Assembly: GCA_963733055.1 (NCBI GenBank)
Contig: CAVTBR010000002.1
Span: 416,001 to 480,000, forward strand
Origin: Candidatus Bathyarchaeota archaeon
Lineage (GTDB): Archaea; Thermoproteota; Bathyarchaeia; 40CM-2-53-6
Length of the DNA stretch: 64,000 nt
Reading direction: 5' to 3'
The notes beneath the pieces are model-generated. The model did no database searches. It saw only the letters and a list, made by a program, of their open reading frames with translations, and was not told where the DNA came from. The number at the start of each line of letters is the position of its first letter. The first letter of the stretch is position 1. This document shows positions 1 through 64,000 of the stretch, piece by piece. The position numbers and the translations under genes were made by a program.

Positions 1-891
1 TTCCTCACCGCCCAAGAACCTGGGAAGGGAGTAGTGCAACGCCTACACCATGAGGCTCAAAGCCGCGGCTGGGAGGTGGTTAAGGATTGGAAGCCGGAGG
101 AAATCGCGGCTAACGATGCCAAGATGCTTGGAAGGCTTCTCAGGGAAGGAGTCCCGCCTCCAAAAGGCGAGATAGACATGGTCTTGGGGCCCGAAGTGAC
201 CGGAATCATATGCCACGAATCATGCGGCCACCCACAGGAGGCGGACCGAATCCTAGGCCGCGAAGCTGCACAGGCCGGAGAATCCTACCTCAAACCGGAC
301 ATGATTGGGCATAAGGTTGGATCGGAACACGTTACAATAATCGACGACCCCACACTCCCAAACTCGTACGGATTCTACCTCTACGACGATGAGGGCGTTA
401 AGGCACGACCGAGGGTACTGATTAACGAGGGCTTGATTGCATCTTTCCTGCAAAACCGAGAGACCGCAGCTGAACTTGGCGGGATGAGTAACGGCGCGTC
501 ACGCTCCTCCTCCTACGACCGTGAACCCATAATCCGAATGGCCAACACGTACATGAAACCCGGCAACCACAGCCTCGAGGAACTCCTCGAGGGCGTGGGG
601 AACGGGGTTTACATGAAGAACTTCATGGAGTGGAATATTGACGACCGACGCTACAACCAACGATACGTTGGATTAGAAGCGTATCTAATCGAGAATGGGC
701 AAATCACCACACCCCTCAGAAACCCGATTCTAGAAATCACAACCCCCGGCCTCTATGGCAGCGTCGACGCAGTAGGGAAGGAGGTGGAGTATGCGGGTGC
801 TACTTGCGGTAAGGGTGATCCGATGCAAGGCGCTCCCGTATGGACTGGAGGCCCACCAATTCGTCTGCGTAAGATTAGGCTTGGAGGTTGA
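1..891 (+). CDS. tldD: TldD/PmbA family metalloprotease, TldD subunit (5' partial; frame open from base 1)
   Basis: HExxGH motif (CHESCGHPQEAD), YDDEG motif, RMANTY, C-terminal CGKG; followed by a TldE-like partner. Confidence 0.9.
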   Translation, partial: FLTAQEPGKGVVQRLHHEAQSRGWEVVKDWKPEEIAANDAKMLGRLLREGVPPPKGEIDMVLGPEVTGIICHESCGHPQEADRILGREAAQAGESYLKPDMIGHKVGSEHVTIIDDPTLPNSYGFYLYDDEGVKARPRVLINEGLIASFLQNRETAAELGGMSNGASRSSSYDREPIIRMANTYMKPGNHSLEELLEGVGNGVYMKNFMEWNIDDRRYNQRYVGLEAYLIENGQITTPLRNPILEITTPGLYGSVDAVGKEVEYAGATCGKGDPMQGAPVWTGGPPIRLRKIRLGG

Positions 892-897
892 ATCGAC

Positions 898-2250
898 ATG
901 AACCCACACGACGCCATGAAACAGATTCTCACCACCGCGCAAAAACAAGGAGTGCAGTCAACCGCGGCGGGCTTCACTCGCATGCACAAGCGCATGGTTC
1001 GCTTCAGCAACAATACGATAACGATCACAAACAGCTGGCTTACCGAAACCCCAACGGTCTACCTCGTATCCAACAAGAGGAGAGCATCATGCATGATCGA
1101 GGAACAGAACCCCGAGAGTCTGAAGGCAGTCGTTGAAGAACTAGCGAAGACGATGAAAGTAACCCCCGAGGGCGACGTTGACTTCACCCTCCCACAGGGG
1201 CCGTTCAAGTATCAACCAATCCAGGGAACTTACGACGAGAAAATAGCCCAAGGCGAAAAGGAGCTAATCGACGCCGTGGAGACCGGAGTAAACGCCGCCA
1301 GGAAGGAAGGGGCGTTGCGGGTTTCTGGAGTAGTCACATCGAACACTCGGGAAAGGTACGTTTCCACATCGACCGGAGCCGAAGGTTCCGATAAGAGCAC
1401 AGAGATTGAGATGACGATCCGCGCGTTCGCGAGTGACGACGCAAGCGGCCAGGGGATAACAGTCGCTCCGAACCTGCAGCAGTTTAACCCTGAAGAGGCC
1501 GGGAGAAGCGCGGGACGCATAGCGAAAATGGCGCTTAACTCTGAACCCGGCCAGGCTGGGAAATACAACGTCGTCTTTGCTCCCTCAATATTCGCGAACC
1601 TACTAAACCGCGTAGCTGATTCAACCTCAGCCTACACAGTAGAGTTAGGGTTCTCATTCTTCGGAGACATGCTGAAACGCAAAGTTGCTTCCGAAGCCTT
1701 CACCCTCCACGACAACAGTCGCCTTCCATTCGGCCCAGGATCTACAACCCTAGACGATGAAGGATACCCCACCCAAGACAACGCCCTGATCGAAAAGGGC
1801 GTTCTAGAAAACTACCTACACACATCCTACACGGCAACAAAACACAAAGCACCGCTCACAGGGAGCGCCCGATTTGAAGCGGGCATCGGAGGCATGGTAC
1901 CCACAGCTCGCAACATCATTCTCAAATCTGGGGAGAGTTCGCTCGAAGACTTATTCGACAAAGCCCATGACGGACTTTACATCACTAACAATTGGTACAC
2001 ACGCTTCCAAAACTACCAGACAGGCGACTTCTCAACCATAACCCGGGACGGCGTATTTGAAATCAAGAACGGGAAACTTACCCACGCCGTGAAAGGATTG
2101 CGATTGAGCGATAACATGCTCCGCATAATCCAATCAGTCAAAGCACTCTCGAAGCAACAACATTGGATTAGATGGTGGGAGGTCGACACCCCGACCCTAA
2201 CACCCTACGCCCTCGTCGAAGACGTGGGAATAACTACCGCGAAGAAGTAA
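898..2250 (+). CDS. TldE/PmbA family protein
   Basis: RFSNN N-terminus, DDEG motif, no HExxH; GGAGG SD upstream; tandem with tldD. Confidence 0.85.
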   Translation: MNPHDAMKQILTTAQKQGVQSTAAGFTRMHKRMVRFSNNTITITNSWLTETPTVYLVSNKRRASCMIEEQNPESLKAVVEELAKTMKVTPEGDVDFTLPQGPFKYQPIQGTYDEKIAQGEKELIDAVETGVNAARKEGALRVSGVVTSNTRERYVSTSTGAEGSDKSTEIEMTIRAFASDDASGQGITVAPNLQQFNPEEAGRSAGRIAKMALNSEPGQAGKYNVVFAPSIFANLLNRVADSTSAYTVELGFSFFGDMLKRKVASEAFTLHDNSRLPFGPGSTTLDDEGYPTQDNALIEKGVLENYLHTSYTATKHKAPLTGSARFEAGIGGMVPTARNIILKSGESSLEDLFDKAHDGLYITNNWYTRFQNYQTGDFSTITRDGVFEIKNGKLTHAVKGLRLSDNMLRIIQSVKALSKQQHWIRWWEVDTPTLTPYALVEDVGITTAKK

Positions 2251-2551
2251 CTAGGCCGAAAGCCGACCTTTGGAACGTCTGGTGGGCCTCGGGACCCAAT
2301 TGCATCTTCGCTTGAGCTTTGAGTTCGTACTCTATTCCCCAAGGGTACTCTAGGATCACGAGCTTGAGGTAGCCGCCGGCAATGAGTCTAGTTATGGCGG
2401 AGAGAGTCTCGTGCCGGTCGGCGTCAACAAGCCCCACAATTCGCTCTAATGTTAACTGTCCCTCGTTTAGCAACCGCAGTATTTGCTGATCAACCCGGTT
2501 GAGTTGTTCCAAACGGGTTGGAACTTCTAACTTCTGGGCCATCGACATCAC
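2234..2551 (-). CDS. small winged-helix DNA-binding protein
   Basis: DQQILRLL..LTLERIV..AITRLIAGGYL resembles a wHTH; GTGA overlap with upstream ORF. Confidence 0.55.
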   Translation of the reverse strand: MMSMAQKLEVPTRLEQLNRVDQQILRLLNEGQLTLERIVGLVDADRHETLSAITRLIAGGYLKLVILEYPWGIEYELKAQAKMQLGPEAHQTFQRSAFGLVTSSR

Positions 2552-2766
2552 CTTGCCACCGGCAACTTGAACTGAAGGTTGCTGTAGGCCTGCCGTACCG
2601 CGAAGCTCTCTTCGAAACGCCTTTCCTCAGTAGTCGATTCCCAGCGTCGGCCGAAACCAGTCTTCAGGCTCACTTCGATTGTCTTTGCTTGCACGAGCAT
2701 ACTGCCCACCGTGCTCGTGAAGAGGTTGAGTATTCCCGTCCAGTGGACCAATCTATCACGGAACAT
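2548..2766 (-). CDS. small hypothetical protein
   Basis: 72-aa ORF with GGTGA SD-like site upstream, coupled to the wHTH gene. Confidence 0.4.
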   Translation of the reverse strand: MFRDRLVHWTGILNLFTSTVGSMLVQAKTIEVSLKTGFGRRWESTTEERRFEESFAVRQAYSNLQFKLPVAR

Positions 2767-2832
2767 TTCATCATCACCGAAGCGATGATTGGGTATTTTT
2801 CCAATTAAAGGCAGGGCACGTTACTAGGATCG

Positions 2833-2853
2833 CATCTTGTAACTCACAAGATG
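2833..2853. promoter_or_regulatory. 8-bp inverted repeat (operator or hairpin)
   Basis: CATCTTGT-AACTC-ACAAGATG in intergenic DNA upstream of the 2766 gene. Confidence 0.3.
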
Positions 2854-2955
2854 TGATTACGTCAGAGGTCTGAGGCTTGGAGGGTCCAGGAAGATTGGCT
2901 CGTGAGTTCGATCATGGGTAACTCATAATCGCGCTTTCGACGTATCGGAGGAATC

Positions 2956-3684
2956 TTAGCGTTTCAACAATTCTAGTGTCGCTTTCATCTCATCATTGAA
3001 GACAACCCGGCGTAACCTCGTATCCGCACTCTGTCCTTTGAACGATCGTACTCTAATCGTGTTGATGATTTCGCCGTCATATTCCGCGAGCTTGATCTCC
3101 ACGACCGCATCCGAGACCATTTTCATCTCCTGGTAGAAGCTCGGCGGATGAAGGTCGGTGGCAAATCCAGCGAACATTATCGCGCCTTGACTCCTCCATA
3201 CGCCAATTGCCTTCCTCGAGAACTTCGCGAACACATTCTCCTGGTTGAAGGCGATTTGGGAAAGGGATTCCCAAACTACTAGGCTTCCGGCAGGCCATTG
3301 CGGAGCGGACTGTTGCATGGCTATGGATAGTTCATTTAGGTTTGCGCTCTCGGCTTGGTACCTTTCAGCCGTCTTTGCACCGGCCTGCGCCGAGTAGGTG
3401 TCGAACAATACAACCGAATCCTTCGCCTCATAATCTCTGATGCTCAACTCCAATCGGTCAAACCGCTGCCTGAGCTCAGCAACTGGTTGGTTAGTGGAAA
3501 AATAGAGCACATCTCCACCCGCCCTGAGGTATTCGGCGGATACGTTGACGAAGAGAGCCGTCGCTTGTGAATCGGGATCGTAGAGCATGAGAATCGCTCT
3601 ACCGAGCGGAACCTCCCCAAGAAGCTCAGATAGAATCGGAATCTTAGCGCTTCGTGACTGCAACCGACTACTCTGTTCTTCCAT
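2956..3684 (-). CDS. RAD55/KaiC-like RecA-fold protein with degenerate Walker A
   Basis: IPILSELLGEVPLG start, VLYFS, SDAVVEIK, IRVRSFKG end; P-loop position reads YDPDSQAT. Confidence 0.7.
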   Translation of the reverse strand: MEEQSSRLQSRSAKIPILSELLGEVPLGRAILMLYDPDSQATALFVNVSAEYLRAGGDVLYFSTNQPVAELRQRFDRLELSIRDYEAKDSVVLFDTYSAQAGAKTAERYQAESANLNELSIAMQQSAPQWPAGSLVVWESLSQIAFNQENVFAKFSRKAIGVWRSQGAIMFAGFATDLHPPSFYQEMKMVSDAVVEIKLAEYDGEIINTIRVRSFKGQSADTRLRRVVFNDEMKATLELLKR

Positions 3685-3881
3685 GAAGAGATGACAACCT
3701 CGCGTTCTTCAACTAATTGCTTAGACGGATAGAAATGCTTAGCTGGCCGTCAATCGGGCAAACAGATGATGGTAGTTCTCTTTGATATCGAACGTTGCTC
3801 AGCGCTGACCCGGTGTATGATTCGTTCATTTTCTTTATCTTGCGCCGCGTCCCCGTTTCGTTAGCGCTTAGGTGAGAAGAG

Positions 3882-5282
3882 TTGAACCAACGCCTCCTCG
3901 GGGTTACCCTGTTAGTCACCAGCATTTTGTTCGGTGCGGCCTACGTACCATCCGTTCCCGCGCAGCAAACTGCGCCCCAAGTCCCAGCTGAATACGCCCA
4001 GCTTTACTCAACCCTTCAGACTCAGCTGGACAATTACTCTGCCTACCTCTCAAGCATAGACACCCACGCCCACTACCCCGTGATCTTCGGCACGGAACTC
4101 CTGGCGGCTAACGGGAACCGTGGGACGGCACTGTTAGCACCCGGAACCCTGCAGGGAGTGATCCTCTACTTGAACCGCCTCCAAGAGATGGGCATACGCG
4201 GAGTAACCGTTGAAATCGGGTACCCGCTCTACACCCCGAGCTTCCCCAACTACCAGAATTACGTGCAATTCTACAAACAGGTCGCGCAGGAGGTCAGGAA
4301 CCGAGGAATGAAGCTTAACGTAGAATCATCGGTAATGTTTGCCAACACACCTTTTTCAGGAGTCACTTTCAACTACGCGAGCATACCCTGGACCCAGTTC
4401 GAAGCCGAAAGAAAGCAGATGCTTCAGACGATCATTCAAGACTTGCAGCCGGATTACCTGAACTTTGGTGCAGAACCCGACACTGAATACAAGCTCACGG
4501 GCTACACACAGTTCAACTCTCCGGACCAATACGTTGCGTACGTCAACTACATCCTCACGGGATTAAATCGTGGACAAACGTTAGTCGGGTCGGGTGTCGG
4601 AACCTGGGGCAACCTACAGTACGCTCAGGACGATGCGGCAAACACAACTCTGGATTACATTGTCACCCACGTCTACCCAATCGTGGGCCAAGCATCAATG
4701 CAACAGATCCTCACCATCGCAAACATCGCGAAGCAGCACAACAAGAGGGTAGTGCTTGACGAGGCTTGGCTGAGCAAGGCTGACACGCTTCAACCAACCA
4801 GCATAGCCGACCTAACCACCCTCTACGGCCTTGACACTTTCAGCTTCTGGGCACCCCTAGATCAGAAGTTTCTCGCAAACATCGTGAAGTCCGCACAGAT
4901 CACGAACATTGAATACATCTCACCCTTCTGGTCAACCTACTTCTTCTCCTACCTAGATTACAACTCAACAACCTCCCAAGCCTCATACGATCAACTCCGG
5001 CAAATGGACAACCAACAAGCATACGCTAACGTGCTAGCCGATCAATTCTCATCAACCGGCCGATACTACGCACAACTCGCCGGAGCCTCACTGCCAGAAT
5101 CCAAGATGCAGCAGGCGAGTACTAACTCAACAAGTCCGAGTACGAACAAGACATGGAGTATCCCAGGTTTCCCGTTAGAATCCATCTTAGCCGGATTGGC
5201 GGTCGGCTTCGTACTCCTTTGCGTAATTGGCCGTCGCAAGACATTCGGTAGGCCTAAGCCGACTTCTCTATCAGGTTGGTAG
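3882..5282 (+). CDS. secreted TIM-barrel glycoside-hydrolase-like protein with PGF-type C-terminal anchor
   Basis: signal peptide; GAEPD and VVLDEAW resemble clan GH-A catalytic positions; tail IPGFPLES-TM-RRK. Confidence 0.55.
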   Translation: MNQRLLGVTLLVTSILFGAAYVPSVPAQQTAPQVPAEYAQLYSTLQTQLDNYSAYLSSIDTHAHYPVIFGTELLAANGNRGTALLAPGTLQGVILYLNRLQEMGIRGVTVEIGYPLYTPSFPNYQNYVQFYKQVAQEVRNRGMKLNVESSVMFANTPFSGVTFNYASIPWTQFEAERKQMLQTIIQDLQPDYLNFGAEPDTEYKLTGYTQFNSPDQYVAYVNYILTGLNRGQTLVGSGVGTWGNLQYAQDDAANTTLDYIVTHVYPIVGQASMQQILTIANIAKQHNKRVVLDEAWLSKADTLQPTSIADLTTLYGLDTFSFWAPLDQKFLANIVKSAQITNIEYISPFWSTYFFSYLDYNSTTSQASYDQLRQMDNQQAYANVLADQFSSTGRYYAQLAGASLPESKMQQASTNSTSPSTNKTWSIPGFPLESILAGLAVGFVLLCVIGRRKTFGRPKPTSLSGW

Positions 5283-5335
5283 GAGAGACACCAAAAAAGA
5301 AAAGAAAGGAAGTTCCAGAATGCAATTGTTTGTGC

Positions 5336-5632
5336 TTAAGGGTAGCAGTATTGGTACATCCCTTGCATTTGCCGCTCGCCCATTTGGTTTCCTCTCATGT
5401 ATTGGTTCATGTATTGGCTGAATTGTTGGTACGCTCCATACGGCATCATCTGCCGGCGATTCATCATGCCCTCACCCATCATACCCTGACCATTCCTGTG
5501 GCCGCATTGGTTTCCTGCGGACGGCTGTTGCCACCCGTTTTGTTGCGGAGCTGCTAAGGCATAACCTTGCAATGCGAGAACCGCTGAAATAAGCACAATG
5601 AGGCCGAATGTCGCGGTTCGATTGGTATTCAT
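5336..5632 (-). CDS. small secreted Met/Gln/Gly-rich protein
   Basis: signal peptide ending YALA; GMMGEGMMNRRQMM; GGAGGTGA SD at 5641-5648. Confidence 0.7.
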   Translation of the reverse strand: MNTNRTATFGLIVLISAVLALQGYALAAPQQNGWQQPSAGNQCGHRNGQGMMGEGMMNRRQMMPYGAYQQFSQYMNQYMRGNQMGERQMQGMYQYCYP

Positions 5633-5693
5633 GTTTCAGTTCACCTCCGTCTTCTGAGAAAGGTATAGTCTTGCAGCTGATTTGGACGTTCGG

Positions 5694-5732
5694 TGAAACC
5701 ATGATGGTTTCAAAAAGTGAAACCTTGAAACC
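5694..5732. promoter_or_regulatory. putative operator: palindrome plus direct repeats of TGAAACC
   Basis: TGAAACCAT-G-ATGGTTTCA at 5694-5712; TGAAACC again at 5718 and 5726. Confidence 0.55.
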
Positions 5733-5752
5733 CTGTACCGATCTGGGTAGTT

Positions 5753-6289
5753 CTAAGGTTTCGCGTTTGCGGAATCCTTCAGCCATGCGGGAACGGTAAT
5801 TTCATTGGTCTTGCCAATCCTTCTTACCTGAATTACTCCACGTTCCGCGAGCCTAGCCACAACCCTATGGGTTCTCAATTTGCTTAGCCCCGTCTTGTAT
5901 GTAATGTCCTTCTGTAAACATTTGCCGCCAGCGCTTCTTAGCACCTCGAGCGCCGCCTTTTCGTCAGCTTTCAATACTCGCATGACAACCTCTAATGCGT
6001 CTGGCTCTAGCTTAGAGGAATGAGTCTGTGTCACGTGGGACGCAGATAATTTCATCTCGTCCGGTGTTGGCGTATACTCTATCGTGGGGTAGGCGAGCAC
6101 GTACACGATCACAAGGATGAGCACTATTCCCGAAAGGACGAGTGTACTGGGCCAGATCATGTAACCTCCAAACGTTGACCCCATCATACCGCCATTCATC
6201 ATGGACTGACGAGGCAGCAATGTCCCTGCAATAGAAGCAACTGCGACCAGCGCTGCGATAACGACAATTATGAAAAACCTCAGTCGCAT
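5753..6289 (-). CDS. membrane-anchored winged-helix (MarR-like) transcriptional regulator
   Basis: two TM helices around MMNGGMMG loop; C-terminal DEKAALEVL..QKDITYKTGLSKLRTHRVVARLAERGVI..GKTN. Confidence 0.8.
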   Translation of the reverse strand: MRLRFFIIVVIAALVAVASIAGTLLPRQSMMNGGMMGSTFGGYMIWPSTLVLSGIVLILVIVYVLAYPTIEYTPTPDEMKLSASHVTQTHSSKLEPDALEVVMRVLKADEKAALEVLRSAGGKCLQKDITYKTGLSKLRTHRVVARLAERGVIQVRRIGKTNEITVPAWLKDSANAKP

Positions 6290-6438
6290 CAGAATCGCCT
6301 ACCACTAATCAGTTCGTGAGCAAAGAGTCAGGACAGCGGATGAGTCTGATTTACTTTTGTAGGATGCTAGGTGGTTTCCAGGTCAAGGCTGTAACAAACT
6401 GTTTGGTGAGTCGCTGAGTTTTATCTTGGGGTTTAAGT

Positions 6439-7185
6439 TCAAGTTGGAATTCCCGTTCGTTTTCTCGGCGAAACCTTCACGAGACTGCTCACCAGTGCCA
6501 GTCCAATAATTAGCGTAAAAAGAGCAGATGTGAATTCAGGTACGGGAGTTGGTTCGCTTATGGTTACGGTTTGAATGTATGATCCATGCCAGCTATGATA
6601 CCACACTTGACCGTTGTACCCGTTTACGCTGAGCATACCAGACGGCTTCCCGTTCGATAGTACATCCACGTTGTAGTATCCATAGAACGTATCTACATCC
6701 CCAGCCACAGTACCGCTGAAACTGCTGGCAAGATACTGTTGAGCTATGGCTTTCGCCTGTTCCCGTGTAACCGTCATGTTACTCGCGGGCGTTTGCTGAT
6801 AGATCCGCATCATTCCCCCCATCACACCATACCTCGTATTCCAGATCATGTTAGGGCCGGGTTCCGGCATCACGACGCCGCTCATCATCCCATTACCCAT
6901 CATTCCACCCGTCCAAATAGAACCAGGCTTCCAGATGATCATCTGAAAGGCGAAAACGCCTGTGCTCTTCTCATAATATGTGGCGTAGAAATTGTTCGTG
7001 TACTCCTCAACCTCGTGAAGAGCCAGGTTCGGATTCGCTAGTCTGGTCAAGTAGCTCTCGAACAACTGCACTGCGCTATCCATGGTCATCGTCTGGCTCT
7101 GCGCGTGTACCGCCGCGAAAAGATTGGACAGGACAATAGCCACCAACAGGACTGACAAAATATTCAGAGATTTCAAGCCTGTCAC
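6439..7185 (-). CDS. secreted PepSY-like Met-rich protein with PEF-CTERM-type anchor
   Basis: signal peptide; GGMMGNGMMSG, PEPGPNMIWNTRYG, VTREQAKAIAQQYL, LSVNGYNGQVWYHSWHG; tail VPEF-TM-RKR. Confidence 0.7.
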   Translation of the reverse strand: MTGLKSLNILSVLLVAIVLSNLFAAVHAQSQTMTMDSAVQLFESYLTRLANPNLALHEVEEYTNNFYATYYEKSTGVFAFQMIIWKPGSIWTGGMMGNGMMSGVVMPEPGPNMIWNTRYGVMGGMMRIYQQTPASNMTVTREQAKAIAQQYLASSFSGTVAGDVDTFYGYYNVDVLSNGKPSGMLSVNGYNGQVWYHSWHGSYIQTVTISEPTPVPEFTSALFTLIIGLALVSSLVKVSPRKRTGIPT

Positions 7186-7227
7186 ATGCTCACCGCAAGT
7201 TAGGGGTTTAGTCTCAATATAACCGAG

Positions 7228-7788
7228 CTACGTTTTAGGTGTAGTTGGAGGTTTCCAAGTTAATGCGAATATTCCGCCGAGAACTCCAAGAACCAACCCT
7301 ACGCCGAAGCCTGCCATTGCACTTCCGAATATGCTAAGCACGGAGAAGATCAGGATTAGGAGGCCCCATTTTGAGTGTTCGATTGGTTTGTTGTAAAGCA
7401 TCACGGCGCTAACTATGACTAATATTCCGAACACTATGCCTGCAAGGCCGAATATTCCCCCGAACCCGAAGCCATACCCTCCCATCATTCCGAACCCCGG
7501 ACTTGACAAGTATCGGCCCATCATGCCTCCGTACGAGTCATTTCCATTGTATCCGGTATACCCACTATACCCTGAATAACCGTTCATCATCCCACTCCAC
7601 CACCCGTTTCCGTTGTTTCCATAACCTGAGTAACCGTTCATCATTCCTCCAAACCCTCCATAACCGCGCATCATTCCACCGAGCCCGTAAGGGTTGAACA
7701 TTGACATCATTCCTCCACCAACCAGAATGAAGACGCCCCCAATCAATGAAAGGACGAAAGCGACTATAGGTTTCTCTTCTGCTGTCAT
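7228..7788 (-). CDS. membrane protein with long Gly/Met/Tyr-rich loop (DUF6114-like)
   Basis: AFVLSLIGG..GVLGGIFAL TM pattern; repeated GGMMxGY; ATG at 7788 preferred over 7830. Confidence 0.7.
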   Translation of the reverse strand: MTAEEKPIVAFVLSLIGGVFILVGGGMMSMFNPYGLGGMMRGYGGFGGMMNGYSGYGNNGNGWWSGMMNGYSGYSGYTGYNGNDSYGGMMGRYLSSPGFGMMGGYGFGFGGIFGLAGIVFGILVIVSAVMLYNKPIEHSKWGLLILIFSVLSIFGSAMAGFGVGLVLGVLGGIFALTWKPPTTPKT

Positions 7789-7844
7789 GTCTTGATTTCG
7801 TCTCTGCCTAAATGAATTCCAAACGACCAATTCATCACATTACA

Positions 7845-7862
7845 CTTAAACCACGTGTCCAC
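7845..7862 (-). promoter_or_regulatory. promoter motif copy 1: GTGGACAC-GTGG-TTTAAG
   Basis: same motif and spacing at 9884-9901 and 10800-10817. Confidence 0.5.
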
Positions 7863-7908
7863 TCAGCAAGACACTGTCTTGCAATACCGCCATTCTATAC
7901 GAATCCTG

Positions 7909-8172
7909 TCAGGAGCCGCCGTGTTTCCGTATCGCCTGAATCATTTCGGAGGCGTCAACCTTACCCTTCGCGATCAGTTTGTCATCCAAAAAGACCGCGG
8001 GAGGATAGGTGATGCCGTTTCCTATTGAGAGTTTAACACCTAGCTCGGAAGTGTATTCAACTTCCTCCACTTTCAGGTTCGGCATTTCAGCTTGCAACTC
8101 CTTCAAGATTCGCTTTACACGTAGACAAGGAGTGCAGCCGTAGCTGGTAACGAGCAAGATATTGGGCATCAT
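7909..8172 (-). CDS. thioredoxin/glutaredoxin family protein
   Basis: CTPC motif, YPPAVF cis-Pro region. Confidence 0.85.
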   Translation of the reverse strand: MMPNILLVTSYGCTPCLRVKRILKELQAEMPNLKVEEVEYTSELGVKLSIGNGITYPPAVFLDDKLIAKGKVDASEMIQAIRKHGGS

Positions 8173-8182
8173 CGTCTACCGT

Positions 8183-9070
8183 CTATGGTTTCCGAAGACG
8201 CTTGGCTCGCCAGAAATGCACGATTACTAGGGTGACAGACGCGAGCGCGACCACTCCAAATACGGTGACTGTCCCAAGCGAGATGGAGGCGAAATTTGTC
8301 AGCAGGTTCTTCTGAAGTCGTGCTTGCACAACTCCGACCAGAGAAGCTCCAGGTGCGGGAATCATCGTTCCGCTAAATCCAACTAGGATGTTTACTGCGC
8401 CCATGACGATAAAGATCAAGCCTGCGATTAGTTTTGATGAGTGGGCTGAGAATTCGTGTCCGAGAAACTTTAGATCTATAATTTTGCCCTCAAGAGGATT
8501 GGTTTCCGTCGCTTGGTATTTGTCCCAAACGAGAGCGATCAGAAACAAAGGAAACACCATTCCAACAACGTAGGTGACACCGATGAGTAACCCCTCCAGC
8601 ACGCTAGCTGATAGCGCTGCGAGGATTAGGACACCCGCTAATACGGGAGCGCAACAGGAGGTTGCAGCGCCTGAGAACATACCGAGCGTGTACACCGACG
8701 CAGCACTCCCCTTCTTCAGATCAACGGGGAAGTTAATTCTCGGAAGCATACCTCGACCCCATAAGGTCCAGAATCCGATCACTATCATGAGGAAGCCTCC
8801 GGCTACAAAGATTAGCACGTGGTTTGTTCCAAGAATTCTCCCTATGTAAGTAATCCCGAATGCTAGCGGGAGCATGATGGTGGCGATACCCATTGAGAAG
8901 ATCACTGTCATTCCTATGAGGTGGGTCTTCTGTTTGAAACTCTGGGCGAAGTAGGCAGGTAGGAGGACGCTGAAACAGCACGGCATGGCTAGAGCGATGA
9001 CTCCAGCAATGAAAGCAGCAATCACGTAAGCAAGCAACAGCAAAGACATTAGCGATGCTCCACCGTTCAA
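8183..9070 (-). CDS. CcdA/DsbD-family transmembrane disulfide reductant carrier
   Basis: MPCC and SCCAP motifs, multiple TM helices; start may be the second Met near 9049. Confidence 0.85.
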   Translation of the reverse strand: MNGGASLMSLLLLAYVIAAFIAGVIALAMPCCFSVLLPAYFAQSFKQKTHLIGMTVIFSMGIATIMLPLAFGITYIGRILGTNHVLIFVAGGFLMIVIGFWTLWGRGMLPRINFPVDLKKGSAASVYTLGMFSGAATSCCAPVLAGVLILAALSASVLEGLLIGVTYVVGMVFPLFLIALVWDKYQATETNPLEGKIIDLKFLGHEFSAHSSKLIAGLIFIVMGAVNILVGFSGTMIPAPGASLVGVVQARLQKNLLTNFASISLGTVTVFGVVALASVTLVIVHFWRAKRLRKP

Positions 9071-9091
9071 TAGTTTACGCGCAGGATCAAC

Positions 9092-9841
9092 TTACGCGCC
9101 AAGAGCTTGTTTCACTGCTGCTAAAATCTGATCATTTGGGACACTCATGTTGTAAGGCCCGTAGTCTTGACGCCAGATGATCGCTCCTTGCTCATTTACT
9201 AGAACGAACGAATGACCGGGTGCTGACCCGGGCATCATGCTCTTGTCCGGTCCGAGCATGTCATATGCTCTGCTAACCGTTAAGCTCTGATCGGATAGGA
9301 CCTTGCCATATTGGGGACCGCTCGAATGTGCCCAATCTGACAGAAGACTCAGTTGATCGCCTGTGATGCTAACCATCACTATATTCAGACTGGCGAACTG
9401 CGGATTCAACTGATCTAACTCTGTCATCTGCGTGAGACATGGAGCGCAGCTCAGTCCTTCATTGAAGAACAGCAACACGTTTGCCTTCCCTCTGTAGGAG
9501 GAGAGAGTAAACGATGCTCCGTCAACGCCAGGCAGAGTGAAGTCGGGCGCGACCGCCCCTATGACAATTGTAGTTCCGGTAGATTGTACTCGAGGCGTTA
9601 CCGCTAGATATCCAATTACCCCTGAGGCGACGATTAGGATTAGTAGGAAGACTGTCAGCTTTGTCTTCGATGGCCCATGGGCATAGTGTATCTCAGCTTT
9701 GTAACTTCGTAGTTCCTTCTCGGCCGTCAGCTCTTTCTCAAGCTCCGCGGGCCTTTGGGCGTTGTGATGCTTCGTATCGAAGTGTTGTGAAAATGCAACG
9801 TAGGACGTGAATTTCTTATGGCAACGTTCGCATTCGACCAT
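9092..9841 (-). CDS. membrane-anchored redoxin (AhpC/TSA/TlpA-like) with N-terminal C2H2 zinc finger
   Basis: CERC..HFDTKH finger, TM helix, GAVAPDFTL, CAPC; ATG at 9841 preferred. Confidence 0.8.
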   Translation of the reverse strand: MVECERCHKKFTSYVAFSQHFDTKHHNAQRPAELEKELTAEKELRSYKAEIHYAHGPSKTKLTVFLLILIVASGVIGYLAVTPRVQSTGTTIVIGAVAPDFTLPGVDGASFTLSSYRGKANVLLFFNEGLSCAPCLTQMTELDQLNPQFASLNIVMVSITGDQLSLLSDWAHSSGPQYGKVLSDQSLTVSRAYDMLGPDKSMMPGSAPGHSFVLVNEQGAIIWRQDYGPYNMSVPNDQILAAVKQALGA

Positions 9842-9883
9842 GTGAGTGTGCTCCGATCTGAGCGCACATGGTTCGAGAATCAT

Positions 9884-9901
9884 CTTAAGTAGAGTGTACA
9901 C
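9884..9901 (-). promoter_or_regulatory. promoter motif copy 2: GTGTACAC-TCTA-CTTAAG
   Basis: perfect palindrome GTGTACAC 4 bp upstream of a TATA-like box. Confidence 0.55.
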
Positions 9902-9986
9902 AGTGAAGTGCAGAGTCTTGCTAATTTTCAGAAGTGAAAAACAGCGTGATGAAGACTGCCGGCATCATCCGTGTATGCGCCGAGGT

Positions 9987-10130
9987 CTACTTCGCGTATT
10001 TCTGTGGGTTCTTGTCGAACTGTTGTTTGCAAGCTGCTGAACAGAAGTAGATGGTCTTGCCCTCGTTCGTGCTCGTATACTTCGCGTCCTTCTCAGCTAC
10101 ATTCATTTTACAGATTGGATCTACGGCCAT
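9987..10130 (-). CDS. stand-alone YHS/TRASH-domain metallochaperone (47 aa, not in ORF track)
   Basis: manual translation MAVDPICKMNVAEKDAKYTSTNEGKTIYFCSAACKQQFDKNPQKYAK; DPxCxM and YFCSxxC motifs. Confidence 0.9.
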   Translation of the reverse strand: MAVDPICKMNVAEKDAKYTSTNEGKTIYFCSAACKQQFDKNPQKYAK

Positions 10131-10193
10131 CAAACTCATTTCCAACTCTTTACTCGATATTCTTCTATCTAAGGGCTTTCCTACAACTTTAAC

Positions 10194-10769
10194 TTGACAT
10201 CCATTCCAACCATTTTCGCGAGGAACCCAGAAACGATGCCAACCCCTGGAAAAACCAGGCCGAGAACCGTACCCAAATCCTTCCGAATAGACGAATCCGC
10301 ATCAGCGGCCGTCGAAAAGGAAGCAAATGCGCGAAACGTTAGCTCCAACACTCTCGTTAACCAGATTCTCAAACAATTCACGGAGTTCGATAGGTTCGCA
10401 GGACAGATCAATACTGTCAAAGTTAGTAGCTCTGTTTTCAGAAGTCTTCTCGAGCATGTAGACTCGGACAAGTTAGTTGAGGTCGCCAAAGCCGCGGGAA
10501 GTAGCATTCCCCAAGCGTTTGCAATATCGAAAAGTGGTAAAGTTGAAGTGAATTCCCTTTTGGATTATGTTCGTTGCTCAGCGATGTACGCCCACCTGTT
10601 TGAGTTCAACGAAACCGTTGACTCACGAACCCACCTAGTTACCCTCGTTCATGATTTTGGGTTGAACTGGTCCATCTTCCTCGTACATTACTTAACCGCG
10701 ATGTTTCAACAAATAGGAATCTCTCCTAAACAGGAGATGAGCGACCGTTCGGTCACGTTCACATTTTGA
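10194..10769 (+). CDS. ribbon-helix-helix regulator with C-terminal ligand-binding-like domain
   Basis: SFRIDE..EKEANARNVSSNTLVNQIL RHH pattern; C-terminal HDFGLNWS; start may be ATG 10236. Confidence 0.7.
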   Translation: MTSIPTIFARNPETMPTPGKTRPRTVPKSFRIDESASAAVEKEANARNVSSNTLVNQILKQFTEFDRFAGQINTVKVSSSVFRSLLEHVDSDKLVEVAKAAGSSIPQAFAISKSGKVEVNSLLDYVRCSAMYAHLFEFNETVDSRTHLVTLVHDFGLNWSIFLVHYLTAMFQQIGISPKQEMSDRSVTFTF

Positions 10770-10799
10770 GAGGGTGCTTGCAATACAGTGTGGTTCTCT

Positions 10800-10817
10800 G
10801 CGCACGCCTCCCTTAAG
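10800..10817 (+). promoter_or_regulatory. promoter motif copy 3: GCGCACGC-CTCC-CTTAAG
   Basis: upstream of copZ-copA, same 4-bp spacing. Confidence 0.45.
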
Positions 10818-10850
10818 TCGGCCGTCGGGCTAACCCCGTACGGGTCACTT

Positions 10851-11126
10851 ATGAGCCAAACTCAGAAGACCATGGGGGAAGCAATTTTCTCACTTGACAC
10901 TCTGGGTTGCACTCATTGCGCCTCAATCATGAAAGCTGAGCTGAGACAGATGACGGGTGTACTTAGCGTTGAGCTGAATAACGTCGCAGGTACCCTTCGA
11001 GTGAACTTTGATCCCTCTGAGACTACGAGCGAGGCAATCCGCTACTCTTTGAAGGAGCTGTGTGGAGAAGTTAAGCCGACGACTCAGGTTAGCAGAAGGC
11101 ATCCGAAAGCGCGGAGAGTCAGCTAA
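10851..11126 (+). CDS. HMA-domain copper chaperone (CopZ-like)
   Basis: LGCTHCA metal motif, GVLSVE..VNFDP; ATG 10851 lies after the TATA box. Confidence 0.8.
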
Positions 11127-11137
11127 GGGAAAGTCGA

Positions 11138-13210
11138 ATGGCTAAAGACCCCATCTGCGGCATGTTCGTAGACGACGAGACCGCAACCATTACTCGGACA
11201 ATCCGTGGGACCAAGTGGTATTTCTGCAGCGAAACATGCGCCATGACTTTTGAGAAGCCCGAAGCCGAACTGAAGCGGCTCAAGCGTTTGGCAACCGTTG
11301 GCGCGATCCTTGCCGTACCGGCGCTCCTGTTCACTTGGCTGCCAATAATTCCGAACGCTTGGAACAACTACTTGCTCTTTCTTCTCGCGACACCTGTCCA
11401 GTTTGTTGTAGGTTGGCGTTTCTACAGAGGTGCTTACGACGCTCTCAGGAACAAGATGGGCAACATGGACGTTTTGATCGCCATTGGCACGAGCGCTGCT
11501 TGGGCATACAGCACCGTAGTCACCTTCCTGCCCTCCTTCTTCCATACCACTGGCGTCTATTTCGATACGGCTGCAATTATCATAACGCTAATCCTGTTAG
11601 GGAACCTGTTGGAATACCGCACCAAACGAAAAGCCTCTGAGGCAGTTCGGGTACTCCTCGACTTGCAGCCGAGGATGGCGCACGTCCTCCGCGATGGAAA
11701 TGAGATTGAGGTTCCAGTTGAGTCTGTGAAGGTTGAGGATATTCTATTCGTTCGTCCCGGCGAACGAATTCCCGTCGATGGGGTGGTCGTTGAAGGCCAC
11801 TCAGCCGTGGATCAATCGGCGATCACGGGAGAAAGCATTCCAGTTGAAAAGGGTCCTGGAGACGAGGTGATTGGGGCGACGATCAACACCTCCGGCTTGC
11901 TCAAGGTTCGTGCGTCGAAGGTAGGGGCCGACACTCTTCTTTCAAAGATCGTTCAATTGGTTGAAGAGGCACAGATGGCGCGGGCTCCCATCCAGCGCCT
12001 CGCGGATAGAGTTGCCGCCTACTTTGTTCCGGCAGTTATCCTGATCGCCCTCGGGGCAGGTCTCGGGTGGTTCTTTCTTGGGCAGTCATTGCTCGCCCTC
12101 CTTGTTTTCGTCTCGGTGATTGTAATCGCTTGTCCCTGCGCTCTTGGAATCGCAACTCCAGCCGCAATAATGGTGGGAACCGCCAAAGGTGCTCAAAATG
12201 GGATACTCATCAAGGGCGGTGAATACCTCGAGACAGCCCAAAAGGTAACAGCAATCGTGTTTGACAAGACCGGAACGCTGACTCGCGGTAAACCCTCAGT
12301 AACAGATGTAATACCAGTCGGAAGGCACACAAGACAAGAAATCTTTCAACTTGCGGCGTCAGCGGAGAAAGGGTCGGAACATCCACTTGGACGAGCAATA
12401 GTGAACGCTGCAATCGACGAGCACGTCAAGACCTCAGACGTTTCCTCCTTCAAAGCGGTTCCGGGAGAAGGAATCGTCGTTGAAAACGGTGGCCGTACAT
12501 TGCTCGTTGGAAATCGAAAGCTAATGGCACAACACAATGTGAGACTCGATCAAATTGAGACGTCCATCTCCAAGCTGGAGGAAGAAGGAAAAACCGTCAT
12601 GGTCGTGTCAACTGAGATTGAACCGCTTGGAGTAATCGGCCTTGCCGACACGCCCAAAGACGATGCTCTTGAAACGATAAGGGCGTTGCAGGACATGAAG
12701 ATCCAAGTCGTGATGCTGACAGGGGACAATGCACGAACCGCGAAGGCGGTTGCCAGCCAGTTGGGAATTGATAAGGTCGTTGCGGACGTTCTCCCTGAAC
12801 AAAAAGAGCAGGTGATCCGCGACCTACAAAAAGCGGGCAAAGTTGTTGGGATGGTCGGTGACGGAATAAATGATGCCCCAGCGCTGGCGGCTTCGGATAT
12901 TGGAATCGCTATCGGGAGCGGGACGGATGTAGCTGTCGAAACGGGGGGTATCGTTCTAGTGAAAAGCAAGTTGACAGATGTTGTGACGGCGATTAAACTC
13001 AGCAAGGCCACGGTTAGGAAGATCAAAGAGAACCTTTTCTGGGCTTTCTGCTACAACATAGCGCTGATACCGATCGCGGCAGGCGCGCTCGTACCCTTCC
13101 TCGGACAAAACTTCTACGAGATTATGCCCATCTTTGCGGGGGCCGCTATGGCCTTCAGCTCCGTGACAGTTGTTAGCAATTCTCTTCTGTTGAACCGATT
13201 CAAACCCTAA
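11138..13210 (+). CDS. copA: P1B-1 copper-exporting P-type ATPase with N-terminal YHS/TRASH domain
   Basis: [39 protein letters not shown] and MAFSS motifs. Confidence 0.95.
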
Positions 13211-13278
13211 GATGAGATTTGACTTGGTAGGCAGTCCCCACCAAGTGGGATTTACTGTGTCAAGTTCTGAAGGTGGAG

Positions 13279-13527
13279 CTATTTTGGTGTCTGCCTTGAC
13301 AATTGGGAAATAGCGTTGCTAGTCTGCTGAATGTGCTGAACTGCTTCCTGGTTGCGTCGCATCTCTTTGAAGCGTTGGCCGTACACGATGGCAGCCACGG
13401 TACGGAAGTTAGCGAAGCTCTGTTTCAGCGCAGGGATTCTTGCGAGATGTCGGAAAACTGAGCGTGCTTCTACCCTAGAGCCCTGCATCTCACGATTCAA
13501 ATCTGTATTTTGTTCACACAACGTCAT
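13279..13527 (-). CDS. hypothetical protein
   Basis: 82-aa ATG ORF with AT-rich upstream region; no recognised motif. Confidence 0.35.
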   Translation of the reverse strand: MTLCEQNTDLNREMQGSRVEARSVFRHLARIPALKQSFANFRTVAAIVYGQRFKEMRRNQEAVQHIQQTSNAISQLSRQTPK

Positions 13528-13629
13528 ATTTTTCTCACACTAACGTACAGTTCTATTTAGTATTAAAATCTTGCGTTCAGCCAACCAAACCACAATCTCA
13601 TTCCCTTAACTCTATATGGAGAGAGGTGA

Positions 13630-14283
13630 GTGAATATTCATGACGGTGAAGGACCGATGAGAGCCTTCAAAGTAATCAGGGACCCAAAGGGTTTCGATGT
13701 CATAGGCGACAAAACGCGCAGAAGAATCGTCTACATCCTGAGGGCAAGGGATCTCTCAGTTAGCCAGATCGCTGACGAGTTGGAAGTAACACCCCAGGCA
13801 ATTTATCACCACATAAAGAAACTCCTAGAAACGGGCATGGTTGAAATAGCCAAAGAAGAACGAATAGGCCACTTCATCGAGACCTACTACCGAGCCTCCG
13901 CAGAAGTCTTCGAATTCCAATACGGCGAAGCCGCCAGCCAAAAACCCGGGGAGGCACAAGCGAAAGATGCAATTAAGGCACTCGAACGTGTGGGCATAGT
14001 TCTGAAAGCAGACGACGAAACCGTCTCAAAATACGTCAGGCTCATGATGAAGGTAGAATCAACGGGGTCCAATCCCGAGATCGAAGAGAAAATAGCCGAA
14101 ATGCCGGACATCGATCTTCTCTGCTCACAACACGCTAAAAAACTGGCTCGATCTCTCTCGATGACGGATAAGCAGTTCGAGGAAATGCAAGAACTAGAGA
14201 GAAAAGCAAGGGCACTGCTGAAGGCCAAACTCGTCGAACCTAAACAAGTCGCCCACAAACCATTGAACCCTGTAAACGTGTAA
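13630..14283 (+). CDS. ArsR-family HTH transcriptional regulator
   Basis: GDKTRRRIV..SVSQIADEL..PQAIYHHIKKLLETGMV..ETYY. Confidence 0.85.
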   Translation: MNIHDGEGPMRAFKVIRDPKGFDVIGDKTRRRIVYILRARDLSVSQIADELEVTPQAIYHHIKKLLETGMVEIAKEERIGHFIETYYRASAEVFEFQYGEAASQKPGEAQAKDAIKALERVGIVLKADDETVSKYVRLMMKVESTGSNPEIEEKIAEMPDIDLLCSQHAKKLARSLSMTDKQFEEMQELERKARALLKAKLVEPKQVAHKPLNPVNV

Positions 14284-14518
14284 AATTACTATATCCTAGC
14301 CAACTCCTTTGATCTATATGATTCTGAGCGGTTTCGGAAGCGCATCCATAACGGAACCCAATATCAACCATACTCCATTAGATTTTCATTTGGACCGTGC
14401 GTTGGCCGCATTGTCCGGCTGGATAAGCTGCTTGGTTGATGTAAATTCCAAGTTAAACGCTCAAATAGATTTGACGTGTTGAGTTTAGAGTCCATTTAGC
14501 CAACCAAGCCGAAACCTC

Positions 14519-14998
14519 ATGTCGTCGAGTGAGGTAAAAACCATGAAACGGGCTAAGTACATTCTAACAGCAGTTCTATTGATCGCTTTAACCGCGGTTG
14601 CATTTCAAATCTATTCAAGCAATTCGGTTGAACCGCAAACACTCTCAAGCCCATCCTTCGGGCCAGGACTCACTTCCCAACCAAACTATCCCAACCCATT
14701 ACCTCGAAACGTGACCCTAACCGGAGTCGTTACGTCATCCGTAGAGTCTCCTGCGTGCAAGTTGTCCAGTCCTCCGTGTGCGGTTGCCGACACCCCGTTG
14801 TACTACATTACCGTGAATGGATGGAATTACCGGCTGATCTTTTCAAACTCAACCAGAGTTCCGCTGAACCACGCCCGCATTATGGTTACCGGAGTCTTCG
14901 TCACTCCCTCCACCTACCAACCAGGTCAGTGGAGTCCTCAGATGAACTTCCACGGCGACATCTACGTCACAAGCTACTACTACCCATCTCCATACTAA
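14519..14998 (+). CDS. membrane-anchored or secreted hypothetical protein
   Basis: N-terminal TM helix, Pro/Ser linker, Cys pair, beta-rich C-terminus. Confidence 0.55.
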   Translation: MSSSEVKTMKRAKYILTAVLLIALTAVAFQIYSSNSVEPQTLSSPSFGPGLTSQPNYPNPLPRNVTLTGVVTSSVESPACKLSSPPCAVADTPLYYITVNGWNYRLIFSNSTRVPLNHARIMVTGVFVTPSTYQPGQWSPQMNFHGDIYVTSYYYPSPY

Positions 14999-15238
14999 CA
15001 ACCTCCGAACCAAATTCTCGTCGATGAGCACTGTTAGCAATACGCCTGAGACTGCAACCTAACTCCGTTTCGACCCCTCGGGCCAGGGTCAGCAGCTGTA
15101 TGCCGAATTCTCAGTCCCACCAAAAACCAGTAACTTAGACGTCATGGGTTTTCATTTTGCGCTTCGGCGGCATTCTGCGAGTCGCTGAAAATATAGAGCA
15201 CTATTTCTACCTCAGAAGGCATCACCTCTACGGGTTGG

Positions 15239-16000
15239 TTGATTTTGAGGATTGAAGGGCACACGGTATTGATCACTGGCGGTGCAACTGGCATTGGCTT
15301 CGCCTTGGCTGAAGCATTTGCGCGTGCTGGAAGCGAGGTCATCCTATGTGGGCGTCGCCGAACCAAATTGAAAGAAGCAAAATCGAAGATTCCAGCTGCG
15401 CACATAAGAAAGTGCGACGTGTCGGTGGAGTCTGAGAGACAAGAACTACTCCGTTGGAGCACGTCAACTTTTCCAGGTCTCGACATCCTAGTCAACAACG
15501 CCGGAATACAAAGACAGGTCGACTTCACCTCACCCAAGATCAGCGGGAGAGTTCCTCCTGCGGACAATGAACTCGCCATAAACCTAGAATCAACCATACG
15601 GCTTTGTGCATTGTTCGCGCCAAAATTCTTAGTGAAGAAAAGTGCGGCTATCGTGAACATCTCGTCAGGCCTCGCCTTCGTACCAATCGCAGAGATGCCC
15701 ATCTACTGCGCTACAAAAGCGGCAATCCATTCATTCACAACCTCCCTGCGCCACCAACTCAAGGACACGTCGGTAAGAGTGTTCGAGGCGATTCCGCCGA
15801 CGACCGACACGGAACTTGATGCAAGCTTCGCCGGCGAAGAAGAGCAGGCTTACCGCGGAATCAGCCCACAGGAAGTTGCGACAGCCATCATTGATGGACT
15901 AAAGGAGGACAGACAGGAAATAGTAATCGGACAAGCCCAACGCCTCCAGAAGGCGTCTATGCAAAACCCCGAACAAATCTTCAACCAATTAAACGACTAA
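15239..16000 (+). CDS. short-chain dehydrogenase/reductase (DltE-like)
   Basis: TGGATGIG, NNAG, SSG, YCATK. Confidence 0.9.
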   Translation: MILRIEGHTVLITGGATGIGFALAEAFARAGSEVILCGRRRTKLKEAKSKIPAAHIRKCDVSVESERQELLRWSTSTFPGLDILVNNAGIQRQVDFTSPKISGRVPPADNELAINLESTIRLCALFAPKFLVKKSAAIVNISSGLAFVPIAEMPIYCATKAAIHSFTTSLRHQLKDTSVRVFEAIPPTTDTELDASFAGEEEQAYRGISPQEVATAIIDGLKEDRQEIVIGQAQRLQKASMQNPEQIFNQLND

Positions 16001-16065
16001 ACCACGATCAGACTGCAGAAAGATCAGACTCCTTGTTTGAATAAAAAGCGCTTGGGATGGTCGCT

Positions 16066-18969
16066 CTAGGCTGATGATTTGCTGGGTTTCTTATGGCGTC
16101 GGTGTCCTCTTGTGACCTTGAGGGCCAGTAGACCCGTAGCCATTCCTATCAACACTGATTCGATGGGGAAACCGGGTACTGCGAGTTGAGGCGCATAGTT
16201 TGCCGTATACTCTGACGGTGCATTCACAGCGGTGGGCATCGCTACGTTTGAGCCGGTTGAGTTGCGCCAATTTGCGAATTGGAAGAACGACATTACGGTT
16301 TGGTTGGTGATTGGATTCAGTGTCTGACCTTGGTTGTACCAGACCGAATAAGGCTGGTTCGAGGCGATCTGATGGGTTTGGTTATTGACGTTTACCGTGA
16401 CGTATGTGGAGTTCGGAAGGCCTGCAACTTTGAACGTGATCTCGTATTGTGTAATCCACATTGCTGCTAAGTTCATGGGCTTGTTGGCGGATAGGGTGAA
16501 GTTCGCGTTTTTCCCCGAATAGTCACCGGTCCAACCAGCGAGAACCCTCCGTGTTTGATTATTGTAGCTGACTTGTGGTTGAACTGAAACCCTGGCTACA
16601 GATCCAGCATCGTACCAACCTGAGCCTTGAGGCGAACCGTAAGACGATGCAACTTGGATCAAGTATTGAACCTTCCAAATCGCCTGTAGGCGCGTAGGCG
16701 AGTTGACGTGAAATTGAAAGTTTGGAGCTTGAGAGAAAGAGGCGTTATTCCAGCCTATGAAGACCTCTCTGGTACCGTTCGAGAAGTCAACGACAGGCTG
16801 AACGGTCACATTTGCGGTGGTTCCGGCATTGTACCATCCCCCGCCTGAAGGCGATCCTGCTGGGGAGACGACTGTTAGATAATATTGCCATATCCAATTA
16901 GCCTGCAGAGTGAACGGCTTAGTCATAGTGATTGAGATAGAAGGCGACGTCGAGTTGTAGTCTCCGGACCAACTCGTGAAAACCAGCCTAGACCAGTTCG
17001 GGATCACATTCGAGGTGGCGTTGGCGTAGACCGTTGCGACGCCGTTCGCGGCATACCAGCCGCCGGGCGTCGTTGTTCCTCCGTTCTGGTTTATTGAGAG
17101 AAGATATTGAGTCGCGTAAACTGCTTGAAGTGTGACGTTCGAGGTCACGGTCAGCGTTCGTGGGTTGGATGATATTCCATCCGACCAGCCGGTGAATGCG
17201 TGTCGCACGCCCAGTGACGCGTTGATCAGGGATTGGATTTGAACGGTGACTTGTCCAGTTGTAACGCTTGCCACCAATTGTGTTGAGGTGAAATTGTATC
17301 GAACCCCGTTTATCAGCACCCAGATGCTGCTAGGGGACGTGACGTTCGCTGGGATGTTGATAGAGAGAGTGGGCCCTACGTTTACATTGAACGATTCGAC
17401 GTTGTTCGCTCTGCTTGGTTCATTTATCGTGTGGTTTGGGTCCAGGATTACTTGGAAGGTGTGAGTTCCGACCGTGGAAACCCACGTGAAGCTTGCCTGC
17501 GTCGATGACCCCGCAGCCACTTCCGCGACTTGTAGGTTCGTGAAGGCCTGTCCGTCGAGCGTTACTTGGACTGGGACGTTAGTTGCAGTCATGGTTCCGG
17601 TGTTTGAGATTTGTATGTTAATCGTTACCGTAGTGTTTGGGTTGATTATGACGAGTGGTTGGGTATTGATGCCGGTTATGGCGAGTTGAATGTACGCGGC
17701 GGTCTGGTTTTGGGGTGGAGGAGGAGGTTGACCACCGCCTCTATTCACCGTGACTTGGTACGAGTTTCCGTTCTCACCTGTCACCGTCACAGCCACATTG
17801 TTCGCGCTGTCGGTGAACGTTTGCCCCACCGTCCAAACAGCGTCGTTCAATTCGGCGACGCTGGGATGGCCATCTATCACGTGCACCTTGCCAACGACTA
17901 CGTTCTCATTTACAAGCGTGATTAGGACACCGACGGCTGGCAGGGCGGTGTCGGATCCGATCTGGGCTCTTACTTCGACCAAGTAATACTGGTTTGTCTG
18001 GGCGAGCGGTATCTTGATCGCGTGAATGTTGCTTGACGCGATTTCCGTCGGGTCGACCGTGTAAGTGGTTGTTGTTCGATCCAGGGCGGTAGCTAGGGTG
18101 GGGCCGCTGATGTACCCAAGTTGAATTTTGTCCCACGCAGTCATATGCGCGGGGCTTGATCCCTGCGGGTTCCCGTTCCACGCTCCCTTATCCATCAACT
18201 CCCATGGGCCGAGAATCGACGCCCCCGTGTTGGTGTTGTACAAGTCTGGTAGGCCGAGGTCGTGGCCGAATTCGAGGCAGTAGACGCCCCCGGGGACGGC
18301 TCCGTGGGCTTCCAGCTCTGGGACGATGCTGAACAAATCAATGGTTTTCGCTTTGGTTAGCACGTAAACGCCGCCCATGTACGTGACTGACCAAATATCG
18401 TTCTTTACCCCGCTTGATTCTTGGCCGTAGCCGGAATGGAGGAAGATGAAGTAATCGTACTTGCTGAAATCAACGTCCTTCTGCGCCAATGCTGAGGCGT
18501 CTTGAGCAAATTGGAATGACGTGTCCTGCCCGCTGCAGTCGGCGGAGTTAATCCCGTTGCAGCTCAATCCGTAATGTGATTCCGGGTACGGAAGCTTGTA
18601 CCACCCGTAAATGTCGCCTTGAACGGTCAATGCTCCATACGAAATCTCGTGGTAGTATGAAGCGACTGCTCCGAACCAATTCTGCTTTACTTGGGCGATG
18701 GTTAAGGTGGAGTTGATGTCGGGGAAGTCGGCCGCGATTACAAGGACGTGTATGACACCCGAGACTGGATGAGGCCAAGGGGCTCCGAATTGAGGTGGGG
18801 CGTAGCCGATAGCGGGATGCGGCAGTGATGGCGTCAGAGAGAGCGTAGATGTCGTCGCAGAATGAGTCGCATACACATTCACGTTCGGGAGCAGGGTTGG
18901 TATAATCAGAATTAGGAAAAACAGGATAGCGCCCGCTACTTTTGCTGCTGATCTTAACCGCATTTGCAC
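16066..18969 (-). CDS. M6 (immune inhibitor A-like) metalloprotease-family surface protein with CARDB-like and repeated beta domains and PGF-type anchor
   Basis: YYHEISYG, HSGYGQE, LEFGHDLGLPDLY, WELMDKGAWNG, YYLVEVR; GGWY repeats; tail VPGFPIES-TM-RRHKK. Confidence 0.85.
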   Translation of the reverse strand: MQMRLRSAAKVAGAILFFLILIIPTLLPNVNVYATHSATTSTLSLTPSLPHPAIGYAPPQFGAPWPHPVSGVIHVLVIAADFPDINSTLTIAQVKQNWFGAVASYYHEISYGALTVQGDIYGWYKLPYPESHYGLSCNGINSADCSGQDTSFQFAQDASALAQKDVDFSKYDYFIFLHSGYGQESSGVKNDIWSVTYMGGVYVLTKAKTIDLFSIVPELEAHGAVPGGVYCLEFGHDLGLPDLYNTNTGASILGPWELMDKGAWNGNPQGSSPAHMTAWDKIQLGYISGPTLATALDRTTTTYTVDPTEIASSNIHAIKIPLAQTNQYYLVEVRAQIGSDTALPAVGVLITLVNENVVVGKVHVIDGHPSVAELNDAVWTVGQTFTDSANNVAVTVTGENGNSYQVTVNRGGGQPPPPPQNQTAAYIQLAITGINTQPLVIINPNTTVTINIQISNTGTMTATNVPVQVTLDGQAFTNLQVAEVAAGSSTQASFTWVSTVGTHTFQVILDPNHTINEPSRANNVESFNVNVGPTLSINIPANVTSPSSIWVLINGVRYNFTSTQLVASVTTGQVTVQIQSLINASLGVRHAFTGWSDGISSNPRTLTVTSNVTLQAVYATQYLLSINQNGGTTTPGGWYAANGVATVYANATSNVIPNWSRLVFTSWSGDYNSTSPSISITMTKPFTLQANWIWQYYLTVVSPAGSPSGGGWYNAGTTANVTVQPVVDFSNGTREVFIGWNNASFSQAPNFQFHVNSPTRLQAIWKVQYLIQVASSYGSPQGSGWYDAGSVARVSVQPQVSYNNQTRRVLAGWTGDYSGKNANFTLSANKPMNLAAMWITQYEITFKVAGLPNSTYVTVNVNNQTHQIASNQPYSVWYNQGQTLNPITNQTVMSFFQFANWRNSTGSNVAMPTAVNAPSEYTANYAPQLAVPGFPIESVLIGMATGLLALKVTRGHRRHKKPSKSSA

Positions 18970-19144
18970 GCGACCAATCTTTGAGGGCTTGTCGCGAATT
19001 TTGATAAAGTGTTTAGACGCTAAGTCGAGTGTACGCTCAGAGATCCTTGGCGACTCTGATTAACAACAATCCCGCAACGTAACTGAAGCAAATCTATACC
19101 AGAACATACCCTACCTACCAAGACCCTTTCTACGACCCGTCGCA

Positions 19145-20371
19145 ATGTTCCATACGACAGCCCAAAACATAGCCGAATGTGATGTATCGTTGATACGCAG
19201 AGTTACGACACTTCATACGAACTTTGCGGGGTTTGCGGCATCATTTGGTCCAGCATGGCTTGTGATGATTGCCGACGTTGACGCGGCAAGCATCATTACA
19301 GCTGCCGAGACCGGCGCCATATTCCACTACGGCCTGATCTGGCTCCTACTTCTCCTCACCATTCCCCTCTTTTTCATCCAGGAAGCCTCAGGCAGGATAG
19401 GGGTTGTTACCCACAAGGGCCTCGGCGAGATCATAAGAGAAAATTACTCTGCAAACCTCGCGCTATTTGCAGCCCTGCCGATGGCTTTGACCGACATCCT
19501 GACGTACATTGCGGAATATTTGGGAATCGCAATTGGCCTTGGAATCTTAGGCGTGCCTCCACTACTCTCAGTATTGTTGGCATATGTGGTGCACGTTCTC
19601 GTAGTATACAGAAGAAAGTATTCGACCGCGGAGAAAATCATGTTGGCAATATCGGTGGTCATGCTTCTATCATACGTCGGTTCATTGTTAATGCAAGGAA
19701 CGCTGCATTACTCTCCGTTCTACATCTCCGGGGACCCGCGCTTTCTATTTCTCGTCGCGGCCAACGTGGGGGCTGTTATAATGCCTTTCATGCTCTTCTT
19801 TCAGGCGTCGGCGACGGCTGAAAAGAAAGCTGGGAGCGTTCGGTCTTCACGACTGGAAACACTTGGAGGGGCAATTGTCAGCGAAGCGCTGATGGTGATA
19901 ATCGTAATGGTGAGTGCAGGGCTTGATCCGATCGTGAATTTCACTTCCCCCGGAGAACTATCAACCGCTCTTTCAGCTGTAGCCGGGCAATACGCGCCGG
20001 TGCTATTCGGAATCGGACTTGCTGCCGCGGCCTTCCTCGCGTTAATGGCAATCTCATTCGGCAGTGCGTGGGGCGTCGTTGAAGCATTGGGTTGGGGCAG
20101 AACCCGTGCGTTCCCAGTTTATTTTCTTGAATCAATTCCTGCGGTGTTGATTGCGCTTGTGTTGACCGCGAACCTGTTGAACGCGATTCTGACGTTAATG
20201 GTGGTTTTCGTTTTTGTTCTCGTTGGACCGGCGGTTATGATGGGCAAGATTGCGTCGGATAAACGAGTGATGGGCGAATCGGCTTCCAAAGGTCTGTGGA
20301 AGTATGCTTACTGGTTTAGCCTCGCGTCCGTCGTTGGATTGGGCATCGTGTCTGTGGCATTTACCTTATGA
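19145..20371 (+). CDS. NRAMP-family divalent metal transporter (non-canonical DVDAAS motif)
   Basis: GPAWLVMIADVDAAS, QEASGRIGVVTHKGL, GAVIMPF. Confidence 0.85.
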   Translation: MFHTTAQNIAECDVSLIRRVTTLHTNFAGFAASFGPAWLVMIADVDAASIITAAETGAIFHYGLIWLLLLLTIPLFFIQEASGRIGVVTHKGLGEIIRENYSANLALFAALPMALTDILTYIAEYLGIAIGLGILGVPPLLSVLLAYVVHVLVVYRRKYSTAEKIMLAISVVMLLSYVGSLLMQGTLHYSPFYISGDPRFLFLVAANVGAVIMPFMLFFQASATAEKKAGSVRSSRLETLGGAIVSEALMVIIVMVSAGLDPIVNFTSPGELSTALSAVAGQYAPVLFGIGLAAAAFLALMAISFGSAWGVVEALGWGRTRAFPVYFLESIPAVLIALVLTANLLNAILTLMVVFVFVLVGPAVMMGKIASDKRVMGESASKGLWKYAYWFSLASVVGLGIVSVAFTL

Positions 20372-21166
20372 TTGCATTTGTTTATGGAGGAAGTTCAGGA
20401 GATGAGTGTTGAATGTTGTCGGGTTTTCCATATTGGTCATATGACCTGCTTGCGGTATGATGTGTAATTCTGAGTTCGGAATCAGCGACTGCATTCTCCG
20501 AGAATGTTCTGGGGGTGCGATCGTATCTTGTTCACCAACCAAGATAAGCGTCGGAACTGCTATTTTGGGAAGGAATGATGTCGTATCAGTTCTACCGGCA
20601 AGGGCAAGCAAGGTGCCGCACAGGCCTAGAACTTTATTTTGCCGAATAATTTTCGCCATCGTTTCGACAAGGGTCAGATCTCTTAATGAGCTGGGGGAGA
20701 GGGCTCCTTTCAGGAAAGCCTGCGCATACACGTCGAGCCCATTCTTCTTGATCGCTTTGATAGCGGCGCCGCGAGCCAGTTTCGTTTCATTTGAGTCTGC
20801 CTCAGGTTTGGTATCGCAGAGAACCATACCGCTTACACGTTCCGTGTTTCGGACCACTGCACGCAAGGATACGTAACCGCCCATAGAAAGCCCACAAAGA
20901 ATCGTCCGGTCAATCTTCAGGTGGTCTAGTAAGGCGATGAGGTCGTCTACCAAGAACTCGAGCGTGAACTGCCCGTCGCCCACCTCACTCCTCCCCTGTC
21001 CACGCAAGTCACACGCAACCACACGGTTGACCTTCTTCAGGACCTCGATCTGATTGGCCCACATCTCATGACTCAGTGGGAAACCGTGAATCAAGACGAT
21101 TGGGGGACCGGAGGTTTGACCTACGTCAATATAGTATAGCGTAGTTCCATTCGATGAAAACTGCAT
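20366..21166 (-). CDS. alpha/beta hydrolase (PcaD-like)
   Basis: HGFP, DLRGQG, GLSMGG, GEQD, AGHMTN. Confidence 0.9.
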   Translation of the reverse strand: MQFSSNGTTLYYIDVGQTSGPPIVLIHGFPLSHEMWANQIEVLKKVNRVVACDLRGQGRSEVGDGQFTLEFLVDDLIALLDHLKIDRTILCGLSMGGYVSLRAVVRNTERVSGMVLCDTKPEADSNETKLARGAAIKAIKKNGLDVYAQAFLKGALSPSSLRDLTLVETMAKIIRQNKVLGLCGTLLALAGRTDTTSFLPKIAVPTLILVGEQDTIAPPEHSRRMQSLIPNSELHIIPQAGHMTNMENPTTFNTHLLNFLHKQMQS

Positions 21167-21297
21167 AAGCCCCTACCGTCTGAAGCCCTGTATCCACATG
21201 AGAACTTCTTAAGAATCACCAATCAAAGCGTTACCATACCGCTCGCTGATGCTGAGGCTCCTATCGATTAAGAAGGCTAACGAGTTAGAATGAAACC

Positions 21298-21747
21298 TTG
21301 AAAAAACGGCTTGTCTTCGTCGCATTGGTGATCGTTGTTCTTGCGGTTTCTGTCTCGCTTGGTTACTATCTGTATGAACAACCCAGGCCAACGAGAATCA
21401 TGTTTGCGGGCGTGATCCTGACGGTAGATCTAGCAACAACCTCTCAGGAACAGCAGATGGGTCTCTCGAATCGCACTTCGATGCCTGCTGACCGCGGAAT
21501 GCTCTTCGTATTCAACCAAGAAGGCCAGTGGAGTTTCTGGATGCACGAGATGAACTTCCCGTTAGACATAATCTGGTTCAATGCTAACAGACAGGTCGTC
21601 TTCATCGAGCAGAACCTGCCGCCCTGCACGCCTCAAGCGTGCCCTATCTTCACGCCGCCCGCCAACGCCATGTATGTCCTAGAAGTTAATGCGGGCTTCG
21701 TAAAAGCAAACGGCGTTTCAGTTGGAGAAAGTTTTGCTTTCGTTTAG
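21298..21747 (+). CDS. DUF192 family protein
   Basis: GLSNR..GMLFVF..FWMHEMNFPLDIIW..YVLEVNAG. Confidence 0.9.
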   Translation: MKKRLVFVALVIVVLAVSVSLGYYLYEQPRPTRIMFAGVILTVDLATTSQEQQMGLSNRTSMPADRGMLFVFNQEGQWSFWMHEMNFPLDIIWFNANRQVVFIEQNLPPCTPQACPIFTPPANAMYVLEVNAGFVKANGVSVGESFAFV

Positions 21748-22217
21748 GCCTGGCTTGTCTGGCCAGAAAAAACATACGTAGTTACAGTCGTAGTCGTTAT
21801 CGGAAAACCAAGTGTAGGTTGAGATTGAGAAGGTTGGGAACAGGCCTTCTCAACGTAATCCACTAGCCCGTAGCCTGGGTAGTCGATAAATCGCTTTTCA
21901 AGCCTAGAGTAGAACCGCTTCGCGATAGCCCTCTCGATCGTTGTCCCACCCTTCCCAAAGTTGTCTTGAAGGATCTGACAGAATTCACTTAACTTCTGCG
22001 GCATCTCCTCCCTAGCCATGTAACATTTCCTCGCCAAATGGTCGTAAATTGCCTCTCTCGCACGTCGCCCAAGTAAGTCAGCGAGGGTTTGATCAATGGA
22101 TTCCAAGAGCATGTGTTCGATGTCTTTTGATTTGATTTCGGAAGCGTTTATTCGGATACAAGCACCGGATTCAGCATTTGCCGGCTCTGTCTCCAAGTCG
22201 CGTTCAGTGTCTAACAT
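21744..22217 (-). CDS. conserved archaeal helical domain protein (DUF3227-like)
   Basis: LLESIDQTLADLLG..AIYDHL..FGKGGTTIERAIAKRFYSRL; ATG 22217 avoids overlap with the divergent gene. Confidence 0.6.
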   Translation of the reverse strand: MLDTERDLETEPANAESGACIRINASEIKSKDIEHMLLESIDQTLADLLGRRAREAIYDHLARKCYMAREEMPQKLSEFCQILQDNFGKGGTTIERAIAKRFYSRLEKRFIDYPGYGLVDYVEKACSQPSQSQPTLGFPITTTTVTTYVFSGQTSQA

Positions 22218-22358
22218 GGGCGTTTCAAAGGGGGTAGGAGGAGACAGCTGATTTAAGCGGATTAGCCTATTTTCAGGTCCTAAGGGCGATATCTCTAAAC
22301 TAATCAGCGTTTTACTGCATGGAAGCGCATATACCGTATATGGAGGCATGCGAGGGCA

Positions 22359-23465
22359 GTGAATGGCGATTTGAATCAATATTCCGTTAGACTTGCCAAA
22401 TTGCAGGAGAAGGCTCGTGAAAACCTTCTCGATGGCGTAATTCTTGTTCCTGGACAAAACCTGACGTACTACACGGGAGGGAAATCTTTCCTATTTGAGA
22501 GGCCCTTCTTCATGGCAGTGCCGGCAGAGGGCGAGCCACACCTAGTAACGCCCACACTCGAATCAGGCCCATATCTGAGGTCACCCCTGAAGATTATCAT
22601 CCACAGTTGGACCGATGCCGATGGCCCTTCGAAATCGATTGAAGAGACCGTGAGTCAACTCAAGCTGAACGGTAAATGGGGGCTGGAGGGGGACATGCCT
22701 TACCGGTATATCGATGAACTTCTCAAATTTGCGCAACCTCAGTTTGAAAACGCCGAACCTCTGCTGCAGAACCTTAGAGCCGTCAAAGACGCGCGGGAGG
22801 CGGAGTTGCTAACGCGCTCGGCGAAGATCATATCCAAATCATTCCTAAAGATTCCACGCATGCTGAAAGCAGGAATTAGCGAACTGGAACTCGCGCATAG
22901 GATTGCGGCTGAGATGCGGGCAAACGGCGCAGAAACTACCCCTGAAGTTCTGGTTCAATCAGGCCCGATGGCTGCCGATGGGCACCATATGGCATCTGAG
23001 CGGAAACTGAGGCGAAAGGAGAGCATAGTTATCGATGCAACCTGCACGTATGGCGGCTATTTTGCCGATATAACGCGAACGTTCATGATAGGTAAGGATC
23101 CCGCCTTCGAACGGCTATACGAGAGCGTGCTCAAAGCCCAAATCGATGCAATTCACGCGTCTCGCGCTGGAGTAACATCAGGCTCTATAGACGAAGCTGC
23201 CAGATCGGATCTTCGCAGGGAAGGCCTGGACGAATATTTCGTTCATCGAACTGGCCATGGACTGGGTCTGGAAGTTCACGAGGCCCCGTACATAGCCCCG
23301 GGCGGGACCGAGATAATCCGACCAGGCATGGCGTTTACGATTGAACCCGGAGCCTACATGCAAGGGAAGACTGGAATCAGAATTGAAGACGACCTGATAT
23401 CCACCGAGCAAAGCAGTAAAGTGTTGACCAAGTCGGTTCCAAAGGGATTCGGATGGTGGAACTGA
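22359..23465 (+). CDS. Xaa-Pro peptidase (M24B)
   Basis: DITRT, HRTGHGLGLEVHE, TIEPG, GIRIED. Confidence 0.95.
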   Translation: MNGDLNQYSVRLAKLQEKARENLLDGVILVPGQNLTYYTGGKSFLFERPFFMAVPAEGEPHLVTPTLESGPYLRSPLKIIIHSWTDADGPSKSIEETVSQLKLNGKWGLEGDMPYRYIDELLKFAQPQFENAEPLLQNLRAVKDAREAELLTRSAKIISKSFLKIPRMLKAGISELELAHRIAAEMRANGAETTPEVLVQSGPMAADGHHMASERKLRRKESIVIDATCTYGGYFADITRTFMIGKDPAFERLYESVLKAQIDAIHASRAGVTSGSIDEAARSDLRREGLDEYFVHRTGHGLGLEVHEAPYIAPGGTEIIRPGMAFTIEPGAYMQGKTGIRIEDDLISTEQSSKVLTKSVPKGFGWWN

Positions 23466-23496
23466 CAAACAAGGCGGAGGAAAAGATCGGCAAGCG

Positions 23497-24351
23497 TCAT
23501 TGGTCAGTCGCGGCGAGAATGCAACTGAGGCATTCCTGCCTTCCGCAGGTAAGTCCCATTGGATCTTCGTGAAGGACTTTCTCAGCGGCCTGAACCAATC
23601 CCCGCATTGAATAGAGCATAGCCGTCGCCGACCCGATCTGAGTCTCCTTGAGCTTCGCCGAGCTCAGACGTGGCGCCAGTTTGTCGAAGCCTCCAGCGCA
23701 ACCCATAGCGATCACGTCAACCCATTCTTGTCCCTTCGAAGTAACTGTAAGAGAACGTTCCTTAACGAACTTCGATGGAGCAAGCCGCTGCTCTGCGATA
23801 TGAATCGCAGAAACCGAATCCAGCCCGACCCCAACGGTCAGAACAGCTGGATCTTCTTTTAGAAAAGCCTTGAGAGGCCAAAGTGGATCAGCGACGGAAT
23901 ATTCACGAACTAACTTGTCCGAATTTTCTCCGACCGCTACAAAAGAATACGCAGGGTGTTTGCTCCTTCTCGATGAGGGCCAACTGCATAATCGATACGC
24001 AATTTCGCCCATGTCTTTGTCAGGTTGCAATTCGGAGATGAATGGTAGGTGGCGACTCTCTCGTCCTTCGCACCAACATCCCGCTTTGGTGTAATTATCG
24101 TGTGTCGATCCATGCCGAGTTAATGAAGTGAAAGTTGGCATGATCAGGATGCCATCCTTGCCAAGATTCCTCAGCAATCGGTGTAAAACCATCGCAGCCC
24201 CGCCATCAACGTCTCCCATACTCTCCAACGAGGCGTGCATCACAATGCGATCTCCTTCCCCTAATCCGAGGCGACGAAATCCATCGCTCAAGTCATCGGG
24301 TAGAACCCGCCGCCGCTCCCCCGATCCGTCACCTGTTCCATGATCACTCAA
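23497..24351 (-). CDS. AAC(3)/YokD-family N-acetyltransferase
   Basis: LGLGEGDRIVMHASL, GILIMPTFT, RSKHPAYSFVAVG, SAIHIAE. Confidence 0.8.
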   Translation of the reverse strand: MSDHGTGDGSGERRRVLPDDLSDGFRRLGLGEGDRIVMHASLESMGDVDGGAAMVLHRLLRNLGKDGILIMPTFTSLTRHGSTHDNYTKAGCWCEGRESRHLPFISELQPDKDMGEIAYRLCSWPSSRRSKHPAYSFVAVGENSDKLVREYSVADPLWPLKAFLKEDPAVLTVGVGLDSVSAIHIAEQRLAPSKFVKERSLTVTSKGQEWVDVIAMGCAGGFDKLAPRLSSAKLKETQIGSATAMLYSMRGLVQAAEKVLHEDPMGLTCGRQECLSCILAATDQ

Positions 24352-24965
24352 TGTTTGACCCCAACCTTTTCGGTCCTGGGTAAGACCATCATTATTTCGG
24401 AAGGATCGCCAATCGCCAAGTAGTGCCCTTCTCCGTATTGTTTAGCTACCATGGCGCAGTTTATCGCGTCCAATTCATCACCCGTTAGGTTCCTAGTCAA
24501 AATATCTCCGCTGCAACCCATCTTCTTCAATGACTCCTGCAACTCTCCTAATCCGTATTGTTTTCTTGGAATCCCGAGTAGATCTTGAGCAGCACCGGGA
24601 TACGTTTCGACCGCGTCAATGTGAAGTCGCTGAATTTGCCGAAAAAGCCGCATACCGCGCGCTGTAAGCGTCCTCATCGGACCGAGCGTAATTGGGAAGA
24701 ACCGGATGCCCATTTCTCTTAATACGAGGTCACAGGCTCGAAAGTGTGAACGGCCTCTACAATGTTCCCCTAAACAGTGTCTGCCAAGGGGGAGAGCTAG
24801 CGGTGCATCAATCGCAACGACCTTCGTCCCACTTCTCTTAACGATGGAAAGAATCTCTGCGTCTGAGTGAACAACGGAACAGGTTACCCTTAACTTCTGG
24901 TTGATTATGCACGCCCCCGTTGGGCGAGTGTTCACACCGGCCAAATCCAAACCGAGATACTTCAC
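24348..24965 (-). CDS. DUF429 family protein (predicted RNase H-like nuclease)
   Basis: YLGLDLA, VAIDAPL, ETYPGA, DELDA. Confidence 0.85.
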   Translation of the reverse strand: MKYLGLDLAGVNTRPTGACIINQKLRVTCSVVHSDAEILSIVKRSGTKVVAIDAPLALPLGRHCLGEHCRGRSHFRACDLVLREMGIRFFPITLGPMRTLTARGMRLFRQIQRLHIDAVETYPGAAQDLLGIPRKQYGLGELQESLKKMGCSGDILTRNLTGDELDAINCAMVAKQYGEGHYLAIGDPSEIMMVLPRTEKVGVKH

Positions 24966-25006
24966 GCTTCACAGACCTCGATTGAACTTTTCACAACACG
25001 TTCTGA

Positions 25007-25636
25007 TTAAAGTGCCACCAAGATTGCGAGCCCGAGCAGAATGAGAGCAGGCAGAATACGTTGAATACGGGAAACGATCGAGCGTTTCCTAAGCGAGTCC
25101 CCCACGCGCCCTGCCAAAGTCGCCGCTAGCATGTTCACGCTCGTTCCTGACGTATCGAACATTAAACCCAACAGAACCAGTTGAAGTGTGACTTGGCCTT
25201 TGGATTGGTCGACGAACTGGGGAAGGAAGGCTAGGAAGAAAAGCGCGACCTTAGGGTTCAGCAGGTTGGTCGTTACTCCTTGACGAAAGACTGTGTGAAG
25301 AGGGATATGAACGGGCCGACCTTCCGCCACACCTTGCGTTTTCACAGCTTTTGCGAATAACATACGAAACCCGAGGTACGCGAGGTAAAGGGCTCCCGCG
25401 TACCTGATTGCGTTGAACAATACTGGCAACGAAAGCAACAGGGCAGAAAGACCTAGCGCAGTGACAAGCGTATAGACTAAAGTCCCTACGCCAATTCCCA
25501 ACGCAGACACGATTCCAGCCCACCTCCCTTGCCCCAAGCTCCGAGAGATTACGTAAAGCATGTCGGGCCCGGGGGAGAGGTTCAAGGCTAATGCAGCCGC
25601 CAAGAATAGCACAAGCGGCGCCCCTGTCTGCAACAC
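25007..25636 (-). CDS. LysE/RhtB family translocator
   Basis: SPGPDMLYVI, GALYLAYLG, NLLNPKVALFF. Confidence 0.9.
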   Translation of the reverse strand: MLQTGAPLVLFLAAALALNLSPGPDMLYVISRSLGQGRWAGIVSALGIGVGTLVYTLVTALGLSALLLSLPVLFNAIRYAGALYLAYLGFRMLFAKAVKTQGVAEGRPVHIPLHTVFRQGVTTNLLNPKVALFFLAFLPQFVDQSKGQVTLQLVLLGLMFDTSGTSVNMLAATLAGRVGDSLRKRSIVSRIQRILPALILLGLAILVAL

Positions 25637-25863
25637 CGTAATCCCCGTCCAAGAATGACCATCAACGTCAGATTATAGATAGCATCCCATGCTGGTGTAA
25701 CCATCTACCCTATGACGTTCGAGATTCCACCCGATCTGCTAATATGATTCAGAATTGACTGCTAGCCATGATCCTGACCCTATTTTTCGATGGCTGTGTT
25801 CAATTCCCGCAAAGAGGAATCGTCTTTTTGCGGGCGGTGGTGTCGAACTTTTAATGCCTGAGA

Positions 25864-26223
25864 TTGAAGCTGCCCTTATTTGCCGTGCCCCGATTGGACA
25901 ACAGTGGCTTAGCAACATTATTGGTTAGCCAAGTTGGCTTTGGGGGAACATTGGGGTTTCTGTTAGGCTACGGTTTGAAGAAAGTAGCCGCGATAGTCCT
26001 CAAGATCGTCGCCCTCATCTCAGGACTCTTCATGCTGGGCCTTACATGGCTGGCGTCGATAGGAGTCATCACGGTTAACTTTAACGTGTTTGCCAACGCC
26101 GCGGGCAACACATTTGCCAATTCGCTGACGGCAATCGTCGGTTCTGTTGCATTCATCGCCCAAGTTTTTCCAATGGGCGGTAGCTTCGGACTGGGCTTCT
26201 ATCTAGGAGCGAAGAAAGGATAG
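25864..26223 (+). CDS. FUN14-family membrane protein
   Basis: QVGFGGTLGFLLGYGLKK..LASIGVITVNF..GSFGLGFYLG. Confidence 0.8.
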   Translation: MKLPLFAVPRLDNSGLATLLVSQVGFGGTLGFLLGYGLKKVAAIVLKIVALISGLFMLGLTWLASIGVITVNFNVFANAAGNTFANSLTAIVGSVAFIAQVFPMGGSFGLGFYLGAKKG

Positions 26224-26278
26224 TCCCCACTTCGCCCATCGAACTAACCACCCGCTAACGTCCGGACCTAGAACGTTG

Positions 26279-27169
26279 TTAAAGAAAGCGGCCGCTGGGT
26301 TTCAGTGTCAGGTATACGCCTCCCAATATGAGCACTGCACCTAGCCCTATGTTCGGATCCGGAACTTCTCCCAGCACCAACCATCCAAGCAATAACGCCA
26401 AAATCGGCGTGATGAACGCGAGGAGCGACGTATTGGTGGCTGTGGTTCGTGTAAGAAGCCAGTAAAGTCCGACAAATGCCAAGGCAGAACCAATGACGCC
26501 GAGGTATAGAATCGTCCCAATGGCAAGGATTGTGAAATGCATTGGGATACTCGATTCTGTTAGAAGACCTATTGCTGATAACGCTAGAGAGCAAATCGCG
26601 GATTGAACCAGTACATTCGCGGACGGGTCAATTTTGTTCGCATATCGTTTCGCCACAACATTAGCCAAAGCGGCTGATGCCGTGCTGCCTACCACCGCAA
26701 CGCTCCCGAGAAAAGAGGTACCGATGGCAAAGTTTTGAATTGCAATATCTCTCCAGAAAATGACGAGTAGGCCAGCGAACGATGCTACAATCCCCACAGT
26801 CTTCACTTGAGTTAATTTCTCGTTCGCAAGAAAGTCGGCGAATATTACGACGAAAAACGTGAGCGTGGCGAATAGAATCGCGGCTAGGCCGGAAGAAATG
26901 TACTGTTCCCCCCAGAACACGAGGCCATATGGAATGGTCAACTGGAAAATGCCCAGGAAGATCATCAAATACCAAGAAGACCGCGCGTGTGGCGTTCTGG
27001 CGTGAAGAAGCTTGGCGAGGAAGAACAACACGACCGTTGCCGCCGCGAATCGAAGCCCCGCGAACGTGAACGGGGGCAGGAAGTCCAGACCGATTTTGAT
27101 GCCAAGCCAAGTGGAACCCCAGATGATGCATAGAGCAGCAAACACCAAGGACGGCCCTTTGGACGACAT
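26279..27169 (-). CDS. EamA/DMT family transporter
   Basis: IIWGSTW start, two EamA repeats, about 10 TM helices. Confidence 0.9.
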   Translation of the reverse strand: MSSKGPSLVFAALCIIWGSTWLGIKIGLDFLPPFTFAGLRFAAATVVLFFLAKLLHARTPHARSSWYLMIFLGIFQLTIPYGLVFWGEQYISSGLAAILFATLTFFVVIFADFLANEKLTQVKTVGIVASFAGLLVIFWRDIAIQNFAIGTSFLGSVAVVGSTASAALANVVAKRYANKIDPSANVLVQSAICSLALSAIGLLTESSIPMHFTILAIGTILYLGVIGSALAFVGLYWLLTRTTATNTSLLAFITPILALLLGWLVLGEVPDPNIGLGAVLILGGVYLTLKPSGRFL

Positions 27170-27227
27170 CGATTGATTCTCGTCGGTCAGTACGGGGCCA
27201 TGGATTTGACGGTTGCGTGTGCTTGGT

Positions 27228-28376
27228 TTAGCCGAACCAAGCGTTCATCCGTTCATCAAGGAAGCGGTGCTTCTCGCGGAACCCTTCCGCGCTTGGTGGC
27301 GCGCCTTCCCATGTTGGATTCGGTTCTGCGTAGAAGCTGGCGCGTACCGGCGCGGCCTTGCCATCCCCTACCTCCATGAAACAGACGCCGTCCCCTCGAA
27401 ATTCTTCCCTTGCTTCGTCGCCTTCAATTTCATGAATCAAGTTTGCAGCGACCACCTTACCTTGTTCCTCAGCAAGGATTCCTGCGCGTGGAAGCATCGG
27501 CCCTTTCGGCGTTTTTGGGCCTGCAGAGTCGCCTATCGCGTACACTTGGGGAGTCGAGGTGGCCAACGTTCTAGCGTTGACAGGTATCCATCCTGACTGG
27601 TCAGTGAGGCCTGCCTCTCTGACGACTGACGGCGAAACATGTGTCGGGATGGCGAAGACGAAGTCATGTGAAAATTCCTTTCCACTCGCGGATAGGACTG
27701 CTTTTGATCGAATTTCTTTGACTTTCTCGGAGGGGTGATACTTTATTCCCCTTTCCTCAAGGAGACGGGTAACCATTGTTCCCGCTTCCGGGCCGAGAAG
27801 TGTTAAGGGATGAGGCTCCGGGGTGACCACTTGGAGTGTCACCTTCTCTCGCACTCCTCTCTTCCTGAGGACGTCGTCTATAATCATCGTTGACTCGTAG
27901 GGTGCGGGTGGGCATTTGAACGGCAAACCGCATACCAAGACTGTGATCGTGCCGGACGTTACTGAGCGTAGTTGATCTCTAATTTCTGCACATCCACTTT
28001 CGGTGTACAAATTCGTCGCGTACTTTGAGAACCCAGGCGTGGAATCTGGAGAATAGTCAGCGCCTAACGCGATTATTAGGTAGTCAAAGGTGAGCTTTCG
28101 TTTACCTACTGTCGCCTGCTTTGCTCCTACGTCAATCGACCTGACCTCTCCTTCGATGAAGTCTATTCCCTTCTTGGCAAGCAGTGTCCTATTTCCAGGG
28201 TTATCCCCAACCTGTCTTGTGCCGTTCAACACCCACGGCTTGGTAAGTCCCATGAAGAACAGTTGTTGTTTGTCGACGATCGTAATTCTATGCTCGGTCC
28301 CTAATCCCCTTCGAAGACCGTGCGCTGCGGTGAGGCCGCCGAACCCGGCCCCTAGGATTAGTATTTGCTTACCCAA
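27228..28376 (-). CDS. FAD-dependent oxidoreductase, sulfide:quinone oxidoreductase-like
   Basis: GAGFGG, DYLIIALG, KCPPAPYE, VYAIGD, C-terminal CFMEVG. Confidence 0.75.
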   Translation of the reverse strand: MGKQILILGAGFGGLTAAHGLRRGLGTEHRITIVDKQQLFFMGLTKPWVLNGTRQVGDNPGNRTLLAKKGIDFIEGEVRSIDVGAKQATVGKRKLTFDYLIIALGADYSPDSTPGFSKYATNLYTESGCAEIRDQLRSVTSGTITVLVCGLPFKCPPAPYESTMIIDDVLRKRGVREKVTLQVVTPEPHPLTLLGPEAGTMVTRLLEERGIKYHPSEKVKEIRSKAVLSASGKEFSHDFVFAIPTHVSPSVVREAGLTDQSGWIPVNARTLATSTPQVYAIGDSAGPKTPKGPMLPRAGILAEEQGKVVAANLIHEIEGDEAREEFRGDGVCFMEVGDGKAAPVRASFYAEPNPTWEGAPPSAEGFREKHRFLDERMNAWFG

Positions 28377-28425
28377 AGCGAGTCTACGCGCTAGGTGTTC
28401 CTAGACCTTAGAAAAGTTACTCGCT

Positions 28426-28641
28426 CTAAGGCTGATCCTCGTCAATCTGGCGAATATCGAATACAACGACTGAGACTCTTTTCCCGCATCCTCGTCTCCC
28501 GACCTTCGGGCAGAAGATGAAGTTCTCGAGGATCTGGCCGACATTGGTAATGGCTGAAGTATCAAACGCATCATATTTGCTGTCGAATTTCGCTTTGCAT
28601 TCCATGCATCTTAACCTTACATGGGCTGTCTGTTGACTCAT
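28426..28641 (-). CDS. small Cys4 zinc-ribbon-like protein
   Basis: CMEC and CPKVGRRGC; ATG near 28641. Confidence 0.5.
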   Translation of the reverse strand: MSQQTAHVRLRCMECKAKFDSKYDAFDTSAITNVGQILENFIFCPKVGRRGCGKRVSVVVFDIRQIDEDQP

Positions 28642-28739
28642 GCTTGATACTTCGCGCTTAGAAATCAGGTAAGGTGGGGGCAATTGAAAAGCTTTGGGTC
28701 GGTTTGCCGTGCGGAAGAGCTAGCCGCGGACCTAGCGGG

Positions 28740-28872
28740 TTAATTGACCCTCATTTTGAGGCTCACCAGAAGCTCTCCAACGCGCGCTAACATCGCCCTC
28801 AAACGGCCTCTCGTGCATCCGAACCCTATCCGTAAGTATTCGTCCATGTGGAACTGGTCGCCGGATGAGTGG
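28740..28872 (-). pseudogene. possible 3' remnant of a class I/II PLP aminotransferase gene
   Basis: manual translation GDQFHMDEYLRIGFGCTRGRLRAMLARVGELL resembles the PGxxF..YLRIGFG..L.R C-terminus. Confidence 0.4.
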
Positions 28873-28887
28873 GTGTTTGGTTTAACG

Positions 28888-29553
28888 ATGGGGATTAAGC
28901 AAGGGAAATCAATAGCGGCATCCCTTCAGCACTCAGTATTCCTATCCTCAACCACAGCCGAGAAGTATCCAACAATCATAGCAATCCACGGACGCGGAAC
29001 TGACGAGAACGATCTCGTGCCGCTCGTCCTCTCACTTCCCCTTCCAAACGTACTATTGATAACACCTCGGGCCCCCTTCCCATTTCCATACGGTGGGTTC
29101 CACTGGTATGATCTAGCCGGCGAGGGCATTCCCGAACCCAACACCTTCCGCAAGAGCACTGAGATGCTTCAAAAGTTCGTCGAGGAGGTCAAGCGAGGAT
29201 ACCCCGTAGATGCGAAAAGATTACTCCTATTGGGGTTCAGCCAGGGATCTGTGATGGCGTATACGACCGCGCTTTTGAACCCGACATCCTTCTTAGGGGT
29301 AGCTGCGTTAAGTGGTTATGTTCCGCATCGGTCGGGTTTGCCCTTGAAGCTGACCAATCTGAACGGTTTTCCAGTCTTCATATCTCACGGAAGCGAGGAC
29401 CAGATCATTCCCGCACGGCTGGGACGACAATCCGCCGAACTTCTCAGACGTGCCGGCGCGAGCGTTACCTATAGAGAATATCCTATGGGGCACGAGGTAA
29501 GAGAGGAAACTATGCGTGACCTAACTGAGTGGTCACGCAAGATCTTCCCATAA
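28888..29553 (+). CDS. phospholipase/carboxylesterase family alpha/beta hydrolase
   Basis: HGRG, GFSQG, HGSEDQII, MGHEV; start uncertain. Confidence 0.9.
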   Translation: MGIKQGKSIAASLQHSVFLSSTTAEKYPTIIAIHGRGTDENDLVPLVLSLPLPNVLLITPRAPFPFPYGGFHWYDLAGEGIPEPNTFRKSTEMLQKFVEEVKRGYPVDAKRLLLLGFSQGSVMAYTTALLNPTSFLGVAALSGYVPHRSGLPLKLTNLNGFPVFISHGSEDQIIPARLGRQSAELLRRAGASVTYREYPMGHEVREETMRDLTEWSRKIFP

Positions 29554-29556
29554 CAA

Positions 29557-29811
29557 TTATGAAATCCGAGTCCAGCTGGACTTCTTCTCAGAGTCCGTTC
29601 TCTGTCCTTTCGGTCTCTTGCCGACATAGTATCCGATCAAGAGGGCTGCAGGTACGTCGACGAAAGATGGATTTGTAAAATTGTGGGTCACGATGCGCCA
29701 CAGTATGTCAAGAACGACGCCCAATACTGCTAGGATCTGGCTCACTCTAACTCTCGGAACAACTGACGAAAAAGCCTCAACGAACTCATACGCCAACTTG
29801 AACCATCTCAC
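29557..29811 (-). CDS. small membrane protein
   Basis: two hydrophobic segments and basic tail. Confidence 0.45.
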   Translation of the reverse strand: MRWFKLAYEFVEAFSSVVPRVRVSQILAVLGVVLDILWRIVTHNFTNPSFVDVPAALLIGYYVGKRPKGQRTDSEKKSSWTRIS

Positions 29812-29899
29812 GCCAGGTGCGAATTCGAGAAGTTCAAGCTTAGACTGGCTTTAAGCATGATGCATCATGGAAGATAAACCGTGGATTGCACTGGTCTAT

Positions 29900-30656
29900 C
29901 TAACCGTGGGACAACTCAACGATCCCGCACACCGGGGGATTCTTTCCGAAATAGGCGTAAAGCCATAGGGGAACGATGGTGAAATCCAATCCCAGCATAA
30001 TGAAGAGCATGACTATACCGGCCTCAGTTTGTTCGTAAACGGGATATGCGGCATAGATTGTGATGGGAGTTAGCACTAAGAACGCTCCGTAAAGCCCCAT
30101 CACCTTTCCCACAACAACCGGCGCGATTAATTTCATTCGTTTGCTCAAGAACGTGGACCCAACGAAAATCAGCCCGCCCGCCAAGAATAGTGTGACATGC
30201 ATCTCTAGGTGGCTGTTAGCAGCCACCGTAGCCGCGTCGAATTGAGCAGGCACGTACCAGTATGCAATCAAGACAGCTGCGGCAAGAAATGTCAAAAGGC
30301 CAAACTTGTTTACCCCCAGATTGACTTTCACCATTAGTGCGTGGACACGCGAAACTTTTGCGGAGAGTCGCGAGGCAACAAGAATCAAACTGCTGAGTCC
30401 GTAGGCGAGCAACACGCCCGCGGCTAGGAAAAAGAGATGTTGCACAACCATGTGAGTAACCAACGTCCCTCCGAGTACCTCTCCTAACGGACTGAGCATT
30501 GAACTGAGGATCATCAGACTGGCCGTCGGCCGCAACTAGGCCCAAACGAATCTGAGGCATGAGTACATGATTCATGTACCACGCCCTCGCTTCCCCCAAC
30601 GTGAGTCCAATGGGAACTAAACGGTGCACTTCGTCTGAAGCTGACTGCTCGTTCAA
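29900..30656 (-). CDS. DUF1404/caa3-CtaG-like oxidase assembly membrane protein, probably frameshifted near 30530
   Basis: HMVVQH, YWYVP..FD, HLEMH, Q..AG..M motifs; N-terminal TM segment continues in the frame starting at 30656. Confidence 0.65.
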
Positions 30657-30810
30657 TACCCTACGCCTACGTTTCTCCCATGGCTGCTTATCTTCCCAGG
30701 TTCAGAAAATATGACGCGCCGCGGCGAAATGAATCTTGCCCACTACAGGGGACATCCAAACCTAAATATCAGAAGTCTAAGTTTGCAGGAACGAAAAACC
30801 GGCGTGTTGA

Positions 30811-31044
30811 TTGTTCGTGCGGTCAAAAGCAGCGAATTTCATACTGAGGGCATTGGCAATAGTTGTTGCCTCCCTTCTGACTTTGCCCGCAGCATTCGCC
30901 CAGTCCCCGGAGGTCTCTGCCGAATGGGCGCTATTCAACCAAATTCTCATAATCGGCATCGCCACGGGACTCGTCGTTTTCGGAATCATGTTTTACGCTA
31001 TCATAAGGTATAGAGAGAGACCGCAAGACGCTGGCGCGAAATAA
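30811..31044 (+). CDS. cytochrome c oxidase subunit II, N-terminal part (signal peptide plus first TM helix)
   Basis: AAFAQ cleavage-like site; LFNQILII..VVFGIMFYAIIRYR matches subunit II helix I; TAATG coupling. Confidence 0.7.
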   Translation: MFVRSKAANFILRALAIVVASLLTLPAAFAQSPEVSAEWALFNQILIIGIATGLVVFGIMFYAIIRYRERPQDAGAK

Positions 31045-31514
31045 TGGTAGACAAGGGTCACGCGCTCGAACTGATCGCGGTATTAGTGACGGCTGTTGTT
31101 TTGGGTTACATCGGGGTGGTGGCAGGGGCAAATCTGATCGCCATCGACACACCCCCGCCCGGATCGCTCCACGTGAAGATTGTAGCGAGACAGTTCTATT
31201 GGACGTTTGAATACGCACCCAACAGTTCCATCACATTTCCAAACGGCACAACTCGACAATTTCCAAACGGGACCAGCTTCCAGAACACGCTTTATGTAAG
31301 CGTTGGCGAGAATGTGGACTTAGAACTCGTATCCATGGACGTCGCACATAGTTTCTTCATTCCCCAGCTCGGCATCCATATCGACGCCATCCCCGGACAT
31401 GACAACCACTATTGGTTCAGGGCTGACACTCCGGGTGAGTATACGATCGAATGCACCCAATTTTGCGGCACTGGACACTACACAATGATAGCTCAACTAG
31501 TAGTGGTCGCATAG
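31044..31514 (+). CDS. coxB: cytochrome c oxidase subunit II, CuA domain plus second TM helix
   Basis: QFYWTFEY, DVAHSF, CTQFCGTGHYTM. Confidence 0.9.
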   Translation: MVDKGHALELIAVLVTAVVLGYIGVVAGANLIAIDTPPPGSLHVKIVARQFYWTFEYAPNSSITFPNGTTRQFPNGTSFQNTLYVSVGENVDLELVSMDVAHSFFIPQLGIHIDAIPGHDNHYWFRADTPGEYTIECTQFCGTGHYTMIAQLVVVA

Positions 31515-31528
31515 GAAGTGTCGTGCTG

Positions 31529-33010
31529 ATGCAGGTTGTAGTACAGGAGAAAGAGAAGCCGGCGTTCTATTCAAGCCTCAAAGGAATTCTCACCACAACA
31601 CATCACACGGACATAGGCATTCTCTACATCGCCACTTCATTCTTCTTCTTCCTACTCGGGGGCGTGGCAGCACTCCTGATCAGAACACAACTCGCCGAGC
31701 CGGGCAACGCCGTTGTGACCCCGGAAGTTTACGATAGCCTCTTCACGACTCACGGGACGACGATGATATTCCTCTGGGTGATACCCTGCCTGATCGGTTT
31801 TGGAAACTACCTCGTTCCGAAACTGATTGGAGCCAGGGACATGTACTTCCCGAGGCTCAACGCGTTGAGCTACTGGCTACTTCCGGTTGGGGGTGCACTG
31901 ATTTGGGCTGGGCTTCCTGACGCTGGGTGGACTGGTTATGCCCCACTTTCAGCCTATTCTCCCGGCTACGGAATAGACCTCTGGCTGCTAGGGCTTATGG
32001 TTCTCGGAATCTCGTCTATACTTGGATCTGTGAACTTCGTTGTTACGATCTACAAGCTCCGTGCTCCAGGCGTATTGTTCCGGAACATGTCTCTCTTCGT
32101 GTGGATGATGCTCGTCACGGCTTTCCTAGTCATTGGCGCCACTCCAGTCCTCACCGTCGCTCTGCTTATGCTCTTTATGGACCGCAACCTGGGAACGGGT
32201 TTCTTTCTACCTAAACTAGGAGGCGACCCACTGCTCTGGCAACACATGTTCTGGTTCTTCGGGCATCCAGAGGTCTATATCATGATAATTCCCGCGTTCG
32301 GGTTGATATCCGAAATTATTCCGGTAATGTCCCATAAACAGATTTTCGGCTACGGAATGATTGCTGGCTCGGGCATAATGATCGGCGTCTTTGGATTTGG
32401 GGTATGGGCACACCACATGTTCACATCGGGTCTATCCGACATAGCAAGGCTGCCGTTCATGGCTATGACTCTGGCTATCGCCGTCCCATCGGGGGTTAAG
32501 GTGTTCAATTGGATAGGCACTATGTGGGGGGGAAGGATTAGCCTCAAGGTCCCGATGAAATACGCGATAGCGTTCATCTCCACGTTCTTCTTCGCAGGGG
32601 CTACGGGGGTTTTTCAGGCAGCCATTCCCGTCGACTACCTGTTTCATGACACATACTGGGTAGTTGGACACATACACCTAATGCTTCTCGGCGCTTCGAC
32701 GCAGGCAATCTTCGCGGCGTTATACTTCTACTTCCCGTACATGACGGGGCGGATGTATAACGAGAGGTGGGGCAACATTCAGTTCTGGATTACCGAGGTC
32801 GGCATCTACATGCTCTTCTCAATGATGCTTCTCCTCGGGTTGGAAGGAATGCCTAGGCGATGGTACACGTACCCACTCCAATACGCAACCCCGAACGTTC
32901 TCGCCAGCCTCTCCGGCTTCCTCATCGGGATCGGCGTGATCATTCTGGTTCTGAATTTAGTCTTCAGCTGGCTCCGTGGGCCAAAGGTCACAGGAAACCC
33001 GTGGCCATGA
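31529..33010 (+). CDS. coxA: heme-copper oxygen reductase subunit I, type A1
   Basis: THGTTM, DMYFPRLN, GHPEVY, WAHH, VKVFNW, HDTYWVVGHIH, GMPRR. Confidence 0.95.
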   Translation: MQVVVQEKEKPAFYSSLKGILTTTHHTDIGILYIATSFFFFLLGGVAALLIRTQLAEPGNAVVTPEVYDSLFTTHGTTMIFLWVIPCLIGFGNYLVPKLIGARDMYFPRLNALSYWLLPVGGALIWAGLPDAGWTGYAPLSAYSPGYGIDLWLLGLMVLGISSILGSVNFVVTIYKLRAPGVLFRNMSLFVWMMLVTAFLVIGATPVLTVALLMLFMDRNLGTGFFLPKLGGDPLLWQHMFWFFGHPEVYIMIIPAFGLISEIIPVMSHKQIFGYGMIAGSGIMIGVFGFGVWAHHMFTSGLSDIARLPFMAMTLAIAVPSGVKVFNWIGTMWGGRISLKVPMKYAIAFISTFFFAGATGVFQAAIPVDYLFHDTYWVVGHIHLMLLGASTQAIFAALYFYFPYMTGRMYNERWGNIQFWITEVGIYMLFSMMLLLGLEGMPRRWYTYPLQYATPNVLASLSGFLIGIGVIILVLNLVFSWLRGPKVTGNPWP

Positions 33011-33447
33011 AGATGAAAGCTTTCCCCCTTCTGTCCCTGGCCACCGCAGTTTCGGTATACATCCTGATTGTCATCGGAGGCCTCGTAGCATCCTACGGTT
33101 ACGGTTTAGCCTGCCCAGACTGGCCACTATGCAATGGGCAAATCGTCCCAACCCTCACCACCCCCGTCATTGTGGAGTACACTCATAGACTATGGACGCT
33201 CGTCGTCACTGCCCTAGTCATTGCAACTACCGTGTTTGCGTGGAAGAAATATCACTGGGGAAGCATGGTTACCGTAATCTCAACGCTAACATTCATCTTA
33301 CTACTAGGGCAGATAGTTCTCGGAATGGTTACCGTGGACACACGCACGTTACCTTTAGCGGTAACCGCCCACCTCGCCCTTGCGACGCTAGTCTTCGCAA
33401 GCGCGTTAACAGCTAGTTTTGTCTCACTCACAAAGGTAGGTCGTTGA
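33007..33447 (+). CDS. ctaA: compact (single-module) heme A synthase CtaA/COX15
   Basis: CPDWPLC, EYTHR, QIVLG, TAHL; ATGA overlap with coxA. Confidence 0.85.
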   Translation: MKMKAFPLLSLATAVSVYILIVIGGLVASYGYGLACPDWPLCNGQIVPTLTTPVIVEYTHRLWTLVVTALVIATTVFAWKKYHWGSMVTVISTLTFILLLGQIVLGMVTVDTRTLPLAVTAHLALATLVFASALTASFVSLTKVGR

Positions 33448-33537
33448 CGAGTTGACAAAAGAACAGGTCGTAATAGTCTCCTTTACGATAGCGACAGTTG
33501 TAGTGATATCAGTTATACTACGAGCAGTGCTCACGCG

Positions 33538-34446
33538 TTAGCTTTGACCTGGCGGACCTTGCGCCCTCGTTTTACCTTGTAGCAACAGAAGGGCCCGAAC
33601 AGTATCTGTTGAAGCGAGCAAGTAGCCGATCCTTAGCTCCTGCCCTCCACTGACATGTTCTTCCAGCATTCTGCGAGTCAGTTCGTAGGGGCCGGCTAAG
33701 TAGTTGGACCGGATCCCCTTTCGATCCTCCCTCCAGGCTGTGATGACTTCAGGATCGACTCGGAACATGTCGAACGAATCTCCGGACAAATGACGCTCAT
33801 ATTCACCTGTCGGAGTGGGTTTGAACTCCGCGAGATTAAGTTCCATAGGTTCGCTTGTCACGGTAGAAGCGCCCGCAGATGACCCGGTTACTTGCGCCCC
33901 TCCCGTTGTTGAAACGATAGTCTCGGGTGAAATTTCCAGCGTTTCCGGCATTTTCTTCAGGCTGGCTTCCTCCTGTGCACCCAATCTACCAATTGAACCG
34001 AAGATTACGTATGACAAAACCCCGAATGTCACGAGCAATACCTCAACCCACCAACGCGCCTCGTTGTAGATTGAACGTATGAAGACTTGTAGAACAAGGT
34101 CTGCCGCGGAGATCAGGCCAAGAAACGCGAAGAAGTACCCGATGTATTCTATCGTTTTGTAGAAACCCGGTTTCGGTGGGGTGGCTTCTTCAACAATCAA
34201 CTCCACCCCGACGTCAGGCCTTGCTGTTACTGGCGCAACAGTTGTAGGAGGCGTTATTGGTTTCATAAGGTAGTAGAGCGAGACGAAAACTAACACGGAC
34301 CCACCCAGAAGCAGGTTCGCCGCCAAGAACTGTGAGGTGAATGCTTGCGCTCCAGGAAGCCCTGACGCAACTAGGTTGAAGCCGTAGTCGACTAAAACGA
34401 ACCCTGCCGCTAACCCCAAGGCCTGAGGGAGACGACGTGAAACCAA
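33538..34446 (-). CDS. hypothetical membrane protein
   Basis: four TM segments then soluble C-terminal domain. Confidence 0.6.
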   Translation of the reverse strand: MVSRRLPQALGLAAGFVLVDYGFNLVASGLPGAQAFTSQFLAANLLLGGSVLVFVSLYYLMKPITPPTTVAPVTARPDVGVELIVEEATPPKPGFYKTIEYIGYFFAFLGLISAADLVLQVFIRSIYNEARWWVEVLLVTFGVLSYVIFGSIGRLGAQEEASLKKMPETLEISPETIVSTTGGAQVTGSSAGASTVTSEPMELNLAEFKPTPTGEYERHLSGDSFDMFRVDPEVITAWREDRKGIRSNYLAGPYELTRRMLEEHVSGGQELRIGYLLASTDTVRALLLLQGKTRAQGPPGQS

Positions 34447-34531
34447 TTACCTTCGAGCCCTTCGACAATCAACAGGTGGCTAATAAAAGCTCAATTTGAG
34501 AGCACCCTAACACGCAGAGTCGAGGCCTCGT

Positions 34532-34945
34532 TCATGAGATCTCGAATTCATTTCCATCGAGATCCTTCAAAATGGCGTACTTGCCCCAGCTCGTAGAGGT
34601 TAGTTCCTCCGCAAACTCTACGCCCTCTTTCTTTAGTTCGAAGTAGGTCCTCTCAACATTCTCAGGATTACTCGCGGGTACAAGCCGCCCGGATTTCTCG
34701 TCTTTTCGCATATTGATTTCTCCGCATTGCAACCAGACCCCGGTTCTCCCACCCGGTTGATCCTGTCCCCATTCATCGCATCGTCCGCAAAGATGCAAGA
34801 GGGATGTCTGGGATCCCTTAGGTTTTACGAAAACCGCGTGCCCCCCATTTTCAATTACTTCGAAGCCAAGCTTGTCGCGATACCATTCCGCGGATTTTCT
34901 TGCGTCGTGGACGAGAATTGCTACAGAGCCGACTCCGGTTATCAT
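34532..34945 (-). CDS. VOC/glyoxalase family protein
   Basis: VAILVHD..WYRDKLGF; WGKYAILKDLDGNEFEI. Confidence 0.9.
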   Translation of the reverse strand: MITGVGSVAILVHDARKSAEWYRDKLGFEVIENGGHAVFVKPKGSQTSLLHLCGRCDEWGQDQPGGRTGVWLQCGEINMRKDEKSGRLVPASNPENVERTYFELKKEGVEFAEELTSTSWGKYAILKDLDGNEFEIS

Positions 34946-35059
34946 AACTGCTTCACACCAATTGAAGGGCTGAAACGAATAAAATGGGCGCTCTTGCTTT
35001 TCTTGCTTTACCGAAACCTTATATTTCTTGGAGCTGCGCGGGGCGAAAGGTTCCGCAAA

Positions 35060-35908
35060 ATGGGAACGGCCAGCGACACCTCGCCAGCGCACTCCGAGGA
35101 TAACGCGCCTGAATACCTCGAACATTCCGCCTGGCCAGTACTCATCGCTATGGCGATAGGGGTTGCGATGGTAGGCCTGTTCTTACTACTCAAGGGCCTC
35201 GTCCTACCTGCAGCTATTCTGATGATGCTTTCGTTCGGCGCGGTATTGGGAGGATTTCTTTACAGCGACACCCGGAACTGGCGTACTTCCGTGTCGAAGT
35301 CACTCGGCAAAATTCCCCCCGGAACTGTTCTCGGGCCGTTTCCAGTCGACATTAGTCTGACTGTTCAACTGATCATTCTAACCGAGGTACTTCTCTTCGG
35401 TGGCGCGTTCGCCATGTACTTCGCGATCAGAGTACAATTTCCCTTTTGGCCTCCGGCAGGGGCCCCCATCCTAGATACTTCCATAGCACGAATACAGACT
35501 TTGATTCTGATATCAAGCAGTGTACTCGTTGAGTGGGCTATTTGGCAGCTGAAACGTGGAAATGAAAGAACATTCAAGTTCGGTCTAATCGGAACTACCA
35601 TATTGGCGAGCCTGTTTCCGATTCTCCAGTTCGGTTTCGAGTGGCCTCATCTCATCCTCGGCGGTATACTCACTCCCACGAGCGGATTTTTCGGAGCGAC
35701 CTTCTTCCTACTGACAGGTATTCATGGCGCGCACGTGGTAGCTGGAGTTATCGCGTACACTTACACGGACATTCGGGCGTTTATGGGCCAATATACGCCT
35801 AAGAACTACGGCTTTGCAGAAGCCACGTCCACCTACTGGCACTTCGTACACATAATCTGGCTTTTGCTCTTTGCTCTGCTCTGGCAGGGGAGTCGACTCT
35901 TACATTGA
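35060..35908 (+). CDS. coxC: cytochrome c oxidase subunit III
   Basis: HSAWP, TEVLLF, WPP, LISSS, LTGIHGAHV, YWHFVHIIW; TTATAT TATA box near 35019. Confidence 0.9.
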   Translation: MGTASDTSPAHSEDNAPEYLEHSAWPVLIAMAIGVAMVGLFLLLKGLVLPAAILMMLSFGAVLGGFLYSDTRNWRTSVSKSLGKIPPGTVLGPFPVDISLTVQLIILTEVLLFGGAFAMYFAIRVQFPFWPPAGAPILDTSIARIQTLILISSSVLVEWAIWQLKRGNERTFKFGLIGTTILASLFPILQFGFEWPHLILGGILTPTSGFFGATFFLLTGIHGAHVVAGVIAYTYTDIRAFMGQYTPKNYGFAEATSTYWHFVHIIWLLLFALLWQGSRLLH

Positions 35909-36399
35909 AGCTGGAGGATTTCGGAACATTCGTAATCTTCACCGCACTCTACGCGGCGGGTACCCTCGGCCTACCAACGTTCTCGCTGCTGGCCTATCAA
36001 GTGAAGGTGGGCGAATTACCCACTGCATTTGTTGCGATCTTCGGGTACCCTGCAATCCTAGGTCTAACTCTTGGACAGTTTATCGCAAACCTTGGGGTTG
36101 AAGCCTCCCCCGTCGCGATGATATCCCCGGCAGTCTCCTTCCTTGGTTATTTGATCGTCTACCGTTTACGCAAAGTAAGTACGCTCGCGGGTTGCGTCGC
36201 CTACATGGTACTCACTTCAGCCTGGTTGACGTACCTATTGCCCATAACTACAGGCGTATCCACGACCGAGGCCGCATACTCCGCGTTCCTTGGCCAAGCG
36301 ATCGCAGTAATGATAGGTTACGCCGCATACCTCGGAGCGAAGAGAATGAGGTCGACTCCGGGACCGACAACGACCGATCATAACGTTCAGCACCAATGA
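35905..36399 (+). CDS. QueT-like ECF S-component membrane protein
   Basis: ALYAA..QVKVGE..GLTLGQFIANL. Confidence 0.7.
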   Translation: MKLEDFGTFVIFTALYAAGTLGLPTFSLLAYQVKVGELPTAFVAIFGYPAILGLTLGQFIANLGVEASPVAMISPAVSFLGYLIVYRLRKVSTLAGCVAYMVLTSAWLTYLLPITTGVSTTEAAYSAFLGQAIAVMIGYAAYLGAKRMRSTPGPTTTDHNVQHQ

Positions 36400-36444
36400 T
36401 TTTACAATCAAGGCATTGTAATCGCTTCCAACGAGGTCGGACCA

Positions 36445-37638
36445 TTGCCAGGGCCGTTAGAAGGCATACGTATACTCGACGTGTCCCGCGTTTTGACTGG
36501 CCCCTTCTGTACCATGATCCTCGGCGATCTCGGAGCCGAAGTAATCAAGATAGAAACAACAGGCGGCGGGGACGATACTAGGCAGTGGGGTCCGCCGTTT
36601 ATTGGAGGGGAGAGCGCGTATTTTCTCTCAATCAACCGCAATAAGAAAAGCCTAACCCTCGACCTCAGCAGCAATGAAGGCCGAAGCATCTTCTACGATC
36701 TCGTCGCAAAATGTGATGTAATGATCGAAAATTTTCGACCTGGCGTAACCGAAAAACTTCAGATCAATTATCCGACCATATCAAAGAAAAACCCGACCCT
36801 CATCTACTGCTCCATAACAAGTTTCGGCCCAAGGGGACCTTACAAAGACTGGCCAGCATACGATATCGTGATCCAGGGTATGGGCGGCCTGATGGGAGTA
36901 ACTGGAGAACCCGAACGGCCTCCTGTGAGAATCGGCGTTGCTATCTCGGATCTAGGCGCGGGCATGTACGCTACCATCGCTATCCTCGCAGCCTTAGCAG
37001 GTAGACAACGTACTGGGAGAGGGCAGATGGTTGATGTCTCCTTGTTGGACAGTACGGTTTCGCTGATGACCTATATGGCGGGCTACTTTTTCGCGACGGG
37101 CCAAAGCCCGAAGAGAATGGGATCCGCCCACCCAACCATCGTCCCCTATCAATGCTTCAAGACTAAGGATGGGGATTTCGTCACGGTTGCGATTGGAAAC
37201 GACAAGCTATTCCGCACTTTCTCAAAAACTATCGGTATGGAGAACTTGGCAGATGATCCGAAGTTCTCCTCCAACGCCCAAAGGGTAGCCAACAGGAATG
37301 AGCTGATTCCTCAACTGGAGCGAACGTTCTTACAGAAGACCAGGGAAGAATGGTTGCGCATCCTAACCGAAGCAAAGCTACCAGCCGGACCGGTCTACTC
37401 TATTGGAGAAATCCTTTCGGACCCTCAAATCAAGCAGAGAGAAATGCATGTCACCATTACCCACCCCAAAGCAGGTAAGATTAGCCAGATTGGAATTCCA
37501 ATGAAATTCTCCGAGACGACGCCCGAGATCCGAAACCCACCTCCCCTACTCGGACAACACACAGATGAAATCCTCAGTAAGCTGCTCGGGTACGATTCGC
37601 ACCGCATAGCGGAGTTACATGAGAAACGAATAGTGTGA
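36445..37638 (+). CDS. family III CoA-transferase (CaiB/BaiF)
   Basis: PLEGIRILD, GPFC..LGDLGAEVIKIE, NRNKKS, ENFRPG, ISDLGAG. Confidence 0.95.
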   Translation: MPGPLEGIRILDVSRVLTGPFCTMILGDLGAEVIKIETTGGGDDTRQWGPPFIGGESAYFLSINRNKKSLTLDLSSNEGRSIFYDLVAKCDVMIENFRPGVTEKLQINYPTISKKNPTLIYCSITSFGPRGPYKDWPAYDIVIQGMGGLMGVTGEPERPPVRIGVAISDLGAGMYATIAILAALAGRQRTGRGQMVDVSLLDSTVSLMTYMAGYFFATGQSPKRMGSAHPTIVPYQCFKTKDGDFVTVAIGNDKLFRTFSKTIGMENLADDPKFSSNAQRVANRNELIPQLERTFLQKTREEWLRILTEAKLPAGPVYSIGEILSDPQIKQREMHVTITHPKAGKISQIGIPMKFSETTPEIRNPPPLLGQHTDEILSKLLGYDSHRIAELHEKRIV

Positions 37639-37642
37639 GGCG

Positions 37643-38103
37643 ATGGAAATTTTGCATCTAGAAGGAACCTATGTACTAAACTGCCCCCGAAGCGACGTGT
37701 GGAAGTTCATCTCTGACCCACAACAAATAGCCCACTGCCTTCCTGACCTCCAAAGCCTTGAGGTCAAAGATGCTAACCATTTCGTGGCCACGGTCAAGGT
37801 GGGCGTCGCGTTTGTTGCGGCACCTTCAAATTTGATTTCACGCTAATCGACCAGACACCACCATCCCATTCCTCGTTTGAAGCGGTTGGTAAGGGAGCGG
37901 GAGTATCTCTGCGGCTTAACGCAACGATGGACCTGAAGGAGATCAGCGCGGACAGCACCGAGCTCGCTTGGAAGTCTGAAGTGCAGTTAGGGGGGTTGCT
38001 TGGCGAGATTTCTCCAAGCCTAATTCAGAACAGTACAGACAAGATGACCCGCCAATTCTTTGACTGCATCAAGGCCCAACTCGAACTCCACCCTTCAGTC
38101 TGA
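37643..38103 (+). pseudogene. CoxG/SRPBCC family protein with one-base frameshift near 37817
   Basis: VWKFISDPQQIAHCLP..KVGVAFV then GTFKFDF..GGLLGEI..FFDCIKAQLE in the -1 frame to TGA 38103. Confidence 0.8.
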
Positions 38104-39312
38104 TCACTGGTACGCTTCGTACTCCTTTCCGAGCACGGCTGAGGCGATTTTGAGTTTCATTATCTCGTCCGTACCTTCATAGAGCCTACAGACCCTGACA
38201 TCCTGCAGATGTCTGCCCGGCCTGAACATGTAAGAATACCCGCGCCCACCGAACACCTGAACCGCCCTATCCGCCGCATCCCAAGCAGCGTTGGACGCAT
38301 ACAACTTTCCCTCCGCAATCAACCGATCCGCATAGGCTCTAGCCGTGACATTCGAAGGATCGGCATCGTATGCGCTTTTTGCTCGTGCGGACTTGTAGAC
38401 CAAGCAACGTGCAGCGTCCAGCTCAGTTCGGATCATCGCGATGTGTTCTTGCACGAGCTGATGTTTGGCGATTGGCTTACCATGTTGTTCTCGCTCCTTG
38501 GAATATCGAACGACCTCGGTTAGGCAGTCGGCGATTACTCCCAGGCATCCCGCCGCTACGCTTAATCTACCACTCATGAGGGTGGACATCGCGATCTTGA
38601 ACCCGTCACCCTCCTTCCCGAGCATGTTCTCTTTTGGGACGGGGTAGTCGCTCAATTCGAATAGGCCGGTATTGGTGGTGGGCATGCCAAGTTTTGTCGT
38701 CAAATCCTGTTTCAGAATTCCTTCCTTGTCGGTGTCAATGATGAAAGCGCTGATTTTGTCGCCGCCTTTCGGGTATGCGAAAGTCACGATCGCGTGGGCG
38801 ATGCCTGCGTTCGAGATGAGATATTTCACTCCGTTGAGAACGTAATGGCTTCCCTTATCCTCGTACGTCATCTTCATTTCAAGTGGGTTGCTGCCGGCCT
38901 CGGGCTCGGTTAGCCCGAAAGCAAGAATCTTCTCGCCCCTGGTTGACGGTGGAAGGTATTTTCGTCTTTGTTCTTCGTTTCCCCACATCTGGATTGGAAC
39001 CTGACCGATAGACGTGTGACCCGAGAAGAAGGTGCGAATCCCGGTTCCCTCCATTCCAATCCGGTCCAACGCTCTAGCATACGTCAACGCATCAGCCTCT
39101 CGTCCACTATACTCTTTCCTGACCGGCATCCCAAGCAGGTTGTATTTTCTACAGAGCGGAATCAACTGATCATTGAACTTGTGCTCAACATAACAGACCT
39201 CCTCTATTGGACGAAGTTCCTTGCAGAATCCGACTACGTCATGAAAGAACGAATCCCGATCCTTAACATCCAAAGCCTGACCCTCCGAGATACCGAGGGT
39301 TCTAACATACAC
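38104..39312 (-). CDS. acyl-CoA dehydrogenase
   Basis: FGLTEPEAGS, LNGVKYLISNA, REQHGKPI, QVFGGRGY, LYEGTDEI. Confidence 0.95.
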   Translation of the reverse strand: MYVRTLGISEGQALDVKDRDSFFHDVVGFCKELRPIEEVCYVEHKFNDQLIPLCRKYNLLGMPVRKEYSGREADALTYARALDRIGMEGTGIRTFFSGHTSIGQVPIQMWGNEEQRRKYLPPSTRGEKILAFGLTEPEAGSNPLEMKMTYEDKGSHYVLNGVKYLISNAGIAHAIVTFAYPKGGDKISAFIIDTDKEGILKQDLTTKLGMPTTNTGLFELSDYPVPKENMLGKEGDGFKIAMSTLMSGRLSVAAGCLGVIADCLTEVVRYSKEREQHGKPIAKHQLVQEHIAMIRTELDAARCLVYKSARAKSAYDADPSNVTARAYADRLIAEGKLYASNAAWDAADRAVQVFGGRGYSYMFRPGRHLQDVRVCRLYEGTDEIMKLKIASAVLGKEYEAYQ

Positions 39313-39394
39313 ATGTGAATATAGCTTCTTGATCTACCTTGACGCGGCCAGATGCCGCGATAACAGAAAAGCTTCCGCCATGTAGTTTTTACCT

Positions 39395-40525
39395 GTGAGC
39401 GGAACATTCCCGATTCGTCATTCTAGCTCGGAGGTAAGCAAGTCGGGAAAGATTCGGGTCGCCATCGTAGGGGTAGGCAACTGTGCCTCATCACTCGTTC
39501 AAGGGATAGAGTTCTACAAGAATGCGAAAGTGGATGAATTCATCCCCGGCTTAATGCATGTGAAATTGGGAGGTTACCACATTCGAGACGTGACCTTCAC
39601 TGCGGCTTTTGACGTAGACAAGAACAAGGTTGGGAAGGACCTTGGTGAAGCGATCTACGCAAAACCAAACAACACCATAAGGTTCGCAGACGTACCCAAG
39701 CTTGGGGTTCAAGTTCAAAGGGGTATGACCCACGACGGACTTGGAAAATATCTAAGTGAAATAATCGAAAAACATCCATCACACACCGTGGATGTAAGTC
39801 ACGTTTTGAAAGAGACGAAAACAGACGTGCTCCTCAACTATCTACCCGTCGGAAGCGAATTCGCAACTAAATGGTATATTGAACAGGCTCTCGACGCACA
39901 CTGCGCGGTCGTTAACTGCATCCCGGTATTCATCGCCCGAGAGAAGCGTTGGCAGGAGATCTTCGAAAAACGTGGCGTACCCGTGATCGGGGACGACATC
40001 AAATCGCAGGTTGGCGCTACAATAGTTCATAGGGTGTTGACCCAGCTGTTTAAGGACAGGGGGGTAAAGTTGGAACGAACTGCCCAATTAAATGTTGGCG
40101 GGAACACAGATTTCTTGAACATGCTTGAACGTGAAAGGCTAGAGAGTAAGAAGATCTCGAAGACGGGCGCGGTGACTTCGGTGCTCGACTACAAGTTGCC
40201 CCCTGAAAACGTCCACATAGGCCCAAGCGACTACGTACCTTGGCTCCACGACCGCAAATGGGCATACATCCGACTCGAAGGAACAACCTTCGGCAACGTT
40301 CCACTGAACGTTGAATTGAAACTCGAAGTGTGGGATTCACCAAACAGCGCCGGGGTCGTTATCGATGCGATCAGATGCGCTAAACTTGCCTTGGACAGAG
40401 GCATCAGCGGAGCACTCAAAGCACCATCAGCCTACTTTATGAAATCTCCACCTGAGCAATTTCCCGACGATGTCGCCAGACGAATGTTAGAGGAATTCAT
40501 CAAGGAACCTCAACGGAGGCCCTGA
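39395..40525 (+). CDS. ino1: myo-inositol-1-phosphate synthase
   Basis: [41 protein letters not shown]. Confidence 0.95.
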
Positions 40526-40635
40526 GGAGCACGATATTGGATGGGCTGCAAATTAAACTCGGTGTTCAGCAGCGTCCGAAAGGAACCAGATTTTCGGAAC
40601 CGCACTCAAACCTAAGTGCCAAGGAATCTAACATT

Positions 40636-41271
40636 CTATCCGAGCAGTGTTAATGCTGCGGCCATCGCAGAATGTTCTGCGAGTTCAGGACTGGGCGCAC
40701 TGACAATCGTGATCACGTCATTGTTACTCGGAGAAAACGTTTTTTGTAAATCCGCGAAAAGCGACTCATGTTGGTGCAGCGTCCAGCTTTCTCGTTCGCC
40801 CATGGGCATCACTAGCTCCCCGTTCTTGTAAACGAGTGTGCACGCACCCGTCGCTCCGACTCGAATAGCCGCGTCCCTCTGTTCGATGCCCCTCTTTACG
40901 AGCGCTCCAGACCCTCTAACGAGAACCGCTGCGCTTTCCTTGTCCAGCGCCAACTGCCTCGCGTTTATCGGGCGAGTCTCAGACAACTTTGATCTCAACG
41001 ACTTATAGAGCACTGTACCTCGTTGCGTGAGTACACATCCTCCCTTTGCCGTGCCGACGAGCTTCGCCTTTGTAAGATGCCTGATGATGGTTCGCCCTGC
41101 ACCTTCACCCACGCCAAGTTTTCTTGAGAGTTCGAGCCTTCCGATTGGCCCTTGGTCGCCAATGTAAAGAAGTGCACGAGAAACATGGACCGCGGAGAAG
41201 GCGGGTGCAGGACCTGGGCTGTCGGCTCTTGACACCGACAGGATTGCGTTGAGCACGCTCCGAGATGACAA
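40636..41271 (-). CDS. DUF4443/DUF2111-type archaeal wHTH protein
   Basis: IGRLELSRKLGVGEG, GIEQRDAAIRVGATGA. Confidence 0.8.
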   Translation of the reverse strand: MSSRSVLNAILSVSRADSPGPAPAFSAVHVSRALLYIGDQGPIGRLELSRKLGVGEGAGRTIIRHLTKAKLVGTAKGGCVLTQRGTVLYKSLRSKLSETRPINARQLALDKESAAVLVRGSGALVKRGIEQRDAAIRVGATGACTLVYKNGELVMPMGERESWTLHQHESLFADLQKTFSPSNNDVITIVSAPSPELAEHSAMAAALTLLG

Positions 41272-41294
41272 GAGTTAATCGCCTTCGAAAGGGA

Positions 41295-42488
41295 TTATTT
41301 TTTCTTCACGGCCGCCTTTTCCTTCGCTGTCTCACTCATCTTTCGGAATCTTCGTCTAACTTCCTGGAGGGTGGTGTCTTTCTTGCAAAAAGCAATCCGA
41401 ATCTTCCTCTCCCCCAACGCCTTGTCGTGGTAGAGGGCTTGAGCGGGCAAGACACCTACTCCGACCTTCTTCAATAGAAAGTCCGCAAATTGCATCCCAT
41501 CCCTGAACCTCTCAGGGGCGTCTACCAGGATGTAGTATGCGCCCTCCGGCCGAAGGTAGGCTAGCTTTGCCTCTTCAAGAATTTCCATGATGCTTCTTCG
41601 CTTTCGTTCGTAGGCTTCAGCCAACCTCTCGTAATAGTCTGAGGGGAAATTCAAGGCTGTGACAAGGGCCTCCTGCAACGGGTTAGGAGCACAGATCGTA
41701 AGGTAGTCGTGAACTTTCCGTATGGCGTCGGTAAGGCTTCTCTCAGCTATTGCCCAACCCACTCGCCACCCAGTTACGCTGTAAGTTTTCGAGGCGGCGT
41801 TCACCGTCACGGTTTTGTCGTGCATGTTCCCGAATGAACCGAGGCTAATGTGGCGTTTGCCGTCGTAGAGTATGTGCTCGTATATCTCGTCCGTGACCAC
41901 AACGGTGTCTTCGTCCTCGCAGAGATCGGCGATCAACTTCAGTTGTCCAGCCTCCAGGACGCGGCCGGTTGGATTATTCGGCGTGTTCAGCAGGAAGAGT
42001 TTCGGATGCTTTGCCATAACGCTCTTGAGAGTCTCTTCGTCAAGCTCTAGGTTTCGGCCCTTGAAAGGCACGTATAGCAACTTACAGCCCGCGAGGATTG
42101 CGTCTGGGACGTAGTTCTCGTAGAACGGATCAGTTACGACGACGTGATCGCCAGCGTTGGTTAGTGCAAAGATTGCCGCGGCGACTGCTTCAGTTGAACC
42201 GCATGTGACGGTCACGTTCTTTTCCACGTCCGAATCAATGCCGTTATACTCCTTCGCTTTCGCCGCGATAGCTTCCCTTAACCCTCGGTGGCCCCAGGTG
42301 ACCGAATACTGGTTAGACCCACGCCTAATCGCTTCGACGGCGGCTTCGACTAGCTTAGGGGATGGGATGAAGTCGGGCATTCCCTGGGAAAGATTGATCG
42401 CGTCGTACTGATCGCTAAGCCGCGTCATCTCACGAATCACTGATTCCGTGAAGAAGCTGAGTTTCTGGGATGCTGCCAAAGAAATCAC
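41295..42488 (-). CDS. class I/II PLP-dependent aminotransferase
   Basis: NLSQGMPD, NTPNNPTG, DEIY, SKTYSVTGWRVG, IRIAF. Confidence 0.95.
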   Translation of the reverse strand: MISLAASQKLSFFTESVIREMTRLSDQYDAINLSQGMPDFIPSPKLVEAAVEAIRRGSNQYSVTWGHRGLREAIAAKAKEYNGIDSDVEKNVTVTCGSTEAVAAAIFALTNAGDHVVVTDPFYENYVPDAILAGCKLLYVPFKGRNLELDEETLKSVMAKHPKLFLLNTPNNPTGRVLEAGQLKLIADLCEDEDTVVVTDEIYEHILYDGKRHISLGSFGNMHDKTVTVNAASKTYSVTGWRVGWAIAERSLTDAIRKVHDYLTICAPNPLQEALVTALNFPSDYYERLAEAYERKRRSIMEILEEAKLAYLRPEGAYYILVDAPERFRDGMQFADFLLKKVGVGVLPAQALYHDKALGERKIRIAFCKKDTTLQEVRRRFRKMSETAKEKAAVKKK

Positions 42489-42523
42489 CTATGGCATTGT
42501 GGTTTAGGTTTAAATGAGCATCG

Positions 42524-44096
42524 TCACGGATGACCAGTCGTCCTTCTACCCGAACCGCTAAGACGCCGTCGCGTTACAAGAACCAGAACTAATACCGCCC
42601 CGGTTGCGACGATCATGAACCAGGCTAGATTAGACGTCGTGAACGCTACCGGCGCTTGGCCGCTCACCTGGGTTCTGACCATAGCCCATGCTCTCACTGT
42701 GCCTGCGTCGAGTCCCAGCCCGAGTACGTATTGTCCAAGCGGTGTTCTTGGAGAGACGGTAATTTCGACTTGGGCTGGATTGTTGGCGACGTCCACGAGC
42801 GACGCGCCTGGTGGAGAGAAGGTCACATTGATGTCTTGAGGGGTATATGACGGCCACGAGTAAACGTAGGTCCCGTATCCGGCGCTTTGCACATTGCTCG
42901 CCGACAAAGTCAAACTTGTTTGCCCGCCCGCTTGCAGCTGCAAGTGGTTTTCAGAGGGGCTGGCAGTGAAGGGCACCGTTTTGTTCCCGTATACCACGCC
43001 AATCTTGTTACCGCTCCATTCAGTAAACCACACGTTACCATCCGGTGCCAGGGCGATCCATAGGGCGGTGCTGATTGGACCGGTTGGAATAGCGAATTCG
43101 AACATTGTTTGGGCGGTGGGATCGAGATACCCTACGCTGTTCCCGCCATGTTCCGCGAACCATACTCTGCCGACGCCGTCTATCAAGAGGTCGTTGGGTA
43201 TTGATATTGGATAGACTTGGGGTGGGGGTTCGTGGGTTGGGTAGCGGGTTATTTGCTGGGAGGTGGAGTTGAACTTCACAATCCAATTGCCACCGTGGTC
43301 AGCCACCCAAACGATTCCGTCAGGTGTAACCGCGATCCCGACGGGGGAACCAACGTACTGCGTGGGGTCTATGGAGGAAAAATGGTACTCGTTGAACACT
43401 TTCGTCTGCAGGTTGAACGTCGCGACTGACTCGTTGTAGGCTTCTGTAAACCACAAGGTTCCATGGCTGCCGAATGTTAGGTCCGCCGGGCCCGCAAACT
43501 GCGTGGGAACAACATATTCATCAAGTTTACCAGAGAGTGGGTCATACGACCCGATCCTATTCCCTAACAGTTCAGTAAACCAGAGCCGCCCTTCGGTATC
43601 TGAAATGATTCTAAACGGGAAGGATCCTGGGGTAGGAATCGGGATGACTGTGAAATTATTGTCGCTCGAGTTGAACCTTATCAGGCGTCCATTCCCGCCC
43701 GGCTCGATCGCGCCTCCGGGGGAAACGGATCCTTTGAGAGAGTACTGTGTTAACCAAACCGCCCCACTCAGATCGACGGTTATCCCCCACATGTCTCCCA
43801 CTCCGGGAACCGCATACTCCGAGAATGTATCTGTTCTTGGATCAAACCGACCAAGCTTACTCGCATTCGACTCGGTAAACCAAACAACCCCTTCCCGATC
43901 TACGGTTAGGGCGAGTGGGGCAGAGTTAGGTGTCGGAACACTATACTCGTCTATGTACCGCGGCAAAGGGGTAGCCGCTAACCGCGGAGTGTTGAGCCAT
44001 AACCGCGCTAGACATTGTTGACATCGCAATAACGAGAATAAAGCCAACAGCAAGAGAGTAATGATTACCGAGTTGCCGATTCCTGTTATGTTGCAA
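42524..44096 (-). CDS. membrane-anchored Vgb-like (streptogramin lyase family) beta-propeller; start uncertain, possible frameshift near 43968
   Basis: repeated G.VWFTE...N.IG..DP blades, C-terminal TM; signal-peptide-like segment in an alternative frame from TTG 44096. Confidence 0.75.
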
Positions 44097-44159
44097 CGGT
44101 TAGTTGCGCCAGGAACGGAATCTCCGATGGTTAAACAAACCTTTCTGAGCCGAGGGGTC

Positions 44160-44462
44160 TTAGTAGTGTAGGCCGCAGTTCTCACAGTAGAACCGGTTGT
44201 AGGTCGGAATCTCGGTGAGCGGCGTTCCGCAACTAGAGCAGACGTAAAGGTCACCTAAGGGTTCAAGCGGCGTACCAACCATGACGAGTTCAACTTCCTC
44301 GATTTGCTCTTCCGACAAACGACAACACGAACAGTTGTAACGGGTAGGAGGTTGAAAAAGCTTTGTGGAAAAATCATGCAGGTCCGCTTCAAGCCGCGGA
44401 AGTTCACGTGGAAGAGCCTCTAACTCGCAGCGTTCTGGAAAGCTTTTCTCTTCAACAAACAC
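44160..44462 (-). CDS. small protein with C-terminal Cys4 zinc ribbon (start uncertain; ATG 44282 gives a 40-aa version)
   Basis: CSSCGTPL..YNRFYCENCGLHY; divergent from tRNA-Pro. Confidence 0.5.
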   Translation of the reverse strand: MFVEEKSFPERCELEALPRELPRLEADLHDFSTKLFQPPTRYNCSCCRLSEEQIEEVELVMVGTPLEPLGDLYVCSSCGTPLTEIPTYNRFYCENCGLHY

Positions 44463-44491
44463 ATAAGGAACAGCCGTATCAGGCCTCGATA

Positions 44492-44569
44492 GGGGCCGTA
44501 GTCTAGCATGGTTATGATACGCGGCTTGGGCCCGCGAGGTCGCTGGTTCAAATCCGGCCGGCCCCACCA
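44492..44569 (+). tRNA. tRNA-Pro(TGG), intronless, CCA encoded
   Basis: acceptor GGGGCCG/CGGCCCC-A-CCA; anticodon arm CGCGG-CTTGGGC-CCGCG; T arm GCTGG-TTCAAAT-CCGGC. Confidence 0.97.
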
Positions 44570-45513
44570 ATTTGGTCGATCGACACTGGATTCAGCGTAG
44601 GGCAATATTTGGAAACTCTCTTCGCAATTCTCCCAACTGTGTGAAGCCGTTCCGCCTTCCGTTTGATTTTCATGTCTACACTTCGCTCGAACCTTTGACG
44701 ACAGCAGTTCCGTACGTAAATTACGTGCAAAACGCGATATTTGCGATGATAGACCTTGCCGTTTCTTGGACCTATGAGTATACCGGCCTTTTTCCATGAG
44801 TTTAATGTGTAATGAATGGCCAGTCGATCGAGAGCAAGTGTTACTAACTCAACGACCTCTTTTCGCGTGTTGAAGGCCCGAATCTTGGGGTTGGACCCAG
44901 TTATTGATATCGCGCCTTCAGCGTCCCAGAAACCACCAAGAAACCAGCCGGGGTAGCTGCCAATAATTGGTTTCAACAGGTCAGGGCACGCTCTTGAGGC
45001 TAAGAGAAAATCGTATAGCATCCTGTTGTTAGCGTAGACACTGTAACGTCCGTCCTTGCGACGGGAAAGATGCAACGGTTTTTGCCGCCGCAGAGTAATT
45101 GCCATAGACTCTGCGAACGCCTGCGCGAAGTCCACATCTTTGACAATTAGCCGCGTGTAGTGTTTCCATCTCTTTTTGTATAATACTAGCGTGCCATCAC
45201 CAATCCAGGCCCCAATTCCATAAGCGAGGTGTGGACCTACAATCGGCAACACATGTCTCCGTAGCGGATCATATCGCCCCGTCAACCAATTGACGACCTC
45301 ACCCTTCCCAACGCCAACTCTCCTAGCGATAGTACCGTACCCCATCCCTGTCCTCCGTAATTCCAACACCTGCCTATGCTCTCCAATCCTTCGCCAGATG
45401 CTATGATATCTATTGTATGAGCGGTCATCCAATAATCGCGCGACCAACGCGATACCGTGGCCGCCTAGCGATTCGAGAAGATTCACGAAGGGCGACGCCT
45501 CCGATTTGTTCAC
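44548..45513 (-). CDS. free-standing HTH plus double-motif LAGLIDADG homing endonuclease
   Basis: HTH QVLELRRTGMGYGTIARRVGVGKGEVVNWL; motif 1 LAYGIGAWIGDG; motif 2 FLGGFWDAEG; very basic; no intein termini. Confidence 0.9.
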   Translation of the reverse strand: MNKSEASPFVNLLESLGGHGIALVARLLDDRSYNRYHSIWRRIGEHRQVLELRRTGMGYGTIARRVGVGKGEVVNWLTGRYDPLRRHVLPIVGPHLAYGIGAWIGDGTLVLYKKRWKHYTRLIVKDVDFAQAFAESMAITLRRQKPLHLSRRKDGRYSVYANNRMLYDFLLASRACPDLLKPIIGSYPGWFLGGFWDAEGAISITGSNPKIRAFNTRKEVVELVTLALDRLAIHYTLNSWKKAGILIGPRNGKVYHRKYRVLHVIYVRNCCRQRFERSVDMKIKRKAERLHTVGRIAKRVSKYCPTLNPVSIDQIGGAGRI

Positions 45514-45558
45514 CGATGAGCCAAGGAATTAAGTCATGAAGGTGCTCTCGTCCCAAGA

Positions 45559-45589
45559 GTCGCTGGTTCTAATCCGGCCGGCCCCACCA
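45559..45589 (+). repeat. duplicated 3' end of tRNA-Pro (att-like site)
   Basis: GTCGCTGGTTCTAATCCGGCCGGCCCCACCA versus tRNA GTCGCTGGTTCAAATCCGGCCGGCCCCACCA. Confidence 0.95.
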
Positions 45590-45799
45590 CATCACTAATT
45601 AGTCATTGCGAATGAACCATTCACCTATTCCAAAACCTAGTTCGAGTTTTCTCGACCGGTAAGGCTGAATGTCTTGCACTCGTGTGAACCGCTCTGTCTT
45701 TCGGCATATCGTCTGGTCGTGTAGTACGCGTATCTTACTTGCCACACGCGTAGTTTGTAATGATTCGATGTGAATAATTCAAGCATACATGTTATAGGC

Positions 45800-45816
45800 A
45801 ACTACACGTTGTAGTT
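45800..45816. promoter_or_regulatory. putative BlaI-family operator 1
   Basis: AACTAC-ACGTT-GTAGTT just downstream of GTTATA. Confidence 0.7.
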
Positions 45817-45831
45817 AGTTGATGAAAAAAA

Positions 45832-46602
45832 TTGGTTCGAACATTCGCGAAAACGCGTGGATATGCTATACTCGGCATTGTCCTAATCATAGCAATTATA
45901 GCGGCAGGAGCAAACAGCAACGCCGTCTTGGCTGATGCCTGCACTGCGCAATTGAGCTACCCCATCATGCCCGCAGTGTACTCTTACTCTAACGTTCCAA
46001 TCGTAGTGCCCATGTCAGCAACCTGTACCACAGCTTACGGCAACCAAATATACGCAACAGGTAACGCGTACGACGCAACGTCAAACGCCGGCTTAGGCTC
46101 GGTGAGCACAGTTCTACAATCTGTCAACGGTGGAACCAACTTCAATGGACAATTAGGGTTCAACCTCCCGACAACAACGCAAGGGCACACCGTCACGATC
46201 TCCGTTTCAGTCTACAGTAACCAATACGGCAATCTGATAACCGCAACCAGCGAAACATTTCAGGTTGTGTCAGGAAGCCAACAGGTCACTACTACCACGG
46301 TAACTCAACCGTCCCCATACCCATACCCGTATCCAAACCAATACCCAACCCAGTATCAGTATCAAAACCCCTACCCGTACCAGACTCCTCCATACTCCCA
46401 GTACCCTTCACAACAGCGTCCCTACAGAAACCAATCGCAATATCAAACTCAATACCAGAACAACTCTTCCCTACTGGGTTACGTTGCGATAGCAGCAATA
46501 CTCGCAGCCGTCATAATCGCAACAGCAGGACTAGTCATTTACGGGCGAAGGCAGCAACCCCCTATGCTAACGTGGGTTCCGCCACCTCCACCACCTCGTT
46601 AG
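45832..46602 (+). CDS. secreted, membrane-anchored protein with Pro/Tyr/Gln-rich linker
   Basis: signal peptide, Cys-paired beta domain, PYPYPYPNQYPTQYQYQ, TM helix, poly-Pro tail. Confidence 0.7.
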   Translation: MVRTFAKTRGYAILGIVLIIAIIAAGANSNAVLADACTAQLSYPIMPAVYSYSNVPIVVPMSATCTTAYGNQIYATGNAYDATSNAGLGSVSTVLQSVNGGTNFNGQLGFNLPTTTQGHTVTISVSVYSNQYGNLITATSETFQVVSGSQQVTTTTVTQPSPYPYPYPNQYPTQYQYQNPYPYQTPPYSQYPSQQRPYRNQSQYQTQYQNNSSLLGYVAIAAILAAVIIATAGLVIYGRRQQPPMLTWVPPPPPPR

Positions 46603-46824
46603 ACCTAGAATAAGACGGCACCCAAGAAATTCCCATTTCTTAGCTCCCTTTCGATAACAACAATTTTCAAACTGCCTGTGCAGCAAGGCTACTTGCCCTA
46701 TGACTTTAGAAAGCCGCAACCGCGATGCAAATTCAAGACATGCATTCTCCACTGTGGTAACGATAAGGCTAAGCTCGGGGGAGCCGGAACCAATGCTTAC
46801 TAGAGCGTAACACGTAAATTTGCC

Positions 46825-46841
46825 AACTATGGCGTGTAGTT
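46825..46841. promoter_or_regulatory. putative BlaI-family operator 2
   Basis: AACTAT-GGCGT-GTAGTT abutting the ATG at 46842. Confidence 0.65.
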
Positions 46842-47582
46842 ATGGACAAGATGCCACCGAAACCGCCGACCGGCCCAGCAGTTCAGACCATAGACGTAAC
46901 GAAAGTCTATCGAGTCGGCCATACCGATTATCCAGCCCTGAAAGGAATCAACTTGAAGATTAATAGAGGGGAGTTTGTTGCGATAATGGGCCCTTCGGGC
47001 AGCGGCAAATCCACACTCCTAAACCTGATTGGGGCACTCGACCGGCCCACTTCTGGGCGGGTAATCATTGACGGAATCGACCTTCGAAAGTTAGGCGAGG
47101 ACAGCCTTGCTCTACTCCGGAATCGCAAGCTCGGATTCGTATATCAAACGTTCAACCTGATTCAAAGGCTCACAGCAATGGAGAATGTCGAGATGCCTCT
47201 CATCTCTCGTGGCATGCCAGAAAAGATTCGAAAGAACAGATCATCAAAGATGCTAAGCGCCGTGGGTCTTGGAACCAAAGGAAACAAGCGGCCAACTGAA
47301 CTTAGCGGCGGAGAACAACAGCGAGTCGCCATCGCCAGGGCACTAGTAACCAACCCATCCCTAGTCATCGCCGACGAACCAACGGGAAACCTGGATTCGA
47401 AAACCACCAGCGAAGTAGTTGACCAGTTTGTCCAAGCGAACAAACAGTTTGGGACAACCATACTTGTTGTTACCCACAACCCGGACATCGCGGAAAGAAC
47501 TCAACACGTGATCTCGATTCGGGACGGTCTAGTCGAAAAGGAACAGTACCTTCAAAGGTTGGATTCCTATTCCTTGGGTTGA
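46842..47582 (+). CDS. ABC transporter ATP-binding protein (LolD/MacB type)
   Basis: GPSGSGKST, LSGGEQQRVAIARAL, ADEPTGNLD, VTH. Confidence 0.95.
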   Translation: MDKMPPKPPTGPAVQTIDVTKVYRVGHTDYPALKGINLKINRGEFVAIMGPSGSGKSTLLNLIGALDRPTSGRVIIDGIDLRKLGEDSLALLRNRKLGFVYQTFNLIQRLTAMENVEMPLISRGMPEKIRKNRSSKMLSAVGLGTKGNKRPTELSGGEQQRVAIARALVTNPSLVIADEPTGNLDSKTTSEVVDQFVQANKQFGTTILVVTHNPDIAERTQHVISIRDGLVEKEQYLQRLDSYSLG

Positions 47583-48847
47583 GAAACATGCTGCTTACTG
47601 ATATGTTCAAGCTGGCAGCCAAAGCGCTGCTCGACCGGAAGATACGAAGCGTCCTAACCATTCTTGGAATAACCGTAGGGTCCGCCATAATTTTGGCATT
47701 AATTGCGAGCTCAAGCGGGCTTAGCGCGGGAATTACTGCTAACATTCAGAAGACTGGGGCAAACATACTGACTATAAGAAATGCGGGAGGTTTCTTTGAA
47801 GCTGGCTCCTCAAACACCTACCAGCTCAGTCAAACAGATATTACCTACTTGAAGAGCGTACCCGGTGTGGTTGCGGCCTATCCTTACTTCAATTATGGAG
47901 CCTCTATCCAGAACGGAGGTGCAACGCTTCAAGCTTCGGTGGTCGGAATTGATCTTTCAGCCCTCCCACTCTTGTACAATGGGTTGACCGTGGCTGAGGG
48001 CAGCATTCCTCTTTCAGGAGATACTACTTCCGCCGCGATCGGTTGGTCCATTGCAAATCCCACATCAGGAACGCCGATAGGCCTTCATCAGTTGGTTTCA
48101 ATGTCTCTTACCGGGATTAAGGGAGCCAAATCAGCGATCGCCTACTCGGTTCTTGCCAGCGCAATCCTCACCCAATACGGCACAGCTCTCTTCTCCAACA
48201 TTGACGATACAGTCTACATTTCATTTCAAGCGGCTACAATTCTTTCGAGGACTCCATACTTCAACGGAATCTACGTGGTCGTTGACAACACTGGAGATGT
48301 CGCGAACGTTCAGAATACAATTCAAACGTATTATGGAAACAATGTTCGGGTAATAAGCCCCGGACAGATTCTATCCAGCATTCAAGGAATCACAGGGCAA
48401 CTTACGCTATTCTTAGGCAGCATCGGAGCGGTGTCGTTGTTCGTGGCAACCGTTGGCATAGTCAACACAATGTACGTCTCCGTCATGGAACGCACCAGAG
48501 AAATCGGCATCCTGAAAGCATTAGGGTATCGACCAAAGCAAATCATGGGCATGTTCTTGTCAGAGGCCGCGCTAACGGGAGTAGTAGGGGGCATCTGCGG
48601 CCTAATTCTCGGATACGCACTCTCGTTCCTAATGGGCGGGTTTCTTGGAGGATTAGGAGGCGGCGGACCAAGATTTATCGGAGGCGGAGGTGGGGGAGGA
48701 TCAGCACCAAGTATTCAACCAGTCTTCTCAACAGACCTCATAATCTTCGCGCTCACATTCCCGGTTCTCCTAGCGACCATTGCAGGGCTCTACCCGGCGT
48801 GGAGAGCTTCGAGAATGAACCCGGTTGTCGCACTAAAGTACGAATAG
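47579..48847 (+). CDS. ABC transporter permease (MacB/FtsX type)
   Basis: RSVLTILGI, NTMYVSVMERTREIGILKALG, YPAWRASRMNPVVAL. Confidence 0.95.
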   Translation: MRNMLLTDMFKLAAKALLDRKIRSVLTILGITVGSAIILALIASSSGLSAGITANIQKTGANILTIRNAGGFFEAGSSNTYQLSQTDITYLKSVPGVVAAYPYFNYGASIQNGGATLQASVVGIDLSALPLLYNGLTVAEGSIPLSGDTTSAAIGWSIANPTSGTPIGLHQLVSMSLTGIKGAKSAIAYSVLASAILTQYGTALFSNIDDTVYISFQAATILSRTPYFNGIYVVVDNTGDVANVQNTIQTYYGNNVRVISPGQILSSIQGITGQLTLFLGSIGAVSLFVATVGIVNTMYVSVMERTREIGILKALGYRPKQIMGMFLSEAALTGVVGGICGLILGYALSFLMGGFLGGLGGGGPRFIGGGGGGGSAPSIQPVFSTDLIIFALTFPVLLATIAGLYPAWRASRMNPVVALKYE

Positions 48848-48918
48848 ACTGACCGGTTCCCTCGATTCAATCACATCCGCGACCGGACACAGTCATCCGG
48901 AGCCAGCTCAGCGAGTAC

Positions 48919-49824
48919 CTACGGGAAGCTTGATCCGAAGAAGGTACTGAATAGGTTTCGGAGAAAGGTCAGAATTAGCCCAATTACGCTGACGCCCTGA
49001 CCTCGGCCCCCTCCAGTTTGGGACGGCTTTATCACCTGAACCTGTCCAGCGGCCCCACCCACAATTGGGATTCCTGGGCGGTTATTGTCGGTAACGGACA
49101 CCTTGACGGTGACCGTGTAGTTTCCCGGCGCGAGATTCGGATTGAAGACGATCAAAATGCTGAAAGGCCTTGGAATGTTTGGATCAATCTCTCCTAGGAA
49201 TACGCTGTTCTGCGGGCCTGAAACGATAGAGTCTGATTCAACGGTGACGTTGGCGTTGTAGGATGCTAGGTTTCCGCTGTTCAGCACATTGCCCGAGATC
49301 GTCGTATTGCCTCCCGGATTAACGGTAGATGGAGTAAACTGAATTCCGTAAACCACCAAACTGATGTACCCTGTAACCGACACCCCCAACGAGTGGCTCT
49401 CCTGAGTGTAGGAAACATCTCCCAGCTGCTTGTATGTTCCCGTAATCGTGCCTTGGTAGGAGCTGCCGGCGGCGGAGGATGGAGCGTAGACGGGGAAGGT
49501 TACGGTTACGCTTTGTCCATATTGGATTGAATCATAATGCCAATGGTTGTCGCCTTGTATGACTAGAGGTGCGGGCAGGGAGACAGCAATGTCGACATCA
49601 TAGATGGCTATGTAGCCGCTGTAGCTGTTTGCAACTGTTACAGTCATTGTGTTGTTCAAACCCGCCACCAAAGCCTGTCCGGTCACGGAGACGGTTAGGT
49701 GGGCAGCGGTTTGGGCGTGGGCCGCGTCAGGGATTTGCGTGAGCAAAGGCAGTAGCAAAACTATGATTGACAGGACTCGGCATCGCGTGGACCTCTTCAA
49801 GTCCTTACGGCTCCTGAAGTGCAT
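48919..49824 (-). CDS. COG1361-like surface protein
   Basis: signal peptide (AHAQ), two Ig-like beta domains (NSGNLASYNANV, FLGEIDP, PGNYTV), C-terminal hydrophobic segment. Confidence 0.65.
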   Translation of the reverse strand: MHFRSRKDLKRSTRCRVLSIIVLLLPLLTQIPDAAHAQTAAHLTVSVTGQALVAGLNNTMTVTVANSYSGYIAIYDVDIAVSLPAPLVIQGDNHWHYDSIQYGQSVTVTFPVYAPSSAAGSSYQGTITGTYKQLGDVSYTQESHSLGVSVTGYISLVVYGIQFTPSTVNPGGNTTISGNVLNSGNLASYNANVTVESDSIVSGPQNSVFLGEIDPNIPRPFSILIVFNPNLAPGNYTVTVKVSVTDNNRPGIPIVGGAAGQVQVIKPSQTGGGRGQGVSVIGLILTFLRNLFSTFFGSSFP

Positions 49825-50776
49825 TTATTCTCTTATCGAGGGTCGGGTGCTTATCGAACAACCTGAGTAACGGGTTCGTGGCAACTGAGTCGAACAAGCA
49901 AGCGGTACCAATCGAAACGGCCGGCGCGGCGAAATAATTCTGGGATTCTCGAAGCTTCGAGAGAGCAGAGATTAGTGCGCCCCGCTCAGCAAGGTCGGCC
50001 GCCGTTCTATCCGCAAGGAACTCTCGGGCCCTGTAGACAGCAGGTTCGACTAGATGGCCGATCGGGTGTGCAAATAGTGCAACTCTGGCCGCGGTTGCGA
50101 ATGATCTTACTGCAAAATCATTATTCTTCACATGTGCCAACTCGTGCGCGAGGCAAGCATTCAGCTCGTCGGAGTTCAGTGATTCCAGCAGCCCCACCGA
50201 CACGGCCAACACGTATTCGCGCTTCGAGCGCGTGATGAAAGCAGCTGGGTCGCCTGAATCAATCAAGGTTACGTTTGGCGGAGCAATTCCCATGTTTTTG
50301 GAAAGCCTTTCCACGGAACTCGTTACTTCGGGCGGCGCGGTTTGAAAGGTCATTTCTGGAAATAGCCTTACGAGCGAAAGATGGGATTTTCTGAGTTCCA
50401 GAGACAAGGCGACACATACGGCCGCGACTGTGCCCACCGCAGCTAAGCCAACGTTCAGTGTGAAAAAGAAGGATACGAAATGCCGAACCTCCTCACCCTC
50501 GACGAATGAGGCATCGATCAGTTCGAGGTGTAACCAATTCGCGATTGACTGTAAGCTCTCGAAGAACATGATTCCTAGGACTGCGAGAAGAGCAGTAGAC
50601 TTGAAACGATACGAACGTCTTACGATGAATGCCAGGCCGAAAGCCGCGAATGTGAGACCTGGGAGAATTAACGCCGGTAACCATACGGATTGGTGAACGT
50701 TCAGGGGTGACGGGAATGGTGGAGGTCCTATCAGAAGCCACGCGAAAAACATGAGGACCCCGGGCGCATGTATCAT
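49805..50776 (-). CDS. M48/M56-family membrane zinc metalloprotease (HtpX/BlaR1-protease-like)
   Basis: TM helices, VSVGLL..ELNACLAHELAHVK, REFLAD, HPTLDKRI. Confidence 0.9.
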   Translation of the reverse strand: MIHAPGVLMFFAWLLIGPPPFPSPLNVHQSVWLPALILPGLTFAAFGLAFIVRRSYRFKSTALLAVLGIMFFESLQSIANWLHLELIDASFVEGEEVRHFVSFFFTLNVGLAAVGTVAAVCVALSLELRKSHLSLVRLFPEMTFQTAPPEVTSSVERLSKNMGIAPPNVTLIDSGDPAAFITRSKREYVLAVSVGLLESLNSDELNACLAHELAHVKNNDFAVRSFATAARVALFAHPIGHLVEPAVYRAREFLADRTAADLAERGALISALSKLRESQNYFAAPAVSIGTACLFDSVATNPLLRLFDKHPTLDKRINALQEP

Positions 50777-51201
50777 TTTGCTCCCTCACTTTTCAGCCTG
50801 TTCAGATACTTCGATATAATCTTGCGATCCTCAGGTTTGTCCGCCATCTTCTCAGCAAGGTATGCTACCGTCACATCGTTGAAACCTCGAAGCAAGGCGC
50901 CCATCACGTTATTCACAACAACGTGCTTGAAACCATCCTTAGTCAGGCGAGAGGCGTACAGATAATGGGGGCCTCCCTCTTTCACCAGTTTGCGCGTCAC
51001 AACGCCCTTCCGGTACAATCTATCCAAAATTGTAGCAACGGTTGTGACCGCAATCGAGCGGCTGCGCGAGAGCTTCTCATGAAACTCTCTGACTGAGAGA
51101 GGCGTCGGGGACTTCCATAGTTCCTGGAGCATGGCTGCTTCAAGGTCACCCAGGGCAAAGCGTATGTCTTTGTTGTTTGGGTGAAGAACTTGCAGTTTCA
51201 A
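50773..51201 (-). CDS. BlaI/MecI/CopY family transcriptional repressor
   Basis: LGDLEAAMLQELW, SVRE, TTVATILDRLYRKGVV; no C-terminal CxC motif. Confidence 0.92.
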   Translation of the reverse strand: MKLQVLHPNNKDIRFALGDLEAAMLQELWKSPTPLSVREFHEKLSRSRSIAVTTVATILDRLYRKGVVTRKLVKEGGPHYLYASRLTKDGFKHVVVNNVMGALLRGFNDVTVAYLAEKMADKPEDRKIISKYLNRLKSEGAK

Positions 51202-51216
51202 GGGTGACCAGTTCTC

Positions 51217-51246
51217 GACTACCGCCTGTAGTTAGCCTTATATAAA
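51217..51246. promoter_or_regulatory. putative BlaI-family operator 3 and bidirectional TATA box
   Basis: GACTAC-CGCCT-GTAGTT at 51217-51233 next to TTATATAA at 51238-51245. Confidence 0.7.
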
Positions 51247-51281
51247 TTCGTTTCAATCTCGCGTAGCATGGTTAGATTGCG

Positions 51282-51728
51282 ATGCCAACAACCCCAATCA
51301 TAATCCCCATCATAGTCGCCGGAATTGTGTTAGGTTCGCTGCTAGTATCTCAAACTCGAAAAATCACCAAAAAGAAACTTCTAATCGCTTCTCTGGTGTC
51401 GGGCCTGCTCAACACCGGATACGCCTTCGTCCTCTACCTACTCGCTCCTCCCCCAACCTTCAACCGTGGGACCTTCACAGGTGGGACGTTTACTGGCGGA
51501 GGAACATTTACTGGTAGCTTTACTGGTGGCGGAGGATTCAGAGCCGCCGCAGGAGCGAGTTCAGAGACCTCCTTCCTGCTCTCATCGTTCGTAACCGGCT
51601 TTCTCATAGTGCTTGCAATCGTCGTGGTAGCGCTCGCCTATGTTCGTTTCAAGGGCGGCAAGTCTGAGGAAGAGACTGAAGCAGATCTAACAGATAAAAC
51701 TGAAGAAAGTAAGCTAGACGAAAACTAA
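51282..51728 (+). CDS. three-TM membrane protein with GTFT repeat loop
   Basis: RGTFTGGTFTGGGTFTGSFTGGGGF between TM2 and TM3; acidic tail. Confidence 0.65.
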   Translation: MPTTPIIIPIIVAGIVLGSLLVSQTRKITKKKLLIASLVSGLLNTGYAFVLYLLAPPPTFNRGTFTGGTFTGGGTFTGSFTGGGGFRAAAGASSETSFLLSSFVTGFLIVLAIVVVALAYVRFKGGKSEEETEADLTDKTEESKLDEN

Positions 51729-51748
51729 GTTCCACCCTGGCTTTTCTA

Positions 51749-54700
51749 ATGTCCGGCCACACTGCTGGGCGACCAAGCAACAAACAACTCGTCGCAGCAA
51801 TCCTCCTACTGACACTGATTCTAGTAGAGGTCGCCGCCAACCCCGCATACTCAAGCGGCATCAACACCTCTTCAGTTGGTGTATCGCCTGGCAAGTTCGA
51901 CCTGCCGCTTGGGAGCGACTTCCCAACGTTCGGCTCGGTAAAACTAAGCTACCCTGACAGCGCCATATTAAACAACAGCACGGGAGATCTTCTCTTCAAC
52001 GTCACCCTGAACCCACTCATGCTCAACCCCACCTCCGCTCAGGTATGGTCCTCTGTCTTTCCACATCCTGAAGTTCAAGTGTGGGGATCGGGTTTTTCTC
52101 CCAAAGATACAAGTTGCACTCTGTCGGGCATAACATTCGCCTCCGACTTGTGTACGATTTCGGGAGGTAATCTGACTGCAGGCATGACATGGTTTGATGT
52201 CGGAAACGTCCCGGCTGGCACGTACATAATTACTGCAAAGGGCTACCCGGGAGGCGATTTCTCCTCAGCCTCCTTCACCGTCCTCCCTCCATCACTTATT
52301 CTCAACCCTTCTTCCGGCCCAAATGGTGCAATTGTAAGTGTCTCTGGGGTGGGATTTTACTCGCCACCCGCCGACACCATGTGCTCCTTAACTGGTAAGC
52401 CCGTGTCCGCGTCTAGTTGCAGCATAACGAGCGGCGTCCTAACAGGTGCATTTGCCGTTGCCTGCGTGCTGCCTACCTGTGGACCTGGAACCTATACTAT
52501 TGCTGTGACAACGAACGGAGGCGATACAGGGGAGGCGTCGACTTCATTCATGGTGACAACCACATCTTCTCCTTCTCAGCAGATGATTTTGAGTTCCTCG
52601 TTCGGCATGCCTGGAACAATTGTTTCAGTGGTTTCAGGGATAGGATTTTCCTTAACTGATACGGTCTGCTCAATCTCATTCTCGGGCAAGCCCCCAATCA
52701 CGGTAACTCTTACTCCACCTTGCACTATGGCTGGAGGAGTGATTGGCCCACCTCTACCAACATTTATTGTCCCTGCCATTCGGCCAGGCAGATACATCAT
52801 TAATGCAACCGGAATTCCGGGGCTCGACAATGCAACGTACAACTTTCTGGTCTTGCCGGCCTCCCCTTCACCACCAATCTCGGCACCGGTTAGAATCGAC
52901 ATCTACATCCCTCCTGACTTCTCCGGGTTGGTAATAAGCAAAACGTGGACAAGCTTCACGAACAATTACGACCCAAACAGCATCCAAGTGTCGAGACAAT
53001 CATCATCTGATCAGATCGGGCCTAGTTGGTGGAGAGTGAGCATTTACAATATCACCGTAACGCGAAGTCCCAGCTCCTACACGCCTCCCCTAGTTGGCCA
53101 TCGAATATTCATCATTAACCTGAAACAATACATCAGACTCTTTCAGGTGACATCCCCAACAACAGCAGGACGATATTTCTTCAAAGCTTTCATAAACGGC
53201 GTCTCAATCGGAGCGGCAAACTTCCCAACTCTCGTAGTCAAAGCCAGTCGCGACCCTGCATACATTTCCGGCGTCCTTCGAGACTTGGGCGATCGAAACG
53301 CTTCGAGAGCGGGACAACCAATAACTTATCCTCTTCTACCGAACGGGACCGGCGCTCGCGTATTAGCTACGGGTTACGATTACCTCGGCCGATCAGTTTC
53401 AGCCCAGGCGTTTCTCAATTCGACCGCCGGCGGAAACTATACACTGTTTGGGGTCGCGCCCGGCACTTACAACATAACCGCCTACGCTGCGGGATACATC
53501 CCAACACTTCGACCGTGGACCGTAAGCGTTGCTGCCGCCCAATCGCTAGAAGGGGTTGACGTGTATCTTTCAGACAGCGTACTAATCAGCGGAACAATAT
53601 TGTCCAAAGGCCCCGATGGAAACTTAATCCCCTGGGGAGGGCTTGCAGGGATAAACGGTACTTCGATACCCCGAGCAATTACCGTTGACCTTCTAGATTT
53701 GGCAGGGAACCTGGTAGCATCAACATCAGCCCCTTATGCTACAACAAGTTTTACGGACCCCACGGCAACGTCGTTTGATTTCGGCCCCGGCTTAGTCCAT
53801 CCTCCGATTCAAGATCAAGTTGGTTTTGATGGACGCATTCCCCAAGACTTCGCTAATTACACTTCAGGCCTAGTGTCAGGCGACTATCTCCTCCGTGCTT
53901 ACGTAACAGGTTACATCCAACTCGAAGAAGTTCGGGTTCATGTGGGCAATTTTACGACGGATACAGAGACTGTGTTACCTCTCATCCGAACGGGAAGCAT
54001 TCGAGTCACTATCCACTTCAAGTACTCAAACAATACACTAGTCGCGGAACCGCTGACGGGCTTCGACAACAGCGGTCAGCCTCTTCAAATTGGAGGTACG
54101 CTGACTGTTTCAGCATACGACCAACAGGGCATACTCAGAGCACAAAACGTAACGTTCGTACCGCCAGGAAGTACGAATGAAACAGTTGACTTGCTAGGAT
54201 TCAGCAACACTCGAGGTTTCGGCACTTTTTCACTACTGTCACAGAATTACGGCCTCCCGCCCGGCACATATTACATCGTTGCGCGTCTTACCTCCTCTCC
54301 AAGTTTCGCTGGGTTCGCTAACATCGGAATCCGAACTCTCTACTACCAAACAGACATCCATCAAGCCACTATCGGCCTTACCACTGAGGAAACCCTGATC
54401 AGCTTCTCAATATATCGCGCAGGAGGCGTCCTGTTGACTCTCCGTTCGATCAATTATCAAGTTCCCCCTCTCAACACAACTTGGACTTACCCTGGATCGA
54501 CAATCAAGCTCTTGATCATAGACCCAAACGGAGTCATCTATCAGACAAATTCGACGCAGGTGCGGAGAGCAACGAATGTAACATTCACTTTTGATGGGCT
54601 TCTTACTGACACTTATACGATAATAATCCAAACCCACGGCTATACTCAGCAGCAGATAATCCACGTGTACGTCAGACTTGGCGCTATCTCTGACGTGGCA

Positions 54701-55537
54701 ATTTACATGATTGCGAACCCAGTAATCGATCTAACGATATTCTACACGCATGAAGCCATCCTCAGCTCGATCAACTCCACATTGCCTTTCGCCCAACCGA
54801 TCAACAACTTGACCGCCACGCCGACGCGTATCGAGGTTTTCGATGATCAAGGGAGATTCGTTGCGGCGAATGCAACTTACATTAAGAACGGAAACATGAC
54901 CGCCCACTTCATCTTATCTGGATTCGACCTTTACTATGGAGATCCACGGCTTATCTGGTCGGGTTTCTATGATACGACAGATGCAGCGAGCCAAATTCCG
55001 GGTGGTTTAATTCTATACCCGTGGAATATGTCGCCTCACACGTACACGATTAGAATTTGGGTTGATGGTTACTACCAGTTAGAGCCTTTACGCGTAATTG
55101 TTACCGCGCCGCAGGATGTTTCCGTAGTTACATACATGGATCGGGCGTCCCGGATTTTCGGGACCGTAATGGGACCAGACTACTTCGACGTTGCCCGTCA
55201 CTTGTCTTGGGCGACAATTACGCTTCAGCCAAACAACAGCACCCTCACAAACATCATTGATGTTCGGCCTGGAAACTACACAACGTCTAGCCTCGACGGA
55301 TCTTTCCAAGTATGGGTTCCTCAGGGAACATACGGAATGGGAGTGGCCTTGGAGGGATACGCCACATATTCAGCTATGATTTCCGTCCCGCAGGGCTCGG
55401 ACATGTACATGCAAATCTGGTTAGACAACTACCAACCCTCAAGCCAACTCATCTCGACCGCTACCTCAAACTCTACGAGTACCTTGAATGCCAAGGCGCA
55501 CCTACGGCAAATCCCAAAAACTCTGAATAGGCTGTAG
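51749..55537 (+). CDS. large secreted multi-beta-sandwich surface protein (carboxypeptidase-regulatory-like domains)
   Basis: signal peptide; many PGTYxI motifs; three Cys-paired Ig-like repeats; many NxS/T sequons. Confidence 0.7.
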   Translation: MSGHTAGRPSNKQLVAAILLLTLILVEVAANPAYSSGINTSSVGVSPGKFDLPLGSDFPTFGSVKLSYPDSAILNNSTGDLLFNVTLNPLMLNPTSAQVWSSVFPHPEVQVWGSGFSPKDTSCTLSGITFASDLCTISGGNLTAGMTWFDVGNVPAGTYIITAKGYPGGDFSSASFTVLPPSLILNPSSGPNGAIVSVSGVGFYSPPADTMCSLTGKPVSASSCSITSGVLTGAFAVACVLPTCGPGTYTIAVTTNGGDTGEASTSFMVTTTSSPSQQMILSSSFGMPGTIVSVVSGIGFSLTDTVCSISFSGKPPITVTLTPPCTMAGGVIGPPLPTFIVPAIRPGRYIINATGIPGLDNATYNFLVLPASPSPPISAPVRIDIYIPPDFSGLVISKTWTSFTNNYDPNSIQVSRQSSSDQIGPSWWRVSIYNITVTRSPSSYTPPLVGHRIFIINLKQYIRLFQVTSPTTAGRYFFKAFINGVSIGAANFPTLVVKASRDPAYISGVLRDLGDRNASRAGQPITYPLLPNGTGARVLATGYDYLGRSVSAQAFLNSTAGGNYTLFGVAPGTYNITAYAAGYIPTLRPWTVSVAAAQSLEGVDVYLSDSVLISGTILSKGPDGNLIPWGGLAGINGTSIPRAITVDLLDLAGNLVASTSAPYATTSFTDPTATSFDFGPGLVHPPIQDQVGFDGRIPQDFANYTSGLVSGDYLLRAYVTGYIQLEEVRVHVGNFTTDTETVLPLIRTGSIRVTIHFKYSNNTLVAEPLTGFDNSGQPLQIGGTLTVSAYDQQGILRAQNVTFVPPGSTNETVDLLGFSNTRGFGTFSLLSQNYGLPPGTYYIVARLTSSPSFAGFANIGIRTLYYQTDIHQATIGLTTEETLISFSIYRAGGVLLTLRSINYQVPPLNTTWTYPGSTIKLLIIDPNGVIYQTNSTQVRRATNVTFTFDGLLTDTYTIIIQTHGYTQQQIIHVYVRLGAISDVAIYMIANPVIDLTIFYTHEAILSSINSTLPFAQPINNLTATPTRIEVFDDQGRFVAANATYIKNGNMTAHFILSGFDLYYGDPRLIWSGFYDTTDAASQIPGGLILYPWNMSPHTYTIRIWVDGYYQLEPLRVIVTAPQDVSVVTYMDRASRIFGTVMGPDYFDVARHLSWATITLQPNNSTLTNIIDVRPGNYTTSSLDGSFQVWVPQGTYGMGVALEGYATYSAMISVPQGSDMYMQIWLDNYQPSSQLISTATSNSTSTLNAKAHLRQIPKTLNRL

Positions 55538-55571
55538 ACCTTATCAATCCAATTTCTTGACAGGAATCTGA

Positions 55572-57224
55572 ATGCCGCGTCAACTTCGCCTGTTTATTTC
55601 GGTCTTTGTCTCGGGCGCTGTAGTGATGGCGCTCGAACTCTTGGGAAGCAGGTTGCTGGCTCCGGTGTTTGGAAGCTCGATTTTCGTTTGGGGCAGTTTG
55701 ATTGGTGTGGTCCTGTCAGCGCTCAGCGCGGGTTACTATCTAGGTGGGAAGCTTGCCGACATAAAACCGAACTTCAACGTGCTTTCGATCGTGATCTTCA
55801 TTGCGGGTTTAGTGGTTCTATCACTTCCGGCCATCGCGCCTCCTCTCTTCGACCTTGCGATCAGGTTGAATCTTGGTGACCGTTATGCGCCTCTACTCGC
55901 CACAACCTTACTGCTGGGGCCGCCAGGCGTACTTCTGGGTATGGTGTCGCCGTATGCTATTCGGCTGGTAGCCGAGAGTTTTGAGACGTTAGGCAAAGCG
56001 TCAGGCAACCTTTACGCACTTTCAACTGTGGGGAGCATAGCAGGGGTGTTTCTGACTGTTTTCATTCTAATTCCTCTTTTTGGAGTTAACAAGATCATCT
56101 TTGTGTTGGGAGTTGTGTTGCTGGTCGTTGCTTTTCTAGGGTTGAGTTATCGGTTCAAGTTCTTAGTCATCCTCATCCTAATCGTCCTCCCGTTCGCTGC
56201 ACCCTACATGGTTAACCGTCAGCTGACAATTGCCACCTACACGCTGGCTTTAGGTGATACAATCTACGAAACCGACACGCCCTACCATCATCTCATTGTA
56301 GCAGACGCGTATGACCCAGCAACCCAATCCACGACACGCTATCTCATAATGGATGACAACCTTCACAGCGCTATGGATCTTCAAGACCCTAACCGAACCG
56401 TCTTCCCCTACACCGACTACTTCCACATCGGACTCCTGCTTAACCCGAACATAACTCGCGTCCTCTTCATCGGAGGAGGCGGCTTTACCGGCCCCAAAGC
56501 CTTCCTGAGAGACTATCCAAACGTCACAGTCGACGTCGCGGAGATGGACCCGCAGGTTGTGCAAGTCGCCGAACAATACTTCGCCGTGAACGCTAGCAAT
56601 CCGAAACTTCATGTCTACATCGACGACGGTCGAGTTTTTCTTCAAAACAGTCAGCAGAGATACGACCTCATCGTGCTAGACGCCTACTCCAGAAGCTACG
56701 TCCCATTCCAATTAATGACGCTAGAATTTTTCAAACTAATCGACTCCCACCTATCCACCAAAGGCATAGTGATCTCAAACCTAATCTCAGGAACAACATC
56801 CAGCAACGACCAATTACTCACCGCCGAAACCACAACGATGAGTCAAATCTTTCCAAACGTTTACACGTTCGCAGTAGACGGAGCATCAAATACGAACGCA
56901 CAAAACGTGATAATCATCGCCACGCTGGCAACCAATCACTTGGGAGCCACGAATTTTGAAGAACTCGCCTCGACAAGCACAATTGTGAAGGTTCCGGGGA
57001 TGAACGATTACCTAACCAACTACTTCACACCCGTCGGAAACAACCCACCAATCCTCACGGACAACTACGCACCAGTGGATACAATGCTCAGCCCAATCAG
57101 CGGACTACCAATCACCAACGATCAACCTCCGCTCCTAAGCGAACAGGAGGCGTTGCAAATCTTAGGGGGGGTCGTAATAGTCGCCGCGGTGGCGGTCATT
57201 TTGATGAAAAAGAAGTATCTCTGA
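55572..57224 (+). CDS. fused membrane domain plus spermidine-synthase-like methyltransferase
   Basis: FVSGAVVMALELLGSRLLAP, GNLYALSTVGSI, IGGGG, EMDP, DGR, DLIVLDAY, LTDNYAP. Confidence 0.9.
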   Translation: MPRQLRLFISVFVSGAVVMALELLGSRLLAPVFGSSIFVWGSLIGVVLSALSAGYYLGGKLADIKPNFNVLSIVIFIAGLVVLSLPAIAPPLFDLAIRLNLGDRYAPLLATTLLLGPPGVLLGMVSPYAIRLVAESFETLGKASGNLYALSTVGSIAGVFLTVFILIPLFGVNKIIFVLGVVLLVVAFLGLSYRFKFLVILILIVLPFAAPYMVNRQLTIATYTLALGDTIYETDTPYHHLIVADAYDPATQSTTRYLIMDDNLHSAMDLQDPNRTVFPYTDYFHIGLLLNPNITRVLFIGGGGFTGPKAFLRDYPNVTVDVAEMDPQVVQVAEQYFAVNASNPKLHVYIDDGRVFLQNSQQRYDLIVLDAYSRSYVPFQLMTLEFFKLIDSHLSTKGIVISNLISGTTSSNDQLLTAETTTMSQIFPNVYTFAVDGASNTNAQNVIIIATLATNHLGATNFEELASTSTIVKVPGMNDYLTNYFTPVGNNPPILTDNYAPVDTMLSPISGLPITNDQPPLLSEQEALQILGGVVIVAAVAVILMKKKYL

Positions 57225-57227
57225 GGG

Positions 57228-58682
57228 TTACATCTGCGAGGCGGCCCGAAGCTCATGCATGCTCTTTCGAAGTTTTGCCTGTAGTCTTGCGTTACGTGTG
57301 CGGGATCTCTTGCATGAAACAAATTCTTGTGCGATAAGCCTCTTTGTTTCTTGCGGATTAGGGCTGCCGCTAGTTCGATACAGGCGAAGGTGACGGCCGA
57401 GATCCAAAGCGTCACCGATCGACTTCATCGTGCTTGGCCGGATTGACCTTCCTAGAACCCGTTCCCAATCTGATCGCTTCATGTCTTTGAAAGTCATGCC
57501 TTGACTGAGGGCTGATCGTGCAACTGAGCCGACCAGGTGGTGAGCGGTTCTGAAGGGCAAGTCTTCCTTTCTTACTAGGAGGTTGGCAATTTCAGTTGCC
57601 GCAGTGAACTCTAGGTAACGCCTGCTCGACAATCGACGGTCAACGGTTATCCTAGGCATGATTGCGGTGAGAATTCGGAGGCAGGCTTTGAGTTCGTCAA
57701 TCGACTCCCAGAGAATGGGCGTTACTTCCTGGTAGTCAAGATTGTATCCTGAGGGTAAACCGTGCATTATTGAAAGTCCAGAATTGAAATTGGCTCCGAT
57801 TTTCCCGCACTTTGCACGGATTAGCTCGAGCGGGTCGGCGTTTTTCTTTTGGGGCATGATGCTGCTCGTCGAGGCGAACTCGTCGGGAATCGAAACGAGC
57901 GCGGCTTCTGCTGAGCTGTAGAAGATTAGATCTGTCGCGATTCGGGAGAGGTCGGAAGCTAAGAGGGCACAGTTTCCAAGAATCTCTAAGGCGAAGTCAC
58001 GGCCGCCAACCGCGTCTAAAGAAGCGTCCACAAGCTCATCAAAGCCAAGTAGGCGCGCGATCAACCGCCGATTCAGCGGTATACTTGTTCCAGCCAACGC
58101 CGCGGCACCCATTGGCGAACGATTGACTCTCCCGTATGCTTCGGTTAGCCGATCTACATCTCGTGACAAAGAAGCACAGTTCGCAAGCAGGTAATGGGCG
58201 AAACTTATTGGTTGTGCGGGCTGAAGATGGGTATAGCCCGGGAACACGGTAGTAATATGCTTCTTCGCTAAGCTTAGGATTGAGAATTCGAGAGTAAGTA
58301 TTTGGCCACTGAGTTCGATTATCTCGCTCCTGAGAGTCATTCTAATAGCTGTAACGACTTGGTCGTTCCGACTCTTGCCGAGGTGAAGTAGACCCCCCAC
58401 CTCTCTACCCGTACGTTTCGTGACAGTATCCTCAATTACCACGTGAATATCTTCCGCGTTTCGTTCAGGAAAATTGTAACTTTCAAGGCTTCTCAGTGCC
58501 TTCAGAATTCTGCGGGCCTTAGGTTTCTCAATCGTCCCAGATCTAGCGAGCGCAATCACGTGCGCCTCGTTGACCAGGACTGTCGATAACGCTATTCGCT
58601 TGTCGGATTCAAGTGATGAAATAAAATCCACTACATCTTTTCGTGTTCGCCTTAACCGGCCGCCCTTCAGAACAGACGACAT
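57228..58682 (-). CDS. argH: argininosuccinate lyase
   Basis: EDIH, KSRNDQ, PGYTHLQPAQP, SSIMPQKKN, PFRTAH. Confidence 0.95.
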   Translation of the reverse strand: MSSVLKGGRLRRTRKDVVDFISSLESDKRIALSTVLVNEAHVIALARSGTIEKPKARRILKALRSLESYNFPERNAEDIHVVIEDTVTKRTGREVGGLLHLGKSRNDQVVTAIRMTLRSEIIELSGQILTLEFSILSLAKKHITTVFPGYTHLQPAQPISFAHYLLANCASLSRDVDRLTEAYGRVNRSPMGAAALAGTSIPLNRRLIARLLGFDELVDASLDAVGGRDFALEILGNCALLASDLSRIATDLIFYSSAEAALVSIPDEFASTSSIMPQKKNADPLELIRAKCGKIGANFNSGLSIMHGLPSGYNLDYQEVTPILWESIDELKACLRILTAIMPRITVDRRLSSRRYLEFTAATEIANLLVRKEDLPFRTAHHLVGSVARSALSQGMTFKDMKRSDWERVLGRSIRPSTMKSIGDALDLGRHLRLYRTSGSPNPQETKRLIAQEFVSCKRSRTRNARLQAKLRKSMHELRAASQM

Positions 58683-58688
58683 CTAGGG

Positions 58689-59816
58689 TCACTGCGTTGC
58701 AGCCGGTAGGAGTGGTGAACTGTGGGCTTTTTCAACGAACCTTGGGAGAGCGCGGGCGTAGACTTCGATGCATCCTAGGTACTCCGAGATTCTCACATGT
58801 TCAATCTCAGTATGATCAAACCTCGAATCCCCTGGACCATAAGCAAACATGGGAATATTCTGTCGTTGGACAAAGAGGTTCATGTCACTTGTGCCAGTCT
58901 TCTTGACCATGGCAACCTGGCCGCCTTTCATCTTCCTAATGGCCCACCGGAAAGCCGAGACGGCGGTGGAATTGGGAGAACCAAGGAAACCTTCGGTCGG
59001 ATCTTCGAAGCCTACCTGGATCTTCACATCTTTTCGAGTTGAATTGTACCCGCTTGTAAATTCATTAATTTTGGCAACCAGATCGTTCAGCGACATCGCA
59101 GGCGGGACTCTGAGATCAACATCCAAGGTCGCGCGTGTCGGCACACTATTTCCTCCCTCACCAGCTTCCGCGCGGGTGACGCAACCGGTTACCGTATCGA
59201 ACTTGGATTGAGACTTGGTCTTCAGAATTCTTTTTTCAAACGCTCTCCAGAATAGGCTTGATTCCTCGTAGCTGTTGGCTGAGAGCCAGGGTGAAGCCGA
59301 ATGGCCTCCGCTGGTAGTGAAGGTCACGTGCAGTTTGAGGCTTCCCTTGTATCCGATGATCATGTTCGAGACGCCGCTCGGTTCTCCGAATACCGCCATC
59401 GCGTACTGAGTTTGATCATCGATTATCGCACGAATGCCCTTGCTGCTAGTCTCCTCCTCCACGACGGCTGCTAGGATAACTTGGAAAGGATATGAACTTC
59501 TTTCCTTAGCGAGAGCAGCGCCGACGATCATCGCTGCCAGGGACGATTTGGCGTCTACGGCGCCCCGCCCGTAGAGCAGATCGACGTCCTGTCGAATCTG
59601 TATTCGGCCCGGAACCGTATCCATATGTCCGCAGAGTAGAATCCGCGGACCTTCGTTGCCAAGAACGCCAACTACATTCCCAACCTGGTCAATCTTCGAG
59701 TCGAAGCCCCTTGATTGCATTTCTTTATGAAGGAACTCAGCTAGCTCGGCTTCGGATCCGCTCGGGCTGTAGAGTTCCAGCATTTTCTCCAGTAATTTAA
59801 CCGGATAACTTTGCAA
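58689..59816 (-). CDS. lysK: [LysW]-lysine/ornithine hydrolase (M20)
   Basis: YSPSGSE, GHMDTVPG, GRGAVDAK, EE, GTSDMN, GPGD..DH; TTG 59816 follows GGAGG. Confidence 0.9.
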   Translation of the reverse strand: MQSYPVKLLEKMLELYSPSGSEAELAEFLHKEMQSRGFDSKIDQVGNVVGVLGNEGPRILLCGHMDTVPGRIQIRQDVDLLYGRGAVDAKSSLAAMIVGAALAKERSSYPFQVILAAVVEEETSSKGIRAIIDDQTQYAMAVFGEPSGVSNMIIGYKGSLKLHVTFTTSGGHSASPWLSANSYEESSLFWRAFEKRILKTKSQSKFDTVTGCVTRAEAGEGGNSVPTRATLDVDLRVPPAMSLNDLVAKINEFTSGYNSTRKDVKIQVGFEDPTEGFLGSPNSTAVSAFRWAIRKMKGGQVAMVKKTGTSDMNLFVQRQNIPMFAYGPGDSRFDHTEIEHVRISEYLGCIEVYARALPRFVEKAHSSPLLPAATQ

Positions 59817-60996
59817 GCTCCTCCTTCTCCAAAATCTTTGGCAGGGTGTTGAGAACACGATCTACGTGCTCTGGTTGGATGCAGAGTGGTGGTAGAAATC
59901 TGAGAATGTTTCGTCCAGCATCAAGCATCAAAACTCCTTGCTGTAAAGCGTCTAGGATAATTTGATGGACCTCAAAGCGGGTCTCGACAGCCAGCATAAG
60001 GCCGAGGCCCCGAACCTCTCTGATTATCCGATGCACACTCATCAATCGCAGAAAGCCAGCCTTGAAGTATTCCCCAACTTTGGCCGCATTATCCACCAGT
60101 TTTTCATCAAACAGGACGTCGATGGTGGCGGATCCGGCTGCGCAGACGACAGGGTTTCCTCCGAACGTGCTCGAATGTTCGCCAACGGAGAGTGAACCCA
60201 TTGTCTCTGAGTTAGCTGCGGTTATGCCAATTGGTAATCCGCTTGCGACGCCTTTTCCCAGGCAAAGGATGTCTGGCTGCATTTCTAAATGTTCAGAAGC
60301 GAACAATTTTCCAGTTCTGCCGAAGCCAGTCTGAATCTCGTCTGCCACGAGCAGCCCACCTGCATCATGAACCAAATCCTGCAAGAGTCCCATCCAGCTC
60401 TTGGAAGGGACACGGATTCCTCCCTCACCCTGGACTGGTTCAACGAGAACTGCTGCAGTGTCGTTCGTAATGGTTTCTTTGGCGGCCTCGAGGTTGCCGA
60501 AGGGGATATGAACGAACCCTGGGACAAGGGGTTCGAAATTCTTCCTGTACTTAGGATCCCACGTTGCCGAGAGCGCCCCATGAGTTTTGCCGTGAAATCC
60601 ACCCTTGACAGCGACAATCTTTCTTTTTCCGGTGAATTTCCGTGCGACTTTGATAGCGCACTCGACTGCCTCGGTGCCGCTGTTGCTGAGGAAGATTCTA
60701 TCGAGGCCCTTAGGTAGAATATTGGTCAGTTTCGAGGTGAATAGTGCTCGAGCGTCATTGTATACTGATCCGTGGCATGCGATGAGCTTCTCGGCTTGAT
60801 CCGCTATTGCCTCTACAACTCGTGGGTGTGCGTGGCCTACGATGCACGCGCCATAGGCTCCGGTGCAGTCAACATATTCCTTGCCACGATCATCGTATAG
60901 CAGCGTTCCTTTTCCGCGAACTATCGTAACTGGTTTGCGTGCATAGTACTTGGCGTAATGCGTGTCTTCAATTGTACGCGCATCCGGTTCAGTCAT
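59797..60996 (-). CDS. lysJ: [LysW]-aminoadipate/glutamate semialdehyde aminotransferase
   Basis: NSGTEA, EPVQGEGG, DEIQTGFGRTG, LGKG, STFGGNP; operon context. Confidence 0.9.
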   Translation of the reverse strand: MTEPDARTIEDTHYAKYYARKPVTIVRGKGTLLYDDRGKEYVDCTGAYGACIVGHAHPRVVEAIADQAEKLIACHGSVYNDARALFTSKLTNILPKGLDRIFLSNSGTEAVECAIKVARKFTGKRKIVAVKGGFHGKTHGALSATWDPKYRKNFEPLVPGFVHIPFGNLEAAKETITNDTAAVLVEPVQGEGGIRVPSKSWMGLLQDLVHDAGGLLVADEIQTGFGRTGKLFASEHLEMQPDILCLGKGVASGLPIGITAANSETMGSLSVGEHSSTFGGNPVVCAAGSATIDVLFDEKLVDNAAKVGEYFKAGFLRLMSVHRIIREVRGLGLMLAVETRFEVHQIILDALQQGVLMLDAGRNILRFLPPLCIQPEHVDRVLNTLPKILEKEELAKLSG

Positions 60997-61808
60997 GCGG
61001 TGATCAAAGTCCCGGTTTCTCCGTTGATTGCGTCGGTGTATGGGGCTGTGCCCTTACCTGGTGCTACCACAACTTTGCCGACGCCTTTCGAAAGGGCCTC
61101 GAGCGCAGCGTAAACTTTTGTGATCATTCCCGGTCCGAGCTTTGATAGGTCTCTCTTCGCCTCGTCGGCGTTCAGATGACGTGCGATACCGGAATCTAGA
61201 GAAACTCCTCCCACATCAGTTATGAGCAATAAAACGTCAGCTTGCAGAGTTGCAGCAACATGCGCTGCGGTTCTGTCACCGTCTATGTTCAAAGGCTCAT
61301 TTTCAGCGCCGAGTCCTATTGGTGCGATAACTGGGACGTAACCACTGCTAATCAATGCTCTCAAAAGAGTTCCGTCAGTATGCGTAATCATACCGGTGTA
61401 TCCTCCGTCTATGACTCTCCTCCGGCCTCGCTCATCCTTAATGATCAGTTTTCTTTTTCTTTCGGCTCGTATTAGGCTCCCATCTAATCCCGAGAGGCCG
61501 ACCGCCGGTATTTTTCTGCTGAGGAGTTGCAAGACGATTTGTTTGTTGACTTTGCCCGCCATAACCATAGTATAGATTGGAATCGTCTCAGCGTCGGTGT
61601 AGCGGCTTCTGAAACCCTCAGGAGAAGTAACGAATTGCTGATGAACTCCGAGTTTTTCAGCAACACTTGTAACCGTATTCCCCCCTCCGTGGACCAAAAC
61701 AGTCGCCGTCTGGTGCGTCAGAGTTGCGAAATCAGTTAGCGCAGATTCTGAGAAAGCGTCGCTCATTACTTTGTCCCCGACTTTTACAACGATAACCATG
61801 GAAATCAC
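60993..61808 (-). CDS. lysZ: [LysW]-aminoadipate/glutamate kinase
   Basis: VVKVG, VHGGG, SPEGFRSRYTD, NIDGD, GMITK. Confidence 0.92.
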   Translation of the reverse strand: MISMVIVVKVGDKVMSDAFSESALTDFATLTHQTATVLVHGGGNTVTSVAEKLGVHQQFVTSPEGFRSRYTDAETIPIYTMVMAGKVNKQIVLQLLSRKIPAVGLSGLDGSLIRAERKRKLIIKDERGRRRVIDGGYTGMITHTDGTLLRALISSGYVPVIAPIGLGAENEPLNIDGDRTAAHVAATLQADVLLLITDVGGVSLDSGIARHLNADEAKRDLSKLGPGMITKVYAALEALSKGVGKVVVAPGKGTAPYTDAINGETGTLITA

Positions 61809-62860
61809 TACGGGTGTAAGCCTATCTGATTCAAGCCGGTTTTCTCATCGAGGCTTGACATAAGGTTGAAGCACTGAACCGCCGCTCCGGCAGCCCCCTT
61901 CGTCAGGTTGTCTAGGGCGGAGAAGAGAATCAGTCGCTTTGAGTGAGCATCTATCTCGAAGCCTATGTCACAATAGTTTGTGCCAACCGTAACCTTGGGG
62001 TTAGGTAATCCGTAAAGACCTTTCTTGTCTGAAACGATCCTGATGAAGGGTTCTGATTCGTATTTTGCGCGAATTGCCTTGAAGACATCTCGAGGTTCCA
62101 ATCTACTGGTCATGAAGGTGTGGGAGGTGGAGAGGATGCCGCGGATCATGTTTACCGCGTGAGGGGTGAATGAAACATGAAGATTCTTACCGGCGAGTGG
62201 ATCAAGTTCCTGTTCCACCTCTGCAATATGCCGGTGCCCTGTAACCTTGTACGGACGGACCCCTCCCGCCCGTTCGGAGTGGTGGCTTGCAATTGTTGGA
62301 CTAGCCCCGGCACCCGACGAGCCGATTTTCGCATCGATCACAATTCGGTTTAGGTCAATCCATCCGCTTCCCACAATTGGAGCGAGACTTAGGATTGCCG
62401 CGGTAGCCATGCAACCTGGAACAGAAACAAGTTGCGCCGTCTTTATTTTGTCTCGGTGTAGTTCGGGTAGCCCGTATACTGATTTCATCAAGAGATCCGG
62501 TCGAGGGTGATTAAATCCGTAGTATTCCTCGTATGCTTTGGCGTCTTTCAGTCGGAAGTCTGCAGTGAGATCTATCACTTTCACGTTGCGCTCTAGGAGT
62601 TGTGGAACGACTTCGATGGATTTTCCATGTGGCAGCGCGGTGAAGACGAGGTCGCTTCTTGCAATAACGCTCTCCAAACCCTCCTCCTGGAATTTGAGCG
62701 CGGTTACGCCTCTAAGGTTGGGATGAATTCGAAATAGTGGTTCTCCGGCGTATCGCCGCGACGTGACGGCTTGGACCTCGCAGCTTGGATGGGAAAGGAG
62801 TAGCCGTAGGAGCTCGCCACCTACATATCCTGAGCCTCCCGTCACGGAGACGTTTATCAT
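61808..62860 (-). CDS. lysY: [LysW]-phosphate reductase (ArgC/LysY)
   Basis: GGSGYVGGE, ALPHG, YGLPEL, PGC, GSSGAG, DNLTKGAAG. Confidence 0.92.
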   Translation of the reverse strand: MINVSVTGGSGYVGGELLRLLLSHPSCEVQAVTSRRYAGEPLFRIHPNLRGVTALKFQEEGLESVIARSDLVFTALPHGKSIEVVPQLLERNVKVIDLTADFRLKDAKAYEEYYGFNHPRPDLLMKSVYGLPELHRDKIKTAQLVSVPGCMATAAILSLAPIVGSGWIDLNRIVIDAKIGSSGAGASPTIASHHSERAGGVRPYKVTGHRHIAEVEQELDPLAGKNLHVSFTPHAVNMIRGILSTSHTFMTSRLEPRDVFKAIRAKYESEPFIRIVSDKKGLYGLPNPKVTVGTNYCDIGFEIDAHSKRLILFSALDNLTKGAAGAAVQCFNLMSSLDEKTGLNQIGLHP

Positions 62861-63711
62861 TTCTTAGCCTGCTGAATCGTGTACTCGAGTAACAGCTTCG
62901 GAATGTCAATCCCGGTCACGCGAACGGTGTTCTTGAATTCGGTAGTGTGGTTTACTTCGTGAACAACGAAGCCGCTCTCAGTTTCCATTAGGTCTACGCC
63001 GAAAGCGCCGCCCCCGACGGCTTGAGCTGCTCTTATGCTGAGTTCTGCTAGTTCAGGAGTTACCGGAAGATTCTCAGCCACGCCTCCACGCGCCGTGTTA
63101 GTTCGCCAATCGTCTGGTGGGGCGTTTCGGTAAATGGCGGCGACTGCTTGATCGCCGATCACGTAACACCGGATGTCTCGTTCGGGGCGCCTTATTTTCT
63201 CTTGCAGATAGTAGACTTGTTGGATGGGATGCATGTACTCTCTCGGTTCAAGGATTGCGGTTGCTGAATCAGGGTCTTTGATTTGCGCAACGAGCCTTCC
63301 CCAACTTCCAACAATCGGCTTTACGACTGCTGGGTAGCCTAATTGCTCTAATGCTTTGAGTGATGCTTCTTGGGTGAAGGTGAGGAATGTTCGTGGGGTC
63401 GGAATCTTCGCGTGACTGAGAGATATCGATGCGATAAGTTTGTTTCCACAGGTTGACGCTGCCTTGTAGGAGTTGACGACGGGTCTTCCTCTCGCTTCCA
63501 GTGCTGCGGTTACGTGTATACTCCTGAAGAAGGACATGCAGCGTTGGAGGAAAGCGTCCGCTAATTCGATCCCGTCTTGTTCATTTGTGATGTCCCATGC
63601 GAGTTGATTCGTGTCAAAGAGCTGCAGGTTTATGCTATCGCGTTTTGCGGCGTCTATGATGAGCCGCTCGTCGGGCCTTAACTGATCGTACAACAGGCCA
63701 ACTTTGACCGT
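62857..63711 (-). CDS. lysX: LysW-amino acid ligase (RimK/ATP-grasp, LysX/ArgX); true start unclear
   Basis: KVGLLYD, CGNK, KPIVGSWGR, WRTNTARGG, HEVN..EFK; first canonical start (TTG 63693) lies inside the conserved first strand. Confidence 0.9.
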   Translation of the reverse strand, partial: TVKVGLLYDQLRPDERLIIDAAKRDSINLQLFDTNQLAWDITNEQDGIELADAFLQRCMSFFRSIHVTAALEARGRPVVNSYKAASTCGNKLIASISLSHAKIPTPRTFLTFTQEASLKALEQLGYPAVVKPIVGSWGRLVAQIKDPDSATAILEPREYMHPIQQVYYLQEKIRRPERDIRCYVIGDQAVAAIYRNAPPDDWRTNTARGGVAENLPVTPELAELSIRAAQAVGGGAFGVDLMETESGFVVHEVNHTTEFKNTVRVTGIDIPKLLLEYTIQQAKK

Positions 63712-63714
63712 TAC

Positions 63715-63888
63715 CTATTCACCCCAATCCTCTTTCTCAATCACTACTGGTTTGATCGAGCGGCCTTGGGGAGTTACTACCACCTCGAAGTCTAGCCCGC
63801 AATCTTGGCAGCTCACAATTTCCCCATTAACGGCATCATCCGGGACTGTGATCTGAGCCTCGCAATCAACACATTTTTCAATAGACAT
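63715..63888 (-). CDS. lysW: amino-group carrier protein LysW (57 aa, not in ORF track)
   Basis: MSIEKCVDC..GEIVSCQDCGLDFEV..EKEDWGE; GGAGGTGA SD upstream. Confidence 0.97.
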   Translation of the reverse strand: MSIEKCVDCEAQITVPDDAVNGEIVSCQDCGLDFEVVVTPQGRSIKPVVIEKEDWGE

Positions 63889-64000
63889 CCGCTCACCTCC
63901 ATCAAATCGAACTAACGAGTAGTCTAGCGAACACGACCCCTGGGTGCCAGCGTTGGGGCGTTCTACTTTGCCTTACGCGCTTGCGTGGTCGCCTTCGCAG

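Follow-up and report, generated by a model that had tools for sequence, protein, structure and literature searches.

A putative free-standing homing-endonuclease cassette at a tRNA-Pro(TGG) gene of a Bathyarchaeota chromosome

In the 64,000-nucleotide stretch of a Candidatus Bathyarchaeota archaeon genome that was analysed here (the window), a tRNA-Pro(TGG) gene is joined to a one-gene cassette that is probably a free-standing homing-endonuclease element. The cassette would comprise an upstream region, an HTH-LAGLIDADG endonuclease gene and, at the stop end of that gene, a replacement 3' part for the tRNA; the native 3' end would have been left as a relic 1 kb away, and the element would have been copied in by repair after a predicted cleavage. 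The first-pass annotation of this DNA had proposed a minimal selfish element of this kind, inserted by repair-mediated copying and bringing a tRNA 3' end of its own as replacement. That proposal is supported by the linkage of the endonuclease family to tRNA genes, by an empty locus in a congener, and by the similarity of the endonuclease gene set against that of its flank.

Results

The features of the locus are collected in Table 1. The tRNA-Pro(TGG) gene that had been called complete was recovered as such by ARAGORN and by the Rfam tRNA model (60 bits, E 2.8e-11), and it can be read colinearly and in full without the cassette. A search of the window's own genome (G000, 2.88 Mb) found a single tRNA-Pro(TGG); elsewhere, the tRNA as query returned matches to its 3' part only. 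The copy of the tRNA 3' end that the first-pass annotation had placed 1020 bp away was likewise confirmed by the repeat search. The two 31-nt copies are 30/31 identical with a period of 1020 bp, and the lone mismatch of the distal copy lies in the T loop, which reads TTCTAAT in place of TTCAAAT. When up to 3 mismatches were allowed, no further copy was found in the window, and the whole genome contained no copy beyond these two; two repeat matches were obtained in 0 of 100 shuffles. The proximal copy overlaps the end of the endonuclease ORF and is read as the replacement 3' part travelling with the endonuclease gene, and the distal copy is read as the displaced native tRNA-Pro 3' end, a non-functional relic. 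The endonuclease gene is the sole long ORF of the cassette; its stop and the 7 codons before it run 22 nt into the tRNA 3' end, and this TGA stop falls within the antisense of the T loop. In the upstream region, GAATTAAGTCA is common to G000, the congener G019 and one distant family member, and could be a TATA-like promoter for a leaderless mRNA. GGTGCT stands before the relic in both G000 and G019.

Table 1. Coordinates of the cassette and its target within the window
Feature	Coordinates	Strand	Basis
tRNA-Pro(TGG), complete, CCA encoded, without intron; functional target gene	44492..44569	+	ARAGORN; Rfam tRNA
Proximal 31-nt repeat copy: variable loop from G46, T arm, acceptor strand, CCA	44539..44569	+	
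HTH and double-motif LAGLIDADG homing endonuclease gene (predicted), 321 aa, GTG start, TGA stop	44548..45513	-	ORF, Pfam, profile match to I-DmoI, model
Divergent segment, C-terminal third of endonuclease	44570..44914	-	sliding nt identity to G019
LAGLIDADG motif 2, residues 189-201, ..GWFLGGFWDAEGA.., E199	44911..44949	-	conservation, I-DmoI alignment
Recently exchanged segment	44915..45514	-	sliding nt identity to G019; dS
LAGLIDADG motif 1, residues 96-108, ..LAYGIGAWIGDGT.., D106	45190..45228	-	conservation, I-DmoI alignment
N-terminal helical/HTH region, residues ~39-89	45247..45399	-	sub-threshold Pfam HTH; model helices
Endonuclease upstream region, holds GAATTAAGTCA at 45526-45536	45514..45558	-	sequence comparison
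Distal 31-nt repeat copy, T-loop mismatch	45559..45589	+	repeat search

The lone antisense gene of 321 aa had been credited with two LAGLIDADG motifs, and both are present. The match to Pfam LAGLIDADG_3 reached 36 bits (E 8.2e-9; cut-off 22.5). The motifs read AWIGDGTL and GFWDAEGA in the window protein; across 13 family proteins, L96, G101, G105, D106 and G107 of motif 1 are invariant, as is G200 of motif 2, where D197 and E199 are kept in at least 90%. The endonuclease profile matched I-DmoI with E 1.2e-10, aligning D106 with D21 and E199 with E117 of I-DmoI. In the AlphaFold2 model (pLDDT 83.8, pTM 0.80), two alpha-beta-beta-alpha-beta-beta-alpha units lie in tandem, and the Foldseek matches listed, to rank 34, were all I-DmoI (probability 1.00, target-normalised TM 0.64-0.70). 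By its motifs and modelled fold, the protein is a monomeric two-motif LAGLIDADG homing endonuclease with predicted cleavage activity, and its fold and active site resemble those of I-DmoI. For the N-terminal HTH that had also been claimed, helices were modelled at residues 39-54, 59-66 and 70-78, and the Pfam HTH matches at residues 44-89 were sub-threshold.

The first-pass annotation had suggested a comparison of occupied and empty tRNA-Pro loci in relatives, and both kinds were found within a conserved gene order of NHL-repeat gene, Zn-ribbon gene, tRNA-Pro and ABC ATPase. The site is empty in the congener G013 (tRNA-Pro, 69 nt, then the ABC gene); in G019 it is occupied, the same cassette sitting between tRNA-Pro and the ABC gene. 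The G019 flank to the right of the relic is homologous to the G013 flank to the right of the tRNA, and the cassette is the sole difference between the two loci. The distal copy of G019 has decayed to ..TCCGGTGCTAAGCCCCACCA. In the assembled contigs of four runs, in which no piece spans the whole stretch, neither an empty allele of the window species nor a 1020-bp circle junction was found.

A sense-strand insertion of 24-27 nt at 45/46, which is read as an intron, is present in every one of the 15 relatives that have this type of tRNA, and its position is exactly the start of the proximal repeat copy. The functional window copy lacks this insertion, and G019 carries both the short intron and the cassette. 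The sense-strand intron that had been declared absent is thus missing from the window copy, but not from its relatives. Rfam intron families, group I included, gave no match in 40000-50000 at E≤1. The window tRNA was also considered as the only intron-less tRNA-Pro(TGG) of the genus; this was rejected, as a distinct intron-less type occurs in G001, G006, G010 and G020. ARAGORN anticodons are unreliable on intron-bearing genes, the tRNA-Pro of G019 being called as Ala.

Presence and absence of the cassette at this one site among close relatives (G013 empty; G000 and G019 occupied) is accompanied by a sign of horizontal spread. Over the exchanged segment, the window and G019 cassettes share 93-100% nucleotide identity in most 60-nt sliding windows and 82-90% in a few, and the adjacent ABC gene shares 82% between G000 and G019. 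For endonuclease residues 1-195, the G000-G019 comparison gave a dS of 0.16 and a dN/dS of 0.18. With the ABC gene as the one flanking gene taken for reference, dS was 0.91 for G000-G019, 1.03 for G000-G013 and 0.395 for G019-G013. Because of these ABC values (0.395 versus 0.91), the occupied G019 is to be placed nearer to the empty G013 than to G000, and the endonuclease dS of 0.16, set against 0.91, points to recent horizontal movement. The divergent segment behaves differently, with 38-65% nucleotide identity to G019 and 49% amino acid identity over 104 codons. This C-terminal third is less similar to G019 than the host gene is, and the endonuclease gene is therefore a mosaic. Metagenome contigs from runs X2 and X4 are about 94% identical to the window over 44914-45539 and carry 336 unlike letters in the region of the C-terminal third. 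The C-terminal third of the window endonuclease resembles that of P0023, and it appears to have been swapped between two tRNA-Pro cassettes.

In the archaeal family of the window genome (family f1), 40 loci were scanned, 35 of them with a frame of the endonuclease family at E≤1e-20. Among these 35 copies, the abutting target was classed as a tRNA in 26, the 3' end of SOD in 3, the 5' end of DUF35 in 5, and unclear in 1; of the tRNA assignments, 19 were program-called (Rfam, ARAGORN) and 7 were made by eye or by homology to called tRNAs, Rfam at its gathering threshold having missed multi-intron tRNAs and returned some only as weak tmRNA-like matches. The tRNA-abutting copies were convergent with the tRNA in 20 cases and co-directional in 6, and the intact target lay at the stop end of the endonuclease in every family f1 copy. 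In 15 of the 35 loci, a second, decayed copy of the target end was found beyond the endonuclease start, 31-290 nt outside the frame and with a score above the maximum of 30 shuffles; six of these are strong relics (31-90 nt, score about twice the shuffle maximum). The SOD duplicates comprise 62-90 nt of coding sequence with about 75-80% identity. By tblastn, no DUF35 5'-end duplicate was found beyond the 5 DUF35-linked endonucleases. Relics at only 31-290 nt from the frame leave no room for an integrase. The linkage of homologues to tRNAs, which had been put forward as a check on the selfish-element proposal, was thus recovered in 26 of the 35 copies, with duplicated ends in the family.

In some members of the family, at tRNA-Pro(CGG), it is a 5' end that is replaced. 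A 990-nt 'intron' called by ARAGORN at locus L016 consists of a duplicated 5' fragment plus the endonuclease.

The family was found in 10 of 61 relatives with a single-protein query and in 22 of 59 with a profile query. Outside f1, it was present in 34 of 401 genomes of the phylum, and a convergent tRNA stood at the stop end in 11 of 29 such loci examined. No convincing flanking repeat was detected in these 29 loci; three scores above the shuffle maximum (26 versus 23-24) came from loci with a mis-set end coordinate and were discarded. The family endonucleases are under purifying selection, with dN/dS of 0.13-0.24 in 6 of 8 pairs (dS was saturated in the remaining 2). Internal stops in L055 and L075 and a remnant in G011 mark several copies as pseudogenes, so not all are active. 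When 34 of the 35 copies were placed on a tree, the endonucleases clustered by target, a pattern that vertical descent at one locus also predicts.

The exchange of target ends can be followed at two other targets, both of which are, to judge from their sequences, chimeras with a foreign end. The tRNA-Val(GAC) of G004 has its 5' exon and intron in common with its nearest relatives G018 and G021; its T arm is GAGAG/CTCTC as in distant lineages, and that of G018 and G021 is GCCGG/CCGGC. The relic at this locus has neither T-arm type, and it starts no more than about 2-3 nt from the 3' exon start. The SOD C-terminus reads ..DDVAxRFxKAKK where the endonuclease is present and ..SDVDxRFxKAKH/R, followed by a hairpin, where it is absent. 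The foreign-type SOD end is common to the endonuclease-bearing G001, G007 and G021, and a native-type relic is found in G007 only.

Discussion

In the mechanism that we favour, the tRNA in use would consist of a host 5' part and a cassette-borne 3' part. The endonuclease would cut cassette-free tRNA-Pro alleles, and an occupied allele would serve as the repair template, with the tRNA 5' part on one side and the relic plus downstream flank on the other as homology arms. By this copying, the cut allele would acquire both the endonuclease gene and the replacement end. Such a process would need no integrase, and the essential tRNA would stay intact throughout. Cutting by the endonuclease and its position, the route of repair and the passage of DNA between cells are elements that we infer. 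A recognition site of about 20 bp that fell entirely within the repeat would expose the occupied allele to cutting as well, so that immunity would need the junction or the single T-loop change.

Classically, att sites are recognised by direct repeats of a tRNA 3' end, and the near-identity of the two copies at this locus is att-like. The cassette could accordingly be the remnant of a tyrosine-integrase element, or a satellite to one, with the repeats as attL and attR and the integrase deleted or acting in trans. Six tyrosine-recombinase matches do occur in the genome, one of them on contig C3, where a tRNA-3'-like match lies about 340 nt away. All six lie outside the window, in agreement with the integrase-free locus first described; the nearest (PF00589) is about 52 kb from the cassette, and the repeats enclose only the LAGLIDADG gene. 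An integrase origin is also at odds with the G013/G019 difference being the cassette alone, with the recurrence of the one-gene layout in 35 loci, and with an endonuclease that always adjoins the intact target. Moreover, the SOD duplicates are unlike short identical cores in both length and divergence, and the T arm of tRNA-Val varies between copies by paired changes. The relic of a larger island and the integrase satellite, both named as alternatives in the first-pass annotation, fit poorly with a compact layout that recurs even at the ends of protein-coding genes, and we consider an integrase origin very improbable.

Descent from an endonuclease-bearing bulge-helix-bulge tRNA intron near 45/46, with the short introns as leftovers and the present layout as a rearrangement, is improbable too. 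It would account for the coincidence of the repeat start with the insertion in the 15 relatives and for the proximity of the G004 tRNA-Val relic to the 3' exon start; the closest solved relative, I-DmoI, is intron-encoded according to its PDB entry, and the GGTGCT before the G000 and G019 relics resembles the intron start TGCT, although this likeness is too short for significance. The endonuclease does not lie within a spliceable intron of either the bulge-helix-bulge or the group I kind: it is antisense to a tRNA that is complete without it. The short intron and the cassette coexist in G019, the relic boundaries at tRNA-Thr and tRNA-Arg are off intron sites, and the SOD and DUF35 targets are without introns. 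That the LAGLIDADG protein has instead been domesticated, binding DNA and working at tRNA loci as a WhiA-like regulator or as a maturase-like factor, with the duplication incidental, might be suspected from the extra HTH region, from WhiA at rank 48 of the structural matches, and from the constraint seen in dN/dS. Such a role is hard to reconcile with the conservation of both catalytic acids, the patchy distribution among relatives, the empty site in a congener, the signal of horizontal transfer, the pseudogene copies, and the presence of SOD and DUF35 among targets whose ends are chimeric; we regard it as extremely unlikely.

Duplications of tRNA ends in prokaryotes are routinely taken as the footprint of an integrase. 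The homing-endonuclease reading would offer a second route to that footprint and a mechanism for chimeric tRNA genes, possibly also for the way in which tRNA introns come and go. With its dozens of natural LAGLIDADG enzymes, grouped by target (several tRNAs, SOD, DUF35), the family forms a comparative set for shifts in specificity, among them the apparent exchange of the C-terminal third between two tRNA-Pro cassettes. A broader proposal, which we put forward tentatively and think somewhat doubtful, is that such cassettes make up a widespread integrase-independent, tRNA-targeting mobile class in Thermoproteota, occasionally found at protein-coding ends, that swaps tRNA segments between lineages and creates or erases non-canonical introns. 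If this were true, the cassette-borne end would have erased the 45/46 intron in the window, which 15 of 15 same-type relatives keep; the short intron might decide whether an allele can be cut; and many orphan tRNA 3' fragments read as att scars would be relics of endonucleases.

Among known systems, the thaumarchaeal iMGEs, tRNA-integrating elements with tyrosine integrases, are like the cassette in that their insertions are bounded by directly repeated tRNA 3' ends and leave the tRNA intact (PMC6563490). In contrast to these elements, the cassette is 1 kb long with one gene and no integrase, the duplicates in its family vary in length and have diverged in sequence, and the layout also occurs at the ends of protein-coding genes. 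The main text of the iMGE paper contains neither LAGLIDADG nor homing. SegB of phage T4, a free-standing GIY-YIG homing endonuclease of a tRNA region, promotes the inheritance of its own gene and of flanking tRNA-region DNA by cutting genomes without it (PMC2330249). It belongs to another nuclease family and to a phage genome, and in the account consulted, the tRNA end is neither duplicated nor replaced. I-DmoI, together with the archaeal intron-encoded monomeric LAGLIDADG enzymes, is closest among solved sequences and folds (TM ~0.67), with two motifs per chain and aligned catalytic D and E; the cassette differs from it in lying outside any intron or intein, in an HTH region that adds about 90 residues, and in having the end of a tRNA gene as its target in place of an rRNA gene.

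In the literature, covered mostly at the level of abstracts, no paper was found describing such an arrangement in archaea. A close parallel is provided by the mORFs of fungal mitochondria, free-standing LAGLIDADG or GIY-YIG endonuclease genes accompanied by a replacement for the C-terminal segment of a gene, with examples at atp6, atp9, cox2 and nad3 of Glomus and atp6 of Allomyces macrogynus (PMC3630166). Both systems have one endonuclease gene beside the end of an essential gene, with the inserted end in use and the native end a relic beyond the endonuclease; both show presence or absence among close relatives, and no integrase. Hybrid targets with a foreign end, as described for mORFs, have their likeness in tRNA-Val of G004 and in SOD. 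A functional end on one side of the endonuclease and a displaced native one on the other were found at the window locus (30/31) and in 15 of 35 loci. Compared with mORFs, the cassette resides in an archaeal chromosome and its family targets mostly tRNA genes; as a rule the endonuclease runs antisense to its target and converges on it, with its stop inside the tRNA, whereas mORFs are fused in frame; the protein has an N-terminal HTH region; and some members replace a 5' end. The strategy of an endonuclease joined to a replacement gene end would thereby reach beyond fungal mitochondria, into archaeal chromosomes and into RNA genes, and, on this analogy, the cassette is the archaeal chromosomal counterpart of the fungal mitochondrial mORFs.

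Anatomy of the cassette

ARAGORN, Rfam, Pfam and ORF searches confirmed the arrangement proposed in the first-pass annotation, in which a complete tRNA-Pro(TGG) and a copy of its 3′ end (30/31 identical) flank an antisense gene with HTH and LAGLIDADG motifs. The mismatch between the two copies lies in the T loop (TTCAAAT, changed to TTCTAAT in the distal copy). The chance expectation for this 31-nt repeat was 0, and no third copy was present in the 2.88-Mb genome. The last 7 codons and the stop codon of the endonuclease gene are the antisense of the tRNA. The accompanying claim that the cassette contains neither an integrase nor a sense-strand intron also held: no tyrosine recombinase was found within the window, and no intron RNA family in Rfam matched the locus. 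Elsewhere in the same genome (G000:C3), a tyrosine-recombinase match (545976-546404) lies ~340 nt from a tRNA-3′-like match (546744-546777); this pair looks like a classical integrase element and a possible contrast case. Of a listed 136-aa ORF that overlaps the tRNA, only the C-terminal Zn-ribbon portion (~residues 70-136), conserved in relatives, is probably genuine; the N-terminal portion is a translation of the tRNA antisense strand.

Features of the tRNA-Pro(TGG) locus (window positions)
Feature	Position	Strand	Basis or remark
tRNA-Pro(TGG)	44492-44569	+	ARAGORN; Rfam tRNA, 60 bits; sole tRNA gene of the window
Proximal repeat copy	44539-44569	+	Sequence comparison; last 31 tRNA bases (variable loop from G46, T arm, acceptor strand, CCA)
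Distal repeat copy	45559-45589	+	One mismatch to the proximal 31 bases
Endonuclease ORF, 321 aa	44548-45513	-	Single long ORF between the repeat copies
Listed ORF, 136 aa	44160-44570	-	Overlaps the tRNA
ORF, 256 aa	45832-46602	+	ORF in the added 1.2 kb (45590-46805), which is absent from congeners G013 and G019

Pfam analysis of the 321-aa protein yielded LAGLIDADG_3 (E 8.2e-9) and sub-threshold HTH matches at residues 44-89. In a comparison of the family profile with I-DmoI (E 1.2e-10), D106 (GDG) and E199 (AEG) fell opposite the catalytic residues D21 and E117. An AlphaFold2 model (pLDDT 83.8, pTM 0.80) was helical in its N-terminal region and contained two alpha-beta-beta-alpha-beta-beta-alpha units, and its top Foldseek matches were I-DmoI; residues 307-321, the tail translated from the tRNA antisense, were disordered. 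dN/dS was 0.13-0.24 in 6 of the 8 endonuclease pairs computed, dS being saturated in the other 2.

Empty and occupied loci in relatives

The order NHL-repeat gene, Zn-ribbon gene, tRNA-Pro(TGG), ABC ATPase gene was kept across the genus, and the comparison of empty with occupied loci called for by the first-pass annotation could be made. The locus of congener G013, where 69 nt separate the tRNA from the ABC gene, is an empty site; congener G019 carries the same cassette, with an endonuclease of 78% aa identity. In G019, the distal copy has decayed to ..TCCGGTGCTAAGCCCCACCA, and the spacer of G013 is homologous to the 73 nt that separate this copy from the ABC gene. The ABC promoter region of the window's genome, G000 (..TAACACGTAAATTTGCCAACTATGGCGTGTAGTT), is found at ~46807-46842, and thus an extra 1.2 kb has been added between the displaced tRNA end (the relic) and the ABC gene. 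The 256-aa protein encoded there is of low complexity, with many Q, Y and P residues and hydrophobic termini. Directly upstream of its ORF, the sequence at ~45800-45825 is similar to that found upstream of the ABC gene itself; in many metagenome contigs the match is confined to 45788-45896, after which they are unlike the window.

An insertion of 24-27 nt was found beside tRNA position 45/46 (window 44537/44538) in 15 genus members with the same tRNA-Pro type (L004 and L023-L037 compared). The inserted sequence makes a hairpin in which lineages differ by paired changes (GCTGC/GCAGC vs GTTGC/GCAAC), and it is probably a non-canonical intron. Among this tRNA-Pro(TGG) type, the window tRNA alone is without the insertion, and the repeat begins exactly at the insertion point; a distinct intron-less tRNA-Pro(TGG) type occurs in 4 other congeners.

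For the ABC gene, dS was 0.91 between G000 and G019, 1.03 between G000 and G013, and 0.395 between G019 and G013; by this measure G013, although empty, is a closer relative of the occupied G019 than G000 is. Over endonuclease residues 1-195, by contrast, G000 and G019 differed by a dS of 0.16 (dN/dS 0.18). When compared with G019 in 60-nt windows, 44915-45514 was 93-100% identical in most and 82-90% in a few (ABC gene, 82%), and 44570-44914 was 38-65% identical only; the endonuclease gene is therefore a mosaic. Its N-terminal two thirds and upstream region have been exchanged recently, and the C-terminal third, adjoining the tRNA, is old and divergent. Peat metagenome contigs from two runs (X2, X4) showed the G019-type arrangement, matching 44914-45539 at ~94%, with 336 unlike letters replacing 44573-44914; one X4 contig ran on into a tRNA with a 25-nt gap. 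The C-terminal third of the G000 type resembles that of protein P0023.

Family census and target rule

A search with the single protein detected a homologue in 10/61 relatives, and a 13-sequence profile (A1) matched at E<=1e-8 in 22/59 genomes of the taxonomic family; where a weaker match fell in a frame of >1000 aa, an intein is the likely explanation. Forty loci were scanned, 35 of which had a family frame at E<=1e-20. Each locus was set so that the minus strand carried the endonuclease, and the stop-end neighbour was read with the aid of Rfam and ARAGORN. In 20 of the 35, this was a convergent tRNA whose 3′ end abutted or overlapped the stop (Pro(TGG), Thr(GGT), Val(GAC), Arg(TCG) and 4 further tRNA types without a confident name), and in 6 a co-directional tRNA directly downstream of the stop (five Pro(CGG), one Val(CAC)). 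The remainder had the convergent 3′ end of a superoxide dismutase (SOD) gene (3), the co-directional 5′ end of a DUF35 gene (5) or a neighbour of ambiguous class (1). The tRNA assignments were made by program call in 19/26 and by eye or homology to called tRNAs in 7; by our rough estimate, a random gene end lies <=260 nt from a tRNA with a chance of ~1% (~45 tRNA genes in 2-3 Mb).

The stop-side flank was aligned locally with the region beyond the start, and scores were compared with the maximum of 30 shuffles. That maximum was exceeded in 15/35 loci and roughly doubled in 6 (31-90 nt). In the tRNA- and SOD-linked loci of these, the repeat was the target's own end, 3′ if the endonuclease was convergent and 5′ if co-directional. 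The repeats lay 31-290 nt beyond the reading frame, and thus there is no room for another gene. Homologues collected as the first-pass annotation had proposed therefore bore out its expectation: 26/35 adjoin a tRNA, and duplicated target ends occur with no space for an integrase. Across targets one rule applies, namely that the stop abuts the intact target and the relic lies beyond the endonuclease start.

At tRNA-Pro(CGG) (L016, L059, L074, L076, L078), the endonuclease precedes the tRNA in the same orientation, and a duplicated tRNA 5′ fragment lies on its far side; by sequence, these cassettes seem to carry a replacement 5′ end. ARAGORN called L016 as a single tRNA containing an intron of 990 nt. 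At L007/L046 (G001:C26), read along the sense strand of the endonuclease, a tRNA 5′ fragment (GGGCCGG..) comes first, then the endonuclease gene, then a whole tRNA-Val(CAC) and last a tRNA 3′ end; the acceptor strand of the terminal 3′ end matches the 5′ fragment, and a split tRNA gene may enclose the endonuclease and a whole tRNA.

In a tree of 34/35 copies (one of <200 aa was left out), each clade corresponded to one target, the labels having been taken from flanks before the tree was built. Because vertical descent could produce the same pattern, this clustering is supporting but not decisive.

Elsewhere in the phylum, the family was present at E<=1e-30 in 34/401 sampled genomes, concentrated in four other taxonomic families in which several copies per genome were frequent. 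At least 5 copies each were found in G178, G218, G253, G267, G299, G328 and G417 (five candidates were scored per genome). The copy numbers suggest family expansions. In the 29 other-family loci examined, the stop-end tRNA was convergent in 11 and co-directional in 1, and no convincing relic was detected. Among 5.8 billion proteins, the profile matched 42 clusters (at the sensitivity of a word-based search), the named ones being LAGLIDADG family homing endonuclease, intein-encoded endonuclease-like protein or hypothetical protein.

Chimeric targets

The tRNA-Val(GAC) of G004 has its upstream flank, 5′ exon and intron in common with G018 and G021 except for one base. Its T arm (GAGAG/CTCTC) is the type of distant congeners, whereas G018 and G021 have GCCGG/CCGGC; the relic has a third T stem (GATGG/CCGTC) with base pairing intact. 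SOD genes adjacent to an endonuclease (G001, G007, G021) end ..NW/FDDVAxRFxKAKK, whereas those without one (G000, G004, G013, G015, G018, G019, G020) have a hairpin after the ending ..NWSDVDxRFxKAKH/R. The G007 SOD relic, ..AYVDKWWEVVNWADVEKRFDKAKH, is of the native type.

The ..DDVAxRFxKAKK-type end also occurs in G011, G014 and G016. An endonuclease remnant lies beside the G011 gene (G011:C4:195868-196134), and in G022 what looks like the antisense of an endonuclease tail comes after a native-type end. The SOD loci of G011, G014, G016 and G022 (L107, L110, L113, L114) yielded no intact endonuclease and may represent stages of decay after invasion.

Discussion

From the sequence data, the best reading of the cassette is homing without an intron or intein, with cleavage predicted. 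The enzyme would cut target alleles free of the cassette, and an occupied allele would serve as repair template, from which the replacement end and the endonuclease gene would be copied in. The upstream part of the target would form one homology arm, and the relic with the native flank the other. As the stop codon of the endonuclease lies inside the replacement end, gene and end would always be transferred as a unit.

The duplicated tRNA end could instead be the relic of an integrase element or mark a satellite of an integrase, an account that we consider improbable; the window has no tyrosine recombinase, and SOD gene ends are duplicated as well. Descent from an endonuclease-bearing tRNA intron, proposed as an origin scenario, is unlikely too, if marginally less so; relatives have the probable intron at 45/46, and the locus itself matched no intron RNA family. 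Least credible is a domesticated DNA-binding protein, a reading favoured by the HTH region and opposed by the catalytic pair aligned to that of I-DmoI.

In the literature searched, no account was found of a LAGLIDADG family on archaeal chromosomes that is directed at the ends of tRNA genes and brings its own replacement ends. In a Thaumarchaeota integrated-element survey (PMC6563490), neither LAGLIDADG nor homing turned up when the main text was searched by term. Intron- and intein-independent homing has known counterparts: the combination of endonuclease and replacement end is described from fungal mitochondria (PMC3630166), and free-standing endonucleases are known from phages (PMC2330249). 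The mORF elements of fungal mitochondria show the same hybrid-gene signature as the chimeric tRNA-Val and SOD ends (PMC3630166). The principle is already known; an archaeal chromosomal family at tRNA gene ends appears to be new to the literature searched.
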